Source of the DNA: an uncultured Chloroflexia bacterium
GTDB lineage: Bacteria > Chloroflexota > Anaerolineae > Anaerolineales > E44-bin32
Direction: 5' to 3'
NCBI GenBank assembly: GCA_963818575.1
Contig: CAWFSV010000013.1
Location: 172,233 to 236,232 of the forward strand
DNA length: 64,000 nucleotides
Part shown: positions 1-64,000 of the stretch, piece by piece
Layout: every line of letters begins with the position of its first letter
Numbering within the stretch: position 1 is the first letter of the stretch
Notes under the pieces: generated by a model
The model's input: the letters and a program-made list of their open reading frames with translations, nothing else
What the model was told of the DNA's origin: nothing
The model's database searches: none
Translations under genes and position numbers: made by a program

Positions 1-1875
1 GCAGCCGGCCTTTCGGGCCCGCTTCCGGGCGAAGGGATCGCGCTCGAGCAGGCGCTCGGGCGGGTGACAGCCGAGCCGATCTGGGCTCGCCAGTCGTCAC
101 CGCACTACCATGCGTCGGCGATGGACGGCTACGCGCTGAGGGCAGACTCCACCCGCGGCGCGAATGACCGCTCGCCGGTCGAGCTTCGCGTCGGAGATCA
201 GGCAGTCTACGTCGACACCGGAGACCCTCTCCCCGGGTGGGCGGATGCGGTCGTGCCGATCGAGGACGCCGAGCCGATCGGCGATGGACGGCGCGCCACG
301 CTGCAGTCGATCCGCCTGCGCGCAGCCGTCGTCCCCTGGTCCCATATCCGCCCCATGGGCGAAGACATCGTCGCCAGCGAACTTGTCGTTCCCGCCGGGC
401 ACGTTCTGCGTCCGGTCGATCTCGGAGCGCTCGCCGGAAGCGGACACGCGACGGTCCAGGTCCGACGCCGACCGCGAGTGGCGATCCTGCCAACCGGGAG
501 CGAACTCGTCGCCCCGGGCAGCGCAGCGATCGCCGGCCAGATCATCGAGTTCAACTCGCTGGTGTTGGGAGCTCAGGTGCGCGATTGGGGAGGCGAGCCG
601 CGACGGCTGGCGATCGTGCCGGATGACCTGGAACAGATCAAGACCGCGGTACGGCGTGCCGCCGCCGACGGCGCCGACCTGATCCTGATCAACGCCGGCT
701 CCTCCGCAGGCTCCGAAGATTTCTCGGCCTCGGTCGTCGCCTCGATGGGCGAAGTCCTGGTTCATGGCGTCGCCGTTCGCCCCGGCCACCCGGTGATCCT
801 GGGGATGATCGATGTCGATGGACGGACCCTGCCGGCCATCGGCGTTCCCGGTTACCCGGTGTCCGCCGCGTTGACGGGCGAGATCTTTGTCCAACCGCTG
901 GTCGAGCGGTGGCTGGGCCGCACCCCGTCCGTCCCGACGGAGATCGAGGCGGTCATGACTCGCAAGGTGCACTCGTCGATCGGGGACGAGGAGTTCCTTC
1001 GGGTGACCGTCGGCCGCGTCGGCCCTCGCTTGATTGCCGCCCCGTTGGCACGCGGCGCCGGGGTTCTGACCTCGTTGGTCCGCGCCGACGGCATTGTGCG
1101 CATCCCTGCCGGCGCGCAGGGCCTCGAGGCCGGGCAGCTCGTGCGCGTCCAACTGTACCGGCGCCCGGACGAGGTCGAACGCACGATCGTCGCCCTCGGC
1201 TCGCACGACCTGACGCTCGACCTGATGGCGCAGTTCCTGGCCGGGCGCGGTCGGCGCCTGGCTTCAGCCAACGTCGGCAGTCTCGGGGGGCTGATCGCCC
1301 TGCGCCGGGGCGAGGCCCACCTCGCCGGCAGTCACTTGCTCGACCCCGAGACCGGGGAATACAACCTGCGCTACATCGGTGAGTATCTGCCCGAGACCCC
1401 GGTGGTCGTCATCGGTCTCGTCGGTCGTGAGCAGGGCTTGATCGTAGCTCCCGGCAATCCGCATCGGCTGACGGGTCTGGCCGACCTGGCCGCGGCGGAT
1501 GTGCCGTTCGTCAACCGACAGCGAGGCGCCGGCACGCGGGTGTTGCTCGATTACCACCTGGACAAGGCCGGCATCGACGCCGCGACGATCCGCGGGTACG
1601 AACACGAAGAGTACACACACCTGGCCGTGGCGGCATCGGTTTCCTCTGGGCGCGCGGCGTGCGGTCTGGGGATCCGCGCGGCAGCCGAGGCGCTTTCGCT
1701 AGGCTTTGTGCCGTTGTTCAGCGAACGCTACGACCTGGTGATCCCCCGCGAACACTACGACGGCCCCTTCCTGCGCCCGCTGCTCGACCTGCTCATCGAC
1801 CAGGAGTTTCGCCGTTCCGTCGCCGCCTTGCCTGGATACTCCCTCGAGCCGATGGGGCGGATCATCGCCGGCTGA
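1..1875 (+). CDS. moeA: Molybdopterin molybdenumtransferase MoeA with a C-terminal periplasmic-binding-protein-like domain; 5' end runs off the window
   Basis: ORF 64..1875 stays open in the same frame back to base 1 (..IALEQALGRVTAEPIW..). MoeA motifs are present: SAMDGYA, PTGSEL, INAGSSAGSEDF, VAVRPGHP. The last ~230 aa (LGSHDLTLDL..NRQRGAGTR..) resemble a type-2 PBP/LysR-substrate fold. Confidence 0.85.
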   Translation, partial: AAGLSGPLPGEGIALEQALGRVTAEPIWARQSSPHYHASAMDGYALRADSTRGANDRSPVELRVGDQAVYVDTGDPLPGWADAVVPIEDAEPIGDGRRATLQSIRLRAAVVPWSHIRPMGEDIVASELVVPAGHVLRPVDLGALAGSGHATVQVRRRPRVAILPTGSELVAPGSAAIAGQIIEFNSLVLGAQVRDWGGEPRRLAIVPDDLEQIKTAVRRAAADGADLILINAGSSAGSEDFSASVVASMGEVLVHGVAVRPGHPVILGMIDVDGRTLPAIGVPGYPVSAALTGEIFVQPLVERWLGRTPSVPTEIEAVMTRKVHSSIGDEEFLRVTVGRVGPRLIAAPLARGAGVLTSLVRADGIVRIPAGAQGLEAGQLVRVQLYRRPDEVERTIVALGSHDLTLDLMAQFLAGRGRRLASANVGSLGGLIALRRGEAHLAGSHLLDPETGEYNLRYIGEYLPETPVVVIGLVGREQGLIVAPGNPHRLTGLADLAAADVPFVNRQRGAGTRVLLDYHLDKAGIDAATIRGYEHEEYTHLAVAASVSSGRAACGLGIRAAAEALSLGFVPLFSERYDLVIPREHYDGPFLRPLLDLLIDQEFRRSVAALPGYSLEPMGRIIAG

Positions 1876-1970
1876 GGCATTTGCGTCGCAAGTTCAATCG
1901 GTCTGCCACGCCCGTCCCGTGCTGATGTCCGATGGACCCGGATGCCCCTGACCCGCCGCACCAAGATCCT

Positions 1971-2470
1971 TCTTCGGGTGACGTAGGGGCGAAGCATGCC
2001 GCTCGCCGGCCCGCCGTGCCGAAATCCTCTTCGTGTGACGCAGGGGCGAGCATGCCGTCTCGCCCCGGCCGCCGCGGCCCGTCAGCCTTCTTCGCGTGCG
2101 TAGGGGCGAAGCATGCCGTACGTAGGCGCGATGCTTCGCCCGCACCCACGCCCCTCCGAGCCAACCTTGCTAGTGCGATGCCGCGCCCGCATGCACGCAA
2201 CTGCCGGTCGACGCACGATCCGGACACCTGTGCTCCCGCGGCCGCCGAGATCCGTACGGGGCACGGCGTGCCGTGCCCCTACGACGCGGCATGCGACTTC
2301 GAATGCAGGGCCCAAGGCTGCCGCCGCGGACCGAGACCCTTCTGCGAGTGACGTAGGGGCGAAGCATGCCGTCTCGCACCCCGTTCGGGCCGCGAGCCCC
2401 GCCCCGCCGGGGCGAGACGGCCGGCGTGCCGCCGGGCTTCTCGGCACGAACGGTGCTTCGCCCCTACCTA
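1971..2470. repeat. Cluster of GC-rich hairpin repeats (core GTAGGGGCGAAGCATGCCG, plus GGGGCACGGCGTGCCGTGCCCC) in the convergent gap between moeA and kamA
   Basis: Direct copies of tcttcgNgtgacgtaggggcgaagcatgccg lie at ~1971, ~2027, ~2089 and ~2338. An 11-bp inverted repeat gggcgaagcat/atgcttcgccc lies at ~2103-2140. A near-perfect palindrome ggggcacggcgtgccgtgcccc lies at ~2268-2289, and an inverted copy gcttcgcccctac at ~2455-2468. Confidence 0.8.
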
Positions 2471-2558
2471 CAGGTCCGGCCGCCGTCGCCGGGCGGGAAA
2501 CGAAACGGTGCGGGCAATGCCCGCACCGCCTTCATTCCTTGCCGCGCCGCGCCGACGG

Positions 2559-3950
2559 TCAGTCGCCGGCTTTCTCTTCCACCGGCTTGCGGGCCTTGAT
2601 CGACGGCGGCTCGTCGGGTGGCGGGGGCGCGCCGATCCCGAGCGGCTGCCACTTGGTGGCATCGGCACGCAGCCGGTGCGAGGCGCCGCCACGGCTGTGG
2701 ACGGCGTCGAAACCCTCGGGCTTGATGAACAGCTGCTCGCCATCCAACAGGCTGGTCACGCCAGCCTGCCCCGGCTCGGGTCGCCTGGAGCGGCAATAGG
2801 CGCAGGTTGCGGCATCGTGCGGCTTGTACTCGGCCGGCTCCTGGTAGGTGGTGATCAGGCCTTCGAAGTTGCGCAGCACGACGCGCGCATCCCCTTGACT
2901 GATCGCGTAGTTGGGCATCAGGGGGATCTTGCCCCCGCCGGCCGGAGCATCGACGACGAAGGTCGGCACGGCGTATCCCGAGGTGTGGCCCCGCAGCCCT
3001 TCGATGATCTCGATCCCCTTGGCCACCGGCGTGCGGAAGTGCCCGGCGCCTTCGACCATGTCGCACTGATACAGGTAGTAGGGGCGGACGCGCATCCGCA
3101 CCAGATCCTGCACCAACTGGCGCTGGATGTGGACGCAATCGTTGATCCCGGCCAGGAGCACCGACTGGTTGCCCAGCGGGATGCCGGCCTTCGAGAGCTT
3201 GTCGCAGGCCTCGGCAAGCTCGGAGGTGATCTCATTCGGGTGATTGACGTGGATGTTCAGCCACAGCGGGTGGAACTTCTCCAGCATCGCCGTCAGCTCG
3301 GCGTCGACGCGCATCGGCAGAAAGACCGGGACGCGCGAGCCGATGCGGATGATCTCGATGTGCTCGATCTCGCGCAGGCGGCCGATCAGTTCCTCGAGCA
3401 GCTTCGGCGCCAGCGTCAGCGGGTCGCCACCGGAGAGCAGCACGTCGCGCACCTGAGGCGTGCGGCGCAGGTAGTCGAGCTGCATTTCAAACTCGGCCCG
3501 CGAGAACTGTTCTTTCGGATCGCCGACGATGCGCGAGCGCGTGCAGTAGCGGCAGTAGGAGGCGCACTGGGTCGTCACCAGCATCAGCACGCGGTCCGGA
3601 TAGCGGTGCACCAGGCCGGGAACCGGCGAATGCTCGTCCTCGGACAGCGAGTCTTCCATCATGCCGGTAAACGGCACCATCTCGGCATCCGTCGGGAGCA
3701 CCTGCTGCCGGACGGGGTCCGCCGGGTCATCGGGGTCGATCAAGGACACGAAGTACGGCGTGATGTCCACCCGGAACAGCCCGGGGGCGCTCAGCGCCTT
3801 GCGTTCACTCTCGCTCAGCGGCAGGATCCGTTCCAGATCCTCCACGCTGTTCAACCGGTGACTGAGCTGCCAGCGCCATGAGTTCCACTGATCATCGGGG
3901 ACGTCAGCGTAGGCCGGGGCGCGCTTGGACGGAAAGACTCTCTTCGCCAT
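2559..3950 (-). CDS. kamA: Lysine 2,3-aminomutase (radical SAM, KamA/AblA family)
   Basis: From MAKRVFPSKR.. the ORF carries the radical-SAM CASYCRYC motif and KamA-family blocks (HRYPDRVLMLVT, LSGGDPL, PYYLYQCD, VPTFVVDAPGGGGK). GGAGG lies 7 nt upstream of the ATG at 3950. The 199-aa upstream part of ORF 2559..4547 is Arg/Gly-rich and is not called. Confidence 0.93.
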   Translation of the reverse strand: MAKRVFPSKRAPAYADVPDDQWNSWRWQLSHRLNSVEDLERILPLSESERKALSAPGLFRVDITPYFVSLIDPDDPADPVRQQVLPTDAEMVPFTGMMEDSLSEDEHSPVPGLVHRYPDRVLMLVTTQCASYCRYCTRSRIVGDPKEQFSRAEFEMQLDYLRRTPQVRDVLLSGGDPLTLAPKLLEELIGRLREIEHIEIIRIGSRVPVFLPMRVDAELTAMLEKFHPLWLNIHVNHPNEITSELAEACDKLSKAGIPLGNQSVLLAGINDCVHIQRQLVQDLVRMRVRPYYLYQCDMVEGAGHFRTPVAKGIEIIEGLRGHTSGYAVPTFVVDAPAGGGKIPLMPNYAISQGDARVVLRNFEGLITTYQEPAEYKPHDAATCAYCRSRRPEPGQAGVTSLLDGEQLFIKPEGFDAVHSRGGASHRLRADATKWQPLGIGAPPPPDEPPSIKARKPVEEKAGD

Positions 3951-4260
3951 GTATTGCCTCCACGGGGCCCGCAGGCCGGTCTCCCTGCGGGCGGGGGTTA
4001 AGGATAGCACGGAGGATGGCTCCGCGGGGCACCGCCGGCCGATTTCGCTGCCCGGCTTGGTTAGCCGCTCCTGTGCCGTCCCACGTCTGGCGGGTTTCAG
4101 TTGGCCCCGTCTGCGTCGCTCCGGACGGGCTATGCGCAATCGGACCGTCAGGTCGAGGCCGCAGCCATCGGTCACCACAGGTCTTGTCCGTCGAGTCGAG
4201 GCCTCCACCCGCCAATTCCCGGCCCAGGTCGCGTATGCCGTCGAGCCTCGGCCGGGACAC

Positions 4261-4282
4261 GGGCACGGCGCGCCGTGTGCCC
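4261..4282. repeat. Copy of the GGGCACGGCG/CGCCGTGCCC palindromic repeat
   Basis: gggcacggcgcgccgtgtgccc is the same hairpin family as at ~2268. Confidence 0.6.
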
Positions 4283-4306
4283 AACGAACGGCAGACGGAA
4301 TCGCAA

Positions 4307-4347
4307 GGCCGCATGCTTCGGCGCTGCCCGTCCCGAAGCATGCGGCC
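4307..4347 (-). terminator. Stem-loop 17 nt downstream of the ATP-grasp gene; probable intrinsic terminator
   Basis: Perfect 15-bp inverted repeat ggccgcatgcttcgg / ccgaagcatgcggcc with an 11-nt loop. On the minus strand it is followed by TTGCGATTCC. It shares the CGAAGCATGC core of the repeat family. Confidence 0.6.
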
Positions 4348-4363
4348 GCGGTGGACCGGCTTG

Positions 4364-5566
4364 TTACTCGTCTTCCGCCAGGCCCCAGACGATCGGGCCG
4401 CGCGGCACAGGCTGAGCCAGCGCGTGGGGGCCAACGTCGGCGTACATCAGCGAGTCGAAGGGCAGCGCATTGCGCTCGGCCGCCAGGTACAGGATCTCGG
4501 TGATCAGGTCCTGATACGGCATGCCTTCCGCCGCCGCCACGATGCACAGGTCACTGACCTCCGGATTGAGGCCCGGAAGCGTGTTGATCTCCATCAGGCT
4601 GGGCTCGCCGTGGGCATCCAGCCGCAGGTCCACGCGGGACACATCGCACGCACCGAGCACCTCGGCCGCCTTGCGCGTCAGCTCGATCAGACGCGCACGC
4701 AGCGACCGCGGGATGTTCGTCGGGCAGATGTAGCCCGGCGCACCCGGCGCACCGATGTCGTAACCCTTGGCATCATGGCCGTAGACGCCGGGCGAAACGC
4801 TCACGCCCGAATCGATCTCCATGATCGGGAAGAAGTGGTAGCCGTCATTGTCGTACAGCCACGGCCGGCGGCGGACCGCCGGGAAACCCGGATTGCCGAT
4901 AAAGCCGACGGTGAATTCGCGCCCGGGGAGGTATTCCTCGACCAGCGCCGGCTGCTTGTAGGCCTCCACCGTCAGCGCGACACGCTCGGCCAGCGCCTGC
5001 GGTGTGCGGACGATGGCCCCCATGTCGATGCCCATCCCGGTGCCCTCGCGCACCGGCTTAACGAACAGCGGGTAAGACATCCCGGCGTCATCCACGTCGG
5101 CCGCCGAGTGCGCCTCGAAGAATCGCGGCGTCGGCAGGCCGGCCTGCTGCCAGATTCGCTTGGTCTGCGTCTTGTCGAGCGAGATGGCGTTGGCCAGGAC
5201 GCGCGAGGCGGTGTAGGGGATACCGAGCAGTTCACACAGGGCCGGCGCCTGGGCCTCGCGGCCGTCGCCGCCCAATCCCTCGGCGATGTTGAAGACGATG
5301 TGCGGGCGGATGTTCACCAGCGCTTCGGGAAGGGTCTGATCGGCGCGGCAGAACGTCACCCAGTGCCCATCTTCCTCCATCGCTGCGGCCAGCGACTCGA
5401 TCGTCTCGCGCCGGTCGAACTCCGAGCCGGCATCGGAAGGCGCGTCCGGACCCCAGTCGATCTCATCCTTGAGGTTGGCCACCAGGGCGATGCGCCAGGG
5501 CGGCCGAAGGCGGCTGGGACTGGGAGGCTTTTTGTTATGGGCTCGCGTGCTCTCGTACGTTCTCAT
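4364..5566 (-). CDS. ATP-grasp ligase of the D-alanine--D-alanine ligase family, substrate unknown
   Basis: 400-aa ORF with Ddl-like blocks: LDKTQTKRIWQQAGLPTP, YPLFVKPVREGTGMGI, EEYLPGREFTVGFIGN, MEINTLPGL. It is not RimK/LysX-like by eye. Confidence 0.85.
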   Translation of the reverse strand: MRTYESTRAHNKKPPSPSRLRPPWRIALVANLKDEIDWGPDAPSDAGSEFDRRETIESLAAAMEEDGHWVTFCRADQTLPEALVNIRPHIVFNIAEGLGGDGREAQAPALCELLGIPYTASRVLANAISLDKTQTKRIWQQAGLPTPRFFEAHSAADVDDAGMSYPLFVKPVREGTGMGIDMGAIVRTPQALAERVALTVEAYKQPALVEEYLPGREFTVGFIGNPGFPAVRRRPWLYDNDGYHFFPIMEIDSGVSVSPGVYGHDAKGYDIGAPGAPGYICPTNIPRSLRARLIELTRKAAEVLGACDVSRVDLRLDAHGEPSLMEINTLPGLNPEVSDLCIVAAAEGMPYQDLITEILYLAAERNALPFDSLMYADVGPHALAQPVPRGPIVWGLAEDE

Positions 5567-5694
5567 CGGATTGACCTCATCTCACCTAGGTGTCGGTTTC
5601 AAGTCACAAAGAGAGAGCCATTCCGCTTCCGCAGATGGCCCTCCACGGAAACGCTGCACGTCCCTGCAGCGTGGCGTTGTGGGCCGATCGCATC

Positions 5695-5886
5695 TCAGGC
5701 TACGGACTCCTCCACACGACTCGGTTTCTGCAGCGGCTCCTCGAAGGCCCAGTCGAGCTCGAGGGGCCGCAGCTTGACGACTTCGAGTGCCGCCCGGCAT
5801 GCGGTGCACTCGGTGCGCTCTCCAAGTTCGGGAGCAGATTCGAATGGCACCTGGCTATGGCACTCCGGGCAAGCAGCTTGCAGCAT
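5695..5886 (-). CDS. LysW-like zinc-ribbon (amino-group carrier protein-like) small protein with a non-canonical C-terminal tail
   Basis: 63 aa: MLQAACPECHSQVPFESAPELGERTECTACRAALEVVKLRPLELDWAFEEPLQKPSRVEESVA. The CPxC..CxxC pattern and ELEVV.L.PL.L..DW follow Thermus LysW as I recall it. AGGAGG lies 4 nt before the ATG. Confidence 0.7.
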   Translation of the reverse strand: MLQAACPECHSQVPFESAPELGERTECTACRAALEVVKLRPLELDWAFEEPLQKPSRVEESVA

Positions 5887-5977
5887 GATCCTCCTGGCGA
5901 TTTGGCTCCGCCTGTTCTTACAGGAGGAACCTTATCGCCTTCCTGCGCAAACCGTATTGTTCAAATGTGTAAAGTCC

Positions 5978-6014
5978 GTACAAACAGCCCCCATATCATA
6001 CCATCTTTGTACAA
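5978..6014 (-). promoter_or_regulatory. Candidate extended -10 promoter (TGGTATGAT) flanked by two TTGTAC boxes, upstream of the LysW-like gene
   Basis: This is the only AT-rich patch in the 356-bp gap. On the minus strand TGgTATGAT lies at 6003..5995, with TTGTACAA at 6014..6007 and TTGTAC at 5983..5978, about 31 nt apart. Confidence 0.3.
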
Positions 6015-6242
6015 CCCATGGCGGAGGCGCTCGATGCGGGGGATACGGCTGGCGGTCATGGTCTTTGACTGGGCTTGACAGTATGCCGCCCTGCCTCACC
6101 TTGGGCCGGCCGCTCTCCTCTCCTTCCGGCCTGCGTCTCAGAGACGACGATTCCGACGCACCGGACCGCGTGGACAGACACCACGTGGCCCACAGATGGA
6201 GATCGACCTGCATGAGTTCGGATCGGTTGCTTCGGGAGAGGG

Positions 6243-6929
6243 TTACGGCTGTTCGAGGGAGAAGCGGTAGCCGACGCCGGAGATCGTCTCGATGAACCGC
6301 GGCTTGTCGGGGTCAGGCTCGATCTTGTGGCGCAGCCGCGAAACCAAACCGCGCACCAGGTCGCGATCGCCCTCGCCCGCGTAGCCCCACACGCGTTCGA
6401 CGATCACCTCGGTGGGGACAACCTGATCGCGGTTGGTCATCAGGCTGTAGAGCAGACGGAATTCGAGCTGCGTCAGGCGGCAGGCATCGCGCCCGGCGAC
6501 GGCGACGGTACGCGTCGCCGGATCGAGCGAGATCTCCTCCAGGTCCAGCCGAGGCAGCATGAAGGCCGGGATGGCGCCGCTGCGGCGCAGGACCACGCGT
6601 GCGTACTCGGCGACGAGGCGCGGCGCCGCGGGACGCGCAAGGACGAGATCCGCACCCGCGCGCAAGAGCCCGAGCAATTGCTCCTCGGTGGCCGGTTCGG
6701 ACACGACGATGATCGGGATCTCGGTGACGGCGCGGATGGCGTTCACCTGATCGAGCGCCGGGCCCGGTGCGTCGAGCGCCAGGACGATCAAGTCGGCGGG
6801 GAGTTCGGACCAGTTGGTGAGGATTCGCGTCAGGTCGGTGCCCGGCGAGACGGCCAACCCGGCATGCCGCAGGACGAAGGTCAGCACCTCGCGTTCGTCG
6901 GAGTCGCTGGCGATCAGGAAGGCCTGCAT
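6243..6929 (-). CDS. OmpR/PhoB-family response regulator (receiver + winged-helix)
   Basis: 228 aa. The receiver has the LIVLALDAPG acceptor region. The C-terminus reads LTQLEFRLLYSLM..LVSRLRHKIEPDP..IETISGVGYRF. Confidence 0.88.
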   Translation of the reverse strand: MQAFLIASDSDEREVLTFVLRHAGLAVSPGTDLTRILTNWSELPADLIVLALDAPGPALDQVNAIRAVTEIPIIVVSEPATEEQLLGLLRAGADLVLARPAAPRLVAEYARVVLRRSGAIPAFMLPRLDLEEISLDPATRTVAVAGRDACRLTQLEFRLLYSLMTNRDQVVPTEVIVERVWGYAGEGDRDLVRGLVSRLRHKIEPDPDKPRFIETISGVGYRFSLEQP

Positions 6930-7021
6930 GCTGCGTCACCCTCGCCTTCCCAGCATACCATGGAGCGTCCGCGGGGCTCGCCGATGGGCTTCCGACCACG
7001 TCCGTGCGCAGTTCTAATCCG

Positions 7022-7101
7022 TGGTATCATGGGGCTAATCGTATTGCCGGTTTTTCGGGCATCCAATGCCGTCAGACCCAAGTATGGGATGGACGGCATT
7101 G
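7022..7101 (+). promoter_or_regulatory. Extended -10 (TGgTATCAT, 7022-7030) and a structured 5' leader of the RRM-protein gene
   Basis: Perfect 10-bp hairpin caatgccgtc (7064-7073) / gacggcattg (7092-7101). GAGGAG SD lies at 7121-7126, before the ATG at 7135. Confidence 0.4.
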
Positions 7102-7134
7102 CTGCTCTCCGCCGGACACTGAGGAGCCGATCGC

Positions 7135-7494
7135 ATGGATGTCAAGCTGTATGTTGGGAACCTGACGTACTCGACGACCGAGGACGAACTGCGCACGATG
7201 TTCGCCCAGGCCGGCACCGTGACTTCGGTGGCCCTGATCAAGGACCGCGACACGGGTCAATCCAAGGGGTTCGCCTTCGTCGAGATGAGCACGCAGGCAG
7301 AGGCCCAGAAGGGCATCACCCTGTTCCACGGCAAGGCGCTGAACGGTCGCGACCTTACGGTGAACATGGCTCGCCCACGCGAAGAGCGCGGCGGCTTCGG
7401 TGGTGGTGGTGGTGGCGGTGGCGGGGGCGGCGGCTTCGGCGGCTCACGTGGCGGGTTCGGTGATTCACGCGGCGGCGGCAAGCATCGTCGCTAG
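7135..7494 (+). CDS. RRM-type RNA-binding protein with a glycine-rich tail
   Basis: RNP2 is LYVGNL and RNP1 is KGFAFVEM. The C-terminus is RGGFGGGGGGGGGGGGFGGSRGGFGDSRGGG. Confidence 0.93.
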   Translation: MDVKLYVGNLTYSTTEDELRTMFAQAGTVTSVALIKDRDTGQSKGFAFVEMSTQAEAQKGITLFHGKALNGRDLTVNMARPREERGGFGGGGGGGGGGGGFGGSRGGFGDSRGGGKHRR

Positions 7495-7503
7495 AGGCAG
7501 CGT

Positions 7504-8001
7504 ATGCCATTCGCGGTCAACGACCGGGTCGTACATCCCCTGCATGGAGTTGGAAGGGTCGTCCGTCTGGCAACCCGTCAGTTCGACGCGGGTTCCACAC
7601 GCCTGTACTACGAGATCACACTCACCAAGGGCACGATCTGGGTCCCGGTGGAGGGCAGCGGCGGCGGGCTTCGCCCGCTGACGGCCAGGGGCGAACTGGG
7701 GCGCTACCGCAGTCTGCTCAGCAGCCGGCCGGCGCCCCTCGCCTCCGACCATCGGCAAAGGCAGCTCGAGGTGTCGGCGCGCCTGAAGGCGGGCACGCTG
7801 CGCGCACGATGTGAGGTCATTCGGGACCTCACCGCTCACGCCTGGCACAAGCCACTCTGTCAGTCGAGCGCTGCCCTGCTCCGCCTGGCCCACGAGGCGC
7901 TGGATGAAGAATGGGCGGCGGTCGACGAGGTGCCGGTCCATGAAGTCACGCGCCAGGTCCAGGCGCTGCTGCTCGAGGGCAGGCGCGCGTTCGAGCACTA
8001 A
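7504..8001 (+). CDS. CarD/CdnL-family RNA-polymerase-binding regulator
   Basis: The N-terminus FAVNDRVVHPLHGVGRVV...YYEITL...IWVPV is typical of the CarD_CdnL_TRCF domain. Confidence 0.8.
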   Translation: MPFAVNDRVVHPLHGVGRVVRLATRQFDAGSTRLYYEITLTKGTIWVPVEGSGGGLRPLTARGELGRYRSLLSSRPAPLASDHRQRQLEVSARLKAGTLRARCEVIRDLTAHAWHKPLCQSSAALLRLAHEALDEEWAAVDEVPVHEVTRQVQALLLEGRRAFEH

Positions 8002-8008
8002 CGAACCG

Positions 8009-8040
8009 ACCGGTCCCGCAAGGGACCGGTTTTCCTTTCC
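8009..8040 (+). terminator. Intrinsic terminator after the CarD-like gene
   Basis: accggtccc-gcaa-gggaccggt (9-bp stem, GNRA-type loop) followed by TTTTCCTTTCC. Confidence 0.75.
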
Positions 8041-8110
8041 CCCCACATTCACTTTCCAGGCGTCCGAATCATGCCCGCAGCCGTGACGCGGGCTGCCGGG
8101 CATTCAGCCG

Positions 8111-9301
8111 CTAGAACGTCCGCAAAGGAACGGGGGCGAAGACCAGCAGGAAGAGCACCAGGCCGGCGAAGGCGAGCACTTGTCTGCGAGGATCGAGCGG
8201 CGTGATCTGATCGAGCGGCTCGGCATGCACGCGCCCGAGGACGAACAGGAGCGCCGCCCAGATCCACCACCCTTGCCACAGGAACCCCATCAACGCCAAC
8301 GCACCGACCAGGAAGGGCCACAGCCTGCGTACGCGTGATCCGAGAAGCACGTACATCAGGTGCCCGCCGTCGAGCTGTCCGGCCGGGATCAGGTTCATCG
8401 CCGTCACCAGAAGCCCGGCCCACCCCGCCCACGCCACCGGGCTCAGGAACACATCGCGGCCGCCCAGGGGCGCCGGCAGACCGGTCAGCATGTAGCGCAG
8501 CCAGTAGATCGCCGGCGCCACGCCGCCGAAGGTCGCCGGCGAGGGCAGCCACTCGCCTTTGACCACCCACTTGGCGAGCAGGTAGAGCAGCGAGTTCCCC
8601 TCGAGCACGCCGATCTCCCCCGGTACGTTGGGCAGCGCATCCACCGGCGAGAGCCACAAGCCGAGCAACAATACGGGGATCGTCACGACCAGCCCGGCGA
8701 CCGGCCCGGCCAACGCGATGTCCATCATCGTCCGCCGGTCGCGCGGAGGCTCTTTCATCTGGATGAAGGCGCCCATGGTGCCGAAGACGCTGCCGGGGAA
8801 TGGAATGAAGAAGGGCAGCGTCACCTCGGTCTTGTGGTGTCGCGCCATCAGGTAGTGCCCGAATTCGTGAGCTGTCAGGATCGCCAGCAGGCTGGCGGCG
8901 AACGGCAGGCCCGAGGGCAGGTTCAGGATCAATCCACGCAACGTCAAGGGGCCGGTGTAGCCGTAGAGTTCCCCCGCCAACAGCACACTCAGGACGGTCA
9001 ACAGGAACATCAGCACATTGGCGCGCGGGCTCGCCGTCTTGCCGATCGGCACGCCCTGTCGCGCCAGCACGACGTGCTGCCCTTCCTCGAGCCGGAAGAG
9101 CAGGGTCATCCCCTCGTGGCGGAACGCCGGCGCCAGCTGGTCATAGGCCTGCTGCGAGCCGATCACCAGGCGACCGCGGTACCGCGCGGCGTAGCTCAGC
9201 CCCGTCCCGCCCGGCGTGTAGTCGGTGACCTGCATCACACGCCGCACGGCGGGGAGCAGCCGCTCCGCAAGAATCTCACCCGCCACCATCTCAGTCTGCA
9301 T
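8111..9301 (-). CDS. Site-2 protease family (M50) membrane metalloprotease
   Basis: HEFGHYLMARHH (HExxH) within multiple TM helices. The start is set at MQTEMVAG (ATG 9301) because the longer ORF 8111..9490 runs through the tRNA at 9322-9419. Confidence 0.85.
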   Translation of the reverse strand: MQTEMVAGEILAERLLPAVRRVMQVTDYTPGGTGLSYAARYRGRLVIGSQQAYDQLAPAFRHEGMTLLFRLEEGQHVVLARQGVPIGKTASPRANVLMFLLTVLSVLLAGELYGYTGPLTLRGLILNLPSGLPFAASLLAILTAHEFGHYLMARHHKTEVTLPFFIPFPGSVFGTMGAFIQMKEPPRDRRTMMDIALAGPVAGLVVTIPVLLLGLWLSPVDALPNVPGEIGVLEGNSLLYLLAKWVVKGEWLPSPATFGGVAPAIYWLRYMLTGLPAPLGGRDVFLSPVAWAGWAGLLVTAMNLIPAGQLDGGHLMYVLLGSRVRRLWPFLVGALALMGFLWQGWWIWAALLFVLGRVHAEPLDQITPLDPRRQVLAFAGLVLFLLVFAPVPLRTF

Positions 9302-9321
9302 CGTCACCACCAGAAACCAAA

Positions 9322-9419
9322 GGCGGGAGTGGATGGGAGTCGAACCCACCGCGGCCCGTTGAACGGCCCGCCGCCGGTTTTGAAGACCGGGGAGCCCACC
9401 GGGACCCAACCACCCCCGC
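9322..9419 (-). tRNA. selC: tRNA-Sec (anticodon UCA), CCA not encoded
   Basis: Minus strand: GCGGGGGTGGTTGGGTCCCGGTGGGCTCCCCGGTCTTCAAAACCGGCGGCGGGCCGTTCAACGGGCCGCGGTGGGTTCGACTCCCATCCACTCCCGC. It has an anticodon loop CTTCAAA, an acceptor stem of at least 8 bp, a 6-bp D-stem with a CGGT loop as in E. coli selC, a long variable arm and a TTCGACT T-loop. Confidence 0.8.
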
Positions 9420-9585
9420 GGGCAAGGATACTCCTGCGCCCGAGGGGTGACAAGGGAACCAGGACGCCGCGTCGCATGCCAAGAGTACAATCAGGGACGC
9501 CGGTTCGCGGATGGGAGCGCATGACGACGCCTGGTCAATCCTACGCCCGCGCAGCCCTCAGGCACCGGATCGCCCGGGCCTCGGG

Positions 9586-10800
9586 ATGGCTCATCGCTCG
9601 TCGCGCTGGTACTGGCCGGCTGTGCACCCGTCGTGTCGACGCCGACGTCGGTCCCGACTGCCTGGGTGCCGATCCCCCTCAATCCGGCTTCGACACCGGG
9701 CACGCCAACGGCCTCGCCGATCCCGATCACGCCCCTGCCGACGTTGGAGCCCATCGCTCCGATCTCGGAGTCGGATTGGGTGCGCGGCCCGGCGGATGCC
9801 CCCATCACGCTTCTGCTGTACTCCGACTTCGACTGCTCGACGTGCGCCGACCTGGCGGCCGTGCTCTCCGACCTGCTGGCCATGCACCCGGACGATATCC
9901 GCCTGGTCTTCCGCGATTTCCCACTGCTCACGATCCGCGAGAAGGCGTCCCTGGCGGCGCAAGCCGCCGCATCGGCCGGCGAGCAGGGCAAGTTCTGGGA
10001 GATGCACGATCTGCTCTTCGCCCGCTACGATGAGTGGGCGGCGCTCACCCCCGAGCAGTTCACAAGTTGGCTCGGCCGGAATGCGACCGGCGCCGGCGTC
10101 CAGGCCGCGCAGCTCTTGGACGATCTTCGCTCCCGCCGCTTCGAGCCGGTCGTCGCCGACGCCTACAACCAGGCCGTCGCCTCGGGGATCCCCGGCACAC
10201 CGTTTCTGTTCTTCAATCGCGACTTGTTCCTCCTCCCGCCGACGATCGAAAACCTGGAGGCCAATGTCCGCCTGTCGCTGTTGACCGCTCGCCAGTTCGC
10301 CGCTCCACCCCCGATGACACTCGATCCCGATACCGACTACTACGCGCGCCTGCGCCTCAATGTGGGCGAGGTGATCATCGACCTGTTCGAAGACAGCGCG
10401 CCGCAGGCAGTCAACAGCTTCGTCTACCTGGCGGAGAGCGGGTGGTATGACGACACCCCCGCCTTCCGGGTCGTGCGCGGGCAGTATGTCGAGCTCGGGG
10501 ACCCGAGCGGCACGGGCTTCGGCGCCCCCGGGTTTCTCGTACGGTCTGGAGGTCTCCCCGGCGCTTGCGTTCGACCGACCGGGCATCGTCGGGGTGGCGA
10601 CCGACGACCCATCGACGAATGGCAGCCGGTTCTTCGTCTCCCTGACGGCGCTCCCGATGTACGACGGTGCGCGCACGGTCCTCGGCCAGGTGGTCTCCGG
10701 CCTCGACTTGTTCGACGCGCTGCTGGCCCGCGATCCCCTCACCGATCTGCTGATCGAACCGCAGGCTGTCATTCTTGACGTGATCATCGAGGCCCGGTGA
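9586..10800 (+). CDS. Lipoprotein fusion of a DsbA-like thioredoxin-fold domain and a cyclophilin-type peptidyl-prolyl isomerase; frame-shifted at least twice in this assembly
   Basis: ATG 9586 gives MAHRSS, then a frame change gives LVALVLAGC (lipobox). The DsbA-like part reads LLLYSDFDCSTCA..GIPGTPFLFFN. The cyclophilin part reads FRVVRGQYVELGDPSGTGFGAPGF | SYGLEV..GIVGVATDDPSTNGSRFFVSL, split at the ccccc-ggg-ttt run 10525-10535. Confidence 0.75.
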
Positions 10801-12031
10801 CCGAGCCCGCGACTCCCGTCCGACGCGCCGACATCGCGCTGCTGCTCCTCGGGCTGGCGGGCACCGGGCTCAATTTGTCCGGCGCCCTCGGGACGCTGGC
10901 TGTAACACTCGTGGCGTTCTTGGAAGGCGATTCGCAAGCGGCTTCGCTCGGGACCTGGGCGTCGGGCAGTCTGCTGGCGATGGCCTTCGCCGGGATTCCG
11001 GCGATTGTCATCGGGCTGCGAGGGGTCTTCGGACGTCCGCCCGATCCGCCGTTGCGTCCGGCGGCAGGATGGATTCCGGCCACCGTCGGTCCTGGCGTTC
11101 CCCATCGCCCTTTTGGCCGGCGCCTGGACGCTGGCGCGCCCCGAACTGACGCTGATCGCCATCCCGGTCCACATCGCTACCGCCGTCCTGCCCGTGGCCC
11201 TGGCCGTCCTGCTCGTGCAAACCACCGGCACAGCCATCGCCTTGCGCCGCCTGTGGTCGCAGTTCCTGGCCGGTCTCTGGGGCATGCCCATCGTCGCCAT
11301 CGTGCTGGAGGTCGCAACGCTGGTCCCGGTGGTCGCGATCACCGTCATCGGTTTGTCTTCGTCGGCCGACATCCGGCGGATGACCGAGCCGCTGTTGCAG
11401 GGGACGCCGGTTCCGGGCGTCTCCCTGGACGAGACGGTCCTGCGGCTGCTCCTGCATCCCTGGGTGCTCGTCGAGCCTCTTCGGATACGTCTCGGGACTG
11501 GTGCCCCTGATCGAAGAGGCGGTCAAGAGCCTCTCGGTGCTCCCCATCGCCGGGCGCTTGACGCCCTCCCAGGCCTTCCTGGGCGGCGCAGTCGGCGGCG
11601 CAGGCTATGCACTGTTCGAGGCCCTCTTCCTGACCCAGCCGGACCCTTCGTGGTTGACGACGATGATCGGGCGCGGTGGGGCATCGTTGATGCACGCCTT
11701 CACGGCAGCCATCACTTGTTGGGGCATCTCCCAGGTGATCGCCGGCCGCCGGCGGTGGGGGCGCCTGGCCCTGGCCTACCTGGTGTCGGTGGGGATGCAC
11801 GCCACCTGGAACGCCGCCGCCATCGGGCTCGGGATCGTGCAGGTCAACATGGAGATTGGCTCCCTGGAGCTGCCCGGCGGATGGGAGACGCTTGTCGTGC
11901 GCGGCGCGCCGATCCTGTTGAGCGCCCTCAGCCTGACGGCGCTCGTCGGCCTGCCGCTCGGCGCGCTGCGGCTCCGTCAGGCGGAGATTGCCCGGAACCG
12001 ATCGACGGCGGACGGTTCGCTCCCGGGGTAG
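10797..12031 (+). CDS. PrsW-family intramembrane protease; frame-shifted near ~11080 and ~11475
   Basis: Three ORF pieces (10797.., 11005.., 11501..12031) join into one multi-TM protein with LVPLIEEAVKSL, YALFEALF, LMHAFTAA and GMHATWNAAA. GTG 10797 overlaps the upstream stop (GTGA). Confidence 0.65.
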
Positions 12032-12079
12032 AATGGCGGGGTTGCCTGACCCTCAATCTCCGGGCACAGGGTGTGATGC

Positions 12080-12796
12080 ATGGGCTTCGACCTTGTCCAA
12101 CTCATCGAGACGGTCGGTTACCTCGGCCTGATCGCCATCATCTTCGCCGAGTCCGGGCTGTTCTTCGGTTTCTTCCTTCCCGGCGACAGCCTGCTGCTGA
12201 CGGCGGGGCTGCTCGCCTCTCACGGCGACTTGAAGTTGTGGGTCCTGCTCGTGACGCTGGCGCCGGCGGCCATCCTGGGCGACAACGTCGGGTACTGGTT
12301 CGGCAAGAAGGTCGGCCCCCCGATCTTCAGCCGTGAGAACTCGCTCTTGTTCCGGCGCAAGAATCTGCTGGCAGCCAAGGCGTTCTACGACCAACACGGC
12401 GGCAAGACGATCGTACTGGCGCGCTTCATGCCCTTCATCCGCACCTTCGCTCCGATCGTCGCCGGGGCGGTCGAGATGCCCTACATGCGATTCGTGACCT
12501 GGAACATCGCCGGCGGAATGCTTTGGGCGACGGGGCTGACACTCGTCGGCTACTTCCTGGGTGAAACCATTCCGGGGATCGACCGCTACTTCCTGATCAT
12601 CATCGCCGTCGTGATCCTGATCTCGGCTCTGCCCAGCCTGATCCATGTGTGGCGCGAATACCGGCACGAAGCCTGGGCCTTCGTCCGCCGCCGGCTGGGG
12701 CGCGAGGCGGCCCCCTCTGAGCCGCGCAACGAGCCGCCCGTCCGCCTGACGACGGCCTGCACGCCTCTCCCGAAAGCGTGGCCCTATTCCCGGTGA
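12080..12796 (+). CDS. DedA-family membrane protein
   Basis: FAESGLFFGFFLPGDSLLLTAGLLA, GDNVGYWFGKK, IVLARFMPFIRTFAPIVAG. Confidence 0.9.
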   Translation: MGFDLVQLIETVGYLGLIAIIFAESGLFFGFFLPGDSLLLTAGLLASHGDLKLWVLLVTLAPAAILGDNVGYWFGKKVGPPIFSRENSLLFRRKNLLAAKAFYDQHGGKTIVLARFMPFIRTFAPIVAGAVEMPYMRFVTWNIAGGMLWATGLTLVGYFLGETIPGIDRYFLIIIAVVILISALPSLIHVWREYRHEAWAFVRRRLGREAAPSEPRNEPPVRLTTACTPLPKAWPYSR

Positions 12797-12959
12797 ACCC
12801 GGGCAACCCGGCGCCAAGTCGCCGGGTTCGCATTCGTGCCTTTGACTCTTGCCGACCCACCGGCCCCGGTTCGCTTTCTTGACCTACCGCGACGCCTGTG
12901 CTACATTCCTCGCCAGCCTGCCGCTGGATTACCCGTTGCCCAAGTCCCGTACCGATCAG

Positions 12960-13307
12960 ATGGTCGACATCCTGCGCGACCTGCAGGCCTCCACGCCGGA
13001 TGTGGAAGCCTCGGCCGTCGTCAGCGTCGACGGTCTGACGATGGCCTCCGCGCTGCCGGCCTCGGTCGAAGAAGACCGCGTGGCGGCCATGTCGGCCGCC
13101 ATGTTGTCTCTGGGCGAGCGAATCTCCTCGGAGCTCGGACGCGGCAAGCTCGATCAGGTTTACATCAAGGGCCAGACTGGATTTGTGATCCTGATGGCCG
13201 TCGGCACCGAGGCCGTGCTGACGGTGCTGGCCCGTCCGCAGACCAAACTTGGCCTGCTGTTCCTCGACATGCGCCGCACGGCTGAGGATCTGGCCGCGCT
13301 GTTGTAG
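12960..13307 (+). CDS. Roadblock/LC7 (MglB-like) domain protein
   Basis: MVDILRDLQASTPDVEASAVVSVDGLTMASALP..AAMSAAMLSLGERI..GFVILMAVG..VLTVLAR. The internal ATG at 12960 is preferred over the ORF-track start at 12849. Confidence 0.75.
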   Translation: MVDILRDLQASTPDVEASAVVSVDGLTMASALPASVEEDRVAAMSAAMLSLGERISSELGRGKLDQVYIKGQTGFVILMAVGTEAVLTVLARPQTKLGLLFLDMRRTAEDLAALL

Positions 13308-13328
13308 GCGAGGACGAGGGTCGATCCG

Positions 13329-13961
13329 GTGACGTCCATCCCGAAAAGCGGCTACGGCTACCCGAACCTCGCCGCGCGCATCTTCCTGCTCGAGCTCGAG
13401 AACTTGATGGGCAAGAACGGCGTGAGTGCCATGCTGAACCGCGCCGGCCTGGAAGCATGGATCACGGCGCCGCCGGCAGACGATGTCGAGCGCGGCGTGG
13501 ACTTCGCCGAGTTCTCCGCCTTGTTGGCCGCCCTGGACGATCTCTACGGACCGCGGGGCGGCCGCGGGCTGGCGCGCCGCGCCGGATGGGCGGCCTTCCC
13601 GCAGCTGATGAACCGGTTGGAGGCGCTCCAACCACTCGTCGATCTGCCGACGCGGCCGATCCCTCCCACGGAGAAGCTCCACCTCGCCCTGCAAGCTCTG
13701 GCGGAGGCGTTCTCCCAGGCCAGTGACCAGCTGTGCACGGTCTCCGATGACGGGGAGTCATTCTCCTTCCACATTCAGCGCTGCCCGGCATGCTGGGGAA
13801 GGAAGGCGGAGGATGGACCGGCGTGTGCCGCACTTGCCGGTCTGCTCGACGAATGCGTCCACTGGCTCTTCGGCGGAGAGCCGACCCGCCTCGAGGAAGC
13901 CGAGTGCATCGCCCAAGGAGGGACGGCCTGCTCCTTCCGCCTCCCCAAGCCTGCCGCCTGA
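13329..13961 (+). CDS. V4R (4-vinyl-reductase-like, small-molecule-binding) domain protein
   Basis: The C-terminal pattern FHIQRCPACWG..CAALAGLLDECVHWLFGG....EEAECIAQGGTACSF is typical of V4R domains. Confidence 0.6.
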   Translation: MTSIPKSGYGYPNLAARIFLLELENLMGKNGVSAMLNRAGLEAWITAPPADDVERGVDFAEFSALLAALDDLYGPRGGRGLARRAGWAAFPQLMNRLEALQPLVDLPTRPIPPTEKLHLALQALAEAFSQASDQLCTVSDDGESFSFHIQRCPACWGRKAEDGPACAALAGLLDECVHWLFGGEPTRLEEAECIAQGGTACSFRLPKPAA

Positions 13962-13967
13962 TCCCAG

Positions 13968-14735
13968 ATGCGCGCCCTGACCATCGTCATACCCACGTAC
14001 AACGAGGCAGACAACCTCCCCGCCCTGGCCCGTGCCGTGTGGGACCTTCCGATTCCCGAGACGCGCCTGCTGATCGTCGACGACGGGTCGCCGGACGGCA
14101 CCGGTGATGTGGCGGAGGACCTGGCCCGCGCGCACCCCGGCGTCCTGAGCGTTATCCACCGCCCGGGCAAGCTCGGGCTCGGCTCTGCGTATATTGCCGG
14201 ATTCCGGGCCGCGCTCGACGCCGGAGCCGAAGCCATCGGGCAGATGGATGCCGACTTCTCCCACGCCCCCCACTACCTGCCCGGGTTCCTCGATATGCTC
14301 GAACTGGCGGATGTGGTGCTCGGATCGCGCTACGTCCCCGGAGGCGGCGTCGACCGACGCTGGGGCGCAGGGCGCAAGCTGCTGTCCGCATTTGGCAATA
14401 CGTACGCCCGTCTGATCCTCAACCTGCAGGTGCGCGACGGCACGGGCGGCTTCCGAATCTGGCGGCGCGAGGCGCTGCTCGGCATGCCGCTCGAGCGCAT
14501 CCGGTCCAACGGTTACGTCTTCCAGGTCGAGATGGCTTACGTGGCGCAGCGCCTCGGGTATGCGCTGGCGGAGGCGCCGATCTACTTCGAGGACCGCCGC
14601 ATCGGACAATCGAAGATGTCGTTCCGGATCCAGCTCGAGGCCGCGCTACGTGTGTGGCAGGTGCTTCTCATGCACCGGAACCTGACCCCCGCCCGGCGGC
14701 CCAACGGCCACGCCTCAGACACCCGCACGGCCTGA
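13968..14735 (+). CDS. GT2 polyprenol/dolichol-phosphate mannosyltransferase-like glycosyltransferase
   Basis: IVIPTYNEADNL, LLIVDDGSPDGT, GKLGLGSAYIAGF, QMDADFSH, GSRYVPGG, RDGTGGFR. Confidence 0.88.
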   Translation: MRALTIVIPTYNEADNLPALARAVWDLPIPETRLLIVDDGSPDGTGDVAEDLARAHPGVLSVIHRPGKLGLGSAYIAGFRAALDAGAEAIGQMDADFSHAPHYLPGFLDMLELADVVLGSRYVPGGGVDRRWGAGRKLLSAFGNTYARLILNLQVRDGTGGFRIWRREALLGMPLERIRSNGYVFQVEMAYVAQRLGYALAEAPIYFEDRRIGQSKMSFRIQLEAALRVWQVLLMHRNLTPARRPNGHASDTRTA

Positions 14736-15570
14736 CGTCGTACCTTCCCCCTGCTCGGCAACCAGAACTCGCGCCAGCCGTTCCCAGTCCGCCAGGGTCA
14801 GCTCTTGCGGCGCGCCCTTCCGGCCGGATCGAGGCCTGGGCCAGCAGGCGCGTGACGGCCGCCGGCGGCTGGCTGATCGCGGCGGCCAGTGCATTCCGCA
14901 GCTGCTTGCGTCGCTGCTGGAAGCCGGCGCGCGCCAGGCGGAAGAACAGCGGGAGAAGGTCCGCCGGGATCGCCGGCTGCGGGTGGCGGTCGATTCGCAC
15001 GACGGCCGAGTCGACCTGCGGTATGGGGAAGAACGCACCGGCCGGAAGGACCGCCATGCGCCGCGCCGCACCGTACACCTGGACGCTCAGTGCCAGCAGG
15101 CTCATCTCACCCGCCGTGGCCACGAGGCGATCGACCACCTCCGCCTGCAGCGTCAGAACGACGCGATCCGGCCCGCGCGGCATCTCCATCAACCGGCGAA
15201 GAAGGTGCGAGGTGATCTGATACGGGAGGTTGGCGACCACGCGGAAGGGCTCGTCGCCGATCAGCGGGGCGAGGTCGAGGCGCAGAATGTCAGCCTGGAT
15301 CACACGTACGTTCGCCAGCCCGCCGACGACCTCGGTGAGAGGCGGGATCAACCGTGCGTCGAGCTCCACGGCCAAGACCTGGCGGACCTCGCGCGCCAGG
15401 CGGGCCGTGAGCGTTCCCACCCCGGCGCCGATCTCGAGCACCGTGTCGCTCGGCGCCAAGTCCGCCGCTTCCACGATGCGTTCAAGGCCTGCCGGGTCGA
15501 CCAGGAAGTTCTGCCCCAGGCGCTTGTCCGGGCGCAAGCCATGCCGGCGCAGGACGGCGCGTGCATCCAC
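14715..15570 (-). CDS. rsmA: 16S rRNA (adenine1518/1519-N6)-dimethyltransferase RsmA/KsgA; frame-shifted near ~14815
   Basis: LGQNFLVD, VLEIGAGVGTLT, NLPYQITS. The conserved C-terminus (..APQELTLADWERLARVL..) lies in the frame of ORF 14715..15071. Confidence 0.85.
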
Positions 15571-15612
15571 GAAAGCGCTCAGGGTGGACGGGATGTGCGG
15601 CGCCTCGGACGC

Positions 15613-17026
15613 TCACGGGAAGATCACGGGCACGTCGGGCGGGACCGGGGCGATGAAGTACAGCGTCGTGTAGCCTCCCCACTGTCACCCAGTCATCATC
15701 CGAGTAGCCCAGGTCGACCCAATTGCGGTCGGGGAAGCCGCCGCCGATGTCCTCGATCGTCGCCGTGCCGTATCCCGGGATGTAGACCGGGATGCCGAAG
15801 CCGAGCGCCAGGTACCACGCGTAGCGCACGGCGATCACGCCTCGCTGTACCAGCTTGCCGGATGATGTACCCGGGTAGCAGCGGTCCGCCGCCGGATCGG
15901 CACGGCGAGTACGACGTGGCGTACACCGGCACGGCGCGGTAGTACTGCACAGGGCCAAACTCCGTGTCCAGCGTCTTCAGGACGATCTTGGTGCCGTAGG
16001 CGACGACCCGCGGGCGGGGCTCGACGGCCAGCCATTCGCCCTCCGCCGTGCGGCTGACCTCGACGCCGTCTTCATACCGGACCCGGACGCGCTTCGCCTG
16101 CATCCCATACGCACCGGGATCGATGACCTGGCGCGAATCGAGCTCGAGCTCGGCGCTGAATTCAGGCGTCGTCGACGGCGCGACCGGGACCGGTTCGACC
16201 AGCACGTCCTCGCGCACGCGGATGACGCGTCACATCCCCGCTCGCCGGGAGAGGGCTCGGACGCGGCCGGGCTCGACCGGTCCAGCCCGGCGAGCGTGAC
16301 CCCGGCCTGCGCCAACGCCTGCCCGACGGTCGGTCCGGCCGCCATCGCCTGCAGCGTGATTCCGTCGACGCTGACCTCGATGGGGCGCGACGCCAGGTAG
16401 GCAGCCGAGTCGAGGTCTCTCAGCCGAGCCTGTGCTTGGGGGGCAATCGAGTCACCCTGCCGCAGGCGAATGCCCGCGTCGATCAGCGCCTCGCCCAACG
16501 TGCTGGCGGAAGACCAGATTTCAGTTGTGCCGAAGGGTTGGCTGAGGGCCAGTGCCCGGCCGCGATCAAGTCGCAGGCGTCCCGGCACGTGTTCGAGAGG
16601 CAGCGTTGGATCGGAGACGGGAATCCCATCGGCCCACACCCGGTCAGATGGGAAGCTTCGCAGGCCGGCGGCGGCCAGGATATCCGCCGGCGTCGAGGCA
16701 GCTGTCGTGACCCACTCATCCCCTTCGGAAGACCGGACCAGGATGGGGCGTGCCTGTCGGAACTCGATCCGATCGACTTGCCGGAGGGGCGTATCCGCGG
16801 CCGGCTGGAGGAAGTCGTCTGAGGTGATCGTCTCGCCGGCGGATCGCAACGCGCCGCCGACGGTTGCGGCATGGGTGTAGATCGTGCGCTCGACGCCGCC
16901 GGCGACGAGCGTCACGCGGCGGGCGGTCCCCAGGTAGACAATCGCCGCACCCAGCGCCGCCAACACGGCCGCACCGGCGATCACCTGCCCCAGCGGACGA
17001 TTCCGGACCCAGCCGAGCGCATTCAT
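15613..17026 (-). CDS. YabE/RpfB-like cell-wall protein (TM, DUF348 repeats, G5 domain, 3D domain); at least 3 frame changes
   Basis: Pieces 15977..17071 (MNALGW..TLVAGG..), 15696..16217 (G5: VRVRYEDGVEVSR..VVAYGTK) and 15482..15958 (3D: GKLVQRGVIAV..VYIPGYGTATIEDIGG) join, and a fourth frame gives ..WGGYTTLYFIAPVPPDVPVIFP*. It lies directly upstream of rsmA, as yabE does in Bacillus. Confidence 0.75.
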
Positions 17027-17135
17027 GGCTGGCGGCGAGTATACCACCCGGGTCTCGCGCCCGGTCTGCATGTAACCTTCGGCGGTTCTCTCCGTCCAAA
17101 TCGATGGACCGATTCCGATTCCCCGAGAGGCGCGG

Positions 17136-17337
17136 ATGCCGATCTACGAATACGACTGCGAAGCCTGCGGGACGAGGTTCGAGGAGCTGGTGTTCCTGAG
17201 CTCACGGCCGAAGACACGTCGTCTGCCCGGAGTGCAGCAGCGGGCAGGTGAGCAAGCGGTTGTCGTTGATCGCCGCGTCGGCGAACGCCAGCACGCAAGG
17301 CTCATCTGCGTCCGCGGCGTGCACGACCAGCGCCTGA
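17136..17337 (+). CDS. FmdB-family zinc-ribbon protein; frame-shifted
   Basis: MPIYEYDCEACGTRFEELV.. continues in other frames with ..TAEDTSS.. and ..CPECSSGQVSKRLS..*. The 257-aa ORF 17136..17909 is spurious because it crosses ffs and tRNA-Ser. Confidence 0.65.
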
Positions 17338-17382
17338 GGGGTGAGCCACTAGCCGGCCGTGAGCCGGCGATGGATGCAATCG

Positions 17383-17411
17383 GGCCAGGGCGATGCCCTG
17401 GCCTGTTGATT
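17383..17411. terminator. Hairpin terminator between fmdB (+) and ffs (-)
   Basis: ggccagggc-gat-gccctggcc (9-bp perfect stem) followed on the plus strand by TGTTGATT. Confidence 0.6.
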
Positions 17412-17495
17412 CGAGGTGCGGATGCCCGGTGGCGACGGCCTGCGGAACCGCAGCCGTCGAGTCACCTGACCGGTTCGGCCAGGCGAATGAGAAGT

Positions 17496-17607
17496 GAGCG
17501 CCCGGGCCGGCACCCGGCGGCACCCGGAGACTCCTCCTTACCGCTGCTTCCTCTCGGACCTGACGGGGTTCGAAGGGCTCCGCCGCGCCGGACCCGCCCG
17601 AGCGCTC
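17496..17607 (-). ncRNA. ffs: Signal recognition particle RNA (small/4.5S type)
   Basis: The minus strand reads ..CCCCGUCAGGUCCGAGAGGAAGCAGCGGUAAGG..GGGUGCCGCCGGGUGCC.., matching the helix-8 consensus GUCAGGUCCGGAAGGAAGCAGC with a GNRA loop (GAGA). The ends pair GAGCGCUCGGGC / GCCCGGGCGCUC. The 5' end sits 7 nt after a TATGCT -10 box. Confidence 0.8.
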
Positions 17608-17613
17608 GCGGCC

Positions 17614-17643
17614 AGCATACCGCCCTGCCCTCGAGCCTGTCAA
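17614..17643 (-). promoter_or_regulatory. Promoter of ffs (TTGACA-18-TATGCT)
   Basis: On the minus strand TTGACA lies at 17643..17638 and TATGCT at 17619..17614. Confidence 0.6.
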
Positions 17644-17704
17644 CCCGCAAACCGCGACGGCGTGACCGGTGGTGGTCCGACGTCGTTTCCTGCCGTCAAG
17701 AAAT

Positions 17705-17726
17705 CGACACCGCTCGCGCGGTGTCG
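17705..17726 (-). terminator. Intrinsic terminator just 3' of tRNA-Ser
   Basis: cgacaccgc-tcgc-gcggtgtcg (9-bp stem), followed on the minus strand by ATTTCTT. Confidence 0.7.
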
Positions 17727-17727
17727 G

Positions 17728-17818
<91 letters not shown>

Positions 17819-17933
17819 ACGTTTCGCCGGCCCTCTCCGGGGCCGGCGTCGGGATTATAGCATGCGGACCACTGCCTCTCGACTCCCCGACGAACGGCCG
17901 GCCATCTGACAGGCGGATGCGCAGACCATCGTT

Positions 17934-18449
17934 TCAATGAACCCAGACCCACATCCCCAGCCGGGCGAACGCATACACCGTGGCCGAATCACCCACCCTC
18001 ACGCAGCCGGCCGTGACCGGCTCGCCGAGCGTTTCATCGAGCAGGTTTCCGGCGGCATCCATCGGCCTCGAGTGCAGCCCGTTTCCGTTCCACGCATCGA
18101 AGATGACGATGTCGCCGACGAAGACGCCGGGAACGTTCTCGATCGGGCCTTGTCTGCAGGATCTGGACTCGATACAGACCCGGCGGCGTGGCCGCGCCGG
18201 CGACATCGGTTCGTCCGCTGGCAGCGGCATGGCTCGAGACGATGCCGCCGTCTGCGTGAAGGACGACGAGCTGTCGCGCCAGGTCGACCTCGATCCAATC
18301 TGCCTGAGGGTCGATCTTCAGCGGGCGGCAGGACGACGGTGGCAGTCGGCTCAGAAGTGGGCGTAGGGCGAATCGCCGGTGAGCCGGCGCAGGCCGCGCT
18401 CCACAGTCCGACAGAGCACGAGCAGCCCACTGCGGGCGAACGCCTTCAT
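17934..18449 (-). CDS. L,D-transpeptidase (YkuD domain) with signal peptide; about 3 frame changes
   Basis: MKAFARSGLLVLC.. / ..VGLWSAACAGSP..PTSEPTATVV / LKIDPQADWIEVDLARQLVVLHADGG..TPPGLYRV / ..GPIENVPGVF..LHSRP..LGEPVTAGCVRV (catalytic Cys motif), read from four ORF pieces. Confidence 0.7.
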
Positions 18450-18453
18450 CGGT

Positions 18454-19589
18454 CTAGCCTTCAGGCAGCGTGAGCACCCATACGGCACGGTCCGCCCAGG
18501 ACGTGAAGGCCACTCGGGTCCCGTCGGGGGAGACGAGCCAGTCTGCGTTGGCAATCGGCAGCGAGGTGAGCATCGGGTCGGTCAGCTGAGCGGCGCGCCC
18601 GGCAACCGGATCGACCTCGAAGATCGAAGGCAGCTGTGCACCGGTCAACGGAATCAGGAGCAAGTGCCCTTCGTCTCGCCAGCGGTACGCGCCGAACGGG
18701 GTGACCTTGGAGATCGAACTCCCATCGATGCGCACGACCCAGAGCCCGTTCTGTCCGGGATCCCCGGTGAAGGCGGCGTAGAACGCCACCCAACCCCCCG
18801 CAGGCGAGAGCAAGACATCCCGGGGCCGGAGAACCTGGTGGATCAGGAGCGGGGCGGAGCCGTCCAGGGGAATAGACCAGATGCCTTCCTGCCCGTCGGA
18901 TTCGATTCGGCCGGCAGCCACCAGCGCCTGGCCGTCCTGCGCCCAGCCCACCAAGCCGCCACCGATGGTCGTCGCCAGCCTTCGCCCTCCGGCGCCCGTG
19001 ACCTCCGCCACCCACAAGGCGTGCTCGCGCACATCGGGGTGCGCGATGCTCTTGGAGGCGACATCCCAGGCCACATAGTTCCCGCCGGGTGCGAACCGGA
19101 GCTCACGGCCGTCGTTGGCGATGGTCCAGCTTTCGCCGTTCCCCCGGCGTGTCAGGCGTACGCGTGTCCCCTCCGCCTCGACCGCCAGCAAGCCATCGGG
19201 TGAGAAGGCCGCCGGCCGTTCCCACGCAACCCTGGATGTTCCCCCGTCGACGGGCAGAGACAGCACGAGGGCTGAACTTTCCGGCGAGGGCCGGGCGAGA
19301 ACCAGGAGCGACCGCGAATCCGTCGTCCAACCCAATGGGGATGCAACAGTCGGGGTCGGTCAGGCGCGCCAGCCCGAGCGTCCGCAGCGGCGTTGGGGTT
19401 GGCCCGGCACTACCGACCTCCGTGGCGCGGAGAATGCCGCGGCGCGGCAGCGGCCTCGGCGCCTGCCGCCGGCGTCATCGAGAGGCGCGCCGAAGCGAGG
19501 ATCGCCAAGAAGCCGAGGGCGGCGGCGCCCACGGTCAGGGAAATCCGGCGGAGCCGGTGATCACCAGTCAGGCGGCCAGGTCGTTGCAT
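18454..19589 (-). CDS. Secreted/anchored TolB-like beta-propeller (PD40/WD40-like repeats) protein; N-terminus frame-shifted twice
   Basis: 293-aa ORF with repeated FSPDG/VSPDG..VAF motifs. Upstream pieces give MQRPGRLTGDHRLRRISLTVGAAALGFLAILASA (ATG 19589) and ..PTPTPLRTLGLARLTDP... Confidence 0.65.
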
Positions 19590-20305
19590 AGTTGTTGAGC
19601 AGAGGCTGTCCGAACTTGATCGTGGGCTGGTCGGCCATGTCGGTCCAGCGCGTCGGTTGGTCGCCGTCGATCTGAAAGGCCTGTGGAAGGCCGCCGGCCA
19701 GCGCGATCCTCTCCCAGTCGGCCTGGATCAACGCCACGGGGTTGTAGGCGTGATCGTGGCGCGGTGCGCTGCGAATCTCGAGATGCAGGTGCGGGCGCGA
19801 GGCGCAGGTCAGGTCCGGGTCGCCCACGACTCCGATGGGGTCGCCGGCCCGGACCTGATCGCCGATCCGCAGGTGCGAACGCTGGCGCAGATGTCCGTAG
19901 AGCGAGCCGTATCCGTTGGGGTGGTCGATGATCAGGTTGTGCGGGCCGGCGCCGTGATAGGGATTGTCGACGGCCACGACCGTGCCGTCCCCGATGGCCA
20001 GCACCGGCGTGCCGCAGGCTGCGTCGAAGTCGATGCCAAAGTGGATCCCCTGCCCCGCCCAGTAGGTCGGCGGCCCGCGCCCGGTAGGCGAAGATCGTGT
20101 TGCCGTAGGGCTGGCCGAGCAGCCAGGTATCGGGCCCGGGCGGCTCGGCGAACGGCAGCCGGAAGGGAGGCGGCTCGGCCTGAGGGGAGTAGGGAAGTGG
20201 GAGGACGATGGCCAGCGTCAGGAGTGCGGCGGCGGTGCCCAGGCGCCGGAACCGCCGCCCGTGCGACGCCGGCCGTCCTCGCCGCGCAACTCCGCGTTCA
20301 GCCAC
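19561..20305 (-). CDS. M23 (LytM-type) peptidoglycan endopeptidase; frame-shifted near ~20060
   Basis: N-terminal TM (LGTAAALLTLAIVLPLP), then after the shift YWAGQGIHFGIDFDAACGTPVLAIGDGTVVAV..HPNGYGSLYGHL..PHLHLEI. Candidate start GTG 20305. Confidence 0.78.
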
Positions 20306-21666
20306 GCTGAATCTCCAGCCCTTCCGGCCCGTGCGAGGGAAACAGACGCTCGAGGGCATCCGGCGCATACGCGGCGACCATCTCCGACGAGAGCGCGTTC
20401 GCCTTGCAGATCTCGGCGTAGAAATCGACGCTCGGTCGGCGCGTGCGCGCCTGCGTCTCCGGATCCAACCCCCACAGGCCGAATCGTTGTGTCCAGCCGC
20501 GTTCCCACTCGAAGTTGTCGACCAGCGACCAGTGGTAGTAGCCGCGGATCGGCGTCCCGATGTTGACGGCCTTCCACAGCCGATGAATGTGGGCCGCCAG
20601 GTAGCGCGGGCGCATTCGATCGTCGGCGTCCTCGACGCCGTTCTCGGTGATGTAGATCGGCAGGCCGTAGCGCCGGGCCCACTGCATGGCGCGGGTGAAT
20701 CCGTCGGGCTCGTTGGCGATGAAGCCCGTCGGGCTGAGATCGGCGCCGGCGGGAAAGAAGCCGTGGGTGAAGAGCTGATCCGGCCGGCGCAGGTCGAAGG
20801 AGCAGCGCTCGACGGTGTAGTAGTTCAGGCCGAAAAAGTCCTGTGTCCCGGCCACGCCGGTCAGCCGTTCGGATCGCCCGAAGACGCGAGAAGTGACCGT
20901 CGGCTGCAGCGCGCGGGATGGTTTCGTTGAACACACGCGACCGCAATCGGGCGATTTGTTCATCCAGCAGGTTTCCCGGCCGGGCGGGCGCGAAGCCGCG
21001 ATAGTGATGGGCGAGCCCGACCAGCGCGCCGGGCTGGAGCTCATGGATGGCGTGGTAGGCGGCCGCATGCGCCCGCGCGGCGTTGCGCAGGGCGCGGATC
21101 GCCTTGGGCATGCTGCGCGCTCCCGGCGGGAACTCGTGCCCGGCGTAGCCTGAGTAGGCCAGGATGTTGGGTTCGTTGATCGTCACCCACAGCCCGGTGA
21201 GATCGTGCAGCGCGGCGACGACCTTGCGGACGTAGCGCTCGAAGCGCGCCACGATGTCGTCCGACAGCCAGCCCCCGCGCTCGGCCAGCCAGCGCGGAGT
21301 GCTGAAGTGGTGCAGGGTGACCATCGGCATCAGCCCACGCGCCAGGGCGCCGCGCAGCATCTGGCGGTAGGCATCGAGCGCCGAGTCATCCCACATCGCC
21401 GGCGAAGGCTCGATGCGCGACCACTCGATGGACAGGCGATGTGCGTTCTGGCCGGTCTCCGCCGCGCGATCGAAGTCCTCCGCCCAGCGCCCGCCCCACC
21501 AGTCGCAAGCCTTGCCGGAGCGATGGCCGCCGAGGATGTGCCCGGGCTGCTGCTCCCAATCCCACCAGTCGCTGTTGGTGTTGTCGCCTTCGACCTGGTG
21601 CGAGGCGGTGGCGGCGCCCCACAGGAAGCCGGGAGGAAACGAGCACGTCGCACGGATCATCGTCAC
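20298..21666 (-). CDS. GH1 beta-glucosidase; frame-shifted near ~20890
   Basis: FPPGFLWGAATASHQVEG, TLHHFSTPRWL, WVTINEPN, then in the second frame DFFGLNYYT, IYITENG, YYHWSLVDNFEWERGW. Confidence 0.88.
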
Positions 21667-22415
21667 CTCACCTCGCTCGTCGTCCCGCCCGGATCGCGCA
21701 ACAGCGCCTGCGCCAGCAGACTGCGCTCGCCGGTCCGGCGAAAGCCCACCCAGTGCGCCTCGGCCTGTGCGGCGACATCCCCTTCGCTCACCTGGTAGAC
21801 CGGCAGACGGCCCTCCGACAGCAGCTGTCCGGCGATGGCTGCCAGCGCCGATCGCCGGTGCCCCTGGCTGGCCGCTTCCGGCTGCGACTCGACGTACACC
21901 TCGGCAAACATGTCGCCCTTCCAGTTGACCCCGGCGCCGGCACGCACCACATCCCCCGACCGGACCTCAAAGCGCGGCAGCCCCGAAGGGGATTGACAAG
22001 GCACGACCAGGACGTTGATCTCCGGTCGGAACGCCTTCGTGTCCAGCCGGTGGAGCTCGACGACGCGCGGTTCGCTCAAGTCCACGACCTCTTCCGCCCA
22101 GGCACGCTGCTCGACCGGCAGGTGGAGCATGACCGGGCGACCGCGCTGCAGCGAGACGTTCAGCAGCGCCTGGAGTGCCGCCGGGCTTCCCACGAAGGGA
22201 ACCGCGAGCGGTCGGAAAAGATCGTAGCCTGTCTGGGCCAGGGCAAGGAAACCGCTCGGGGCATGCGGGACTTGATAGTAGCCGTAGACCACGACGCGAT
22301 CGGCCGGATGCTGCAGCCCGTAGTAGGCCACCATCGCATCCTGCGGCAGTCGCGGATCCAGGAGCGGCGCCAGCCGGTAGCGTTCGGTCGGGGCGATGCG
22401 CAGGACTTCAGCCAT
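21663..22415 (-). CDS. Hypothetical protein, possibly GNAT-like; translationally coupled to the GH1 gene
   Basis: 250 aa from MAEVLRIAP (ATG 22415). The stop overlaps the bgl start (ATGA). No strong motif recognised. Confidence 0.5.
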   Translation of the reverse strand: MAEVLRIAPTERYRLAPLLDPRLPQDAMVAYYGLQHPADRVVVYGYYQVPHAPSGFLALAQTGYDLFRPLAVPFVGSPAALQALLNVSLQRGRPVMLHLPVEQRAWAEEVVDLSEPRVVELHRLDTKAFRPEINVLVVPCQSPSGLPRFEVRSGDVVRAGAGVNWKGDMFAEVYVESQPEAASQGHRRSALAAIAGQLLSEGRLPVYQVSEGDVAAQAEAHWVGFRRTGERSLLAQALLRDPGGTTSEVR

Positions 22416-22802
22416 ACCGGGCCGATTGTATCCCGTCCGGAGATCGCGGCAACCCGCGGGGCGCAAGGTGGATCGGCCAATCGTCGGGCCGTGCTCACCC
22501 TGGCGCGTGGGGTCTCAACCTCCACGCTGCCGGTGAGCACAGGGATGAGCTCACGGGGCGGGCGTCCCGATCCGGATCGCCGAGCCGCACCCAGTCCCGA
22601 CCAGGGCCGCGCGGGCCCCGGTGTTTGGGGCAAGAGGCAGGGTGAGGGGGCGAGAGTCGCGAGTCCGAATCGGTGTCCCCCACCCTCCCCTCGTCTCCCA
22701 CGTGGTGCTCCGGCGACCTTCGGCCCTTTCCGTCAGATCGTGTGGGGCGACCTTGCCCGGCCCTTCGATTGTGACTATAGTTGGTCCGAGGCAATCTACG
22801 TC

Positions 22803-24216
22803 GTGTCGCGTGCATTCCGGATCGGACTCCTGATCACAGCTGCGGCTGCCCTTGTCACGGCGTGCACTTCGTCGACGCCGCGCGGTGACGCCCTCTACCC
22901 TATCGCTCCTGAGTTCGAAGCCTTCGTATCCGCCCATGGCGGTGTCCGCACGTTTGGGTCGCCCATCGAGCCGCGCGGCGAGGACGGACAGCGGGTGCGG
23001 CAAGCGTTCGCCAACGCCGAACTGGTCTACGATCCGGCGCGGCCCGACGGCGAGCGCGTCTCGTTGAGCGCACTCGGCTACGCTCTGGGCCTGGCCACCC
23101 CGCCAGTGGCGCGTCCGCAATCCGAAGCGATCTACTTCGAAGCCGACGGGCCACACGCTCGACCTGCGTCTGCAAGCCGGCTATGACCTGGTCGGCGGCG
23201 AGCGCGTGGCCGGTGCGCCGATTGCCGAGGCCGTGCTGCGCGACGGCTACGTCGTGCAGTACTTCGAAGCGCTGGGGATGCGGCTGCGTCCGGACGGCTC
23301 TTCGGACGAAGTCGAGGTGCTGGCCTACGGCTACGCGGCACGCGAAGCGATTCGGGCTCCGGCAGGCAGCGTGCTGCCTCCCGATGCACGGGCGCGCCCA
23401 TTTGCCCTCTTCCTGGACCCGTATGGCGGCGAGGCGGTGTTTGGGCGCGCGTTGACCGGCGCGTACGCGGCTGCCGACGGAGCGCTCGAGCAGGTGTTCG
23501 CCAACGCCGTTCTGTACGCCCCGAGCGATGCCCCGGGTTCCGTCCGCTTGCGGCCCGTGGGCGCGGCGCTGGGCGCGGCCGACCCGCCGGTCACCGGACC
23601 GAGCGACACCGTCGGGTTGTACATTCCACAATCCGGTCACTACGTCTTGTGGGCATTCGTCAACTTCTACCGGGGTCACGGGGCGGAGGCGGTGCTGGGC
23701 TTGCCGCTCGAGGAGGGCAAGACCCTCGAGGGCATCCTGCGTCAGCGATTCGAAAACGTGGTCCTCGAATACCGGCCCGAATTGCCTCCTCACCTGGCCG
23801 TCCAACTCGCTCCGCTCGGCGTGGATTACGCCGCCAGTAACCGGCACGCAGGCAGACGGATCCCCCGCGCCGGTAGGTGACCACACACCCGCCGGCGGCG
23901 GTGTGTGAGGGTGTGGCGCTGGTCACCACGCTCCCGGATCTCGCCATCCTGCCCACGGGGGGCCTGCAGCAGATCCGCGTCCAGGTGGGGCGTCCGGACG
24001 GATCGCCGTGGCCGGGGGTGACGCCGATCGTCGTCGTGCATGCTCCCGGCGGTGACGTGTATCCGGTGGTCGCGCCGACGGACGGCGAAGGACAGACGGC
24101 CGCTGCCCTCAGCCTTGATGATTTGAGAACCGGCGAGATCGTGAACTACGAGGTGGTCGTGGCGGCCGAGCAGTGCACGGGCTACGCCATCGGTCAGTTC
24201 GCCGGCGGTCATGTAG
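22803..24216 (+). CDS. Secreted lipoprotein with four ~60-aa tandem repeats and a C-terminal Ig-like domain; several frame changes, 3' end uncertain
   Basis: GTG 22803 gives VSRAFRIGLLITAAAALVTAC (lipobox). Repeats follow the pattern G..V.G.PI......G...Q.FaNa.L.Y.P (..RQAFANAELVYDP.., ..VQYFEALGMRLRP.., ..EQVFANAVLYAP.., ..RQRFENVVLEYRP..). Read from ORFs ending at 23186, 23206..23880 and 23877... Confidence 0.55.
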
Positions 24217-24233
24217 CTCGCGCCAGCGCCGGG

Positions 24234-25202
24234 TTACGGGGCGACCAGCGCCTCAGCCAGGACCTCCACCCGATCAATCATCGGGCCGAGGCTGAAGACG
24301 GTCAGGCTGCCCTCGATCTGCTCCCCCGGACGCATTGCGTCGACCGGCTCCCATTTCGTGAACCCGATTACCTGTCCCTGTTCGTCGAGGGCGAGCAGGC
24401 CGACAGCCAGCCGCCAAAGGGCGGCGGAGTCGGCCGGCACTCTGACGCGGACCGTGACCTCCCAGCTCAGATGGTCCGCACCTGGCTGTGTGTGGGTGAC
24501 CGACCAGTCAAGGGAGGCGTACCGCGTCTCGGCTCCTTGAACAGGCACAGCCATCGTCAGCGCGGCGACCACCCGGGAAAACTCCGGCACAGGAGGAGCC
24601 AGGTAGGTTGCCAGCACCATCACCTGATCCGAAGGCAGCAGGTTGAGTGGAGGGTAGATGGGGACGGTGAGAAGAGGCTCACCCCCGGTTCCCAGCAGCG
24701 TCAGAAACCCGCTCAACCCCTCCACGGGGCCGCCGGTTGTGTTGGTCACACTGACCAGACACCACCATCCACCGGAGGCGCTCGGGTAACAGCGTGGGTC
24801 TGAAGTCCCCAGCGGGAGCGGCGTGGGAGACGGGATGGGCGTGGCCGTCCCCTGGCCCCCGGGAGCGGGGATCAGCAACTGCTGCCCGATGCTCAGGAAG
24901 TCAGGATTCAGGCCAGGATTCGCCGCCAATAGCTCCTCGCGGGTCAGCCCGTAGGCCAGCGCGATCCCAAGGAAAGTGTCATTGGCGCGGACGGCATAGG
25001 CCTGTGGGGTCGGCGAAGGGCCGGCCGTCGGCAGGAACGCCAGGGTGGCAGCGGAGGCGCCGGGCGGTGTGGGTGACGAGGTCGTGCGATAGGGCAGCAG
25101 GGTGGAGGTGGCGGGCAGGACGGTCGCCGTCCCGTTGGATGCGCACCCGGCCAGGAGTCCGGAAACCGCAGCGGCGAGCAAGGCGCGGACCCAGCCGTCC
25201 AT
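24234..25202 (-). CDS. LysM-domain lipoprotein
   Basis: MDGWVRALLAAAVSGLLAGC (lipobox). The LysM block reads YAVRANDTFLGIALAYGLTREELLAANPGL..IGQQLLIP. TATAAT on the minus strand (25216..25211) lies 8 nt before the ATG. Confidence 0.85.
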   Translation of the reverse strand: MDGWVRALLAAAVSGLLAGCASNGTATVLPATSTLLPYRTTSSPTPPGASAATLAFLPTAGPSPTPQAYAVRANDTFLGIALAYGLTREELLAANPGLNPDFLSIGQQLLIPAPGGQGTATPIPSPTPLPLGTSDPRCYPSASGGWWCLVSVTNTTGGPVEGLSGFLTLLGTGGEPLLTVPIYPPLNLLPSDQVMVLATYLAPPVPEFSRVVAALTMAVPVQGAETRYASLDWSVTHTQPGADHLSWEVTVRVRVPADSAALWRLAVGLLALDEQGQVIGFTKWEPVDAMRPGEQIEGSLTVFSLGPMIDRVEVLAEALVAP

Positions 25203-25233
25203 GTCGGCGGATTATACCAAAGGGGGGGTGGCG

Positions 25234-25262
25234 TTGTCCGTGCGGGGCGGCTATGCTAGACT
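25234..25262 (+). promoter_or_regulatory. Promoter of the TPR gene (TTGTCC-17-TAGACT with TGc extension)
   Basis: ttgtcc at 25234-25239, tatgcTAGACT at 25252-25262, ATG at 25279. Confidence 0.45.
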
Positions 25263-25278
25263 CTGATCTCAGGCCACT

Positions 25279-27180
25279 ATGGTTACCCCATCGCAGTCGA
25301 TGATCACCGAGGCTATTGCCGCTGCACGCGCCGGAGACCGGGCGCGGGCACGCGATCTGTTCTCGCGTCTGCTGAGGACGGACTCAGCCAACGCCGAGTA
25401 CTGGGTGTGGATGAGTTCGGTCGTGGATACCGACCGCGAGCGAATCTACTGCCTGGAATCGGCCCTCAAGCTCGATCCCACCAACCGCGCCGCGATGCGC
25501 GGGCTGGTCATTCTCGGCGCCCGCAAGCCGGCGGACGCCGAGCTGGCGGCCTCCTTGCGCATCCCCCGTCGGCAGGTGGCGGCAATCTCGGCCATCGCGC
25601 CGGTGGCCCGCGGCCGGCGGATGAATTGGGGTTTCGTGACGCTGAGTGCGCTGGCGATCGTTGCCGTGGCGATCCTGTTCGTGTACGGGGGGCCGGTATT
25701 CTCGGCCCTTGGGATCTTCGGCCGCCGGATCCTGGCGCCCCCGCCGGAGCTGGCGCCGATCAGCCCCACCCCCACCGAGACGGCGCTGATCTCGACCCCG
25801 ACCAACACCCCGCTGCCGGCCGCCACACGCGTCCTGCGCACTCCTGTCCCTCCCGAGATGGCCGGCACTCCGCTTTCACAGCTCGTCCCATTCACGATGA
25901 CCCCGACGCCGGTCGTCGGCGCGACGCCTCACAGCCAGTTCGAAGCGTACGCCTCAGGGCTCGAGGCGCTCGATAACGGGCGGTACGAGGAAGCGCTGGG
26001 GTATTTCGATCAAGTGGCCAAGCTGGCCCCCCGGCTTCCCGATGTGCAGTACTTGCGAGGCGAGGCGATCCGGCTGGGCGGCCAGCCGCGCCAATCCTTC
26101 GCCGCGTATGACGCCGCCATTCTGCTGGACAAGGAATACGCTCCCGGCTATCTCGGGCGCGGCCGGGCGTTCCTGGCGATCGATGACCCGCGCGCCCTGG
26201 GGGACTTCGAGCAGGCGTACAAACTCGACCCGCTCCTCGAGCAGGCCTATCTCGAGCTGGCGCAGTACTACAACGCCAGGCGGCTGTATGACAAGGCGGA
26301 AGAGTACCTGCAGCGCGCCGTCGATCGCGGTGTGGTCACACCGCTGATCCTGATCCGGCTGAGCCAGGCGCAGTTCGGACGGACGAATTACGACGACGCC
26401 GTCCGGAACGCCATCGAGGGCAGCGCCAACGACCCGACGATCGTCGAGGGCTACCTGGCGATCGGCTCCGGGTACTATGAGCTGGGCCTGTATAACGATG
26501 CGGTGTGGCCGCTGCGCACCTACACCTTGTATGCCGGCGACGATCCCCTGGGCTGGAGCTACCTCGGACGCGCGCTGCTGCTGACCGGGGAGACCGACGA
26601 GGCGTTGGTTGCGGTCGATCGCTCCCTGACGCTCAACGACCGGCATGCGCCCGCCTACACCGGGCGAGGCTACTACTACCTGCTCCAGAACGATGCCGCC
26701 TCGGCGCTTGACCAGTTCAATCAGGCGCGGCGCTTCGGCTCGGACAACTACGAGCTGTATGTCGGTTTCGGCCGCGCCTACTACATGCTCGGGCGCAACC
26801 GGGAAGCGATGCTGCAGCTCAACGAAGCCCTCCGGCTGGCGAATGAAGAGCGGAAGATCGCCAACCGCGAGCGACGCAAGGGCGACGTCTACGTCTTCCT
26901 GGGGCTGGTCTACGAGGCGACGAATCCGCCTCTGCGGGACGACGCCATCGTCAGCTGGAATTACGTCCTCGAGATGGGCGGCGCCTCGCCCGAGGCCCGG
27001 GCCCTCGCCGAGCAGCACTTGCAGGTGCTGACCGGCCGGGTGCCGACCCAGGGGCCGACGTGGACCCCTTCGCCGACCTTCTTCGGCGTCATCACCCCCA
27101 CGCGCACCCCGACGCGTACCGTCACCCCGGGACCATCCCCGACGCCAGGCCCTTCGCCGACGCCGACCGCCACCGGGTAG
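25279..27180 (+). CDS. TPR-repeat protein with one TM segment and a PT-rich C-terminus
   Basis: 633 aa. Repeated TPR-like A..Y..A/L..P helices, a TM segment (WGFVTLSALAIVAVAILFVYG), and a tail TPTRTPTRTVTPGPSPTPGPSPTPTATG. Confidence 0.8.
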   Translation: MVTPSQSMITEAIAAARAGDRARARDLFSRLLRTDSANAEYWVWMSSVVDTDRERIYCLESALKLDPTNRAAMRGLVILGARKPADAELAASLRIPRRQVAAISAIAPVARGRRMNWGFVTLSALAIVAVAILFVYGGPVFSALGIFGRRILAPPPELAPISPTPTETALISTPTNTPLPAATRVLRTPVPPEMAGTPLSQLVPFTMTPTPVVGATPHSQFEAYASGLEALDNGRYEEALGYFDQVAKLAPRLPDVQYLRGEAIRLGGQPRQSFAAYDAAILLDKEYAPGYLGRGRAFLAIDDPRALGDFEQAYKLDPLLEQAYLELAQYYNARRLYDKAEEYLQRAVDRGVVTPLILIRLSQAQFGRTNYDDAVRNAIEGSANDPTIVEGYLAIGSGYYELGLYNDAVWPLRTYTLYAGDDPLGWSYLGRALLLTGETDEALVAVDRSLTLNDRHAPAYTGRGYYYLLQNDAASALDQFNQARRFGSDNYELYVGFGRAYYMLGRNREAMLQLNEALRLANEERKIANRERRKGDVYVFLGLVYEATNPPLRDDAIVSWNYVLEMGGASPEARALAEQHLQVLTGRVPTQGPTWTPSPTFFGVITPTRTPTRTVTPGPSPTPGPSPTPTATG

Positions 27181-27295
27181 TCCTCCGCCGATCGACTGCT
27201 CCGCCCGGGTTCCGATTCGATTCTTGAACCGGGGAGCCCGTGCGTGCGCGCGTCCGATCTCGGGGGTTCCGGAGCGGGTGCGGTATCATTGACGG

Positions 27296-28535
27296 ATGCA
27301 CCCACTCCGCAGAACCTTCCAATCACGCTCCCGGCACGGCGTTCTGCGCCGCACTGGTGGCGCTCTGTGCGGGCGCACTCGCCGGCTGTTCGACCGCGCA
27401 GCCCGACGCCGGCGACGGTGACGCCCACGTCCACGCCGCGGCCGACCGCAACGCCGACGCTCACCCCTTCGCCCACACCCATCCCGAGCCCGACGGCGAT
27501 CCGCACACCGCCCGCCCTGCCCGGCCCCTACCAGACCACCCGGCTCAACCCGATCGACGAGCCGGTCGGCTACATCGATGATTCGTGCCAGGTCCTGCGG
27601 ATGAAATGGGACCCCGACAACGCGGCCCCCGGCACCATCGTCATCCCGATCATGTTCCACGGCATTCCCGCTATCGAAACCAGCCGACCCGAACGAAATC
27701 AACCAGCTCCAATTCGAGAAACTGATCTCCGACCTGAAGGAACAGGGCTTCGAGGCCATCACCATCAGCCAACTGGCCGACTTCCTCGAAACCAACGCCA
27801 AGATCCCACCGCGCTCCTTCGTCATGATTCTGGATGATCGCCGCCCAGGCACGGCCTTTGCCACCTTCCTGCCGGTGCTGGAAGCCAACCAGTGGCGCAT
27901 GAGCCTGGCCTGGCCCATCGGCTACGGTGACGACACCACCGATAAGAAGCTCGCCACCTATGTGGATAGCGACCCCATGGCCGGCACCTACCCCAACCTG
28001 TGGGCGCAGATCGAGCACTACTACGAAAGCGGGTATTTTGAAGTCGAGTCGCACGGCTATTATCACAACCTCCCGATGAGCAACGACTCGACCGAAGACT
28101 ACCTGCGCCAGGAACTGGAGCAATCGATGGCCGAGTTGGAGGCCCACTTTGGCCGCCGACCGGTCGCCATCATCTGGCCGGGGGGCGGATTCGCCCAACG
28201 CCCGGTGGCATTTGCCCGATCGGCCGGCTACCGGGTGGGATTCACCATCAATCCGCGCGGGCCGCTGATGTTCAACTGGATTCCCCAGGCCCAGGCCAGC
28301 GACCCCATGCGCCCGGTCTATCTCCCCGAGGGCCCGGCCGGTGACCCCCTGCTGACGCTGCCGCGCTATTGGCCGAGCCAGGTAAGCGGCGAAGTGGACA
28401 ACATCCGCCTGATGGGAAAAGAAGCCGCCGCCCTATGCCGAAGCCAACAAAGCCACCGAGCTGGAATACTACGACATCGTCTGCGCGCCCGACTATGGTC
28501 CGCTGACGACCCCTGAGCCCCATGCCGCGCAATGA
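27296..28535 (+). CDS. Polysaccharide deacetylase-family lipoprotein; about 4 frame changes
   Basis: MHPLRRTFQSRSR / GTAFCAALVALCAGALAGC / PT-rich linker..IVIPIMFHGI / PLSKPADPNEINQLQFEKLISDLKEQGFEAITISQL..VMILDDRRPG..ESHGYYH..IIWPGGG / ..YAEANKATELEYYDIVCAPDYGPL..*. Confidence 0.7.
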
Positions 28536-28954
28536 TCCTGGCGATCCACTGCCAGCGGGCACGCGCTGTGCCGCTCGGGCCGTCCATGAACTTCCCCGCC
28601 GGAGGTCAGCCAGGCAGCGGAACACAGCCTGCTCGGAAGTGCTGCGCCGGCGAGGTCTAGCCGGCGCATTGTCATCGATGCGGCCCTGTATCCTCGCCTG
28701 AAGCCAGGTGCGTATAGGCGTGGGCTGCTGGCTATGCGCAAGAACCGCGGTGCCGACCACCCTTCCACCGGGCGGGATGACATATATCGGCCGGGCGTCC
28801 AGTGATCGTGGCCGACTGCGCGTTGTGCCCTTTGCCGACGGACGGCGACTCTCGAGCGCGGGAAAGCGCAGGCAGCGGAGGCCCCATCGCCTGGGGGACA
28901 TTTGCCGCAGCCGGCAGCCGAGGCGGAGCCGAGGATGCCGGTGGAGGCCAGCCC

Positions 28955-28983
28955 TAGACAATCGACGTTCGACTGGGTAGAAT
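28955..28983 (+). promoter_or_regulatory. Promoter of rpsT (TAGACA-17-TAGAAT)
   Basis: tagaca at 28955-28960 and tagaat at 28978-28983. GGAGG lies 5 nt before the TTG at 29019. Confidence 0.5.
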
Positions 28984-29018
28984 GAACGGGTTGTCGAGAG
29001 AGACTTTTGGAGGCCAGG

Positions 29019-29288
29019 TTGGCAAACATCGAGTCCGCCAAGAAACGGAACCGGCAGAACGTCAAGCGCCGGATTCGAAATCGGGATCTGCGCTCGCGCG
29101 CTCGCACGCAGGTGAAAGTCGCTCGGCAGGCCGTGCAGGCCGACGCCAAGACGGCCGAACCGACCGTCCGCAAGGCGGCCAGCGAGCTCGACCGCGCGGC
29201 GGTCAAGGGCGTGCTGCACAAGCGGAACGCCGCCCGTCGCAAGAGCCGGCTGATGAAAGCGCTGGCCAAGGCCCAGAAGTCCAAGTAG
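29019..29288 (+). CDS. rpsT: 30S ribosomal protein S20
   Basis: (M)ANIESAKKRNRQNVKRRIRNRDLRSRARTQVK... The TTG start at 29019 gives the canonical MANI.SAKKR N-terminus. Confidence 0.93.
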   Translation: MANIESAKKRNRQNVKRRIRNRDLRSRARTQVKVARQAVQADAKTAEPTVRKAASELDRAAVKGVLHKRNAARRKSRLMKALAKAQKSK

Positions 29289-29315
29289 CCTGGCGCACTC
29301 CGCTCCGCGTTTCCA

Positions 29316-29343
29316 GCACGACGCACTCTCGGGTGCGTCGTGC
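29316..29343 (+). terminator. rpsT intrinsic terminator
   Basis: gcacgacgcac-tctcgg-gtgcgtcgtgc (11-bp perfect stem) followed by CCTTTCC. It is followed by TGcTATAAT (29357-29365), the likely argS promoter. Confidence 0.75.
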
Positions 29344-29388
29344 CCTTTCCGCTGAATGCTATAATCGCCCGGCATCGAGGCCTGCGAC

Positions 29389-31190
29389 GTGTTCGGTACC
29401 GAACTAGGCGCACTGTCTGATCAGATCCGAGAGCGACTGACGTCCCTGGGGGCGACGCCTCCCGATCGCGTCGACTGGGCTCCGGTTCCCTTTCAAGGGC
29501 ATTGGGGCTTTGGCACCGCCGTCTGCTTCCAGGCCGCGGCGGCCGAGGCGCGAGCCGGCAAACCCGTGCGTGTCCCCGAGCGCGCCGAGGAGCTGGCACG
29601 CGAGCTGGCCGAGCAGATCGCGCCGCCATTCGGTTTCATCCGCCTGCAGGCCGAGAAGGCCTACCTGAACGCGCTGGTCGACCCCGCCACGTTCGCCGGC
29701 CGGGTGGTCGAGTCGGCGCTGACGCGGGGGCCGGACTTCGGTCGCGGGGAGCCGAAGGCCGAACGCGTCATGGTCGAGTACGCCCAACCGAATACCCACC
29801 ATTCCTTCCACATCGGCCATGCGCGCAACGCGCTGCTGGGCGAGTCGCTCGCCCGCCTGGTCGATTTCGCCGGCTTCCCGACCACCCGCGCCTCCTATCC
29901 CGGCGACATCGGCCTGGGCGTAATCACCTGCATGTGGGCCTACCAGCGCTTCCATCTCGGCCAGGAGCCGGAGGGCGTGCATGCCCGTGGTCAATGGATG
30001 CTCAAGATCTACGCCGAGGCGACGGCGCTGCTGACCGCGCAAGCAGGCGAGACCGCCGAGCAGGCGGCCGAGCGCGAGGCCTACGACGCCGAGCGCCGCG
30101 AGATGTACCGAGCGCTGGGATGCCGGGGATCCGGAGGTGCGTGAGCTGTGGCGACGCACACGTCAGTGGAGCCTGGACGAGCTGCAGGACATCCTCTCCC
30201 GGCTGGACATCGCCATCGACGTCTTCTTCTACGAGAGCGAGGCGGATGAGCCGGCCAAGGCGATCGTCGACGAGTTGATCGCCCGGGGCCTGGCCGAGGA
30301 CGAACGGCCCGCCGGCCCGGTGATCGTACGCATCGATGACCAACTCGGGCTGAAGAAGGAGAAATACCGCACGGCGGTGGTGCTGCGCAGCGACGGGACC
30401 ACGCTGTATCTGACGAAGGACCTGGCGCTGGCCAAGCAGAAGTTCGAGCAGTTCCACGTCGATCGTTCGATCTACGTTGTGGATGCGCGCCAGAGCCTGC
30501 ATTTCCAGCAGGCGTTCAAGATCCTCGAGCTGATGGGATTTCCTCAGGCGGCCAAGTGCCACCACCTGGCGTTCGGTGTCGTGTCGCTACCCGAAGGGCG
30601 CGATGTCGGCCCGCAAGGGCAACGTCGTCCTGTTCATGGACGTGCTTGAGGAAGCGGAGCGCAGGGTGCAGGCGGTGATCGCCGAGAAGAACCCCGATTT
30701 GCCGCTCGACCAGCGCGGCGCCGTCGCCCGGCAGGTGGGGCTGGGCGCACTGGCGTATGCCTTGCTCTCGGTGGACAATATCAAGGACATCGTCTTCGAC
30801 TGGGACAGCGCCCTGAGCTTCGACGGCCAGACGGCGCCGTATATTCAGAACGCCCACGTGCGGGCCAACAGCATCCTGCGCAAGGCCGAGGGCCTTCCGG
30901 CGCAGCCGGCGAATTACGAGCCGCAGGAACGGCTGGAGATCGAGTTGATCGACCGGATCTCGCGCTTCCCGGCTGCGGTGCAACAGGCGGCGCTGGAGTA
31001 CAAGCCGCTGCACATGGCCACCTACGCGTACGAGCTGGCCCGCGCCTTCCACAGCTTCTATCACGCCGTGCCGGTGCTCCAGGCCGATGAGCCGGCGCGC
31101 GCCGCGCGGCTGCGGCTGGTCGCCGCCGCCCGTCAGACCCTGGCCAATGCCCTCCGGCTGCTGGCGATCGCCGCACCGGAGGTGATGTAA
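29389..31190 (+). CDS. argS: Arginine--tRNA ligase; frame-shifted at ~30111 and ~30597
   Basis: Three ORF pieces: ..YAQPNTHHSFHIGHARNALLGESL.. (HIGH), ..RWDAGDPEVRELWRRT..VLRSDGTTLYLTKDLA..YVVDARQSLHF.., and ..MSARKGNVV..APYIQNAHVR..LHMATYAYELARAFHSFY... Confidence 0.9.
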
Positions 31191-31247
31191 ACGACGCATG
31201 CCATCCACGACAAGGCACCCTGCCCCTCGAAGGAGATGTGAACCAGT

Positions 31248-32570
31248 ATGAGCCGCCAGCGAGTGATCATCATGGGCGCCGCAGGGCGCGACTTCCACAA
31301 CTTCAACGTGTATTTCCGGGACAACCCGGCGTATGAGGTGGTGGCCTTCACCGCCACCCAGATCCCCAATATCGAAGGGCGCACCTACCCGGCCAAACTG
31401 GCCGGCACCCAGTACCCCAAGGGCATCCCGATCCATCCGGAGACCGAGCTGGTGTCGCTGATCGGGAAGCTCAAGCCCGACCAGGTGATCTTCGCCTACA
31501 GCGACGTCTCCCACGAGACCGTGATGCACAAAGCCTCGCAGGTCCTGGCCGCCGGGGCGGACTTCCGGCTGATGGGCGCCCGGGCGACGCAGTTGAAATC
31601 CACCAAGCCGGTGGTGTCGATCTGCGCCGTGCGGACCGGGAGCGGGAAGAGCCAGACCACGCGTCGCGTGGCCGAACTGCTGATGGCCCGCGGCTACAAG
31701 GTGGCGGCCATTCGCCACCCGATGCCGTACGGGGACCTGGTGAAGCAGGCCGTGCAGCGCTTCGCCAGCTACAAGGACCTGGCGGCACACGATTGCACGA
31801 TCGAAGAGCGCGAAGAGTACGAGCCGCACATCGCCCGCGGCATCATCGTCTACGCCGGCGTGGACTACGAGCGCATCCTGCGCCAGGCGGAGGCGGAGGT
31901 CGACGTCATCCTGTGGGACGGCGGCAACAACGACCTGTCGTTCTACCAGAGCGACCTGCACATCGTGGTGGTCGACCCGCACCGTCCCGGGCACGAACTG
32001 CTGTACCACCCGGGCGAGGCCAATCTGCTGATGGCCGATGTGGTCGTGATCAACAAGGTCGATACGGCCAGCCGGGATGCGGTGATGACCGTGCGCAACA
32101 ACGTGCGCTCGCGCAACCCGAAGGCGATCGTGATCGAAGCCGCCTCCCCGATCTTCGTCGACGACGCGGCGGCGATCCGCGGCAAGCGCGTGCTGGTCGT
32201 CGAAGACGGACCGACGCTGACGCACGGCGAGATGGCCTACGGCGCCGGCTGGGTGGCCGCCCAGCGCTTCGGGGCGGCCGAGATCATCGACCCGCGGCCG
32301 TTCGCCATGGGGACGATCTCGGCCACCTATGCCAAGTACCCGACGACCGGCAACGTCCTGCCGGCCATGGGCTACGGCGACAAGCAGATGCGGGAGCTCG
32401 AGCGCACGATCAACCGATCGGACGCCGATCTGGTCCTGATCGGAACGCCGATCGACCTGGGACGCCTGTTGAAGTTGAACAAGCCGGCACAGCGCATCCG
32501 CTATGACCTGCAGGAGATCGGCCAGCCTACGCTGGACGAGGTGCTAGGCAAGCGCTTCCCGGCCAAGTAG
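31248..32570 (+). CDS. COG2403-type P-loop NTPase (cyclic 2,3-diphosphoglycerate synthetase-like family)
   Basis: 440 aa: VIIMGAAGRDFHNFN, Walker A AVRTGSGKSQTT, ILWDGGNND, VVINKVD. The family assignment is from recollection of COG2403/CpgS architecture. Confidence 0.65.
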   Translation: MSRQRVIIMGAAGRDFHNFNVYFRDNPAYEVVAFTATQIPNIEGRTYPAKLAGTQYPKGIPIHPETELVSLIGKLKPDQVIFAYSDVSHETVMHKASQVLAAGADFRLMGARATQLKSTKPVVSICAVRTGSGKSQTTRRVAELLMARGYKVAAIRHPMPYGDLVKQAVQRFASYKDLAAHDCTIEEREEYEPHIARGIIVYAGVDYERILRQAEAEVDVILWDGGNNDLSFYQSDLHIVVVDPHRPGHELLYHPGEANLLMADVVVINKVDTASRDAVMTVRNNVRSRNPKAIVIEAASPIFVDDAAAIRGKRVLVVEDGPTLTHGEMAYGAGWVAAQRFGAAEIIDPRPFAMGTISATYAKYPTTGNVLPAMGYGDKQMRELERTINRSDADLVLIGTPIDLGRLLKLNKPAQRIRYDLQEIGQPTLDEVLGKRFPAK

Positions 32571-32577
32571 CGCCGAC

Positions 32578-33888
32578 ATGCCACGGCGTCGGGGCACCCT
32601 GCCCCAGCCACGCCTGATGTGGGACGGCCGCAGCGACCCTTTGGAGGTCGCGGCGGCCGTCGTCTCTGTCCAGGCGGAGGTCTTCCCCGGGGGTGCCGGC
32701 GGCACGCCGGCCGAGCGGCGTCTGATCCAGGGCGACAACCTGGGCGTGATGGCCGGCCTGCTCCCGGCCTACGAAGACCGGTTTGACCTGATCTACGCCG
32801 ATCCACCCTTCCTGACCGGCAAAGCCTTCCGGGCCCGCGTCGGGCGGGGCGAGGACTCTCGTTCACCCCTCGGTTGGGAGACGATCGACGGCTACCTCGA
32901 TCAGTGGGGGTCCCCGGCGGCGTACCTTTCGATGCTCGAACCCCGGCTGCGGCTGATGCACCGGTTGCTCTCCCCCGCCGGCAGCCTGTACCTGCACCTG
33001 GATTGGCACGCCGCCGCGTACGCGCGCTTGCTGCTCGACGAGATCTTCGGCCCCGATCGGCTGCTGAACGAGATCGCCTGGGTCTATCACGGACCGTCCC
33101 CGATCCGAAGGGCGTTCAACCGCAAGCACGATACGCTGCTGGTCTACACGAAGACCGATGCCTACACCTTCAACACGGATGCCGTTCGCACACCGTATGA
33201 CCCGGCCACGCTGCGCACCTTCGCGGGATCGCCGCGGGCCGGGTTCGGCAAGGTTCCCGATCTCGATCGAGGGAAGGTGCCGGAGGACTGGTGGTACTTC
33301 CCGGTGGTCGCACGGCTGCATCATGAGCGGACGGGCTATCCCACCCAGAAACCCGAAGCGCTGATGACGCGCGTGATTGCCGCCTCCAGCCCCACCGGCG
33401 GCCTGGTGGGCGACTTCTTCTGCGGGTCGGGCACCACGCTGGTGGCGGCGGAACGGCTGGGCCGCACGTGGGTCGGCTGCGACGCCCACCCCCTGGCCTG
33501 CCACGTCGCTCATCACCGGCTGCTGCTCGAGGCGGAGTGCGGTCCGTACCGGCTCGAATCCACTGCGCCCGATCCGGTGCCTGGCCTTGAAGTGCGCGCC
33601 TCCCTCGAAGGCAGTGGCCGTGAGACGGCCGTCCGGCTTGAGGGCGTCCGCGTCGGAGCCGGCATGCCTTTCGATCGCGAGCATGTGGAGGTCTGGGAGG
33701 TCGACTGGGATTTCGACGGTCAATTGTTCCGGAGCCGGTCGCAGGCGGCGCGTGCCTGGAGGAGACCCGAGCTGACCGATCGCCTGTCGCCGCGTGAGAC
33801 CCAAGCCACGGGGCGGAGTGTGGCGGTCCGGGCGGTCGACCGGAACGGCCACGTGGGGATTGCCGTCTTGACGAAGGCCGGCGGCTGA
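32578..33888 (+). CDS. Beta-class DNA methyltransferase (N6-adenine or N4-cytosine) with a ~130-aa C-terminal extension; no adjacent endonuclease
   Basis: Motif IV IYADPPFLTG precedes motif I GGLVGDFFCGSGTTLVAAERLGR. YPTQKPEALM is also present. The gene starts 8 nt after the upstream stop. Confidence 0.85.
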   Translation: MPRRRGTLPQPRLMWDGRSDPLEVAAAVVSVQAEVFPGGAGGTPAERRLIQGDNLGVMAGLLPAYEDRFDLIYADPPFLTGKAFRARVGRGEDSRSPLGWETIDGYLDQWGSPAAYLSMLEPRLRLMHRLLSPAGSLYLHLDWHAAAYARLLLDEIFGPDRLLNEIAWVYHGPSPIRRAFNRKHDTLLVYTKTDAYTFNTDAVRTPYDPATLRTFAGSPRAGFGKVPDLDRGKVPEDWWYFPVVARLHHERTGYPTQKPEALMTRVIAASSPTGGLVGDFFCGSGTTLVAAERLGRTWVGCDAHPLACHVAHHRLLLEAECGPYRLESTAPDPVPGLEVRASLEGSGRETAVRLEGVRVGAGMPFDREHVEVWEVDWDFDGQLFRSRSQAARAWRRPELTDRLSPRETQATGRSVAVRAVDRNGHVGIAVLTKAGG

Positions 33889-33926
33889 GCACCCGCGCGT
33901 CCAGGTGAGGTAGGCGGAAGAATGAA

Positions 33927-33949
33927 GAGGGCTCCCCTTGGGAGCCCTC
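33927..33949. terminator. Bidirectional hairpin between the convergent methyltransferase and response-regulator genes
   Basis: gagggctcc-ccttg-ggagccctc, with GAAGAATGAA upstream on the plus strand (equivalent to TTCATTCTTC after the stem on the minus strand). Confidence 0.7.
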
Positions 33950-33976
33950 GACGCCATCTGAACCGCGGAAACCGCC

Positions 33977-34666
33977 TCAGCGGCCCTCGCGTCCGGTCCC
34001 TTCGGCCGGCACGTCCAATCGATAGCCCATGCCCCGGATCGTCTTCAACAGGCCGGGGCGGCGCGGATCATCTCCGAGCGAGCGGCGCAGCCAGCTCATG
34101 TGGACATCCAGCGTGCGCGTGTCCCCGGTATAGTCCGTGTGCCAGACCTGCCGGATCAGCGTGGCACGCGTCAGCAGCTTGCCCGGATTGTGCATGAAGA
34201 CCTCGAGCAAGCGCGCCTGTTTCGGCGTGAGGCGTGCATCCTTCCCCCGGCAGCGCACCTTGCGCTGCGCCAGGTTGAGCTTGATCGGACCGACCTCGAG
34301 GCTGAAGCTGTCATCGCCGGGAAGCAGACGGGCGACGCGGTTGAGGAGCTTGCGCGGCGTGAGCGGGTGGACAAGCGTCAGGGTCGCGCCGCTTCCGGGA
34401 TCGGTGCGCGTGCCCGGCGGCGCCACCAGCACGATGGGCACGCCATTGAGCACGCCGCGCGCCGCGCGGCTCATGCGCGTGCCGCTGGTCTTCATCGAGG
34501 CTGCATCCAGGATCAGCAGGTCCGGAGGGGCGTCGGCCAGGCGCGCCAGCGCCGCCTCCACCTGATGGTGCGTGGCGACGGAGTATCCCTTCTTCTCCAA
34601 GGCTGGGGCGAAGGACGGAGCGTTGGCCCGCTCGCTCTCGATCAATAGTATGCGATGAGCCGCCAT
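33977..34666 (-). CDS. OmpR-family response regulator
   Basis: From MAAHRILLIESE..DLLILDAAS.. to LTPKQARLLEVFMHNPGKLLTR..LDVHMSWLRRSL..IRGMGYRL. A TATAAT box lies on the minus strand at ~34722. Confidence 0.85.
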   Translation of the reverse strand: MAAHRILLIESERANAPSFAPALEKKGYSVATHHQVEAALARLADAPPDLLILDAASMKTSGTRMSRAARGVLNGVPIVLVAPPGTRTDPGSGATLTLVHPLTPRKLLNRVARLLPGDDSFSLEVGPIKLNLAQRKVRCRGKDARLTPKQARLLEVFMHNPGKLLTRATLIRQVWHTDYTGDTRTLDVHMSWLRRSLGDDPRRPGLLKTIRGMGYRLDVPAEGTGREGR

Positions 34667-34724
34667 CAGGACCTTTGCGAAAGAACGGGCAGCCCGGAAA
34701 CCGGCTGCCGCATACCTTAAAGCA

Positions 34725-35867
34725 TTATAGCCGCGTTCCGGCGGCGTGCCAATGGGAGTCCGGTTCCGATCGGTTGAAGTTCGCCGGCGCAGCGCGGCGG
34801 TTGAGTGCGAGGCGTTGACTCGTCCGTATGCGGCTGGCGCCGCCACCTTCCGTGCGGCTGCGCCCACCACCGAAGGCACGGAAGGGCTCGCGGTCCAGCC
34901 GTTCCATCAATCGCTGGGCGAAGGCCACGGGCGCAGCCCACAAGCCGAATGGTGACAGTGCCTCGCGCTCCTCGGCGGACCACTGCGGGCTCCCCAGCCA
35001 GCGAGTCACCTGGAGCTGACGGCCCACGGCCCGCGCGGCGTGCTCGACCTCGTCGACGCGCGTGGCGTCGCGGCCCCCGGAGGTCAGAATCCAGGTCGGT
35101 ATGTCCGCAGGCTCCTGGAAGTATTCGAGGTGCGCCCATTCCTCGACGTCCTGGGCGTGATAGGCCAGGCCGCTGGCTTCGAGGACCTTGGCCGCCGCAA
35201 AGCCGGCGGCGCCGTACGCCGGGCCGCTGCCGAGGAAGACACCGTGGGGTGCTTCCGCCACGGAATCGGCGAAGGCCCTGCCCTGCTCACCCTGCCCAGC
35301 GGCGTCTCGCGACATCTGGTCGGGAAGCGAGTCGATCAAGGCGGGGACACGACGCCGATACGCGCCCTGCGCCAGCGATGCTCCGACGGCCAGGACGCCC
35401 AACAGCGCGGCCAGGTAGCTGATCAATCCGGGGCCAAACGGATATTCGGGCAGATCCGCCACGAGCGCCGCATCGGCCGTCCGTGTGAGGGTGCTGTCTT
35501 GGGTGCACGTCATCGCCAGGGTCCGGGCACCGGCGTGATGTGCCTGCTCCAGTGCTTCTACCGTTCGTGCGACTTCGCCGGAGGCTGAGATGCCGATGAC
35601 CAGCCAGTCGGCGCCGGCGTCCTGCATCAAGTACCGGCCGGCCATCATCGAGGTGGCTGCACGCACCCGGCGACCCGTCCACAGCCGGAGGCCGAACTCG
35701 CTTCCCTGCGCGGCGAAATGCGAATCGCCGCACCCGCAGACCAGGAGGGTCGTGAGCCTATCCTCCCATCCGGCGAGCGAGCGTCGCGCCTGGTCGAGGA
35801 GCGCCGGCCAGGCTTCGCCCACGAACGCCGATGCCCGATCGGCCTGGACGGTCAGGGAGTCACGCAA
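34725..35867 (-). CDS. Double-SIS-domain sugar-phosphate isomerase/deglycase (GlmS-C/FrlB/AgaS-like)
   Basis: LLVCGCGDSHFAA, LVIGISASGEVARTVEA, GVFLGSGPAYGAAGFAAAKVLE. TTG start at 35867 with GGAGGG 3 nt upstream. Confidence 0.75.
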   Translation of the reverse strand: MRDSLTVQADRASAFVGEAWPALLDQARRSLAGWEDRLTTLLVCGCGDSHFAAQGSEFGLRLWTGRRVRAATSMMAGRYLMQDAGADWLVIGISASGEVARTVEALEQAHHAGARTLAMTCTQDSTLTRTADAALVADLPEYPFGPGLISYLAALLGVLAVGASLAQGAYRRRVPALIDSLPDQMSRDAAGQGEQGRAFADSVAEAPHGVFLGSGPAYGAAGFAAAKVLEASGLAYHAQDVEEWAHLEYFQEPADIPTWILTSGGRDATRVDEVEHAARAVGRQLQVTRWLGSPQWSAEEREALSPFGLWAAPVAFAQRLMERLDREPFRAFGGGRSRTEGGGASRIRTSQRLALNRRAAPANFNRSEPDSHWHAAGTRL

Positions 35868-35902
35868 TTGCCCTCCGCACCCTGCTCGATATAATGCGAA
35901 GC

Positions 35903-36914
35903 ATGGCAGGGTCGGTCGATTTCGCCTTTGTCGGTGGCTTGCGGCAGGATTATTGTATCACCCACGACGGCCGCGTCTTTGCCGGCATGTTGGGCGGCAA
36001 TGCGCTGTATGCCGCGGTCGGGGCACGGGTGTGGGGCGCGTCGGTGGGGGTGGTCAGCCGCGTGGGCAGCGACTTCCCGTCCGCCTGGCTCGAGCGGCTC
36101 CGGGACGAGGGTTTCAACCTCGACGGGCGTACGTGTGCTTCCGGACCCGCAAGACACGCGCACGTTCTACGCCTACCTCTCACCCGACGAGCGGGTGGAC
36201 ACCTCCCCGGCCTCGCATTTCCTGCGCGTGGGCCACGCCTTGCCCAAGGAACTTCTCGGCTACCAGCATTCCACGCTCCAACAGGATCGCCGCGCCTCGC
36301 CGGGGCGGCTGGCCGTACGCGTGGACGATCTACCGGCATGGATCGATGGCGCCCAGGGCGTACACTTCTCGCCTGGCGACTACCTGACACACCTGACGGT
36401 CCCCACTCATCTCCGCCATCTCGGGATCAAGAGGTTGACACTCGATCCATCGCTGATGTACATGGATCCCGGGTTCCGCCGCGAGCTTCCCGATCTGCTC
36501 AACGGTCTGGACGCGTTCCTCCCCAGTCGGATGGAGGCGGAGGCGTTCTTCCGGCCTCAGCGTCTGCGGGTGTGGGAGATGGCCGAGGCGTTCCTCGGAA
36601 TGGGCTGCGCGATCGTCGTCATCAAGTGCGGTGCGAACGGCCAGGCGGTCCTGGATGGGACGTCCGGGAAGCGCTGGGACGTTCCTGCTTACCCGGTCCA
36701 GCCGAGTGATGTCACCGGGGCTGGGGACGCGTACTGCGGTGGTTTCCTGGCCGGCCTGGTTCAAACGGGCGATCCGCTCGAAGCCGCACTCCGAGGCACC
36801 GTATCCTCATCGCTGGTCATCGAAGGGACCGGGGCCCTCTTTGCGCTTGAAGCACTTCCCGGCCTGCCCCACGCCCGGCTACACGCACTCCGCCAGGCCG
36901 TGGGCAAGGCTTAG
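35903..36914 (+). CDS. PfkB-family carbohydrate kinase; frame-shifted near ~36125
   Basis: GGNALYAAVGARVWG in the first frame, then ..VVIKCGANGQAV.. and DVTGAGDAYCGGFLAGL (PfkB signature). TATAAT at 35890-35895 lies 7 nt before ATG 35903. An in-frame ATG at 35894 is also possible. Confidence 0.8.
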
Positions 36915-36917
36915 AAG

Positions 36918-38065
36918 ATGGACACGGAGAAGATCGTCGCACAAGCCCTCGCAATCCAGCGGATCCCCTCTCCGACGTTCGACGAGCATCGAACGAGCAG
37001 AATACCTGCGCGATCGATTCCAGCACGCCGGGCTGGACGATGTCCAGATCGATTCCACCGGAAACGTCGTGGCGCGCCGGGGTGAGCCAGGCGAGCCCGG
37101 CGTCCTGGTGAGCGCGCATCTGGATAGCGTCTTCGCCCGCGACGCGGTCTGGCCGGCGCGGCAGGACGGTGGCTGGCTCAGGGGCCCGGGGATCGGCGAC
37201 AACGCATTGGGTGTGGCAGCGCTCGTTGAGCTGGCCGCCGAACTGCGGGAGGCCCTCCCCGGCGTATGCGTATGGTTTGCGGGAACGGTCGGGGAAGAGG
37301 GCCTGGGCAATCTACGCGGCATGACCGCACTTGTCGAACGCTTCCGCAGCCGGGTGAGCGCCTACCTGGTCATCGAGGGGATGTCGCTTGGAAACGTGTA
37401 CCACACCGGACTGCCGGCGCGGCGGCTGAGGATCAGCGTTCGCACTCCTGGCGGTCATTCCTGGACTCACGCCGGACGCGCTTCGGCGACCCACGAGCTG
37501 ATCCGACTTGGCGGAGCAAATCCTGCGCCTCCCCCTGCCCTCCCAACCTCGCACGACGATGAACATCGGCCGTCTGGGCGGGGGCACGGCCATCAACGCC
37601 ATTGCCGCGACGGCGGCGATGGAGATCGACCTGCGCTCGGAGGACGAGCAAGTCGCGGCGAGGCTGGAGGCGGCCGTGGCAAAACTGGCTGAGGCGCTGG
37701 CAGCGCCCGACGTCCAGGTCTTCACCGAATCGATCGGCACCCGGCCGGGGGGCGGGATCCCTGCCGATCATCCGCTGGTCGTCGCCGCGATCCGCTGTCT
37801 GCAGGCTCAGGGGATCCAGGATGTGCGGCGCGGGGCCGGCTCGACGGACGCAAGCGCACCTTTGAGCCAGGGAATGCCGGCTGTGTGCATCGGCCTGACA
37901 CGCGGGACGATGGCGCACACCGTGGATGAGGCGATCGAGATCGGGCCCATCGCTCAGGGGTACCCGGCCCTGGTCCAATTGGTGCGGGAAGCGGCGCGCC
38001 TGGTCGCGTCCGGCGACGATTCCGCTTCCTTCGATCAGCGAGGAGGGGAAGCACTGATCGGCTAG
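36918..38065 (+). CDS. M20-family metallopeptidase/deacylase; frame-shifted at ~36985 and ~37505
   Basis: MDTEKIVAQALAIQRIPSPTFDE / RAEYLRDRFQHAGLD..VLVSAHLDSVF..GPGIGDNALG..GTVGEEGLGNLRG / ..MNIGRLGGGTAINAIAATAAMEIDLRS... Confidence 0.78.
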
Positions 38066-38171
38066 GTCCACCGGCGCGAACCGCGGCCGCGTCTCGCTTC
38101 TTCGGGCTGCGCGGGAATTCATCTGCTCGGGCGTGGACTTCTGGAGTGGACGCCGGGGACAGGATCGTCGT

Positions 38172-38928
38172 TCACGGGGTGGCTGTCAGAGGCGAGTTCG
38201 ACACGCTGAAGCGCGCCGAGACCCACCAGGCCTCACCCAGAAACATCTGCACCTCGTAGTCCCCTTCCGCCCAGCCCGCCTCCGGGGCGCACTCGGTGTA
38301 GCCATATCCGCCGGTGCCGCCGTCCCAGGGCTTGCTCTCTCGGCAGACGATCGTCTCCCCCCGCCGCCAGATCGCCGTCCAGCGCACGCCGTCCTGCAGC
38401 CCGTCATAGGTGAAGGCTCCAAACAAACGACGGGGCGGCTGGGTGAAAGTCTCCGCCGCATCCAGCGGCCGATTGAAACCGTCCAAGCGCGTGGCGATCG
38501 TGATCGGGCTGAGGGCCGCCGCCGTCCCCGGGGTGACCGTCTCGTGAAACGTCACCAGCATGGCATCCGGGATGCTCGGCGTGGGCGTGTCGGTCGGCGT
38601 GAAGGTGGCCTCCGGAGTGGAGGTGATCGTCGGGGTCAGCGTGATCGTGGGCGTGAGGGTGCGGGTGGGAGTCGGGGTGATCGAGGGCGTCGGCGGGACG
38701 ATCGTGTAGGCGACCTGCCGGCCGAAGGCCTGCACGAAGATCGCCAGCAAGCCCGCGACGACTGCCGACGACGATCAGCCGCCAGCCCGCCGCCACGCGC
38801 TGACGGCGCAGGGAATAGAAGCGCAATCCGCCGGACCCGCGCACCATTCTCCCACCTGCCCACACCAGGGCGATCAGACAGGCCAGGAGAACCAGAACGA
38901 GGCTTTGCAGCGCGGAGTCGATCGTCAT
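38172..38928 (-). CDS. Membrane-anchored extracellular protein with a PT-rich linker, unknown function; frame-shifted near ~38755
   Basis: MTIDSALQSLVLVLLACLIALVWAG.. (TM), then after the shift ..TPTPTRTLTPTITLTPTITSTPEATFTPTDTPTP.. and a globular C-domain (..DGVRWTAIWRRGETIVCRES..). Confidence 0.55.
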
Positions 38929-39028
38929 CCGGGGGCTGATCCACAGGCCGCGCGCGCAGTATAGCATGTGCTCAGCGGGCGCCCGCGGTGCGGTTGGCGG
39001 GACGCACGCTCGTGCGCCGGCCGCCGCT

Positions 39029-41506
39029 TCACCAGCGGATGATCAGATCCGACTCGGCTTGCGCCTGCAGGTCAAAGGCGTATACCCCACCCCCTAGATC
39101 CCGTCTCGACAGCGCTCCCTGATCGAGGGTCGTTTCGAGCGGTTCGCCAGGCAACCACAACCAGGCTCTGCCGCGCCGCGGCCGGCCAATCCCGATGCGA
39201 GCGTGCAGGGTCCTGCCCTCCAGGCGCCATGCTCGCACGACCTGCCCCTGTGACACATGCAGCGTGTCACCCATCCAGGCTGGCTTGCCCGTCGCCGGTC
39301 TGACCGACAGCAGCCTGACGCCGTGCGCCGGGATGGCCGTCAGGTGCATCTGCGCACCAGACGAAGTCCCCGCCTGTTCCCCCCAAACATCGACCCAGTG
39401 GTATGCGGGCGCGTCGGGCACGCCGAAGTGTCGCAGGTCGACCGAGTGCGAGCGTGGGCGATCGTCCCAATTCAGGTGTGCGATCAGCCACCACTTTCCC
39501 GCCGGCCCAGTCTGTTCGAGCACGATCCGGGACGGTTGCGCAGTTTCCAATGCATCCAGGACCCAGGCCCGGCCTTGCAGCGGAGGGATGAGCCGCCCGA
39601 GCCATTCGAGCCGCTCGGCGGAAAGCGTTTGCAGGTCGTCGGAGACCAACAGCGAGCCGCCGCTGAGGGCCAGGACCGTCGCCAGGGTCTGCACCTCGGC
39701 CGGCGTCAGGCGTGTCTCTTCCTGGCGAACGAGCAGGCAATCCGGGTCGTTGACCCACCACCGGTTGTGCAACGGCATGCGCGCCAGCACGTTGCGCACG
39801 ACATTTCGAACCGCCGGGAAGGTCGGCTCCGGACGGAGGAAGACCCCGGTGCCGAAGTACCTCGGATGCCACGCCGGGGCGACGTCGGTGCCGATGCGCA
39901 TGGCATCGAATAGGCCGATCCCCGAGCCGACAGGACAACCACAGCCGAGCAACGTGACCTCCGGGCCGGCCTCGGCACGGATCACCTGCAGAATCGCATC
40001 CATGGCCTGCGCTCGCGTCCGCGTCGGATCGTGCCTGCGTCCCTCGAGCACTCCTGCATACAGGAAGTCGAGCTTGAGGTAACGGAATCCGAACTCGTGA
40101 ATGGCGGTCCGGATCAGGCGCCGCGTATGCTCCACCACGTCGGGATGGGTCACATCCAGGCCGCGCGAGAGCACGCTCCAGGTGGATCCGGCGTTGGCCG
40201 CCAGGCCGCGCCAGCCTCGAAGGATCCATTCCGGTCGGCGCTGCGACAGGGCAGACGTCCGTGCGGTGATGAACGGCGCCAGCCAAAGCCCGGGTACGAA
40301 GCCTCGCGCGGAGAGTCTCCCGGCCAGCGCCGCGAGCCCGTCGGGAAAGCGTGCGTTCGTTTCCAGGAGCTCCGCCTCGGCCGCCTGGTAGCCGTCATCG
40401 AGCTGAACCAGGCTCAAAGGGATCTGGTCCCTCAGCTCGGCGGCGCGTTTCGCATTCGACTCCACGTCCTCCTGTCTGACCGACCTCATGTACTTGTACC
40501 AGGAGCACCAGCCGACAGGCACAGGGCGGATGCGCGGGGTGCCGTTCTCGGACGCCACAGCGTCGAGATACGGCGCCAGGGGATCCGGGCGGTCGAGGAA
40601 GACCGGTTGCACGCAGGCCCAATCGGTCTGGAGGTGGCGGCCGGGAGGGATCTCAACACCATCGCCTTGTGCCCAGAGGTGCATGCTCGGGGCGAAGCGA
40701 TCCAGCCGGACGGAAAGCGTCCCGTAGGATTGACGTTGGGAAAGGAAGCCAAACAGCATCCCGGTCCGATGGGTTCGATCCACGGCGACGCCGAACATGT
40801 GCGAGACGAATTCGCCGCGTCGCGGCGAAACCGGTGTGGCCGGATTCTCCGGCCACAGGATGGGCCCGAGGCGGGTGCGCGGCATTCGATCTCCCGGCAG
40901 CAAGGCGCCGGCGAAGGACCAGCTCTGGAACCCATTGGTGAAGAACGCCAGGTCCCCCGGATCAGCGTGCAAACGCAGGGCACCGGGTGTGGCGCGGGAT
41001 TTCGTCCCCCGGCGATCGAAAGGGCGTCCTCCGGGCGGGCCAACCTTGAGAAGGTCGATCGCGTCGATGGCGATCGATTCGGCAAGGTGGTTGGTCACCT
41101 TCATCCGCCACAGGAAGAGCGGTCGTTCCAGGCAGGCTTCGAAATCCAGGCTTAGTTCGACGCCCTGAAAGTCCAGACGGAGCCGGGCACTCTGCACCGC
41201 CCCATGCGAGCCTCGCTCCGGGCCGTGGTGTATCACTTCCGCCTGCGCCAACCCGCCATCCCAGAGCAGGTCTCCCCGGAGCGTTCGCAGACGCGCTCCG
41301 AGCGTGGCGTCTTCGATCCGGCCTCCCTGGCGAGCGAACAGATCCCATCGTCCGGAATCCCGGCGGAGGTAGAAAGTGAAGTCGGGCGATTCGAGAACCA
41401 GGCTGCTCACGCGGGCCTCCGCCCTAGAGTCCGGGACGGCCGCCGTGACCCTCGCGCCCCGGGATGGGTTACCGGGCAGGATACCTCGCCGGCGCGCAGT
41501 CGGCAA
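39029..41506 (-). CDS. GH36-like alpha-galactosidase-family glycoside hydrolase
   Basis: 825-aa intact ORF with VGWCSWYKY, LVQLDDGYQ, PGLWLAPF, FRYLKLDFLYAG, WVNDPD. The exact start is uncertain. Confidence 0.75.
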   Translation of the reverse strand: MPTARRRGILPGNPSRGARVTAAVPDSRAEARVSSLVLESPDFTFYLRRDSGRWDLFARQGGRIEDATLGARLRTLRGDLLWDGGLAQAEVIHHGPERGSHGAVQSARLRLDFQGVELSLDFEACLERPLFLWRMKVTNHLAESIAIDAIDLLKVGPPGGRPFDRRGTKSRATPGALRLHADPGDLAFFTNGFQSWSFAGALLPGDRMPRTRLGPILWPENPATPVSPRRGEFVSHMFGVAVDRTHRTGMLFGFLSQRQSYGTLSVRLDRFAPSMHLWAQGDGVEIPPGRHLQTDWACVQPVFLDRPDPLAPYLDAVASENGTPRIRPVPVGWCSWYKYMRSVRQEDVESNAKRAAELRDQIPLSLVQLDDGYQAAEAELLETNARFPDGLAALAGRLSARGFVPGLWLAPFITARTSALSQRRPEWILRGWRGLAANAGSTWSVLSRGLDVTHPDVVEHTRRLIRTAIHEFGFRYLKLDFLYAGVLEGRRHDPTRTRAQAMDAILQVIRAEAGPEVTLLGCGCPVGSGIGLFDAMRIGTDVAPAWHPRYFGTGVFLRPEPTFPAVRNVVRNVLARMPLHNRWWVNDPDCLLVRQEETRLTPAEVQTLATVLALSGGSLLVSDDLQTLSAERLEWLGRLIPPLQGRAWVLDALETAQPSRIVLEQTGPAGKWWLIAHLNWDDRPRSHSVDLRHFGVPDAPAYHWVDVWGEQAGTSSGAQMHLTAIPAHGVRLLSVRPATGKPAWMGDTLHVSQGQVVRAWRLEGRTLHARIGIGRPRRGRAWLWLPGEPLETTLDQGALSRRDLGGGVYAFDLQAQAESDLIIRW

Positions 41507-41547
41507 TCGCCATCGGGCAGAGCCCGTGCGCTATACTGACATCCGTC

Positions 41548-41760
41548 ATGCGACCCTCGACACCGTCTGCCGGCAAGGATCGCCGTCCGGTGCGGCCCGC
41601 CGACGAGGCGACACATCGTGGTAGGCGTCGGACGGTGCGGCGTGGCACGGGCCCTGGGAGCGTGTGTCCCGAATGCCGGCTCGGGAGGCTGGAATACGAC
41701 GGGTGCCTGGTTCTTCGCTGCCCGGCTTGCGGTTTCGGCGAGAGCGGACCTCCTACCTGA
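41548..41760 (+). CDS. Small zinc-ribbon protein, unknown function
   Basis: 70 aa ending ..SVCPECRLGRLEYDGCLVLRCPACGFGESGPPT. TATACT at 41532-41537 lies 10 nt before the ATG. Confidence 0.45.
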   Translation: MRPSTPSAGKDRRPVRPADEATHRGRRRTVRRGTGPGSVCPECRLGRLEYDGCLVLRCPACGFGESGPPT

Positions 41761-42005
41761 TGAGGTCGGTGGCTGCCAGTTGGCGGCGCCCTCCGGGATT
41801 TCCCATGGGCCCGATGCAAGGAGTGGATCGGCAGTCTGTCATGCTGGCGAACGACGTGGCCTCGGTGGGCCGCGGCGCTAACGCGGCAGCGACGCACGTC
41901 CAGGCGACCTCCGCCTGCATCCAGCTGCCGAGTGGGCAGGCAGAAGACGGTCCCCGGATCGGATTGCCGCCGGCACGCGTCCCAGCACATAGGGCTTGTT
42001 CGACT

Positions 42006-42587
42006 TTGAGCAAGGAACCGGAGGGCGACTTCGTCACGCGGAGATCGACCCTCGTCCTGGCGATCGCCGGGCTGACTCTGATCGTGATCGCCATCGTCGT
42101 CTGGCTGGTGCTGCCGCCGGTCCCGGGTCTGGCGCCTGCCGGGGATGACGATTGCGCTCCGGCGCAGGAGGCGAACGGTTCGGCGCCCGACCTGGCGCTG
42201 GAGCAGCTTTCGGGCGGCCAGCTGTCCTTGCAGGAGCTGGCCGGCGACGTTGTCTTGCTCAACACCTGGGCGACCTGGTGTCCGCCATGCCGGAAGGAGC
42301 TCCCGGCGCTGGAAGCGGTCTATCGACGATATCGTGAACAGGGCTTCGTCGTCCTTGGAGTGAACATCGGCGAGAACCGCGACCTGGTCGAGCGCTTCGT
42401 CACCCGCAGCGGCCTGACGTTCCCCATCCTGCTCGACCCCGACGAGGCCTCGCTGCGCGCCTTCGGTACCATCTCGCTCCCGAGCAGCTTCCTGATCGAC
42501 CGCCAGGGCACGGTGCGTGCCCGCTGGATTGGAGCGACGTGCGAACGCGAGCTGGAAGAAGCCATCCTACCCGTGCTCGGCCATTAG
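42006..42587 (+). CDS. TlpA/ResA-like membrane-anchored thiol:disulfide oxidoreductase
   Basis: TM segment (LVLAIAGLTLIVIAIVVWLVL), then NTWATWCPPCRKELPAL..GVNIGE..FPILLDPD..LPSSFLIDRQG. The start is uncertain (TTG 42006 or ATG 41839). Confidence 0.82.
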   Translation: MSKEPEGDFVTRRSTLVLAIAGLTLIVIAIVVWLVLPPVPGLAPAGDDDCAPAQEANGSAPDLALEQLSGGQLSLQELAGDVVLLNTWATWCPPCRKELPALEAVYRRYREQGFVVLGVNIGENRDLVERFVTRSGLTFPILLDPDEASLRAFGTISLPSSFLIDRQGTVRARWIGATCERELEEAILPVLGH

Positions 42588-42594
42588 GAGGTCC

Positions 42595-43015
42595 ATGAAC
42601 GCAACCGTCACCTGGTCCGCCGGCATGAGCTTCTCCGGCGCGGCCGACAGCGGCTTCAGCATCTCGCTGGATGCCAGTGCCGACGCCGGAGGGCAGGAGG
42701 GCGGATTTCCGGCCCATCGAGCTGATGCTGGTCAGCCTGGCGGGATGCACGGCCATGGACGTGATCTCGCTTCTGCAGAAGAAGCGCCAAACGGTCACCG
42801 GATTCCGCGTGCAGGCGGAGGCCGAGCGCGCCGAAACGCATCCGCGCGTGTTCACGCGCGTCCACCTGCGTTACATCCTGACCGGGAAGGGGTTGGATCC
42901 AGCGGCGGTGCAGCGCGCCGTCGAACTCTCCGAAACCAAGTACTGCCCGGTGCAGGCCATGCTGCGCCCGACGGTGGCGATCACATCGTCGGTGGAAATT
43001 CGCGAGGCAGACTGA
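42595..43015 (+). CDS. OsmC/Ohr-family peroxiredoxin-like protein; frame-shifted at ~42709
   Basis: AGGAGG lies 5 nt before ATG 42595. MNATVTWSAGMSFSG..GGQEGGF / RPIELMLVSLAGCTAMDV..LSETKYCPVQAML. Confidence 0.82.
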
Positions 43016-43078
43016 AGGGCATTCCCGGAATGCCGGGACCGGCAGCCGGGGATGGAGCCGACGATCAACGCCGACGTG

Positions 43079-44182
43079 TCAGCGGATGTTGAAGTAGGAG
43101 TAGTGGTATTGAATGCGGCCGTCAAGCAGACCCAGGGTGTCGTTCCCATCGGCGACCGCGCCGCGGTCGCTCTTCGCCGTCCAGGTGTAGTGCCGGGTGG
43201 ATCCGTTTCCGCTCTTGCCCGTGACCTGGAAGGTGGCGTTGGGCAGCCCTTCGGCCAACCAGGTGCGATACCACTCGGCGATCGCCTCACGGCCGACGAT
43301 CGTGCGCTGGCCCGTGACATGCGCCGCATTCTCGCGATACAGGCCTGAGATCAACTGGACATCCTTCTGGTTGATGCGTCCGACCAGCCGCTCCGGCATG
43401 TCGGCCACGACCGGGCCCGCCGGCCAATCGAACGCGGCGATCGTTTCCCACAGGTCGAGAAACGACGTCCGGGTCGAGAAGTCGTAGGCCCAGAAATTCG
43501 CCGCCGTCAGCCCCATCGATTTGGCCCGGACCAGGAAGCGTTCGATCTCGGCCGCCGTCGGCCGCCACCCGCCGTGACTGTACGTCGGGCCCGTCGGGAT
43601 GATCGGACGCGCCGGGTTCAGGCTGTGGTACTGCTGCACGCAGCGCTCGAGCTGTTCCTCCACGTTGTGCGCTTGTTCGAAGTACACCTGCGGCATCGCC
43701 AGGTCGCACTGTTCGAGGAACTCAGCATACGGGAACGTCGGGTGGGTCCGCGGGTAGCGATAGGTGCTCAGGGCGATCGGCAGGTCGCCCAGGCCGGCGC
43801 GCAGCGTGTTCATGTAGCGGCGCGCAGCCGCCGCCTTGCCCGGCTTCTTGTACTCGATCTCGGCGTCGACGACGAAGCCGTCGATGCCCAGGCTGCGTGC
43901 ACGCTGGACCGCCAGTTGAGCTTCCGCTTCCGGATAGTCGCCGCGCACGTACTGCCATCCCCACACCGCCACGCCGGCCTGACGCAGCGCCACCAGGACG
44001 GGCGGGATCCAGTCCACCTTGGTCTTCAGATCGATGTTGTACGGCCAGTGACTTCCGTCGGCGATCTTGATCATGACGTGCGAGATGCCTGCCTTGACGA
44101 CGCGGGCCGTGATCGCAGACGGCGAGCCGCCGTCGCAATGGGGGAGCTGCCACATGTAATGACCCTTGCCCAGGAGCGTCAT
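43079..44182 (-). CDS. Hypothetical two-domain protein: TIM-barrel glycosidase-like N-domain plus NTF2/SnoaL-like C-domain
   Basis: 367-aa intact ORF. The N-half (..GISHVMIKIADG..GFVVDAEIEY..) looks GH25-like by eye. The C-half ..LYRENAAHVTGQRTIVGREAIAEWY.. looks SnoaL-like. The start overlaps the dinB stop (ATGA). Confidence 0.4.
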   Translation of the reverse strand: MTLLGKGHYMWQLPHCDGGSPSAITARVVKAGISHVMIKIADGSHWPYNIDLKTKVDWIPPVLVALRQAGVAVWGWQYVRGDYPEAEAQLAVQRARSLGIDGFVVDAEIEYKKPGKAAAARRYMNTLRAGLGDLPIALSTYRYPRTHPTFPYAEFLEQCDLAMPQVYFEQAHNVEEQLERCVQQYHSLNPARPIIPTGPTYSHGGWRPTAAEIERFLVRAKSMGLTAANFWAYDFSTRTSFLDLWETIAAFDWPAGPVVADMPERLVGRINQKDVQLISGLYRENAAHVTGQRTIVGREAIAEWYRTWLAEGLPNATFQVTGKSGNGSTRHYTWTAKSDRGAVADGNDTLGLLDGRIQYHYSYFNIR

Positions 44183-45363
44183 GCTTCCTCGCCTCCGCGG
44201 GATTTCTTCGTTCCGCGAGCATGCAGGTTCGCCGCCCGCTGCAGCGCCTGCTGTCCGAAGCGTGCCCGGATCGCATCGACCGCCTGCATCAGGCGGCCAT
44301 CCTGCTCCCAGCCGCGGTCGAACAGGTCGAGCTGCCGAACGTGCGATCCCAACCCGCTCACCCCCACGCCGATCAACCGCACCGGCCGTCCCTGTGGCCA
44401 GGTCGCCTGGAAGAGCGACTCGACCGCCCGATAGATCTCGCCGTCCTGGTCGGTCGGCTGCGGCACTCGGGTCTGCCGGGTCAGCGTGGTGAAGTCCGAC
44501 CAGCGCAACTTGAGGCGCACCGTCGATCCCGCCAGCCCGCCCTCGCGTAGCCGCTGGCCAACCTCTTCGGTGAGACGAAGCAGAGTCCGGCGCAATTCCC
44601 GGCCATCACTCACATCGCGGGCGAAGGTCGTTTCGCTGGACATCGACTTCGGCTCGTAGCTGTCGACCACGGGCTGGTCGTCCCGGCCCAATGCTCGAGA
44701 TGCAAGTTCCAGGCCGTGGGCGCCGAGCAGCCTGGTCAGCCGGTCAGGCGACTGGCCAGCCAGGTCCCCGATGGTGTGCACTCCCAGGCTCTCCAGGCTG
44801 GAGCGGGTCTTGGGCCCAACACCCCACAGCATTCCGACGGGCAGTGGCGCCAGGAATGCGGCCTCGTCGCCCGGAGGCACGGCGACCAATCCGTTGGGTT
44901 TCCCGACCTCCGTGGCGATTTTGGCGACCAGCCGGCTGGGCGCCACGCCCCAGGAGGTCGGAAGGTGCAGTTCGGTCCTGATGCGCGCCTGGAGCATGGC
45001 CGCCAACTCTCTCCCGGGGCGCGGGTCGTCGCTGACGTCGAGAAACGCCTCGTCCACGGAGACCTGCTCGACTACCGGGGCGGAATCACGCAGCAGTGCC
45101 ATGACGCGCTCCGACGCTTCGCCATAGACGCCATGCTTCGGGGGAACGATGATCAGGCTCGGACACAGGCGGACGGCGCGGGCGGTCGGCATCGCCGATC
45201 GGACGCCGAAGGCTCGGGCCGGATAGGAGGCGGAGGCCACCACCCCGCGCTGGTCCGGACGCCCGGCGACGACGAATGGCTTTCCGGTCAGTCCCGGATC
45301 GTTCAGCTCCTCGACCGAGCAGAAGAACGCATCCAGGTCAACGTGCAGGATGACTCGCGGCAT
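44179..45363 (-). CDS. dinB: DNA polymerase IV
   Basis: MPRVILHVDLDAFFCSVEE, YPARAFGVRSAMP, SVDEAFLDV, GVAPSRLVAKIA, LWGVGPKT. The ATG at 45363 follows GGAGGG. The upstream 233 aa of ORF 44179..46065 are rejected. Confidence 0.92.
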   Translation of the reverse strand: MPRVILHVDLDAFFCSVEELNDPGLTGKPFVVAGRPDQRGVVASASYPARAFGVRSAMPTARAVRLCPSLIIVPPKHGVYGEASERVMALLRDSAPVVEQVSVDEAFLDVSDDPRPGRELAAMLQARIRTELHLPTSWGVAPSRLVAKIATEVGKPNGLVAVPPGDEAAFLAPLPVGMLWGVGPKTRSSLESLGVHTIGDLAGQSPDRLTRLLGAHGLELASRALGRDDQPVVDSYEPKSMSSETTFARDVSDGRELRRTLLRLTEEVGQRLREGGLAGSTVRLKLRWSDFTTLTRQTRVPQPTDQDGEIYRAVESLFQATWPQGRPVRLIGVGVSGLGSHVRQLDLFDRGWEQDGRLMQAVDAIRARFGQQALQRAANLHARGTKKSRGGEEA

Positions 45364-45374
45364 CCGCCCTCCGG

Positions 45375-45402
45375 TTGACAGACCGCGATTCGCCGCTACA
45401 AT
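45375..45402 (+). promoter_or_regulatory. Near-consensus sigma70-type promoter TTGACA-16-TACAAT
   Basis: ttgaca at 45375-45380 and tacaat at 45397-45402. The ORF-track start at 45375 is this -35 box. Confidence 0.65.
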
Positions 45403-45431
45403 CGGGCGAATTCCCCAGGTGGAGACAGATC

Positions 45432-45728
45432 GTGCGGACGTGTTCGCTGTGCAAGGCACAATCCCCAGACACGGCCGATGTCTGTCGGCAGTGCGGAGCT
45501 GACCTTGACCGTCATGCTGAAACGGCGGTCGCTCTGGCGGCGCTGCGTGCCAATCCCCGAGTCCGCCGCATCCGTCTGATTGTGGCCAACGATGCCTGCC
45601 CGGCGTGCCGACGGGCCGAGCGCGACAACGCCAAGGACGATGCCCCTGCGCTCCCGGTTCACGGGTGCTCGTCGCCGCTCGGATGCCGCTGCTGGTACGA
45701 GCCGGCCCTTTCCGAGATCTACCCCTAG
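45432..45728 (+). CDS. Cys-rich zinc-ribbon protein, unknown function
   Basis: GTG 45432 lies 7 nt after GGTGGAG. VRTCSLCKAQSPDTADVCRQCGADL...ACPACRRAE...GCSSPLGCRCWYEP. Confidence 0.5.
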   Translation: MRTCSLCKAQSPDTADVCRQCGADLDRHAETAVALAALRANPRVRRIRLIVANDACPACRRAERDNAKDDAPALPVHGCSSPLGCRCWYEPALSEIYP

Positions 45729-45806
45729 CGCAGGCCTTCCGTCCGCCGTCGATCCGCCATGCTCGGCTGGGGACGGGTGTGTCCCGGGCCCGGCTTGCGT
45801 TGGGCC

Positions 45807-47306
45807 TCACCCGGCGCCGTCCGCCTGCATGCCGGCCCAGGTGGCGCGCACGAATGCGAGCGCTTCGTCGCGCGTCCCCACGCCGCCCTCGGCCTGCGCT
45901 TCGCGAAGCGCTTCCAGCAGTCGTCCGACGATGGGGCCCGGCTGTAGCCCAAGTGCCTGCATGACCTCTTCCCCGCTGATCAGCTTCGGCGGTTCGATGA
46001 TCTGCGCGTGCTCTTCGAAGAATGCCAGCAACAGCCCCCGCGCCACCGCCACTCGCCCTGCCCATTCCGCTTGAGGGGGTGAAGCGGCGTACTTCCCCAG
46101 CAGGTCGGCCAGCGACAACAGCACGATCCCGATCCCCGCCGGGCCGGCATCCTGGAAGAAACGATAGGCGGCGCGGCGCGTAACGCTCGACGCGGATTGC
46201 AGCATCTCCGGTCGCATGTGGTGCTCGACGGCGGAGACCAGGAACTCGATCTCATCGTTGCTCAGGCGAAGCGCTCGTCCCCGATCGGCCGCCAGCTGCG
46301 CCCCGTGAGCCTCGTGTCCGATGAAACGTGTGCGGCCGCCCGGCCCCCGCTGGCCCGTGAACGGTTTGCCGACATCATGGAGCAGCGCCGCCATGAAGAG
46401 CAGTTGTCGCCGGCTGCGACCAGGGGCGAGTTCATGACGGAGGTAGCCCTCAAGCCCATCGCGGAATCGTCCCAGGCGAAGGGAAGCCTCTCCAAGCGTC
46501 AGATCGGCCGGCCGGTGTTCGTCCGAATCAGGTCCGAGCACGGCCAGCAGGTCGGCCAACCGGTCGAGCACGGCCAGCGTGTGGGTCAGGCCGTCAAATG
46601 CGTGAGGCGAGGGTTGCGCCAGGCCGCGCAGGGGCTCGATCTCCGGACAGGCGACGCCGAGCAGCCCGAGGTGATCGAGTACGCGGAGCGGGCGGCCGGG
46701 CCGTTCCGCCTTCAGCACGCGCATCCATTCATCCCGGATGCGCTCCGGGGAGACACGCGACAGACCGCTGCCTGCGCCCCGGATGTGCTCCAGCATCTGC
46801 GGGTCGATGGTGAGGTTGAGCTCGGTCGCCAGGCGGACGGCCCGCAGAGCTCGAAGTGGATCAGCTTCGATGGCCGTCGGTCCGGCAAGCCTCAGGCGAC
46901 GATCGCGCAGGTCCTGCAATCCGCCCGTGGGATCGAGGACGACCTCCGGCGCATCGGGAGAGATGGCCATGGCATCAATGCTGAAATCCCTCGCCGCCAG
47001 GTCGGCTTCGATCGAACCGCCCCGCAGCCGGGCGAAATCCAGGCTCTGTCCGCCGCGGCTCGCCGGGAGCAGGACCCGGCCGGTATCGCGTTCGGCATCG
47101 AGCTCGTAGTAGGCGGCGCTCAGATGACCGGCGACGCGGCGCGCCAGCCGGCGCGCTTCCCCGTCCACGGCGAAGTCCAGATCAAGGATCGGTCGGCCGA
47201 GGATCTGGTCGCGCACGGCGCCGCCCACGAGCCACAGCCGCGGCGCATCGGGGAGATGCGCCAGCACCTCCGCGACGAGCGGCGGGAGCAGTGGACGGTT
47301 CAGCAT
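45807..47306 (-). CDS. cca: CCA-adding tRNA nucleotidyltransferase / poly(A) polymerase family with HD domain
   Basis: LVGGAVRDQILGRPILDLDFAV, RDFSIDAM, LLHDVGKP; 499 aa, intact. Confidence 0.88.
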   Translation of the reverse strand: MLNRPLLPPLVAEVLAHLPDAPRLWLVGGAVRDQILGRPILDLDFAVDGEARRLARRVAGHLSAAYYELDAERDTGRVLLPASRGGQSLDFARLRGGSIEADLAARDFSIDAMAISPDAPEVVLDPTGGLQDLRDRRLRLAGPTAIEADPLRALRAVRLATELNLTIDPQMLEHIRGAGSGLSRVSPERIRDEWMRVLKAERPGRPLRVLDHLGLLGVACPEIEPLRGLAQPSPHAFDGLTHTLAVLDRLADLLAVLGPDSDEHRPADLTLGEASLRLGRFRDGLEGYLRHELAPGRSRRQLLFMAALLHDVGKPFTGQRGPGGRTRFIGHEAHGAQLAADRGRALRLSNDEIEFLVSAVEHHMRPEMLQSASSVTRRAAYRFFQDAGPAGIGIVLLSLADLLGKYAASPPQAEWAGRVAVARGLLLAFFEEHAQIIEPPKLISGEEVMQALGLQPGPIVGRLLEALREAQAEGGVGTRDEALAFVRATWAGMQADGAG

Positions 47307-47318
47307 GCGCTTTGGCCT

Positions 47319-47876
47319 TCAGGAGTCGTGCAGGAACTTCTCGGGCTGTACCACGCCGATGAACGGTAGATTGCGGTAGTACTCATCCAGGTCCAGTCCG
47401 TAGCCGAAGACGAACTTGTTCGGGATGACGAACCCGCAGTAGTCGATCGGCACCTGGGCCTCACGCCGCTCGGCTTTGTCCAGGAGCGTGCACACGCGCA
47501 GGCTGCGCGGGCGCCGGGCGCCGAGCAGTTCGAGGACCGAGGCGATCGTGTGCCCGCTATCGATGATGTCCTCCACCAGCAGGACGTTGCGCCCCTCCAC
47601 CGAGCTTGCCAGGTCCAGTCCGATGCGCACCTGGCCGGTGGTCTGGCGTGCACCGGCGCCATAGGAACTGATGGCCATGAAATCGACCGTATGCGGGACG
47701 GTGATGGCGCGCATCAGGTCGGTGAGGAACATCACCCCGCCGCGCAGGATGCACACCAGCATCAGGTCCTGTCCCGCATAGTCGCGGCTGATCTGGTCCC
47801 CGAGCTCGCGAATGCGCTGCTGGACCCGGTCGGCGGGGATGAGGATCTCGGCCAGGAACTCGCGGTAATCCTGCAT
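47319..47876 (-). CDS. hpt: Hypoxanthine(-guanine) phosphoribosyltransferase
   Basis: LVCILRGGVMFLTDL, NVLLVEDIIDSGHT, KFVFGYGLDLDEYYRNLP. Confidence 0.93.
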   Translation of the reverse strand: MQDYREFLAEILIPADRVQQRIRELGDQISRDYAGQDLMLVCILRGGVMFLTDLMRAITVPHTVDFMAISSYGAGARQTTGQVRIGLDLASSVEGRNVLLVEDIIDSGHTIASVLELLGARRPRSLRVCTLLDKAERREAQVPIDYCGFVIPNKFVFGYGLDLDEYYRNLPFIGVVQPEKFLHDS

Positions 47877-47879
47877 GGC

Positions 47880-48452
47880 TCAGTCCCGCGGCACGTCGTG
47901 ATGCTGCCGACAGCGGGCCTCGTACATCTCGCTTGCCCCGACCACGACGACCGGGTCATGGTAGTGGGCCGGACGGCCGTTGATCAGGCGTTGGGTGCGT
48001 GTGGCGGCTTCGCCGCACACCATGCAGATGGCGTGCAGTTTATCGACCTGTTCCGCCTGTGCGATCAGCAGCGGCATGGCGCCGAACGGCTCCCCACGGA
48101 AATCCATGTCCAGCCCGGCGACGATGATGCGCAGCCCGCGATCGGCCAGCTGCTGCACTACGGCGACGACGGCGGGATCGAAGAACTGCGCCTCATCCAG
48201 CGCCACGACGGTCGTGCCCTTCTCCACCAGTGCCGGAACCTCGCCGGCCGCTTCCACCGGCGTGGCTTCGAATTCGGTGCCGGCGTGCGAGGTGACCTTT
48301 CCCTTCTCGTAGCGCACATCGACGCTCGGCTTGAAGACCTGGATTCGCTGCCGGGCGATCCGCGCTCGCCGCAGGCGGCGGATCAGCTCATCGGTCTTGC
48401 CGCTGAACATCGATCCGGTGATGACCTCGACATGTCCCGTCCCGTGCTGCAT
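47880..48452 (-). CDS. tdk: Thymidine kinase
   Basis: From [48 protein letters not shown]. The ATG at 48452 follows a GGAGAC SD. Confidence 0.92.
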
Positions 48453-48481
48453 CGCGCCGTCTCCATTCGGAGGAAAAGCAA

Positions 48482-48511
48482 CTGGGCAGGCGCCGGTCGG
48501 CACCTGCCCAG
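48482..48511 (-). terminator. Intrinsic terminator after rpmE
   Basis: ctgggcagg / cctgcccag (9-bp stem), followed on the minus strand by TTGCTTTTCC. Confidence 0.7.
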
Positions 48512-48544
48512 AGTGTACACCCACGAAGCCGCGGGGCAACCCGT

Positions 48545-49027
48545 TCAGGCAGCCGGCTCAGCTTCCCCTTCGGTCTCCGGCAGCGAGAAGCCGCGGGCGC
48601 GGAGCCGCCGCTTGAAATCGGCCAGGCTCTTGCGTCCGAATCCCTCGACGGCCAGCAGGGCCTCATCGCCCCCCTGCTCCAGTCGCTCGAGGGCCTGCCC
48701 CACGGTCGCGATCCCCGCCTTCGACAGGGCCCCTTCGGCGCGCGCGCCGAGCTCGAGGGCCTGGATGGTCAGATCGGGCGACGTGCGCGAGGCCTCGCGC
48801 GTCTCGACCTCGGTCAGATACTCCTGGCGGGCCTGGAGCTTCTTATAGAACCGGTCCACCTGACCCTCGGTGTCGACGATGCGCTGCTCCCCGGTGTAGA
48901 ACGGGTGGCACTTCGAGCACACGTCGGTGTGGATCATTTCGGTCGTCGAGCCGGTGTGCCAGGTATTGCCGCACGCGCACACGATGGTGGCGTTCGGGAA
49001 GTACTTGGGGTGAATACCTTGCTTCAT
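48545..49027 (-). CDS. rpmE: 50S ribosomal protein L31 fused to a C-terminal RNA polymerase alpha-CTD-like helix-hairpin-helix domain
   Basis: The N-terminal ~70 aa are L31 ([43 protein letters not shown]). The C-terminal ~75 aa [50 protein letters not shown] follow the alpha-CTD pattern [12 protein letters not shown]...I..(I/V)GDL...LL....(L/F)GKKSL.EIK..L...GLSL. Confidence 0.85.
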
Positions 49028-49121
49028 GCGCTTTCCTTTCCCCGTGCAATCGTTGCGAGGCGCCTGCGGGCTGATCCCCGGGGTCGAAAGTCAGCCCGTG
49101 CCGCGTCCCCGCACCGGCAGG

Positions 49122-49385
49122 TCAGGCCTGCTCAACCGGAATGACGTTGACCCGCTTGCGTCCGCCGCGGGCGAAGTCGAACTTGACACGGCCATCGGCG
49201 ACGGCGAACAGGGTATCGTCCCCGCCCCGGTCGACGTTCAGGCCGGGATGGATGTGCGTGCCGCGCTGCCGCACGATGATGTGGCCGGATTGGACCAACT
49301 CACCTTCGTACTTCTTGACGCCCAGCCGCTGAGAATTGCTGTCGCGTCCGTTGCGGCTTGAGCCGCCACCCTTCTTGTGTGCCAT
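49122..49385 (-). CDS. rpmA: 50S ribosomal protein L27
   Basis: [39 protein letters not shown]. Confidence 0.95.
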
Positions 49386-49401
49386 GATCTTGCTCCGCTG
49401 C

Positions 49402-49842
49402 CTACTTCTTCTTCGGCGCCGTCTTGGGCTTGGGCTTGGGCGCCTCCGCCTTCTTGGCGGCCGGCGCGGCTGTCCGGGTCCTGGGGGCGGCCTTCTTCGG
49501 TGCGGCCGCGGGCTTCGGGCGCTCGCCGGGCTCGCCGATGCCGTCGACCATCACCCGCGTGTACTGCTGTCGGTGGCCCCGCTTCTTCCGGTAGCGCTCC
49601 TTGGGGATGTAGCGGTAGACGATCACCTTGGTGCCCTTGGTGTGCTCGGTGACCGTGGCATGGACCTTGATCCCCTGGACTGCCGGGGTACCGATGCGGA
49701 CGTCGCTGCCGTCCACCACCAGCAAGATCCGGTCGAACTCTACGGCCTTGCCCACCTCGACCGGCAGCCGGTCGACTTCCAGGGCCTGGCCCTCGCGGGC
49801 GACGTACTGCTTCCCGCCCGACTCGACAATTGCGTAGCTCAT
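49402..49842 (-). CDS. rplU: 50S ribosomal protein L21 with a Lys/Ala/Pro-rich C-terminal tail
   Basis: [39 protein letters not shown], then ..[39 protein letters not shown]. Confidence 0.93.
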
Positions 49843-49956
49843 GTTCCTGTCTCCAGCTTCGCTTCGCCGCCGGTCCCGCGCTGTGCGCCGGCCGGCGGGG
49901 AAGTTGGGGATACGCAGTCCCGCCCCAACACGCCGGTTGGGGCAGGTCTGGTCATT

Positions 49957-52900
49957 CTACCAGCCCCGCCACCGGCTGTCAATCGCCGGCGTCGGCTCGA
50001 GTTCCGTCTCCACCGCCGGGACGGCGATCGGCTCCAGGCGCTCGTCATGCAGCACAGCCTCCTCGCCCGGGAAACCGGTGCCGGCCGGGATGAGCTTGCC
50101 GATGATCACGTTCTCCTTCAGCCCGCGCAGGTAGTCGATCTTGCCCTCGATCGCCGCGCCGGCCAGCACCTTGATCGTGTGCTGGAAGGAGGAGGCGGAG
50201 AGGAACGACTCGGTGTTCAGCGACGCCTTGGTCACTCCGAGCAGGATCTGGGCCCCGCGCGCCGGCTGCCCGGTGTCGGTCAGCATCCTCTCGTTCATGG
50301 CCTGCAGGTGCAGCCGGTCGACCAGGTCGCCGGGCAGCAGGTCGCTGTCGCCGGGCTGCGTGATCTGCACCTTGGAGAGCATCTTGCGGATGATGACCTC
50401 GAAATGCTTGTCGTTGATGTTCTGACCCTGCGAGCGGTAGACCTTCTGGACTTCGGTCATCAGGTACAGCTCGCATGCCTCGCGGCCCAGAATGCGCAGG
50501 ATCCGATGCGGGTTGAGCGAGCCCTCGGTGAGCTGCTCCCCGGCCACCACCTTGGCGCCATCCTTGACCAGCAGACGGGCGCTGGCCGGGATCTCCACCT
50601 CGAACTCGTCGACCTGATCGTAGGCGACGACGGCTTTCTTGTCTTCCAGCCGCAGGCGCCCGGTGTGGCTGACGACGACCTGCAATTCGCCGCGCGTGGC
50701 GATCACGTCCCCGGCCTGGACCTCGACGCCGTCCTCGACCTTCACCGACCAGTTGCCCGGGATCGGATACTCGTCCTGGATCAGCTGGCTGTTGACGATG
50801 CGCAGCACCCGCTGCCCTTCAGGCGAATCGGGCACGTGGATGTGGAGCGTGCCGGCGATCTCGGCCGTCACCGCCTCGCCCTTGGGCTTCTTGCGCGCCT
50901 CGAACAGCTCCTCGACGCGCGGCAAGCCGGTGGTGATGTCGCCGCCGGCGGCCACGCCGCCGGTGTGGAAGGTGCGCAGCGTCAGCTGCGTGCCCGGTTC
51001 GCCGATCGACTGTGCGGCGACGATGCCCACCGCCGCGCCCAGCTCCACCATCTTGGCCCGCCCCAGGTCCTGCCCGTAGCATTGCCCGCACATCCCGAAC
51101 AGCAGCTCGCAGGTGAGCGGGGAGCGGACGTAGACTTCCTGAACGCCGGAGCGGCCGAGGGCCAACGCCAGATCCATGTCGACGACCTGGCCGCCTTCGG
51201 CCAGGATCTCGCCCGTGGCCGGGTCGACGACGCGGGCGGCGGTGATACGGCCGAAGAGGCGCGACGGGTAGTCCTGCCCGGCCACATCGTCCGACCGACG
51301 GACGAAGATGCCCTTGTCGGTGCCGCAGTCGTCGGCGTTGATGATCATGTCCTGGGCGACATCGACCAGGCGGCGGGTGAGGTAGCCGGCATCGGCGGTA
51401 CGCAGGGCGGTATCGGTCAGACCCTTGCGGGCGCCGTGGGTCGAGATGAAGTACTCGAGCGTGTTCAACCCATCGCGGAAGTTCGAGCGGATGGGGAGCG
51501 GGATGATGCGCCCGGCCGGATCGGCCATCAGGCCGCGCATGCCGGCCAGCTGCGAGATCGGGCCGAAGCCGCCCTTGGTGGCGCCGGAGATGGCCATCGT
51601 GCTCAGGTTGCCCGACGGATCCATGGCGGCGCGAACCGCAGCGGCCACCGTCAGGGTCGTCTCCTGCCACAGCGCGATCGTGCGCTCGTTCTGCTCCTGG
51701 TCGGTCAGCAGGCCGCGGCGGTAGTCGCGGCTGATCGCTTCCGCCTCCAGGAGCGTCTTGGCGATGATGGCGCTCTTCTCCGCCGGCACGGTGATGTCCG
51801 AGACGGCGATCGTCGTCCCGGAAACCGTGGCGTACTGGAAACCGATGTCCTTGATGGCGTCGACCACCGTCGGCGTGCCCTCTTCGCGCAGCACCAGATA
51901 CACCTCGCCGACCAGCTTCTGCATCGAGCCCTTGTCCAGGACGCGGTTGACAAAGTGCAGCTCCGGCGGAAGCACCCGGTTGAAGAGCACGCGTCCGACG
52001 GTCGTCTGCAGCATGCGGGTCTCCGGCTCAGCCAGACGGACGCCCTTGTCGTCGTACCAGGTTTCGGTCCTCAGCCGGATCGGCGTGTGGATCTCCACCT
52101 GGTCCAGCCCGTAGGCCAGCTCGACCTCGTCCATGTCGGCGAAGGCGCGCCCTTCCCCGCGATGCTTGCGGTTCTCGACCAGCATCGTCAGGTAGTACAC
52201 GCCGAGCACCATGTCCTTCGACGGGCTGACGATCGGCTCGCCGTCCGCGGGCTTGAGCAGGTTCTTGGTGGACAGCATCAGCGAGCGGGCTTCCTCGACC
52301 GCCTTGGACGACAGCGGGACGTGGACCGACATCTGGTCGCCGTCGAAGTCGGCATTGAACGCGGCGCACACCAGCGGATGGAGGTGGATGGCCTTGCCCT
52401 CCACCAGCACGGGCTCGAACGCCTGGATGCCCAGGCGGTGGAGCGTCGGGGCGCGGTTGAGAAGCACCGGGCGGTCCTTGATCACCTCTTCCAGGACCTC
52501 CCACACCTCCGGGCGCTCCCGTTCGATGATGCGCTTGGCGCCCTTGACATTGGCGGCGTAGTTGTAGGAAACCAGCTTGGAGATGACGAAGGGACGGTAG
52601 AGCTCCAGCGCCATCGTCTTGGGCAGGCCGCACTGGAACAGCTTCAGGTGCGGGCCGATGACGATCACGGAGCGGCCGGAGTAGTCGACGCGCTTGCCGA
52701 GCAGGTTGCGGCGGAAGCGCCCCTTCTTGCCCTTGAGCATGTCGCTGAGCGACTTGAGCTCGCGTCGGCCCCTTCGGGAGAGCGCCTTACCGCGCTGGGC
52801 GTTGTCGATCAGCGAGTCGACCGCCTCCTGCAGCATGCGCTTCTCGTTGCGCACGATCACGTCCGGTGCACCGAGTTCGACCAGGCGCTTGAGGCGGTTG

Positions 52901-54228
52901 TTGCGGTTGATCACCCGCCGGTACAAGTCGTTCAGGTCGGAGGTGGCGAAGCGACCGCCGTCGAGCTGGACCATCGGGCGCAGGTCGGGCGGAATCACCG
53001 GCAGGACGGTCATCACCATCCACTCCGGACGGTTGCCCGAGCGCCGGAACGCCTCGACGACCTTCAATCGCTTGGTGGCCTTCTTCTTGCGCTGCTTGCT
53101 GCGCGTCGTGCGGGACTCCTCCCACAGCTCCTTGGACAGCGTCTCCAGATCGATGCGCTGCAGGATTTCGTAGAAGGCTTCGGCGCCCATGTCGGCCCGA
53201 AAGACCTGGCCCCACTTCGCCTTGAGCTCGCGGTAGCGCGTCTCGCCCAGGAACATCATCGGGGCGATGGCGGTCAGTTCATCGCGATCGGAATCCAGTT
53301 GCTCGCGGGCCGTCGAGCCGTCGTCGTCGACGGCGTCGCGCAGCTCGGCCATCGCCAGGTCGGATTCGGCCTTGACCTTGTCGACCTGCAGGGTGATGCG
53401 CTCCAGCTCGCGGTTGCGCTTCTCCTTGCCGGTGGCCTCGATCTCGTCCAGCCGCACCTTGACCACTTCCTGGACGCGGGTGATGTGGTCGGAGGTGATG
53501 GTCTCGCCCTTGTCGGCGATGAGCGTGTCGGTCTCGTTAAAACGGATCGCCGCCCGGATGGTCTTGTCGAGCTTCTCGGTCAGCGAGCGTTCGAGCGACT
53601 GACCCTCGCGGATGATCGGATCAATGCGCGCCGCCACGTCCTCGGAGAAGCTCTCCTCGACCTGGCGCTTGCGCTCCTCCAGGTCCTCCAGGCGCTTCTT
53701 GCGGTTGGCTTTGATCTGGGCGATGCGCTGGTTGAGGCCGTCGGCCTGTTCCTTCTCCAGCCGTCCGATCTCATCCTCGATGCGCTTGAGGGCCTTGCGC
53801 CGGGCCTCTTCGTCGATATGCGTGACCACGTACTGGGCGAAGTACAGCACCCGATCGAGGTTGCGGCGAGAGATGTCGAGCAGCAGCCCGAGGTAGGACG
53901 GCACCCGCCGCGTGTACCAGACGTGCGCCACCGGCGCCGCCAGCGTGATGTGTCCCATGCGCTCGCGGCGCACCGACGACCGCGTCACCTCGACGCCGCA
54001 CTTCTCGCAGGTGATGCCCTTGAAGCGGATGTTCTTGTACTTGCCGCAGTAGCACTGCCAGTCCTTCGTCGGCCCGAAGATCGCTTCGCAGAACAGGCCG
54101 TCTTTCTCCGGACGCAGCCGCCGGTAGTTGATCGTCTCCGGCTTCAGCACCTCACCGTACGACCAGCTCAGGATGATTTCCGGCGACGCCAGACTGATTC
54201 GCAGAGCTTTGAACGATTTGGATTCCAC
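49957..54228 (-). CDS. rpoC: DNA-directed RNA polymerase subunit beta'
   Basis: 1423-aa intact ORF (GTG start). Zn-finger [24 protein letters not shown] and the trigger-loop/bridge-helix blocks are present. Confidence 0.97.
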
Positions 54229-54363
54229 CCGGTTCCTCCACGGCCCACTCGGACTGGAACATACGTGCTACCCGACTGACAACGCGAAACGAGCGCCTGA
54301 GGCCCTTGTGTCCTCAAGCGCTTCCTCTGCCGCCGGTCGATTACCGAGAATCACGTGGGGAGA

Positions 54364-54391
54364 ATTATAAGGCCGTAATCCACTCTGTCAA
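54364..54391 (-). promoter_or_regulatory. Perfect consensus promoter TTGACA-16-TATAAT about 135 nt upstream of rpoC
   Basis: On the minus strand TTGACA lies at 54391..54386 and TATAAT at 54369..54364, just 11 nt downstream of the kinase stop codon. Confidence 0.7.
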
Positions 54392-54401
54392 GGTGGAAAA
54401 G

Positions 54402-57400
54402 CTACCCCGCGAGACGGGCGGGAAGCTCCAGCGTGAAGGTGCTGCCGACGCCGAGCCGGCTCTCGACCGTCACCCGCCCTCCGTGCTGCTCCACCACCGA
54501 CTTGACGATCGCCAGGCCGAGGCCCGAGCCCTTCTCGCGCAGCGTCTCGCTGCGCCGCGCCCGATAGAACTTCTCGAACAGACGCGCCTGGTCGGTCGGG
54601 GCGATCCCGACGCCGGTGTCTTCCACGCTGATGGTCTGCCGTCCGTCGTGCTGCCGGGCACGCAGCGTCACCCGCCCACCCGCCTGCGTGTACTTGATGG
54701 CGTTGTCCACCAGGTTCGCCACCGCCTGGCGCAGCAGCGTCAGGTCGGCTTCGATCGGACGCATGCCCCCGGCTACGTCGGTCGCCAGCGAGATCCGTTT
54801 GTTGGCCGCCTGCGCCTGGTACGCGCCGGACACGTCCTGCACGACGCTGTCGACGCTGACGGTCTCGAGGTTCAGCCCCACGCCGGCTTCGATCCGCCCC
54901 AGGTCCAGCAGATTGTCGACCAGCTGCGTCATCTGCTCGACGCTCTCGTGGATCTTGCGCACGAAGTCCTTCTGCTGCTCGTTCATCGCGCCGACCATCG
55001 AGAGCATGGTTGCATAGCCGCGCATCAGCGTCAGCGGCGCGCGCAGGTCATGGCTGACGGTGGACACGAATTCCGACTTGAGCATGTCGACTTTCTTGAA
55101 GTGCGTGATGTCCCACAGCACGCACACCCGGCCTCCCTCGCCGTCCCCGCCCGGGCGAATGTCGGTGGCGGTCGCAAACAGCGCCCGTCCCGTCCCCATG
55201 GCGACCTCGGCCGTGCGCACTTCCGATCCGGCATGCAGCAGCTCGAGGACTTCTCGCGACGTCACCCATTCCGTCGCCGGCTTCCCCAGCACGTCTTCGA
55301 TATTGCCGCGCAGCACGGCTTCCGCCGCCGGATTGGCCAGCGTGATCCTTCCCCGTCGGTCGGTCGCCAGGACGGCATCCGGGGTTGCCTCGAGCACGGC
55401 GCCCAGCCGCAACCGTTCCTGTTCGGCGCGATGGAACAGGCGGGCGTTGCTGACGGACACGCCGATCTGGGAGGCGAGAATCGTCAGCAGGTTGCTGGAG
55501 TCCGGAGGCAGCGACTGGGCCCGGCGGTAGCCGAGCCAGATCGTACCGATGAACGTCTGCTCATCGCGCAGCGGCACCGCGGCCAATCCCTGCAGCGGCT
55601 CGGTCACCTGAGCGAGGTTGAGGACGGCGCGGGCGCGCCCGGGGTTCTCGAGGGTGAAGCGTCCTCGCTGCCGCGCCAGCTCCACGACCTGCGCGTCCAG
55701 CGACGCCCAGTTGCCGCGGTCTTTCCCGGCGCTGAAGACCTCCATCGAGCTGCCGGGCTCGCCGCCCGGCCCGAGCAGGGCAACCCGGACATGATCGGCG
55801 CGCAGCAATCGGCCGATGCCTTCCAGAATCGGCGGCAGGATCCCGGCCAGATCGAAGCTCGACGCCAGGCGCTGGCTGGAGGCGAGCAGCAAGTCCATCT
55901 CGCCCAGCCGGGCTTGCAGGCTGCGGCGCATCCCTTCGAACGACATCGCCAGGCGCCCGATCTCATCCTCGCTGCGCACCCGGATCGGCAGCGCCAGATT
56001 CCCGCGGGCGATCGATTCCGCCGCCAGGGCCATCTCACGCAGCGGCCGCGTCAGGCGACGACTGGTGGCATACAGCACGAGCATCATCACCGCCCCGACG
56101 GCCACCAACACCGCCACCAGGCGCGTCGCCAGCTGGACCGCCAGCGCATTGATCGTACGCTGCGGAATGCTGACGACCACCTGCCAGGGATAGCCTTCGG
56201 CCGCCCGGATCAACACCCACTGCCGCGTGCCGTCGGCGGCGATGACCGCCGAGGCTGCCCCGCTGCGCGGCGGAAGCGCCGCCGTCTGCAGGATGCGCGC
56301 CGGATCCGGGTGCACCAGGATGCGGCCCGCCTCGTCGACGATGAAGGCTTCGCCTTCGGTGATCGCCTCCAGCTGCTCGACGATCGGCAGGAACAACGGA
56401 TTGCTCGCCAGGTCGGTCCAACCGGCCAGCGCGCCTCCGGTGCGGCCACCTTCCGTCGTGGCCAGCGGGACGATAAACGCCAGCCTCGCCCCGGAGCTGG
56501 CCGGAGCCGGGGCGACGACGTGTTCCTGTGTGCTTCCCTCCAGCGCCAGCGCCAGCGACGGGCCGATCTCGAGCAGCGCCTGCGCCTCGGCCGGATCGGC
56601 GGAGGTGGTCGCCGTCAGCCGGCCCGTCGGATCGAAGGTGCTGAGGCGCGAGAAGAACGGCACCTGCCTCAACACCGCACCCAGCGCCTCCGACTCGGAA
56701 ACGCCGTCCGCGCGCTGGGCGGTGTAGGACTGCGCCGCTTCCTGTGCAAACGACCGGCCGCTCTGGATGAAGAACGGGATCCCGCCTCCGACGACGCCGG
56801 CGGTTTGTTCCATCTGCGATTCGACCAGGTCCCGCGCCGCCGATTGGGCCAGGAGCCAGTTGCCCAGCAGGAGCACGATCCCGGCGACGAGCCCGACGCC
56901 GGCGAAGGCGGTCAACAACCTGGCGGCGAGGGATCGGTTGTAGGGTGCACGCACGAGCCGCTTGGGCTGGAACCACAGGGAAGGGGCGATGGTCCGCAGC
57001 GCCTCGCAGATGACCCCGGCGCTCCCGAGCTCGAGGACAAGGGCGAGCATCCCGGGCAGCAGCCAGGACATGCCGTACTCGAGTGCATCGTATCCGCTGC
57101 CCCCGGCGTAGGTCACGCGTTCGACGGCACCCAATACCGCGAGCAAGACGCCTGCCGGCAGGCTGACCAGCAGCGGACTGCGCAATCCCCGACCGGTCCA
57201 TTCCACGTATCCCTGCCGCAGAACGCTGGCGACCAGCGCCGCGACCAGGGCCGTGTGAATCGGGGTCAGCAAACCGTGTGTGGAGAATCCCGCAGTGGCG
57301 AACCCGGCCACCAGCCCCACCAGGGCCGCTTCCGTGACGCCTGCGACGCCGCCTGCCAACAACCACGGCAACGCGCCCAGGACGGAGAAGGATGCCGCCG

Positions 57401-57674
57401 GGGCGACACCCCCCTGCCCGGGGAGCGGAAGTCCCGAGATCGCGGGAAGATGGACGACGAGCGATTGCGATGCCAGGGGCGCCAGGAGCAGGAGCAGGAG
57501 GAACAGCAGCGGGCGGCTCGCCTGCGAGGAGGTTTTGCGGGACCGCTGGATCAGATCCCGGAGGACGATCCCCAGGGTCAGCAAGAGGGTAAGCGCGAAC
57601 CAGACATACCCGGAGGAGCGAACGGGCAGTCCTAGCGCAAGGTTCGCGTCGAAGCCCCAGAGGTCGAAGAGCAT
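54402..57674 (-). CDS. Large membrane sensor histidine kinase (multi-TM N-domain, extracytoplasmic domain, HAMP, GAF, PAS, HisKA, HATPase_c)
   Basis: 1090-aa intact ORF. H-box FVSTVSHDLRAPLT, N/G boxes NLVDNAIKYT, DTGVGI, GSGLGLAIV. TGcTATAAT on the minus strand lies at 57710..57702. Confidence 0.9.
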   Translation of the reverse strand: MLFDLWGFDANLALGLPVRSSGYVWFALTLLLTLGIVLRDLIQRSRKTSSQASRPLLFLLLLLLAPLASQSLVVHLPAISGLPLPGQGGVAPAASFSVLGALPWLLAGGVAGVTEAALVGLVAGFATAGFSTHGLLTPIHTALVAALVASVLRQGYVEWTGRGLRSPLLVSLPAGVLLAVLGAVERVTYAGGSGYDALEYGMSWLLPGMLALVLELGSAGVICEALRTIAPSLWFQPKRLVRAPYNRSLAARLLTAFAGVGLVAGIVLLLGNWLLAQSAARDLVESQMEQTAGVVGGGIPFFIQSGRSFAQEAAQSYTAQRADGVSESEALGAVLRQVPFFSRLSTFDPTGRLTATTSADPAEAQALLEIGPSLALALEGSTQEHVVAPAPASSGARLAFIVPLATTEGGRTGGALAGWTDLASNPLFLPIVEQLEAITEGEAFIVDEAGRILVHPDPARILQTAALPPRSGAASAVIAADGTRQWVLIRAAEGYPWQVVVSIPQRTINALAVQLATRLVAVLVAVGAVMMLVLYATSRRLTRPLREMALAAESIARGNLALPIRVRSEDEIGRLAMSFEGMRRSLQARLGEMDLLLASSQRLASSFDLAGILPPILEGIGRLLRADHVRVALLGPGGEPGSSMEVFSAGKDRGNWASLDAQVVELARQRGRFTLENPGRARAVLNLAQVTEPLQGLAAVPLRDEQTFIGTIWLGYRRAQSLPPDSSNLLTILASQIGVSVSNARLFHRAEQERLRLGAVLEATPDAVLATDRRGRITLANPAAEAVLRGNIEDVLGKPATEWVTSREVLELLHAGSEVRTAEVAMGTGRALFATATDIRPGGDGEGGRVCVLWDITHFKKVDMLKSEFVSTVSHDLRAPLTLMRGYATMLSMVGAMNEQQKDFVRKIHESVEQMTQLVDNLLDLGRIEAGVGLNLETVSVDSVVQDVSGAYQAQAANKRISLATDVAGGMRPIEADLTLLRQAVANLVDNAIKYTQAGGRVTLRARQHDGRQTISVEDTGVGIAPTDQARLFEKFYRARRSETLREKGSGLGLAIVKSVVEQHGGRVTVESRLGVGSTFTLELPARLAG

Positions 57675-57736
57675 CTCGTTGATGAGCGCGGGTGTGACGG
57701 CATTATAGCATCGCGACCGCCCGGCGACGCATCCGC

Positions 57737-57765
57737 TTGCCCGGGCTTCCGCTTTATGCTAGACT
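57737..57765 (+). promoter_or_regulatory. Promoter of the REC-TadZ-like operon (TTGCCC-17-TAGACT with TGc extension)
   Basis: ttgccc at 57737-57742 and tatgcTAGACT at 57755-57765, the same TATGCTAGACT string as at 25252-25262. Confidence 0.45.
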
Positions 57766-57804
57766 GCCCGCGCTTGTCCAGACCGCAGGTGTGGCGGCAA
57801 CCGC

Positions 57805-58962
57805 ATGGCCGAAAAGATCCTGATCATCGACGACGATGTCGATACGCTCAAACTGGTGGGCCTGATGCTCGAGCGTCAGGGCTACCGCATCGCCGTTGCC
57901 AGCAACGGGACCTTGGGGATCAGCCGCGCGGCGGTGGAAAAGCCGGATCTGATCCTGCTCGACGTGATGATGCCGGACCTGGACGGGTACGAGGTCACCC
58001 GGCGACTGCGCACCGACCCTGCTCTGGCGCACATCCCGATCATCATGTTCACCGCCAAGAGCATGGTGGACGACAAGGTGGCCGGTTTCGAGGCCGGCGT
58101 CGACGACTACCTCACCAAGCCGACACATCCAGCCGAGCTGACGGCGCACGTCAAGGCCGTCCTCTCGCGGATCACGACCGCCAAGGCGGCGCCCACACCC
58201 AGCCGCGATCGCGAGCGCGCCCGGGTCGTCGCCTTCCTGGGCGCCCGAGGGGGCTCGGGGACCTCGACGCTGGCCCTGAACACCGCCGTCGTCCTGCACG
58301 GCGGCGGCCAGGACGTGATCCTGGCCGAGTTCAATCCCGGGCGCGGATCGATCGCCCTCGACCTCAACCTCCCGAACCCGGTGGGGCTCAGCAACCTGCT
58401 GACCCGCTCGCTGAAGGATATCCACCTGCGTTCGATCGACGGCGAACTGACCGCCCACCGCACAGGCGTGCGGCTTCTCCTGGCCTCTTCCCGCCCCAAG
58501 GAGTTGGAACTCGAACAGGCCGTCCCGCAGATGGAGGCGATCGTCAACAACCTGGCGACGATGGCCACGCTGATCGTGCTCGACCTGGGCGCGGGACTGC
58601 GACCCTATGTCATGCCGCTGGCCAACCTCTCCGATCGAATCATCCTGGTTGCCGAGCCGGTCTACCCGTCCAACACGATCGCGCGCAATCTGATCGACGA
58701 GCTGGCTTCCAGCGGGCTGGGCCGGCATCGGATCAGCCTGGCCCTCGTGACGCGCGAGCGCACCAGCATGCAGATCCCGTGGCAGCAAATGGCGGCCGAT
58801 CTGGGTGTGGAACTCGCCGGGCTGGTCTCGCCGGCGCCGGAGCAGGCTCACCAATCGGCCCAGAATGGAGCCCCCCTCGTCCTGCTCCACCCCGACACTC
58901 TGGTTGGCGACCAGATTCGCAAGCTCGCCGGCCACATCGCCACCGAACTCCAGCTCGCCTGA
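57805..58962 (+). CDS. Response-regulator receiver fused to a TadZ/CpaE-like (MinD/ParA-fold) domain with a degenerate Walker A
   Basis: The REC part has ILIIDDD, LILLDVMMPDLDGY and IIMFTAK. The ATPase-like part has VVAFLGARGGSGTSTLALN in place of KGGxGK(T/S). Confidence 0.85.
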   Translation: MAEKILIIDDDVDTLKLVGLMLERQGYRIAVASNGTLGISRAAVEKPDLILLDVMMPDLDGYEVTRRLRTDPALAHIPIIMFTAKSMVDDKVAGFEAGVDDYLTKPTHPAELTAHVKAVLSRITTAKAAPTPSRDRERARVVAFLGARGGSGTSTLALNTAVVLHGGGQDVILAEFNPGRGSIALDLNLPNPVGLSNLLTRSLKDIHLRSIDGELTAHRTGVRLLLASSRPKELELEQAVPQMEAIVNNLATMATLIVLDLGAGLRPYVMPLANLSDRIILVAEPVYPSNTIARNLIDELASSGLGRHRISLALVTRERTSMQIPWQQMAADLGVELAGLVSPAPEQAHQSAQNGAPLVLLHPDTLVGDQIRKLAGHIATELQLA

Positions 58963-58976
58963 TCGGGCGTCGTCTC

Positions 58977-59747
58977 GTGGGAGCCGCTCCGCCAGTGACC
59001 TCTCTTCGTCAGGCCGCTGAACTGCTGCGCGCCGCCCGCCGCCCGACGGCGCTCACCGGCGCGGGGATCTCCACGCCTTCGGGCATCCCGGACTTTCGGT
59101 CGCACGGCTCGGGCCTGTGGGACCAGTACGACCCGATGCAGGTCGCCTCGCTGACCTCCTTCCGCTACCAGCCGGAGGGGTTCTTCGCCTGGATCCGGCC
59201 ATTGGCCGAGCGGATCCTGCTTGCCGAGCCGAACCCGGCCCATCTTGCGCTGGCGCGGCTGGAAGCTGCCGGCCGCCTGGCCGGTGTGGTCACCCAGAAC
59301 ATCGACGGCCTGCACCGGCGCGCCGGCTCGGTCTGCGTCTTCGAGATCCACGGTCACTTGCGGACCGCAACATGCGGCTCCTGCTACCGGCAATCGGCGA
59401 CCGACGGGCTGCTGGCCGAATTCGCACAAACCGGCGCCCCGCCCCTGTGCCGGTCGTGCGGCGGGGTGCTCAAGCCGGACGTCGTCCTGTTCGGCGAACA
59501 GCTCCCGCACCGAATCGTGAAGCAGGCCGAGCGGCTGCTGGCGAGCAGCGACCTGCTCCTGGTTGCCGGCTCGTCTCTCGAGGTGACTCCGGCGGCGCTG
59601 CTTCCGCAGCGCGCGCTGGAAGTCGGCGCCCGATTGATCATCGTCAACCGCGAGCCGACGTACCTGGACGTCCGCGCCGATGTCGTCCTGCACGAGGATG
59701 TGATCGACGTTCTGCCGCCGCTGGCGGACGAGGTGCTCCGTGACTGA
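58977..59747 (+). CDS. cobB: NAD-dependent protein deacylase (Sir2/CobB family)
   Basis: GAGISTPSGIPDFRS, TQNIDGLH, EIHG, Zn site CGSC..CRSCGG, VLFGE, GSSLEV. GTG start at 58977, 14 nt after the upstream stop. Confidence 0.88.
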   Translation: MGAAPPVTSLRQAAELLRAARRPTALTGAGISTPSGIPDFRSHGSGLWDQYDPMQVASLTSFRYQPEGFFAWIRPLAERILLAEPNPAHLALARLEAAGRLAGVVTQNIDGLHRRAGSVCVFEIHGHLRTATCGSCYRQSATDGLLAEFAQTGAPPLCRSCGGVLKPDVVLFGEQLPHRIVKQAERLLASSDLLLVAGSSLEVTPAALLPQRALEVGARLIIVNREPTYLDVRADVVLHEDVIDVLPPLADEVLRD

Positions 59748-60967
59748 TGGTGACAGGCGCTCCGATCGCGAGCTCTCGGCGATCCGCAACTATCCTCTGC
59801 TGGTCCGCCGCTATGCTCGCTTGCTGGAGGTGACGACCGATCTGGCCTCGCGGCTCGACCTGGAGAACCTGCTGCAGCGCATTGTCGAGGCCGCGCAGGA
59901 GCTCACCGATTGCGAAGCCGCCTCGCTCCTGATGTACGACGCCCAATCGCAGCAGCTGTATTTCGAAGCCGCCACCAACGAGCTGGCTGCCGGCGTCGGC
60001 CGGCAGACGGTTCCCACCGAGCGGAGCATCGCCGGCTGGGTCTTCACCCACGGCGAACCGCTGGTGGTCGACGATGCGCTCACCGACCCGCGCTTCTTCC
60101 GCGAACTCGACGTGCTGACCCAGTTCCGCACGCAGTCGGTGCTGGGCGTGCCGCTGCGGACGCAGTACAAGACGCTGGGCGTGATCGAGGCGATCAACAA
60201 GCGCAAGGCTCCGTTCGACGATCAGGATGTGCGCCTGCTGCAGGCGCTGGCCGCTCAGGCGGCGATCGCCATCGAAAACAGCCGGCTGTTCCAGCAGAGC
60301 GACGTGGTGTCGGAGATCGTGCATGAGCTGCGCACGCCGCTGGCGGCGCTGATGGCCGCCGCCTACTTGCTCCAGCGGCCCGATCTTCCGAAGGAAGAGC
60401 ACCAGCGGCTGGGCGAGTCGATCTACACCGAAGTTCGGCGGTTGAACGAGATGGCGACAGATTTCCTCGAGCTGGCGCGCCTGGAGTTCCGGACGGACTC
60501 GGTTCACACGCGAACCGGTCGACCTGGCCGGCCTGGTGCGGGAGTGTCTGGAGGTCATTCGTCCTCAGGCGGAGGCGGATCGCATTCGCCTCGAAACGCA
60601 GATCGATGCCGGCCTTGGCCCGGTGCACGGCGATCGCAACCGGCTCAAGCAGGTCGTCCTGAACCTGCTGACGAATGCCATCAAGTACAACCAGAAGGGT
60701 GGTCTGGTCCGCGTCTCGATCGCCGCCGAGCCGTCTCTGGCTGTGCTGTCGGTTACCGATACGGGCCGGGGGATCCCGCCCGAGAGCCTGCCGCGCGTTT
60801 TCGATCGCTTCTACCGGGTGCCGGATCAGGAGGCGGCGACGGCCGGCACCGGGTTGGGACTGGCCATCGCCAAGCGCATTGTCGAGTCAAACCGGGGGAC
60901 GATCGAAGTCTCCAGCCAGATGGGCCAAGGGAGTACCTTCACCGTCCGGCTGCCTTCCTCTCCTTAG
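59740..60967 (+). CDS. Cytoplasmic GAF-domain histidine kinase; frame-shifted near ~60505
   Basis: GAF part (..SIAGWVFTHGEPLVVDD..VLGVPL..GVIEAINK..), H-box VSEIVHELRTPLAAL, then in the second frame ..LLTNAIKYN..DTGRGIP..GTGLGLAIAK... The start overlaps cobB by 8 nt. Confidence 0.85.
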
Positions 60968-61036
60968 AGTTGCGCTGGAGATGCCGAGAGAGGCGCCGGA
61001 GGAGGGACTCCGGACGGTCCTGTTCTCCGCGGGCCC

Positions 61037-62761
61037 TTAGCCGCGTCGCCCGAATTGCCGCTCCAGCGTGTCCACCGAAAGATGGATCATCGTCGGGCGG
61101 CCGTGGGGGCAGGCACGCGGCATGGCGCAAGCTTCCAGATCCCGCACCAGCTGTTCCTGTTCGGCCAGCGAGAGCACCTGACCGGCTTTGACCGCCGCCC
61201 GCTTGCACACCCGAGCCGCCAGACGCGCTTCGACCACATCGGCCAGCGGGGTTTCATCCTCTTCGAAGTCCTCGATCACCGCCCGCAGCGCGTGGGCGGC
61301 GGGCAAATGGGCGAGGAGCGGCGGGACGGAGCGGACGCGATAGGCGCTCGGCCCGAAGCCTTCCACTTCGAATCCCAATCCCCTCAGCACCTCCAGCTGC
61401 CCCTCCAGGGCTTGTGCCTCGGCGGGTGAGAGTTCCACGATCACCGGCTCGAGCAGTGACTGGGAGGCCGCCCCGGATGGCTGAACCTGCAGGAGCTTCT
61501 CGAACAGGATGCGTTCATGGGCGGCGTGCTGGTCGATGAGATACACGCCGTCCGGCCCTTCGGCCACCAGGTAGGTGGCGCCCACCTGGCCGACGCTGCG
61601 CAGCAAGGGCAGCCCACTCGCCGGCAGGCCCGGCTGTTCCGCAATGCCCGGCGGCCGTCCCTCCGGACCCGCAGCGTGTGCAATGGCCCAGGCCGGATCC
61701 GACGCCTGCGCCGCGGCGGATCCTGTCCACCCCGCGCCCCACGTCGCAGGCAGGACGAGGGCCGGCGCCGGCGCCTGGCCCAGGAGAGTCGCCCGTACCG
61801 CTCGCTGGAGCGTGGCGAACACCACCTCCGGCTCACGGAAGCGAACCTCGGCCTTCGCCGGATGCACGTTGACGTCGACCGATTCGGGTGCCACGGTCAG
61901 GAACAGGGCGGCGATCGGGAATCGCCCGACCATCAGCAGACCCTGATAGGCCTGCACGACCGCCGCCGTCAACGACGCGTCCAGGATCCATCGGCCGTTG
62001 AGGAAGAGCGTGACCTCGCGTCGGTTCGAGCGGTGCACGGACGGAGGACTGATGTAGCCCTCCACCCGGACGCCGCGCCCTTCGGCTTGCGGGAGGGCGA
62101 CCATCTCGCGAGCGATCTCCAGGCCAAAGACCGCCGTGAGCACTTCGCGTCGATCCCCGCTTCCGGACGAGGCGAAGACCGGGCGCCCCTCGTGCGATAG
62201 GTTGAAGCGCACTTGCGGATAGGCGAGCGCATAGCGCGTCACCAGCGTCAGGATTCGGCGGCGTTCGGTCTCCTCCGATTTGAGGAACTTCTGGCGAGCC
62301 GGGACGTTGAAGAACAGGTCGCGGACACGGACGACGGTCCCGGCGGGCGCTCCGACCGCTTCCGTCCGGCCCTCGTTCCCTCCCTGAATGCGGAGCCGTG
62401 TCCCACCCGGCTCCTGCCGGGCCCGCGAGGTCAATTCCAGATGTGCGACGGCGGCGATCGACGCCAGGGCTTCGCCTCGGAAGCCGAGCGTACGGATGGC
62501 GAACAAGTCGTCGATCGTGCGCAGCTTGGAGGTCGCATGTCGCTCCACAGCCAGCGGCACCTCCGCCGCCGGAATCCCTTCACCGTCGTCGGAGACCTCG
62601 ACCAGGCGTCGCCCTCCCCCCTCGATGCGCACCCCGATCGAGCTCGCCCCGGCGTCCAGGGCGTTCTCGACCAGCTCCTTGACGACCGACGCCGGCCGCT
62701 CGATCACTTCCCCAGCGGCAATCGCCGAGGCAACTTCAGGAGGCAGGACCTGTATCGTCAC
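61037..62761 (-). CDS. mutL: DNA mismatch repair protein MutL
   Basis: From VTIQVLPPEVASAIAAGEVIERPASVVKELVENALDAG, DDGEGI, GFRGEALASI. C-terminus ACPHGRPT. GTG 62761 follows GGGGAG. TATAAT on the minus strand lies at 62789..62784. Confidence 0.92.
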   Translation of the reverse strand: MTIQVLPPEVASAIAAGEVIERPASVVKELVENALDAGASSIGVRIEGGGRRLVEVSDDGEGIPAAEVPLAVERHATSKLRTIDDLFAIRTLGFRGEALASIAAVAHLELTSRARQEPGGTRLRIQGGNEGRTEAVGAPAGTVVRVRDLFFNVPARQKFLKSEETERRRILTLVTRYALAYPQVRFNLSHEGRPVFASSGSGDRREVLTAVFGLEIAREMVALPQAEGRGVRVEGYISPPSVHRSNRREVTLFLNGRWILDASLTAAVVQAYQGLLMVGRFPIAALFLTVAPESVDVNVHPAKAEVRFREPEVVFATLQRAVRATLLGQAPAPALVLPATWGAGWTGSAAAQASDPAWAIAHAAGPEGRPPGIAEQPGLPASGLPLLRSVGQVGATYLVAEGPDGVYLIDQHAAHERILFEKLLQVQPSGAASQSLLEPVIVELSPAEAQALEGQLEVLRGLGFEVEGFGPSAYRVRSVPPLLAHLPAAHALRAVIEDFEEDETPLADVVEARLAARVCKRAAVKAGQVLSLAEQEQLVRDLEACAMPRACPHGRPTMIHLSVDTLERQFGRRG

Positions 62762-62811
62762 GGCACGGCTCCCCGTCTGGCCGATTATAGTGCCGCGCCA
62801 ACCCGGACGGG

Positions 62812-62841
62812 TTGACACCCCCGTCGCGCGTGGCCTATACT
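62812..62841 (+). promoter_or_regulatory. Promoter TTGACA-18-TATACT placing the transcription start at or next to GTG 62848
   Basis: ttgaca at 62812-62817 (mis-read by the ORF track as a TTG start) and tatact at 62836-62841, followed by 6 nt and then the GTG. Confidence 0.6.
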
Positions 62842-62847
62842 GCCCCC

Positions 62848-63786
62848 GTGGACTGGCCGACGACCATCCTGCTGGCAACCCTCCTGTTTCTGCTCGGGCT
62901 GGTCGCGGTGCGCAGCGAGCGACGCCTGCGCCGCTGGATCATCCTCCTGCTTCCCGTCCCGAGCGTCTACCTGATCGTGCGGTGGGCCGCATACCGTCAG
63001 GCCTGGATCGAGGCCGCCGTCGCCGCGCTGATTGCCCTGACCGCCCTGGGCGTTTGGTGGCGGCTCTATGGCCGTCGTCTGCCTCGTTCCGGCCAGCTCG
63101 ATCCGCGTGTGGTCCAAGGACGATCCGTTTTGATCGATTGGCGGGTGGTCTTCCTCGATCTGGACGACACGTTGTATCCCCCATCCAGCGGAGTATGGGA
63201 TGCCATCGGCGCGCGGATCCAGGACTTTGTCATGGACCGGCTGGGGCTGGGCTTCGAAGAGGCGAAGGCCTTGCGCCGCCGCTACTTCGACGAGTACGGC
63301 ACGACGCTGAATGGCCTGTGGCACCACCATGCCATCGACCCGACCGACTACCTGTCCTACGTCCACGCTGTCCCCCTCGAGGAAATGATCCAACCTGATC
63401 CGGAGCTGGCTTCGATGCTCCGCAATCTCCCGCAGAAGCGGATCGTCTTCACCAACGCCAACCGTCAGCATGCCGAGCGGGTCTTGAGTTGTCTGGGGGT
63501 GTCGGCGCACATCGACGCCATTCTCGACCTGTTCGCCCTGGAGATGACCAACAAGCCGAAGCAGGCGGCGTACACGCGCGCCCTTGCCTTGGCCGGCGAA
63601 ACCGATCCGCGCGCCTGCGTGCTCGCCGATGATCTGCCCCGCAACCTCGTCCCGGCCGGCGCCATGGGGATGACGACCGTCCTCGTCGGCCCCGCCCAGC
63701 AGGACGGGGCAGCCGATTACCGCATCGGACGGATCACCGATCTGACGCGGGCACTTCCCGGCCTGGTGACACATGACCATCGATAA
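62848..63786 (+). CDS. HAD-superfamily hydrolase (pyrimidine 5'-nucleotidase/SDT1-like) with an N-terminal 3-TM segment
   Basis: VVFLDLDDTLYP (motif I), VFTNANRQHA, KPKQAAY, LADDLPRNL. The N-terminal ~90 aa are hydrophobic helices. The start is uncertain. Confidence 0.78.
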   Translation: MDWPTTILLATLLFLLGLVAVRSERRLRRWIILLLPVPSVYLIVRWAAYRQAWIEAAVAALIALTALGVWWRLYGRRLPRSGQLDPRVVQGRSVLIDWRVVFLDLDDTLYPPSSGVWDAIGARIQDFVMDRLGLGFEEAKALRRRYFDEYGTTLNGLWHHHAIDPTDYLSYVHAVPLEEMIQPDPELASMLRNLPQKRIVFTNANRQHAERVLSCLGVSAHIDAILDLFALEMTNKPKQAAYTRALALAGETDPRACVLADDLPRNLVPAGAMGMTTVLVGPAQQDGAADYRIGRITDLTRALPGLVTHDHR

Positions 63787-64000
63787 GCGCATCGATCTTG
63801 ACGCGGCGGTGCATCTCGTCTCGACGGGAGCCAGCCTTGCCCTTGGCGGCGTGACGTTGTACCGGCGGCCCATGGCCTTCACGCTGGCGCTGATGCGGCG
63901 ATTCGCGGCGGAGTCCGAGCCGGGCGGCCTCACGCTGCTCCCGTTCACCGGGGGCCTGGAGACCGATCTGCTGATTTCGGCCGGGATGGTGCGCCAGGTG
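63773..64000 (+). CDS. CoA-transferase subunit A-like protein (3' end outside the window)
   Basis: MTIDKRIDLDAAVHLVSTGASLALGGVTLYRRPMAFTLALMR.. resembles the N-terminus of glutaconate/3-oxoacid CoA-transferase A subunits. It overlaps the HAD gene by 14 nt. Confidence 0.55.
   Translation, partial: MTIDKRIDLDAAVHLVSTGASLALGGVTLYRRPMAFTLALMRRFAAESEPGGLTLLPFTGGLETDLLISAGMVRQV

Follow-up and report, generated by a model that had tools for sequence, protein, structure and literature searches.

What brings a LysW-like zinc ribbon, a D-alanine-D-alanine ligase (Ddl)-type enzyme and a lysine 2,3-aminomutase together in one place, and what might such a gene cluster do? The question is raised by a 64,000-nucleotide stretch of DNA from an uncultured Chloroflexia bacterium (hereafter the window), in which a first-pass annotation had placed these three genes on the minus strand. 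Their positions are confirmed: W (5695-5886) encodes the zinc ribbon, LIG (4364-5566) the ligase and kamA (2559-3950) the aminomutase. Directly upstream of W, on the same strand, lies a gene for a regulator (RR; 6243-6929), which that annotation had missed, as it had the paralogous family to which W belongs and the LIG genes that occur without W or kamA and keep an invariant pocket.

About 30 Chloroflexota loci share the order regulator-W-LIG-KamA amid unrelated flanking genes, and the arrangement is kept over 50-98% LIG identity. The order W-LIG-KamA is found again in dozens of loci with differing flanks, so the arrangement reflects more than chance. A survey of ligase neighbourhoods, as first suggested, shows the pairing with W to be conserved across Chloroflexota: 43 of the 77 LIG loci with upstream room have a W gene 17-130 nt 5' of LIG in the same orientation, and most clades of the LIG tree contain it. 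The four-gene module is specific to Chloroflexota. We found no published description of a regulator-W-LIG-KamA operon, which apparently represents a conserved and undescribed operon of this phylum.

The place of kamA in this unit had been doubted on account of a 413-nt gap between LIG and kamA and a hairpin within it. Both features are present, the latter as a perfect 15-bp inverted repeat (GGCCGCATGCTTCGG at 4307-4321, CCGAAGCATGCGGCC at 4333-4347). The doubt itself can be set aside. LIG and kamA sit next to each other in 38 of the 64 loci that extend far enough on either side; their order varies and overlaps are frequent. Since the two genes abut or overlap in other lineages (gaps of -22 to about +230 nt), kamA is part of the unit. 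The inverted repeat (4307..4347) is related to a repeat family 3' of kamA, and the spacer in the window is a lineage-specific repeat insertion.

KamA is an L-lysine 2,3-aminomutase of the KamA/AblA type, as originally identified. The 463-aa protein begins at the ATG at position 3950 (MAKRVF...), not at 4547, where a 662-aa open reading frame starts. It contains LAM_C and Radical_SAM domains, exceeds the cutoff of NCBIfam model TIGR03820 (534.8 versus 525.4) and aligns over residues 9-415 with Clostridium subterminale LAM (PDB 2A5H; 534 bits). The CxxxCxxC motif, R134, D293, D330 and K337 are conserved, D293 and D330 being lysine-specific, and a Pro-rich C-terminal extension of ~50 aa is present. 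Together, these features are strong sequence evidence for a predicted conversion of free L-lysine to beta-lysine. KamA also scores above the equivalog cutoff for AblA, the partner of AblB in synthesis of the osmolyte N-epsilon-acetyl-beta-lysine; unlike that system, the window holds no AblB acetyltransferase, and the GNAT of variant loci is RimI-like.

By its sequence, W is a LysW homologue with a LysW-fold C4 zinc ribbon, as the first reading had it. The 63-aa protein matches Pfam Zn_ribbon_LysW (PF21344; 39.9 bits, gathering cutoff 27) and Thermus LysW (PDB 3WWL; E=2.4e-7). The zinc ligands are C6, C9, C27 and C30; an arm, LELDWAFEEP, and a tail, LQKPSRVEESVA, complete the chain, with 17 residues after DW rather than the 15 first counted. 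The sequence AGGAGG lies 4 nt 5' of the ATG, and arm and tail are kept in 13 orthologues at 67-97% identity. W shares with LysW/ArgW, which work with LysX/ArgX in Thermus, Sulfolobus and Thermococcus, and with the Streptomyces AmCP its small size, its acidic character and its C4 zinc ribbon; it also shares a flexible arm in which acidic residues come after a DW motif, and a gene position beside that of an ATP-grasp ligase. It differs from these systems in lacking the terminal EDWGE, its arm being internal and followed by a variable tail; in scoring 33.5 against the TIGR01206 lysW model, below the equivalog cutoff of 53.2; and in having a Ddl-fold ligase beside it and no RimK-type partner. No lysY/Z/J/K-like genes occur among the 25 window ORFs scanned, in agreement with the first-pass annotation. 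On these grounds W was rejected as a canonical LysW, even though source databases label it "lysine biosynthesis protein LysW".

The W family is also unlike LysW and AmCP in being large, paralogous, multi-ribbon and tightly linked to a transcription regulator. It includes tandem copies, double and triple ribbons, and hyper-acidic (D/E/Y-rich) or basic tails, with up to seven paralogues at one locus. Tails are conserved inside orthologue groups and wholly different between W clades. The consensus of 218 ribbon units is D-W-A-[FY]-[DE]-[ED]-P; 81% of units have an acidic residue at W+2 to W+4, W+3 and W+4 are each acidic in just 56%, and D45 is the sole acidic residue invariant across the family. 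No acceptor lysine is conserved in W. All eight W proteins looked up separately adjoin the regulator or LIG, and many W genes have no LIG close by.

LIG, a 400-aa protein, is Ddl-type and not RimK-type, as had been claimed: it matches Dala_Dala_lig_C (PF07478) at 89 bits with no RimK domain match, and the top 50 PDB matches of its AF2 model (pLDDT 80.6) are Ddl chains only, with TM about 0.8 normalised to the target and 22-27% identity. The fold and all ATP, Mg and catalytic residues of Ddl and VanA are retained. LIG differs from these enzymes in falling far below every NCBIfam Ddl/Van cutoff (best 161.6 versus 243) and in its substrate pocket, where H63 is replaced by E96, Y216 by Gly, Ser or Ala, and L282 by D339. 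It further carries a conserved basic N-terminal peptide of 24 aa and a ~25-aa insertion before the omega-loop region, and it keeps company with W, KamA and the regulator rather than with a cell-wall cluster. All 82 orthologues compared share E49, D51, E96, D339 and C341. LIG genes without W form the rr[L]K clade and a LIG-alone clade, and others occur without kamA; the pocket is the same in all of them. Source databases annotate LIG as "D-alanine-D-alanine ligase". The evidence is strong, at the level of sequence, that LIG is a predicted active ATP-grasp amide ligase of another specificity, and the acidic E96 and D339 would fit a cationic amine substrate.

RR is an atypical OmpR-family regulator that combines a winged-helix DNA-binding domain (Trans_reg_C, 79.7 bits) with a degenerate receiver domain (Response_reg, 24.3 bits, below the cutoff of 30.2). 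Aligned with PhoB, it has lost the acidic pocket, mostly carries Ala at the position of D53, and has Arg in place of K105 in 28 of 31 orthologues. RR is the most constant neighbour of W: about 27 of 30 metagenome loci centred on W, and five of the eight look-ups, have it directly 5' of W. Between the two genes, on the minus strand, is an array of TTGxACA-type direct repeats (5944..6014), comprising TTGTACA (6014-6008), TTGTACG (5983-5977), TTACACA (5972-5966), TTGAACA (5964-5958) and TTGCGCA (5950-5944). A count over 48 non-redundant RR-W spacers gives 128 copies of the motif T[TG][GAT]N[AG]C[AG], against 51.7 +/- 7.4 in shuffles (largest 74); the distances between copies show sharp peaks at 11, 20-22, 31, 33 and 42 nt. 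The repeats are probable binding sites of the regulator.

LIG starts 128 nt downstream of W. The spacer contains an 8-bp stem-loop on the minus strand (5651..5672; ACGCTGCA-GGGACG-TGCAGCGT), which a consensus terminator scan did not flag, and has a folding energy of -48.8 kcal/mol (z -1.65). Over 25 W-LIG spacers z has the same median, -1.65, and several spacers fall below -2.7. The stem-loop may act by read-through attenuation and so set the W:LIG ratio; structured spacers fit the production of more W than LIG.

Our tentative explanation, favoured without great confidence, is that W binds to LIG, which joins an amine, most probably beta-lysine in the window's clade, to a carboxylate of the W arm. 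KamA would supply beta-lysine and LIG the ligase activity predicted above, and W would partner LIG in the same dedicated way as LysW partners LysX. The zinc ribbon would dock on LIG, and the arm, D-W-A-F-[D/E]-[E/D]-P, would place an internal Asp or Glu side-chain carboxylate in the active site, where LIG would phosphorylate and then amidate it. The attachment point of LysW is the side chain of a Glu two residues past the DW motif, and an internal Glu or Asp of W could therefore serve equally. The regulator would control the operon via the TTGxACA repeats; speculatively, given the degenerate receiver domain and the constant presence of W beside the regulator, the state of W may feed back on it. 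That beta-lysine can be attached to a protein is known from EpmB-EpmA, which beta-lysylates EF-P, although LIG is an ATP-grasp enzyme rather than a LysRS paralogue and W has no conserved acceptor lysine. The linkage of W to LIG, W-LIG pairs that lack the regulator (L123, L124), LIG-kamA adjacency, LysW homology, the acidic residues after DW in most ribbon units, the retained catalytic residues and acidic pocket of LIG, the lysine-specific residues of KamA, the repeats 5' of W and the structured W-LIG spacers speak for amidation of W. Against it, no conserved gene for processing or releasing a W-bound intermediate is present (no LysZ/Y/J/K-like enzyme, no hydrolase), no W-LIG fusion occurs among the ~270 family members listed, and an acidic LIG pocket would hardly be expected to receive an acidic arm whose acidic positions, D45 apart, vary; in addition, LIG genes without W encode an identical pocket, and W also stands beside the regulator where LIG is absent nearby. 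The characterised Ddl-fold enzymes use, to our knowledge, small molecules at both sites. The original interpretation thus stands as to the LysW homologue, the Ddl-type ligase, their pairing and the membership of kamA; a covalent-carrier role for W is not established.

A regulatory role for W is a serious rival, rather unlikely as we judge it, because the regulator is its constant neighbour, W-regulator pairs exist without a ligase (LIG is absent nearby in several W look-ups) and LIG without W keeps its pocket. On this view LIG would not act on W; W would instead work with the OmpR-type regulator, for instance as a co-regulator or as an anti-activator standing in for phosphorylation. In this clade LIG and KamA would simply be regulated targets and would jointly produce a free beta-lysine compound: LIG would join the product of the mutase to another small molecule, giving perhaps a dipeptide, an oligomer or a compatible solute. 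The degenerate receiver domain means that some other input is needed, some of the ligase-free pairs adjoin a LysE-type exporter, duplicated GreA paralogues stand among the W genes at some loci, and the cluster has no enzyme to handle a carrier-bound intermediate. Acidic substitutions at both LIG sub-sites would suit two diamino acids. In the pyrrolysine pathway, too, a radical-SAM lysine mutase (PylB) feeds a Ddl-like ligase (PylC) whose gene lies nearby; here, however, KamA is a 2,3-aminomutase and not a methylornithine synthase, PylD is absent, a LysW-like protein is present, and no PylC model is among the best 25 NCBIfam matches of LIG. The regulator-free W-LIG pairs count against this role, as do W genes on both sides of LIG (L042, L045, L051, L035) and the resemblance of the acidic DW arm to the EDWGE arm of LysW. 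We know of LysW-fold proteins solely as carrier partners of ATP-grasp enzymes, and a transcription factor 5' of an operon would be no surprise under any function of W.

It is improbable, though it would account for several features, that W is a substrate of lasting modification rather than a transient carrier. LIG would extend the variable tails by a single residue or by many (beta-lysine, lysine or another), much as RimK modifies ribosomal protein S6 and as tubulin-modifying ligases act; the end product would be W in its modified form, and the ribbon possibly a folded leader, as in RiPPs. The multiplied paralogues and ribbons, hypervariable tails that are conserved inside orthologue groups, W genes flanking LIG on both sides and the absence of release enzymes agree with such an end state, whereas the LIG pocket is invariant though tails differ completely among clades, no protease or exporter of the RiPP-cluster type is present, many W genes are remote from LIG, and KamA resembles a free-lysine enzyme. 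Chance adjacency of ordinary functions (W as LysW of an alpha-aminoadipate pathway encoded elsewhere, LIG as Ddl, kamA as an independent osmolyte or lysine-catabolism gene) would match the database labels and the hairpin-bearing 413-nt spacer, but is very improbable given the arrangement conserved among unrelated flanks, the missing EDWGE and sub-cutoff lysW score of W, the Ddl scores of LIG and its loss of H63, Y216 and L282, and the LIG/kamA overlaps in many lineages.

For the Chloroflexota that carry it, the operon suggests new chemistry, either protein-linked or based on beta-lysine.

Comparison of loci across genomes shows a conserved module of four genes, all co-oriented on the minus strand of the window. 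It comprises an atypical OmpR-type regulator (RR, 6243–6929, 228 aa), a 63-aa C4 zinc ribbon (W, 5695–5886) with a ribosome-binding site, AGGAGG, in front of it, a 400-aa ATP-grasp ligase (LIG, 4364–5566) lying 128 nt 3' of W and, after a 413-nt spacer, the lysine 2,3-aminomutase gene kamA (2559–3950). The first-pass annotation had described W, LIG and kamA from the sequence alone, and that description is borne out in all but two details: the true start of kamA is MAKRVF at 3950, and W continues 17 aa rather than 15 aa past its DW motif.

The proposed membership of W in the LysW family agrees with profile searches, in which W matches Pfam Zn_ribbon_LysW (PF21344) at 39.9 bits against a gathering cutoff of 27. 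It also matches LysW entries in the PDB (Thermus 3WWL, E = 2.4e-7; 5K2M, E = 1.1e-4), and its four zinc-ribbon cysteines are invariant. An AF2 model of W alone is of low confidence (pLDDT 69); its fold search places LysW chains at ranks 1, 9 and 27, all with E > 1 and so without significance. W stays below the lysW cutoffs of TIGR01206 (33.5 vs 53.2) and NF041070 (20 vs 75). Its C-terminus ends in ...LDWAFEEPLQKPSRVEESVA, without the EDWGE-type end, as originally claimed, and the C-terminal residue differs from clade to clade. By these comparisons, W is a LysW homologue, yet no canonical LysW.

A profile search over 1.84 billion representative proteins places W in a family of 1093 clusters, among which double or triple ribbons are common. 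Alignment of 218 ribbon units gives the post-ribbon signature D-W-A-[F/Y]-[D/E]-[E/D]-P-[L/I/F], with D45 essentially invariant and an acidic residue at W+2 to W+4 in 81% of units. W thus has the LysW fold by sequence evidence, and its acidic DW arm is conserved. The tail beyond the arm is kept within an orthologue group, where EEPLPKPSRLEESVA persists at 67–97% identity, whereas tails of different groups are wholly unlike, being neutral, basic (..SRRGMKRLF) or extraordinarily D/E/Y-rich. Extreme tails of W paralogues include DDYDDDYDDDDDYDYDDDDDDDY and DDDWDDDWDDDDEDY, while others are basic with an aromatic last residue, and in double and triple ribbons the tails have turned into linkers. 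Unusual tails or multiple ribbons occur at loci L014, L030, L035, L042, L050, L062 and L079–L083 and in protein clusters P0140 and P0142. Among the 150 best of the 1093 clusters and 120 further matches, W was never found fused to LIG, to the regulator or to an enzyme of any kind, and only tandem ribbons turned up; a candidate fusion to a TPR protein (P0194) proved a false positive.

The adjacent ligase was assigned to the Ddl rather than the RimK type, and HMM searches agree: LIG scores 89 bits against Dala_Dala_lig_C and gives no match to RimK. Its AF2 model (pLDDT 80.6) retrieves only Ddl structures among the top 50 Foldseek hits, with TM scores of ~0.8 normalised to the target and 22–27% identity. 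LIG nevertheless falls under every curated Ddl/Van cutoff, the best being NF002378 (161.6 vs 243), with TIGR01205 at 127.8 vs 245.65; no equivalog model exceeds 86.6, their cutoffs being at least 310. When compared with E. coli DdlB, in an alignment of ~25% identity, LIG keeps the residues for ATP, Mg and catalysis (K97, K144, E180, E187, K215, R255, D257, E270 and N272), the Lys/Glu/Arg/Asp/Asn set of D-alanine–D-alanine ligases (EC 6.3.2.4). In the same alignment, whose low identity calls for caution, the D-Ala pocket is replaced: H63 of DdlB becomes Glu (E96), S150 becomes Thr, Y216 becomes Gly, Ser or Ala, and L282 becomes Asp (D339). Whatever their neighbours, all 82 LIG orthologues share E49, D51, E96, D339 and C341. 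Together, these features show LIG as a predicted active ATP-grasp ligase other than Ddl, and the added acidic side chains point to a positively charged substrate, for which lysine and beta-lysine are candidates.

KamA scores 534.8 against the AblA/lysine-2,3-aminomutase equivalog TIGR03820 (cutoff 525.4) and aligns end to end with the Clostridium subterminale enzyme 2A5H at 534 bits. Residue by residue, the CxxxCxxC motif, R134, D293, D330 and K337 are all conserved; in the published structure, these are the radical-SAM motif, three lysine-binding residues (R134, D293 and D330) and the PLP lysine (K337). The score, alignment and conserved residues together indicate that KamA is very probably a true 2,3-aminomutase of free lysine, making beta-lysine. 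Its C-terminus (2559–2720) carries a Pro- and Lys-rich extension of ~50 aa past the end of the C. subterminale protein. An AblB-type acetyltransferase is absent from the window.

LIG homologues of 50–99% identity are abundant, and in every case with a named source they come from Chloroflexota. Three long contigs and 80 genome loci were surveyed with our own ORF, HMM and clustering analysis. Across 82 loci, W lies near LIG in 51, the regulator in 49 and KamA in 48, and these three are the only recurring gene families. The remaining clusters present in at least 10 loci are antisense or overlapping-frame shadow ORFs, GreA, and GNAT or NUDIX proteins. In the 64 loci that leave room to either side of LIG, W adjoins it in 38 and KamA likewise in 38; at least one of the two does so in 51, and both in 25. 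The pairing of the ligase with W and kamA is thus kept across Chloroflexota.

A neighbour-joining tree of LIG sorts gene contexts by clade. With R for the regulator (lower case when on the opposite strand), K for KamA, G for GreA and [L] for LIG, the clade of the window reads R-W-[L]-K throughout ~30 loci, at 60–98% LIG identity and with differing flanks. Other clades show rr[L]K (without W), RW[L], GW[L]W, RWW[L]WG, W[L]K-LIG2-GNAT, K[L]-LIG2-GNAT or LIG alone. Residues 1–24 of LIG form a conserved basic peptide, M.TYEST..HNKKPP....RPPW, which neither Ddl nor the K[L]-LIG2-GNAT clade has; W is not adjacent in that clade. The peptide has low pLDDT in the model. Ten variant loci (L025, L044, L046, L048, L054, L057, L075, L077, L079 and L083) also encode LIG2, another Ddl-like paralogue, with a gene for a RimI-like GNAT acetyltransferase behind it, in the order KamA-LIG-LIG2-GNAT or W-LIG-KamA-LIG2-GNAT. 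The LIG2 pocket differs from that of LIG (D51 to G, D101 to R/K, G332 to D and D339 to G), and AblB was rejected as an identity for the GNAT. No second LIG, second KamA or W paralogue was found elsewhere in the window. The ORF downstream of kamA, at 64–1875, encodes MoeA in fusion with a PBP-like domain (NF011068, 709 bits). In loci L001 and L002, this position is likewise taken by MoeA and PBP_like genes, so local synteny reaches past the module in close relatives.

The long gap before kamA had raised the caveat that this gene might be an independent unit. In most lineages, however, LIG and kamA are separated by only −22 to ~+230 nt and the spacer of the window is made of a local repeat family, and kamA therefore belongs to a unit with LIG. 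The 413-nt spacer holds a perfect 15-bp hairpin (4307–4347), and its repeat family also fills 1950–2470, downstream of kamA. These short GC-rich repeats, at 1950–2470 and 4300–4350, include GTAGGGGCGAAGCATGCC in exactly three copies (1983, 2100 and 2353) vs 0.09 expected by chance, with inverted copies at 2454–2467 and related pieces within the LIG–kamA spacer. The family looks like a REP-like intergenic element, which would explain the unusually long spacers of this lineage. Spacers between W and LIG tend to be structured (median z −1.65), and that of the window contains an 8-bp stem-loop (5672–5651); such folding fits a predicted expression of W above that of LIG. An Rfam scan of 1800–7200 at E ≤ 1 gave no match, hence no known riboswitch or leader.

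The regulator retains the winged-helix output domain of OmpR/PhoB-type proteins (Trans_reg_C, 79.7 bits vs a cutoff of 26.2), while its receiver scores under the Response_reg cutoff (24.3 vs 30.2). In an alignment with PhoB, the acidic pocket residues are replaced, 28 of 31 orthologues have Arg at the K105 position, and the D53 column is mostly Ala, the regulator of the window having an Asp two residues off. Such a receiver probably works independently of phosphorylation. In the spacers between RR and W of 48 non-redundant loci, TTGxACA-like heptamers occur 128 times, vs 51.7 ± 7.4 in shuffles, and their spacings peak sharply at 11, 20–22, 31, 33 and 42 nt. Five putative sites lie on the minus strand of the window (6014–6008, 5983–5977, 5972–5966, 5964–5958 and 5950–5944), and the spacing is that expected of putative OmpR/PhoB-type tandem sites. 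A second OmpR-type regulator (33977–34879) also has a sub-threshold receiver (27.3 vs 30.2). Just upstream of RR, on the opposite strand, are two small genes (7135–7494 and 7504–8001), one RRM-type RNA-binding by eye, with a Gly-rich tail, and the other CarD/CdnL-like and RNA-polymerase-binding (CarD_TRCF_RID).

Among metagenome contigs carrying W, the regulator is directly upstream in ~27 of 30 loci and LIG is next in ~20 of 30, with kamA after LIG wherever the contig is long enough; the chief alternative is RR-W-GreA-W. In eight further look-ups of W, not selected for a nearby ligase, every W adjoins the regulator or LIG. Five adjoin the regulator, four of them without LIG, and three adjoin LIG, two of them without a regulator nearby; the third, L120, has both and is counted in each group. 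W accordingly has two independent, recurrent partners. A LysE-family gene of the basic amino-acid exporter type lies near three of the four ligase-less regulator–W pairs (L117/L118, L119 and L122) and may tie the pair to lysine homeostasis; as a general neighbour it was discarded, being confined to three lineages of RR-W pairs and found in none of the LIG-centred loci. In loci L042, L045, L051, L059, L060, L063, L104–L108 and L120, duplicated GreA genes, genuine by the NCBIfam cutoff, stand between W genes in arrangements such as RR-W-GreA-W and GreA-W-LIG-W, which hints that the W family is linked to transcription.

W shares the C4 zinc-ribbon domain of LysW/ArgW and differs from them in other respects. 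LysW/ArgW end in an EDWGE-type tail whose last Glu bears the substrate, and they pair with RimK/LysX/ArgX-type ligases, whereas W lacks such a tail and adjoins a Ddl-fold ligase. In LysW/ArgW systems, clustered LysZ, LysY, LysJ and LysK act on the carrier-bound intermediate; in line with the first-pass annotation, neither lysY/Z/J/K-like genes nor AA_kinase, semialdehyde dehydrogenase, class-III aminotransferase or M20 peptidase were found among the conserved neighbours of the 82 loci and the 25 window ORFs scanned. LysW-type carriers are known only with RimK-type ligases, in lysine and arginine biosynthesis and a few Streptomyces pathways. In canonical LysW, the substrate is borne by a Glu side chain located two residues past DW, so a free C-terminus is chemically unnecessary; by analogy, an internal Asp or Glu of the W arm could take the role of that Glu. 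An acceptor lysine on W, as in an EF-P model, is ruled out by the lack of any conserved Lys.

Our tentative reading, possible though short of probable, is that W would dock on LIG and that one arm carboxylate would form an amide, for which beta-lysine would supply the amine in the clade of the window. The operon would be controlled by the regulator through the TTGxACA-like repeats. A fuller version, which we consider doubtful, is that Ddl-fold LIG attaches KamA-made beta-lysine covalently to an internal Asp or Glu of W and that loaded W might be read by the adjacent, phosphorylation-independent regulator.

The main rival, itself somewhat unlikely, holds that W partners the regulator and that the joint product of LIG and KamA is a free beta-lysine compound, much as PylB feeds PylC in the pyrrolysine pathway. 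Regulator–W pairs without LIG speak for it, as do LIG genes without W, in which the pocket is unchanged; no enzyme to handle a carrier-bound intermediate is present, and characterised Ddl-fold enzymes are not known to use other than small-molecule substrates. On the other side stand the loci in which W adjoins LIG, including those with no regulator nearby. A reading of W as subject to tail modification or as RiPP-like is improbable. Graspetide systems combine a short leader–core precursor with an ATP-grasp macrocyclase and, in most cases, a protease or an exporter, whereas here the ligase is Ddl-fold, the would-be leader is a folded zinc ribbon, and the survey of 82 loci revealed no conserved protease or transporter around LIG. 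That an ordinary LysW, Ddl and KamA lie side by side by chance is very improbable, given that the arrangement recurs at widely differing LIG identities amid differing flanks.

W and LIG are a carrier-like protein and ATP-grasp ligase pair within a module that is real, conserved and undescribed, and whose chemistry we infer. Neither NCBIfam (release 20) nor Pfam holds a model specific for W or LIG, and full-text literature searches turned up no description of the arrangement, though the Iyer/Aravind amidoligase survey may mention it. Source databases name W "lysine biosynthesis protein LysW" and LIG "D-alanine-D-alanine ligase" in hundreds of entries; both labels are probably wrong and affect metabolic reconstructions of metagenome-assembled Chloroflexota genomes. 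The module joins the LysW fold to a ligase of the Ddl fold and a radical-SAM enzyme that forms beta-lysine, under a dedicated atypical regulator, and it is kept across a phylum that is major and for the most part uncultured. If the proposed loading of W is correct, the module would be the first case of an amino-group carrier or acceptor served by a ligase other than the RimK/LysX type, and the first of protein beta-lysylation catalysed by an ATP-grasp enzyme, and a regulator reading loaded W would amount to metabolite sensing via a protein tag. Carrier-protein chemistry would then reach a second ligase lineage and beta-amino acids; if W instead partners the regulator, a carrier fold would have been recruited to transcription control.

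What the first reader, a model, noticed from the sequence alone, without database searches (positions are those of the whole stretch)
48545..49027. Ribosomal protein L31 fused to an RNA polymerase alpha-subunit C-terminal-domain-like module
The 160-aa ORF begins as a normal Zn-type L31, which normally ends within ~10 aa of ..VDRF.K... It then continues in frame through a ~20-aa linker into ~75 aa whose pattern matches the alpha-CTD helix-hairpin-helix fold: [50 protein letters not shown], compared with E. coli [50 protein letters not shown]. L31 sits at the intersubunit bridge of the ribosome, while alpha-CTD is a DNA/UP-element and activator-contact module of RNAP. A covalent fusion suggests a ribosome-tethered nucleic-acid- or RNAP-interacting domain, possibly linked to transcription-translation coupling. 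The gene lies three genes downstream of rpoC on the same strand (rpoC, rplU, rpmA, rpmE). No stop or frame change separates the two parts, and a good terminator follows.
Basis: partly seen in the sequence, partly recalled or inferred. Interest (0 to 1): 0.65.

Follow-up and report, generated by a model that had tools for sequence, protein, structure and literature searches.

The report
Ribosomal protein L31 carrying RNA-polymerase-type domain
A whole branch of Chloroflexota bacteria makes a double-length ribosomal protein L31 with a conserved C-terminal copy of the RNA polymerase alpha-CTD domain, a module that in one lineage is a close paralogue of one on the transcription factor NusA, which suggests but does not prove a built-in ribosome-to-transcription link.

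Summary
On the minus strand at 48545-49027 there is one uninterrupted 160-aa ORF. It has a Shine-Dalgarno-like site and a terminator-like hairpin. Residues 1-64 are a Zn-type bL31 (Pfam 98.5 bits). Residues 78-142 pass the Pfam threshold for RNA_pol_A_CTD (32.9 bits against a cut-off of 23.8). The predicted CTD fold superposes on solved alpha-CTDs at 1.0-1.8 A.

It is not an assembly artefact. The CTD part matches in at least 576 species-representative genomes. The best 80 are Chloroflexota MAGs (Anaerolineales and a Limnocylindria relative; one, labelled Methanosarcinales, looks mis-binned), and all encode the in-frame fusion. dN/dS of the CTD is about 0.04-0.26. The anchor-to-hairpin spacing is fixed at 67-68 residues.

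The module shares a loop insertion with Anaerolineae-type RpoA CTDs. It keeps R265, G296, K298 and S299 but has lost N268, C269, K271 and N294. A second fusion type is 72% identical to an alpha-CTD-like repeat of NusA encoded on the same contig. The rpoC adjacency holds in only 35 of 80 loci.

The function is inferred only. My leading reading is a docking module displayed on the 30S head, with NusA or RNAP as the leading candidate partner. RNA binding is an almost equal rival. I found no published description. I rate it a new variant of a known kind.

The parts
48545..49027 (-). rpmE-long: the complete 160-aa ORF (bL31 + spacer + alpha-CTD-like domain + acidic tail), stop codon at 48545-48547
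   Evidence: GC3 0.88
48836..49027 (-). Residues 1-64: Zn-ribbon bL31 domain. The four Cys (C17, C19, C37, C40) and the [16 protein letters not shown] motif are invariant or nearly so among homologues.
   Evidence: Pfam PF01197 98.5 bits; NCBIfam L31 equivalogs; invariant columns; dN/dS 0.01-0.11
48776..48835 (-). Residues 65-84: helical spacer ([20 protein letters not shown]). The model continues the L31 C-terminal helix as one long helix 56-81. It ends in a conserved (R/K)-T-S-P motif.
   Evidence: AF2 secondary structure; conservation; DRF-to-GFG distance fixed at 67-68 aa in 80/80 loci
48578..48775 (-). Residues 85-150: alpha-CTD-type (HhH)2 domain. R96 corresponds to E. coli R265, and G131/K133/S134 to G296/K298/S299. 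The G129-F-G-R-K-S hairpin is invariant. The domain has a 4-residue loop insertion relative to B. subtilis alpha-CTD. The N-half is acidic and the C-half basic.
   Evidence: Pfam PF03118 32.9 bits vs 23.8; Foldseek hits on alpha-CTD chains, rmsd 1.0-1.8 A over 59-67 residues; residue statistics; loop insertion; charge split; dN/dS 0.04-0.26
48548..48577 (-). Residues 151-160: acidic, low-complexity tail ([10 protein letters not shown]). Its length varies among relatives.
   Evidence: Tail lengths 4-21 aa; 227 D/E vs 15 K/R summed over the tails of the related loci; pLDDT <50
48472..48511 (-). Terminator-like hairpin (13 bp, 10 G-C pairs, loop of 4) followed by TTGCTTTTCC, between rpmE and tdk
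49122..49385 (-). rpmA (bL27), immediately upstream. It is part of the conserved rplU-rpmA-rpmE cluster.
   Evidence: ORF translation; found upstream in 78/80 related loci
49402..49842 (-). rplU (bL21), with a K/A/P-rich C-terminal tail of about 40 aa
   Evidence: Pfam PF00829 at residues 3-102 of 146; 76/80 loci
49954..49982 (-). Sigma-70-like promoter match (TTGACA-17-TAGAAT, 11 of 12 positions, TG extension). It overlaps the rpoC stop codon, upstream of rplU.
   Evidence: a consensus match only
49957..54228 (-). rpoC (beta-prime, 1423 aa), upstream neighbour in this genome. The linkage to the r-protein cluster holds only in a sub-clade.
   Evidence: rpoC found upstream in 35/80 loci

Best explanation
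What it is (confidence about 0.95): this is the genuine, selectively maintained rpmE gene of a Chloroflexota bacterium related to Ca. Limnocylindria/Anaerolineae. It encodes a long bL31 with four parts:
- a Zn-ribbon bL31;
- a fixed-length helical spacer;
- an alpha-CTD-type (HhH)2 domain;
- a short acidic tail.

The module most plausibly arose by duplication of an alpha-CTD-type module already present in the phylum, because it shares the same loop insertion. It was then remodelled. The Asn/Cys/Lys residues that RpoA's CTD uses on UP-element DNA were lost. R265 and the G-x-G-x-K-S hairpin were kept, and extra basic residues were gained on the same face.

How it works (inferred, confidence about 0.35): bL31's N-domain sits on the 50S central protuberance. 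Its C-terminal part crosses to the 30S head and ends near uS14 and helix 41. The extra module is therefore held on a spacer of about 26 helical residues above the 30S head. I propose that it acts there as a docking module for the transcription apparatus. It would bind an (HhH)2 or acidic partner such as NusA's C-terminal alpha-CTD-like acidic repeat, NusA-NTD or RpoA's CTD. This would parallel E. coli, where alpha-CTD binds NusA-AR2 through its UP-element face and also binds NusA-NTD. The result would be a built-in link between the lead ribosome and the NusA/RNAP complex.

Shown here: the architecture, the fold prediction, the conservation, the residue pattern and the NusA paralogy. Inferred only: the position on the ribosome, any binding partner and any effect on coupling.
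For: Architecture and fold.

Conservation:
- All 120 listed homologues have both domains.
- At least 576 confirmed matches in species-representative genomes.
- 80 of 80 fetched loci are in frame.
- CTD dN/dS is 0.04-0.26, against 0.01-0.11 for the L31 domain.
- The spacer is fixed at 67-68 aa.

Origin: a 3-4-residue loop insertion is shared with Anaerolineae-type RpoA CTDs and is absent from E. coli and B. subtilis.

Remodelling:
- R265 is kept in 79/80; G296, K298 and S299 in 80/80.
- N268, C269 and K271 are (near-)invariant in 102 RpoA CTDs (102, 102 and 101 of 102) but variable or replaced in the fusions.
- N294 is G in 80/80.
- E305 is K or R in 80/80.

Link to the transcription machinery:
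- 96 of 104 full-length Chloroflexota-type NusA proteins carry an acidic alpha-CTD-like repeat, mean net charge -5.8.
- On contig L083, a second type of L31 fusion lies next to nusA. Its CTD is 72% identical to NusA repeat 2 and only about 41% identical to the window's CTD. This points to a second acquisition or a module exchange.

Literature:
- The bL31 C-domain binds the 30S head (uS13, uS19, uS14, h41) (PMC9966373).
- Alpha-CTD binds NusA-AR2 and NusA-NTD, and both contacts are seen in TTC-B.
Against: - There is no direct evidence for any partner.
- In E. coli TTC-B, NusA touches the 30S body (uS2/uS5), not the head.
- The closest relatives of the type-1 module outside L31 sit on membrane proteins and Wzz/BY-kinase-like proteins. 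That argues for a generic ligand rather than a transcription-specific one.
- A strictly fixed spacer length is what one would expect of a domain docked at one place on the ribosome, for example on rRNA. A free tether would more likely vary in length.
- Type 1 has a basic face and type 2 is net acidic, so the two types need not share a ligand.
- The rpoC adjacency holds in only 35/80 loci.
- I could not show that NusA or RpoA of the very same genome as the window has the complementary module.
Confidence: 0.35

Rival explanations
1. Structural or RNA-binding extension. The HhH module docks at a fixed site on the ribosome itself, on 16S rRNA of the 30S head or on mRNA or tRNA near bridge B1b/c. 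It reinforces the bridge or tunes head movement, as many lineage-specific r-protein extensions do. It has no link to transcription.
For: - The G-F-G-R-K-S hairpin and R265 are invariant. N294 replaced by G gives a canonical G-hydrophobic-G HhH hairpin, typical of backbone binders.
- Residues 129-147 have 7 K/R against 1 D/E.
- The spacer is fixed at 67-68 aa across clades below 50% identity.
- The last residues of bL31 already contact h41 and contribute to subunit association (PMC9966373).
Against: - The same module type occurs on NusA, on RpoA (as a second CTD), on membrane proteins and on kinases. A 16S-site-specific binder should not be that promiscuous.
- The type-2 fusion carries a net acidic, NusA-derived copy.
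- The N-half of the domain and the tail are acidic.
- No rRNA from these genomes was available to look for a matching expansion.
Confidence: 0.3
2. Nucleoid tether. The module still binds DNA in the minor groove or on the backbone, as alpha-CTD does, and keeps ribosomes close to transcribed DNA.
For: R265, G296, K298 and S299, four of the six classical UP-element determinant residues, are retained in 79-80 of 80 fusions. The fold is that of alpha-CTD. Related modules on membrane proteins could be nucleoid-membrane tethers.
Against: N268, C269 and N294 are invariant in 102 RpoA CTDs of the same bacterial class but lost in the fusions. From my own knowledge of E. coli alanine scans (Gaal 1996; Murakami 1996), N268 and C269 are each required for UP-element binding. 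A ribosome stuck to DNA would be costly.
Confidence: 0.1
3. Ribosome-ribosome contact. The (HhH)2 modules on the heads of two ribosomes pair with each other, or with an acidic tail, to promote dimerisation or hibernation or polysome packing.
For: (HhH)2 domains can pair with one another, as alpha-CTD does with NusA-AR2. The domain is a charge dipole followed by an acidic tail. 100S dimers in other bacteria form through 30S contacts (general knowledge).
Against: Nothing specific points to it. No hibernation-factor linkage is seen in the conserved neighbourhood.
Confidence: 0.05
4. Artefact or decaying fusion. A sequencing or assembly frameshift or a read-through has joined L31 to a neighbouring small gene, and the extension is not made or not functional.
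For: None found. Many short 'stand-alone' hits in the representative library might at first look like a separate gene.
Against: - Those short hits begin with ..DTEGQVDRF.., so they are truncated gene calls of the fusion.
- 80 of 80 independent species genomes have the same single ORF.
- dN/dS is well below 1 in the extension.
- There is no internal Met or start in the spacer.
Confidence: 0.01

Closest known systems
Canonical Zn-type bL31 (RpmE, type A; about 66-71 aa; e.g. T. thermophilus and E. coli)
   Same: Residues 1-64 align end to end at about 60% identity to T. thermophilus L31, with the same Cys pattern and the same GxVDRF 30S-head-binding end. The gene sits in an r-protein gene cluster.
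   Different: Canonical proteins stop about 5-10 residues after DRF. This one continues for 96 more residues with a helical spacer, a folded domain and an acidic tail. No solved L31 matches the spacer.
RNA polymerase alpha-subunit C-terminal domain (alpha-CTD, PF03118)
   Same: The Pfam family is matched above threshold. The predicted fold superposes at 1.0-1.8 A. R265, G296, K298, S299 and the hydrophobic core are conserved. The loop insertion is the same as in Anaerolineae-type RpoA CTDs.
   Different: It is attached to a ribosomal protein instead of alpha-NTD. N268, C269, K271 and N294 are lost, R293 is acidic and E305 is basic. It is only about 39-40% identical to Anaerolineae-type RpoA CTDs and 28% to E. 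coli. RpoA of the same bacterial class keeps its own CTD.
NusA C-terminal repeats: E. coli AR1/AR2 (HhH)2 domains, and the alpha-CTD-like repeat of Chloroflexota NusA
   Same: These too are flexibly attached (HhH)2 modules on a protein of the gene-expression machinery. The Chloroflexota NusA repeat hits PF03118 and shares the loop insertion. One L31 fusion type is 72% identical to it on the same contig.
   Different: NusA repeats are acidic (mean net charge -5.8) and mostly keep N268 (83 of 97). The window's type-1 module is about neutral overall, has a basic face and lacks N268.
bL12 C-terminal domain on the stalk (a factor-recruiting domain on a flexible or helical tether)
   Same: The logic is the same (analogy only): a small folded domain held away from the ribosome body by a spacer, whose job is to recruit partners.
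   Different: There is no sequence or fold relationship. bL12's role is experimentally established, whereas the role proposed here is an inference.

Membership tests
bL31 (Ribosomal_L31, PF01197 / TIGR00105 / NF000612) | Profile-HMM match above the curated cut-offs over the whole domain | tested here: met
   PF01197 98.5 bits (cut-off 27), positions 1-64 of 65. NF000612 97.3 bits (cut-off 70). TIGR00105 87.8 bits (cut-off 38.35).
bL31 (Ribosomal_L31, PF01197 / TIGR00105 / NF000612) | Zn-binding Cys pattern of the type A (C+) form | tested here: met
   C17, C19, C37 and C40 are present and invariant in 20 aligned homologues.
bL31 (Ribosomal_L31, PF01197 / TIGR00105 / NF000612) | Incorporation into 70S ribosomes as bridge B1b/c | not testable with these tools
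   The only support is inference from homology and from the conserved rplU-rpmA-rpmE context. No second L31 is present in the window. The rest of the genome was not seen.
RNA_pol_A_CTD domain family (PF03118) | Profile-HMM match above the gathering score | tested here: met
   32.9 bits against 23.8, residues 78-142, profile positions 5-65 of 67.
RNA_pol_A_CTD domain family (PF03118) | Compact helical (HhH)2 fold of alpha-CTD | tested here: met
   AF2 model with pLDDT 80-89 in this part. Foldseek hits: 7vpd_S rmsd 1.0 A over 59 residues, 8y5t_A2 1.5 A over 64, 3n4m_B 1.6 A over 66, 3gfk_B 1.8 A over 66. This is a prediction, not a solved structure.
Functional RpoA alpha-CTD (UP-element / activator-contact module of RNAP) | Covalent attachment to the alpha-NTD of RNA polymerase | tested here: not met
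   The N-terminal partner is bL31. There is no RNA_pol_A_bac or RNA_pol_L domain. Anaerolineae-type RpoA proteins keep their own CTD.
Functional RpoA alpha-CTD (UP-element / activator-contact module of RNAP) | Complete '265 determinant' for DNA (R265, N268, C269, G296, K298, S299) | tested here: not met
   R265 is kept in 79/80, and G296, K298 and S299 in 80/80. N268 is variable (S/D/E/G) and C269 is A/S/T, against 102/102 N and C in RpoA. N294 is G in 80/80.
Functional RpoA alpha-CTD (UP-element / activator-contact module of RNAP) | Binding to NusA (AR2 or NTD), sigma region 4 or activators | not testable with these tools
   E261 is retained in 69/80, but it may be structural. No complex prediction was possible.
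NusA-type C-terminal (HhH)2 acidic repeat | Close sequence relationship to the repeat on NusA of the same lineage | tested here: inconclusive
   Met for the type-2 fusion (72% identity on contig L083). The window's type-1 module is only 37-41% identical to NusA repeats, and the window's own NusA was not available.

The most novel reading that the evidence does not exclude
In Anaerolineae and Limnocylindria the ribosome carries its own coupling adaptor. The alpha-CTD-type module on bL31 binds NusA and/or the RNAP alpha-CTD. The basic-faced type 1 would bind NusA's acidic repeat. The acidic, NusA-derived type 2 would bind RpoA's CTD. The lead ribosome would then be wired to the elongating polymerase through a protein that is a stoichiometric part of every ribosome. 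This route to transcription-translation coupling would differ from the NusG-uS10 and NusA-uS2/uS5 bridges known in E. coli. It would have been acquired at least twice.
Probability: 0.2. Interest if true: 0.85.

Novelty: new variant of a known kind. Interest (0 to 1): 0.6.

Why it matters
bL31 forms the only all-protein bridge between the 50S central protuberance and the swivelling 30S head. Alpha-CTD is the main recruitment module of bacterial RNA polymerase. A fusion of the two is under strong purifying selection in hundreds of species of an abundant but poorly studied phylum. Databases annotate it only as '50S ribosomal protein L31', and ten full-text literature searches found no description of it.

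Together with the alpha-CTD-like repeats on NusA and the double-CTD RpoA forms in the same phylum, it gives a concrete, testable handle on how transcription and translation are connected outside the E. coli/Bacillus models. Even if the module turns out to bind rRNA, it would be a clear case of a transcription-machinery domain recruited into ribosome architecture.

Tried and rejected
- A genome scan with a very diverse CTD alignment failed because no stretch was conserved enough. I repeated it with a closer alignment.
- I tried to show that RpoA or NusA with the complementary modules come from the very same genomes as the L31 fusions, by matching 'longest contig' lengths. No match was found, so co-occurrence is shown only at class or order level and on contig L083.
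- A check for nusA next to the type-1 loci or in the window found none.
- A check for extra CTD-like domains, for example on L21, within +/-6 kb of the 80 loci found none. The single L21-CTD protein P0230 rests on one 763-bp contig and is not relied on.
- Rfam found no leader or other RNA in 47000-51000 and no rRNA in the window.
- A PDB sequence search with the spacer region gave no hit.
- Ten literature searches found no description of the fusion (for the fusion itself; for background).
- Rejected: the 'stand-alone helix + CTD protein' reading. The short hits are truncated calls that start inside ..DTEGQVDRF...
- Rejected: RpoA having lost its CTD to L31. All 120 listed Anaerolineae-type RpoA homologues keep PF03118.
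- P0132 is a low-complexity false positive (GYR/YLP motifs).

Full report
OBSERVATION.

It has an ATG start, encodes 160 aa and has no internal stop. A purine-rich Shine-Dalgarno-like stretch (GGGGAAAGGAAAG) precedes the ATG. GC3 is 0.88 in a window of 67.8% GC.

Pfam places Ribosomal_L31 on residues 1-64 (98.5 bits, E 2.5e-28). It places RNA_pol_A_CTD on residues 78-142 (32.9 bits, gathering score 23.8, E 5.2e-8). NCBIfam L31 equivalogs pass their cut-offs, and several rpoA models hit the C-terminal part weakly. Against PDB sequences, residues 1-63 align to T. thermophilus L31. Residues 85-154 align to the B. subtilis alpha-CTD (1z3e_B), with a 4-residue insertion in one loop.

An AlphaFold2 model built on 20 homologues has mean pLDDT 73, and 80-89 over the CTD. 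It shows the L31 beta-ribbon, one long helix 56-81 and a five-helix domain. Foldseek superposes that domain on solved alpha-CTDs:
- 1.0 A over 59 residues (7vpd_S);
- 1.5 A over 64 residues (8y5t_A2);
- 1.6 A over 66 residues (3n4m_B);
- 1.8 A over 66 residues (3gfk_B).

The gene order rpoC-rplU-rpmA-rpmE is as stated. A terminator-like hairpin (13 bp, then TTGCTTTTCC) follows at 48511..48482.

IS IT REAL AND SELECTED?

- All 120 best homologues in the 5.8-billion-protein collection are 155-185 aa, 68-92% identical, and carry both Pfam domains. Where named, they are called only '50S ribosomal protein L31'.
Of these, 576 were confirmed relatives of the CTD part.
- The best 80 are Chloroflexota MAGs, mostly labelled Anaerolineales or Anaerolineae. 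They include Ca. Aquidulcis of the class Ca. Limnocylindria. One is labelled Methanosarcinales but has the bacterial synteny, so it looks mis-binned.
- The window's full-length protein is 97% identical to those of two soil MAGs (L001, L002).
- In all 80 loci one HSP runs from L31 residue 1 into the CTD. The one exception is cut by a contig end.
- Pairwise dN/dS is 0.04-0.26 for the CTD codons, 0.01-0.11 for the L31 domain and higher for the acidic tail.
- The distance from the DRF motif of L31 to the GFG hairpin is 67 residues in 70 loci and 68 in 10. It is the same in clades below 50% identity (P0138, P0146, P0235; my count on sequences).
- The short 'stand-alone' hits in the representative library start inside ..DTEGQVDRF.., so they are truncated calls of the same fusion.

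An artefact can be excluded.

CONTEXT.

The conserved unit is rplU-rpmA-rpmE-tdk-hpt-cca (67-78 of 80 loci). rpoC lies directly upstream in only 35 of 80. The window has no rpoA, no second L31 and no other CTD-like domain. It has no Rfam leader near the cluster.

ORIGIN AND REMODELLING OF THE MODULE.

I searched with residues 66-160 alone against 1.84 billion cluster representatives. This gave 580 hits at E<=1e-3 and 63 at E<=1e-10. These include RpoA fragments and forms with two tandem CTDs. Classical RpoA CTDs from outside this lineage mostly score too weakly to appear. The hits fall into these groups:
- L31 fusions from several deep clades, including one on a Cys-less L31 (P0235);
- RpoA proteins with two tandem CTDs;
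- NusA C-termini;
- multi-pass membrane proteins;
- Wzz/BY-kinase-like proteins;
- long proteins with 3-11 tandem PF03118 repeats.

The type-1 module, the Anaerolineae-type RpoA CTDs and the NusA-, L21- and membrane-protein-borne copies all share a 3-4-residue insertion in the loop before the second hairpin (..KLxxGxxE/ALL..). It is absent from E. coli, B. subtilis and the long tandem arrays. This points to an origin inside the phylum.

I compared 80 fusions with 102 RpoA CTDs of Anaerolineae type. E. coli numbering was checked on the K-12 rpoA fetched. The results are:
- R265 is kept in 79/80, and G296, K298 and S299 in 80/80.
- N268 is N in 102/102 RpoA but variable (S/D/E/G) in the fusions.
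- C269 becomes A/S/T, and K271 becomes mostly A.
- R293 becomes D/E.
- N294 becomes G in 80/80.
- E305 becomes K/R in 80/80.
- R297 is invariant.

The face that alpha-CTD uses for UP-element DNA is thus the most conserved face of the module. It has nevertheless lost the Asn and Cys residues that are invariant in RpoA, and it has become more basic. Residues 129-147 have 7 K/R against 1 D/E. Residues 85-128 have 3 K/R against 8 D/E. The tail is acidic. All 120 listed Anaerolineae-type RpoA homologues keep their own CTD, so L31 has not taken over RpoA's domain.

THE NusA CONNECTION.

NusA proteins labelled Anaerolineae, Anaerolineales or Chloroflexi usually have the architecture NusA_N-S1-KH-KH-PF03118. 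Of 104 full-length examples, 96 have an alpha-CTD-like repeat with mean net charge -5.8. A long acidic region and a conserved basic end follow the repeat.

A second, sequence-distinct type of L31 fusion exists (cluster of P0233; 13 members, on contigs up to 167 kb). Contig L083 has the same rplU-rpmA-rpmE-tdk-hpt order. There the cluster lies divergently next to nusA-ylxR-infB-rbfA-truB. The CTD of that L31 is 72% identical (60 of 83) to NusA repeat 2 and 62% to repeat 1 of the same contig. The similarity includes the acidic linker before the domain. The same CTD is only about 41% identical to the window's CTD. L31 has therefore acquired, or exchanged, an alpha-CTD-type module at least twice, once from the NusA lineage.

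MECHANISM (INFERRED).

According to the literature, the bL31 N-domain binds the 50S central protuberance. Its C-domain binds the 30S head (uS13, uS19), reaches uS14 and ends on helix 41. The last eight residues contribute to subunit association (PMC9966373). The extension should therefore leave the ribosome at the top of the 30S head. A helix of about 26 residues would hold the module at a defined distance.

In E. coli, alpha-CTD binds NusA-AR2. By the title of Schweimer et al. 2011, cited in PMC6614797, this is through the UP-element site. Alpha-CTD also binds NusA-NTD. Both contacts are present in the NusA-NusG-TTC-B coupling complex, where NusG-C binds uS10 on the head and NusA binds uS2/uS5 on the body (bioRxiv 10.1101/2020.03.01.972380).

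My leading reading combines four observations: the loss of the DNA-specific residues, the conserved and more basic 'UP-site' face, the acidic alpha-CTD-like repeat on NusA in the same phylum, and the double acquisition. On that basis, the module is a ribosome-borne docking site for the NusA/RNAP assembly. I give this about 0.35.

An almost equal rival (0.30) is that the module binds RNA of the ribosome itself and stabilises or tunes bridge B1b/c. This rival explains the strictly fixed spacer length and the canonical G-F-G hairpin better. It explains the promiscuity of the module and the acidic type-2 copy worse. DNA tethering (0.10) is disfavoured by the lost Asn/Cys residues. Ribosome pairing (0.05) has no specific support.

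COMPARISON WITH KNOWN SYSTEMS AND NOVELTY.

The protein is a member of the bL31 family. Its extension is a member of the PF03118 domain family. It is not a functional RpoA alpha-CTD: it is not attached to alpha-NTD, and the full 265 determinant was tested and not met. I found no paper describing the fusion and no solved L31 with a comparable extension. The architecture is visible in precomputed Pfam annotations, so it is 'known to databases' but unstudied as far as I could find. I classify it as a new variant of a known kind and score interest at 0.6.

LIMITS.

- The taxonomic range is a lower bound from one motif.
- In-frame status was verified only for the best 80 loci.
- No cultured representative was identified.
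- Co-occurrence with NusA and RpoA modules in the window's own genome was not shown.
- The position on the ribosome and every binding partner are inferences.

Noticed in passing
window 54402-57674 (-) and 49957-54228 (-): rpoC is not preceded by rpoB. The upstream gene is a 1090-aa sensor histidine kinase (Cache/HAMP/GAF/PAS/HisKA/HATPase), followed by a divergent response regulator at 57805-58962. No other ORF of 1000 aa or more exists in the window, so rpoB and rpoC are unlinked here.
   Followed up: partly
window 49402-49842 (-), residues about 105-146: bL21 has a K/A/P-rich, histone-H1-like C-terminal tail of about 40 aa beyond the Pfam domain, which covers residues 3-102 of 146.
   Followed up: no
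L082 (763-bp ENA contig), protein P0230: A 173-aa protein combines a bL21 C-terminal part, a K/A/P linker and an alpha-CTD-like domain of the same subtype as the L31-borne one (42% identical). It is seen on one short contig only, so it may be a second r-protein fusion or a chimera. No such L21 occurs in the 80 fetched loci.
   Followed up: partly
proteins P0429-P0546; L083 2936-4939 (-): NusA of Anaerolineae/Chloroflexi MAGs typically carries one (sometimes two) acidic alpha-CTD-like repeats (PF03118). A long acidic low-complexity stretch follows, and then a conserved basic end (..LVYDEELGKVVAKRRRKPGRRR.EWE..). This is a functional analogue of, or replacement for, the gamma-proteobacterial AR1/AR2.
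   Followed up: partly
proteins P0128, P0130, P0136, P0344, P0392 (RpoA, about 391-411 aa when complete): Some RpoA proteins closely related to Anaerolineae-labelled RpoA have two tandem CTDs. The first is canonical (R..NCLK...RNFG.KS) and the second is diverged.
   Followed up: partly
proteins P0159, P0228, P0247, P0194: The closest non-L31 relatives of the window's CTD (45-54% identical) sit at the C-terminus of multi-pass membrane proteins and of Wzz/BY-kinase-like proteins. This suggests the module has a generic ligand.
   Followed up: no
proteins P0126, P0131, P0157, P0163, P0202: Large proteins carry 3-11 tandem PF03118 repeats, combined with Sigma70_r4 or a ResIII helicase domain. These repeats lack the Chloroflexota loop insertion.
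   Followed up: no
window 47880-48539 (-): The longest tdk ORF starts at a TTG that would overlap the rpmE terminator hairpin. The likely real start is the ATG at 48455, which gives a 191-aa protein with a full-length TK Pfam match.
   Followed up: yes
window 49954-49982 (-): A near-consensus extended -10 promoter match (TTGACA-17-TG-TAGAAT) overlaps the rpoC stop codon, 112 nt upstream of rplU. It could drive rplU-rpmA-rpmE independently of rpoC. No Rfam L21 leader is present.
   Followed up: partly
L047 (JAIWHF010000043.1, labelled Methanosarcinales archaeon): This contig carries bacterial rpoC-rplU-rpmA-rpmE(CTD)-tdk-hpt-cca with Anaerolineales-like identities. It is almost certainly mis-binned in an archaeal MAG.
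   Followed up: partly
window 9322-9417 (-), 17509-17594 (-), 17729-17818 (-): A tRNA-Sec (anticodon TCA), a small SRP RNA and a tRNA-Ser(GGA) are present. The tRNA-Sec lies inside the mechanically listed ORF 8111-9490, whose true start must therefore be further downstream.
   Followed up: no
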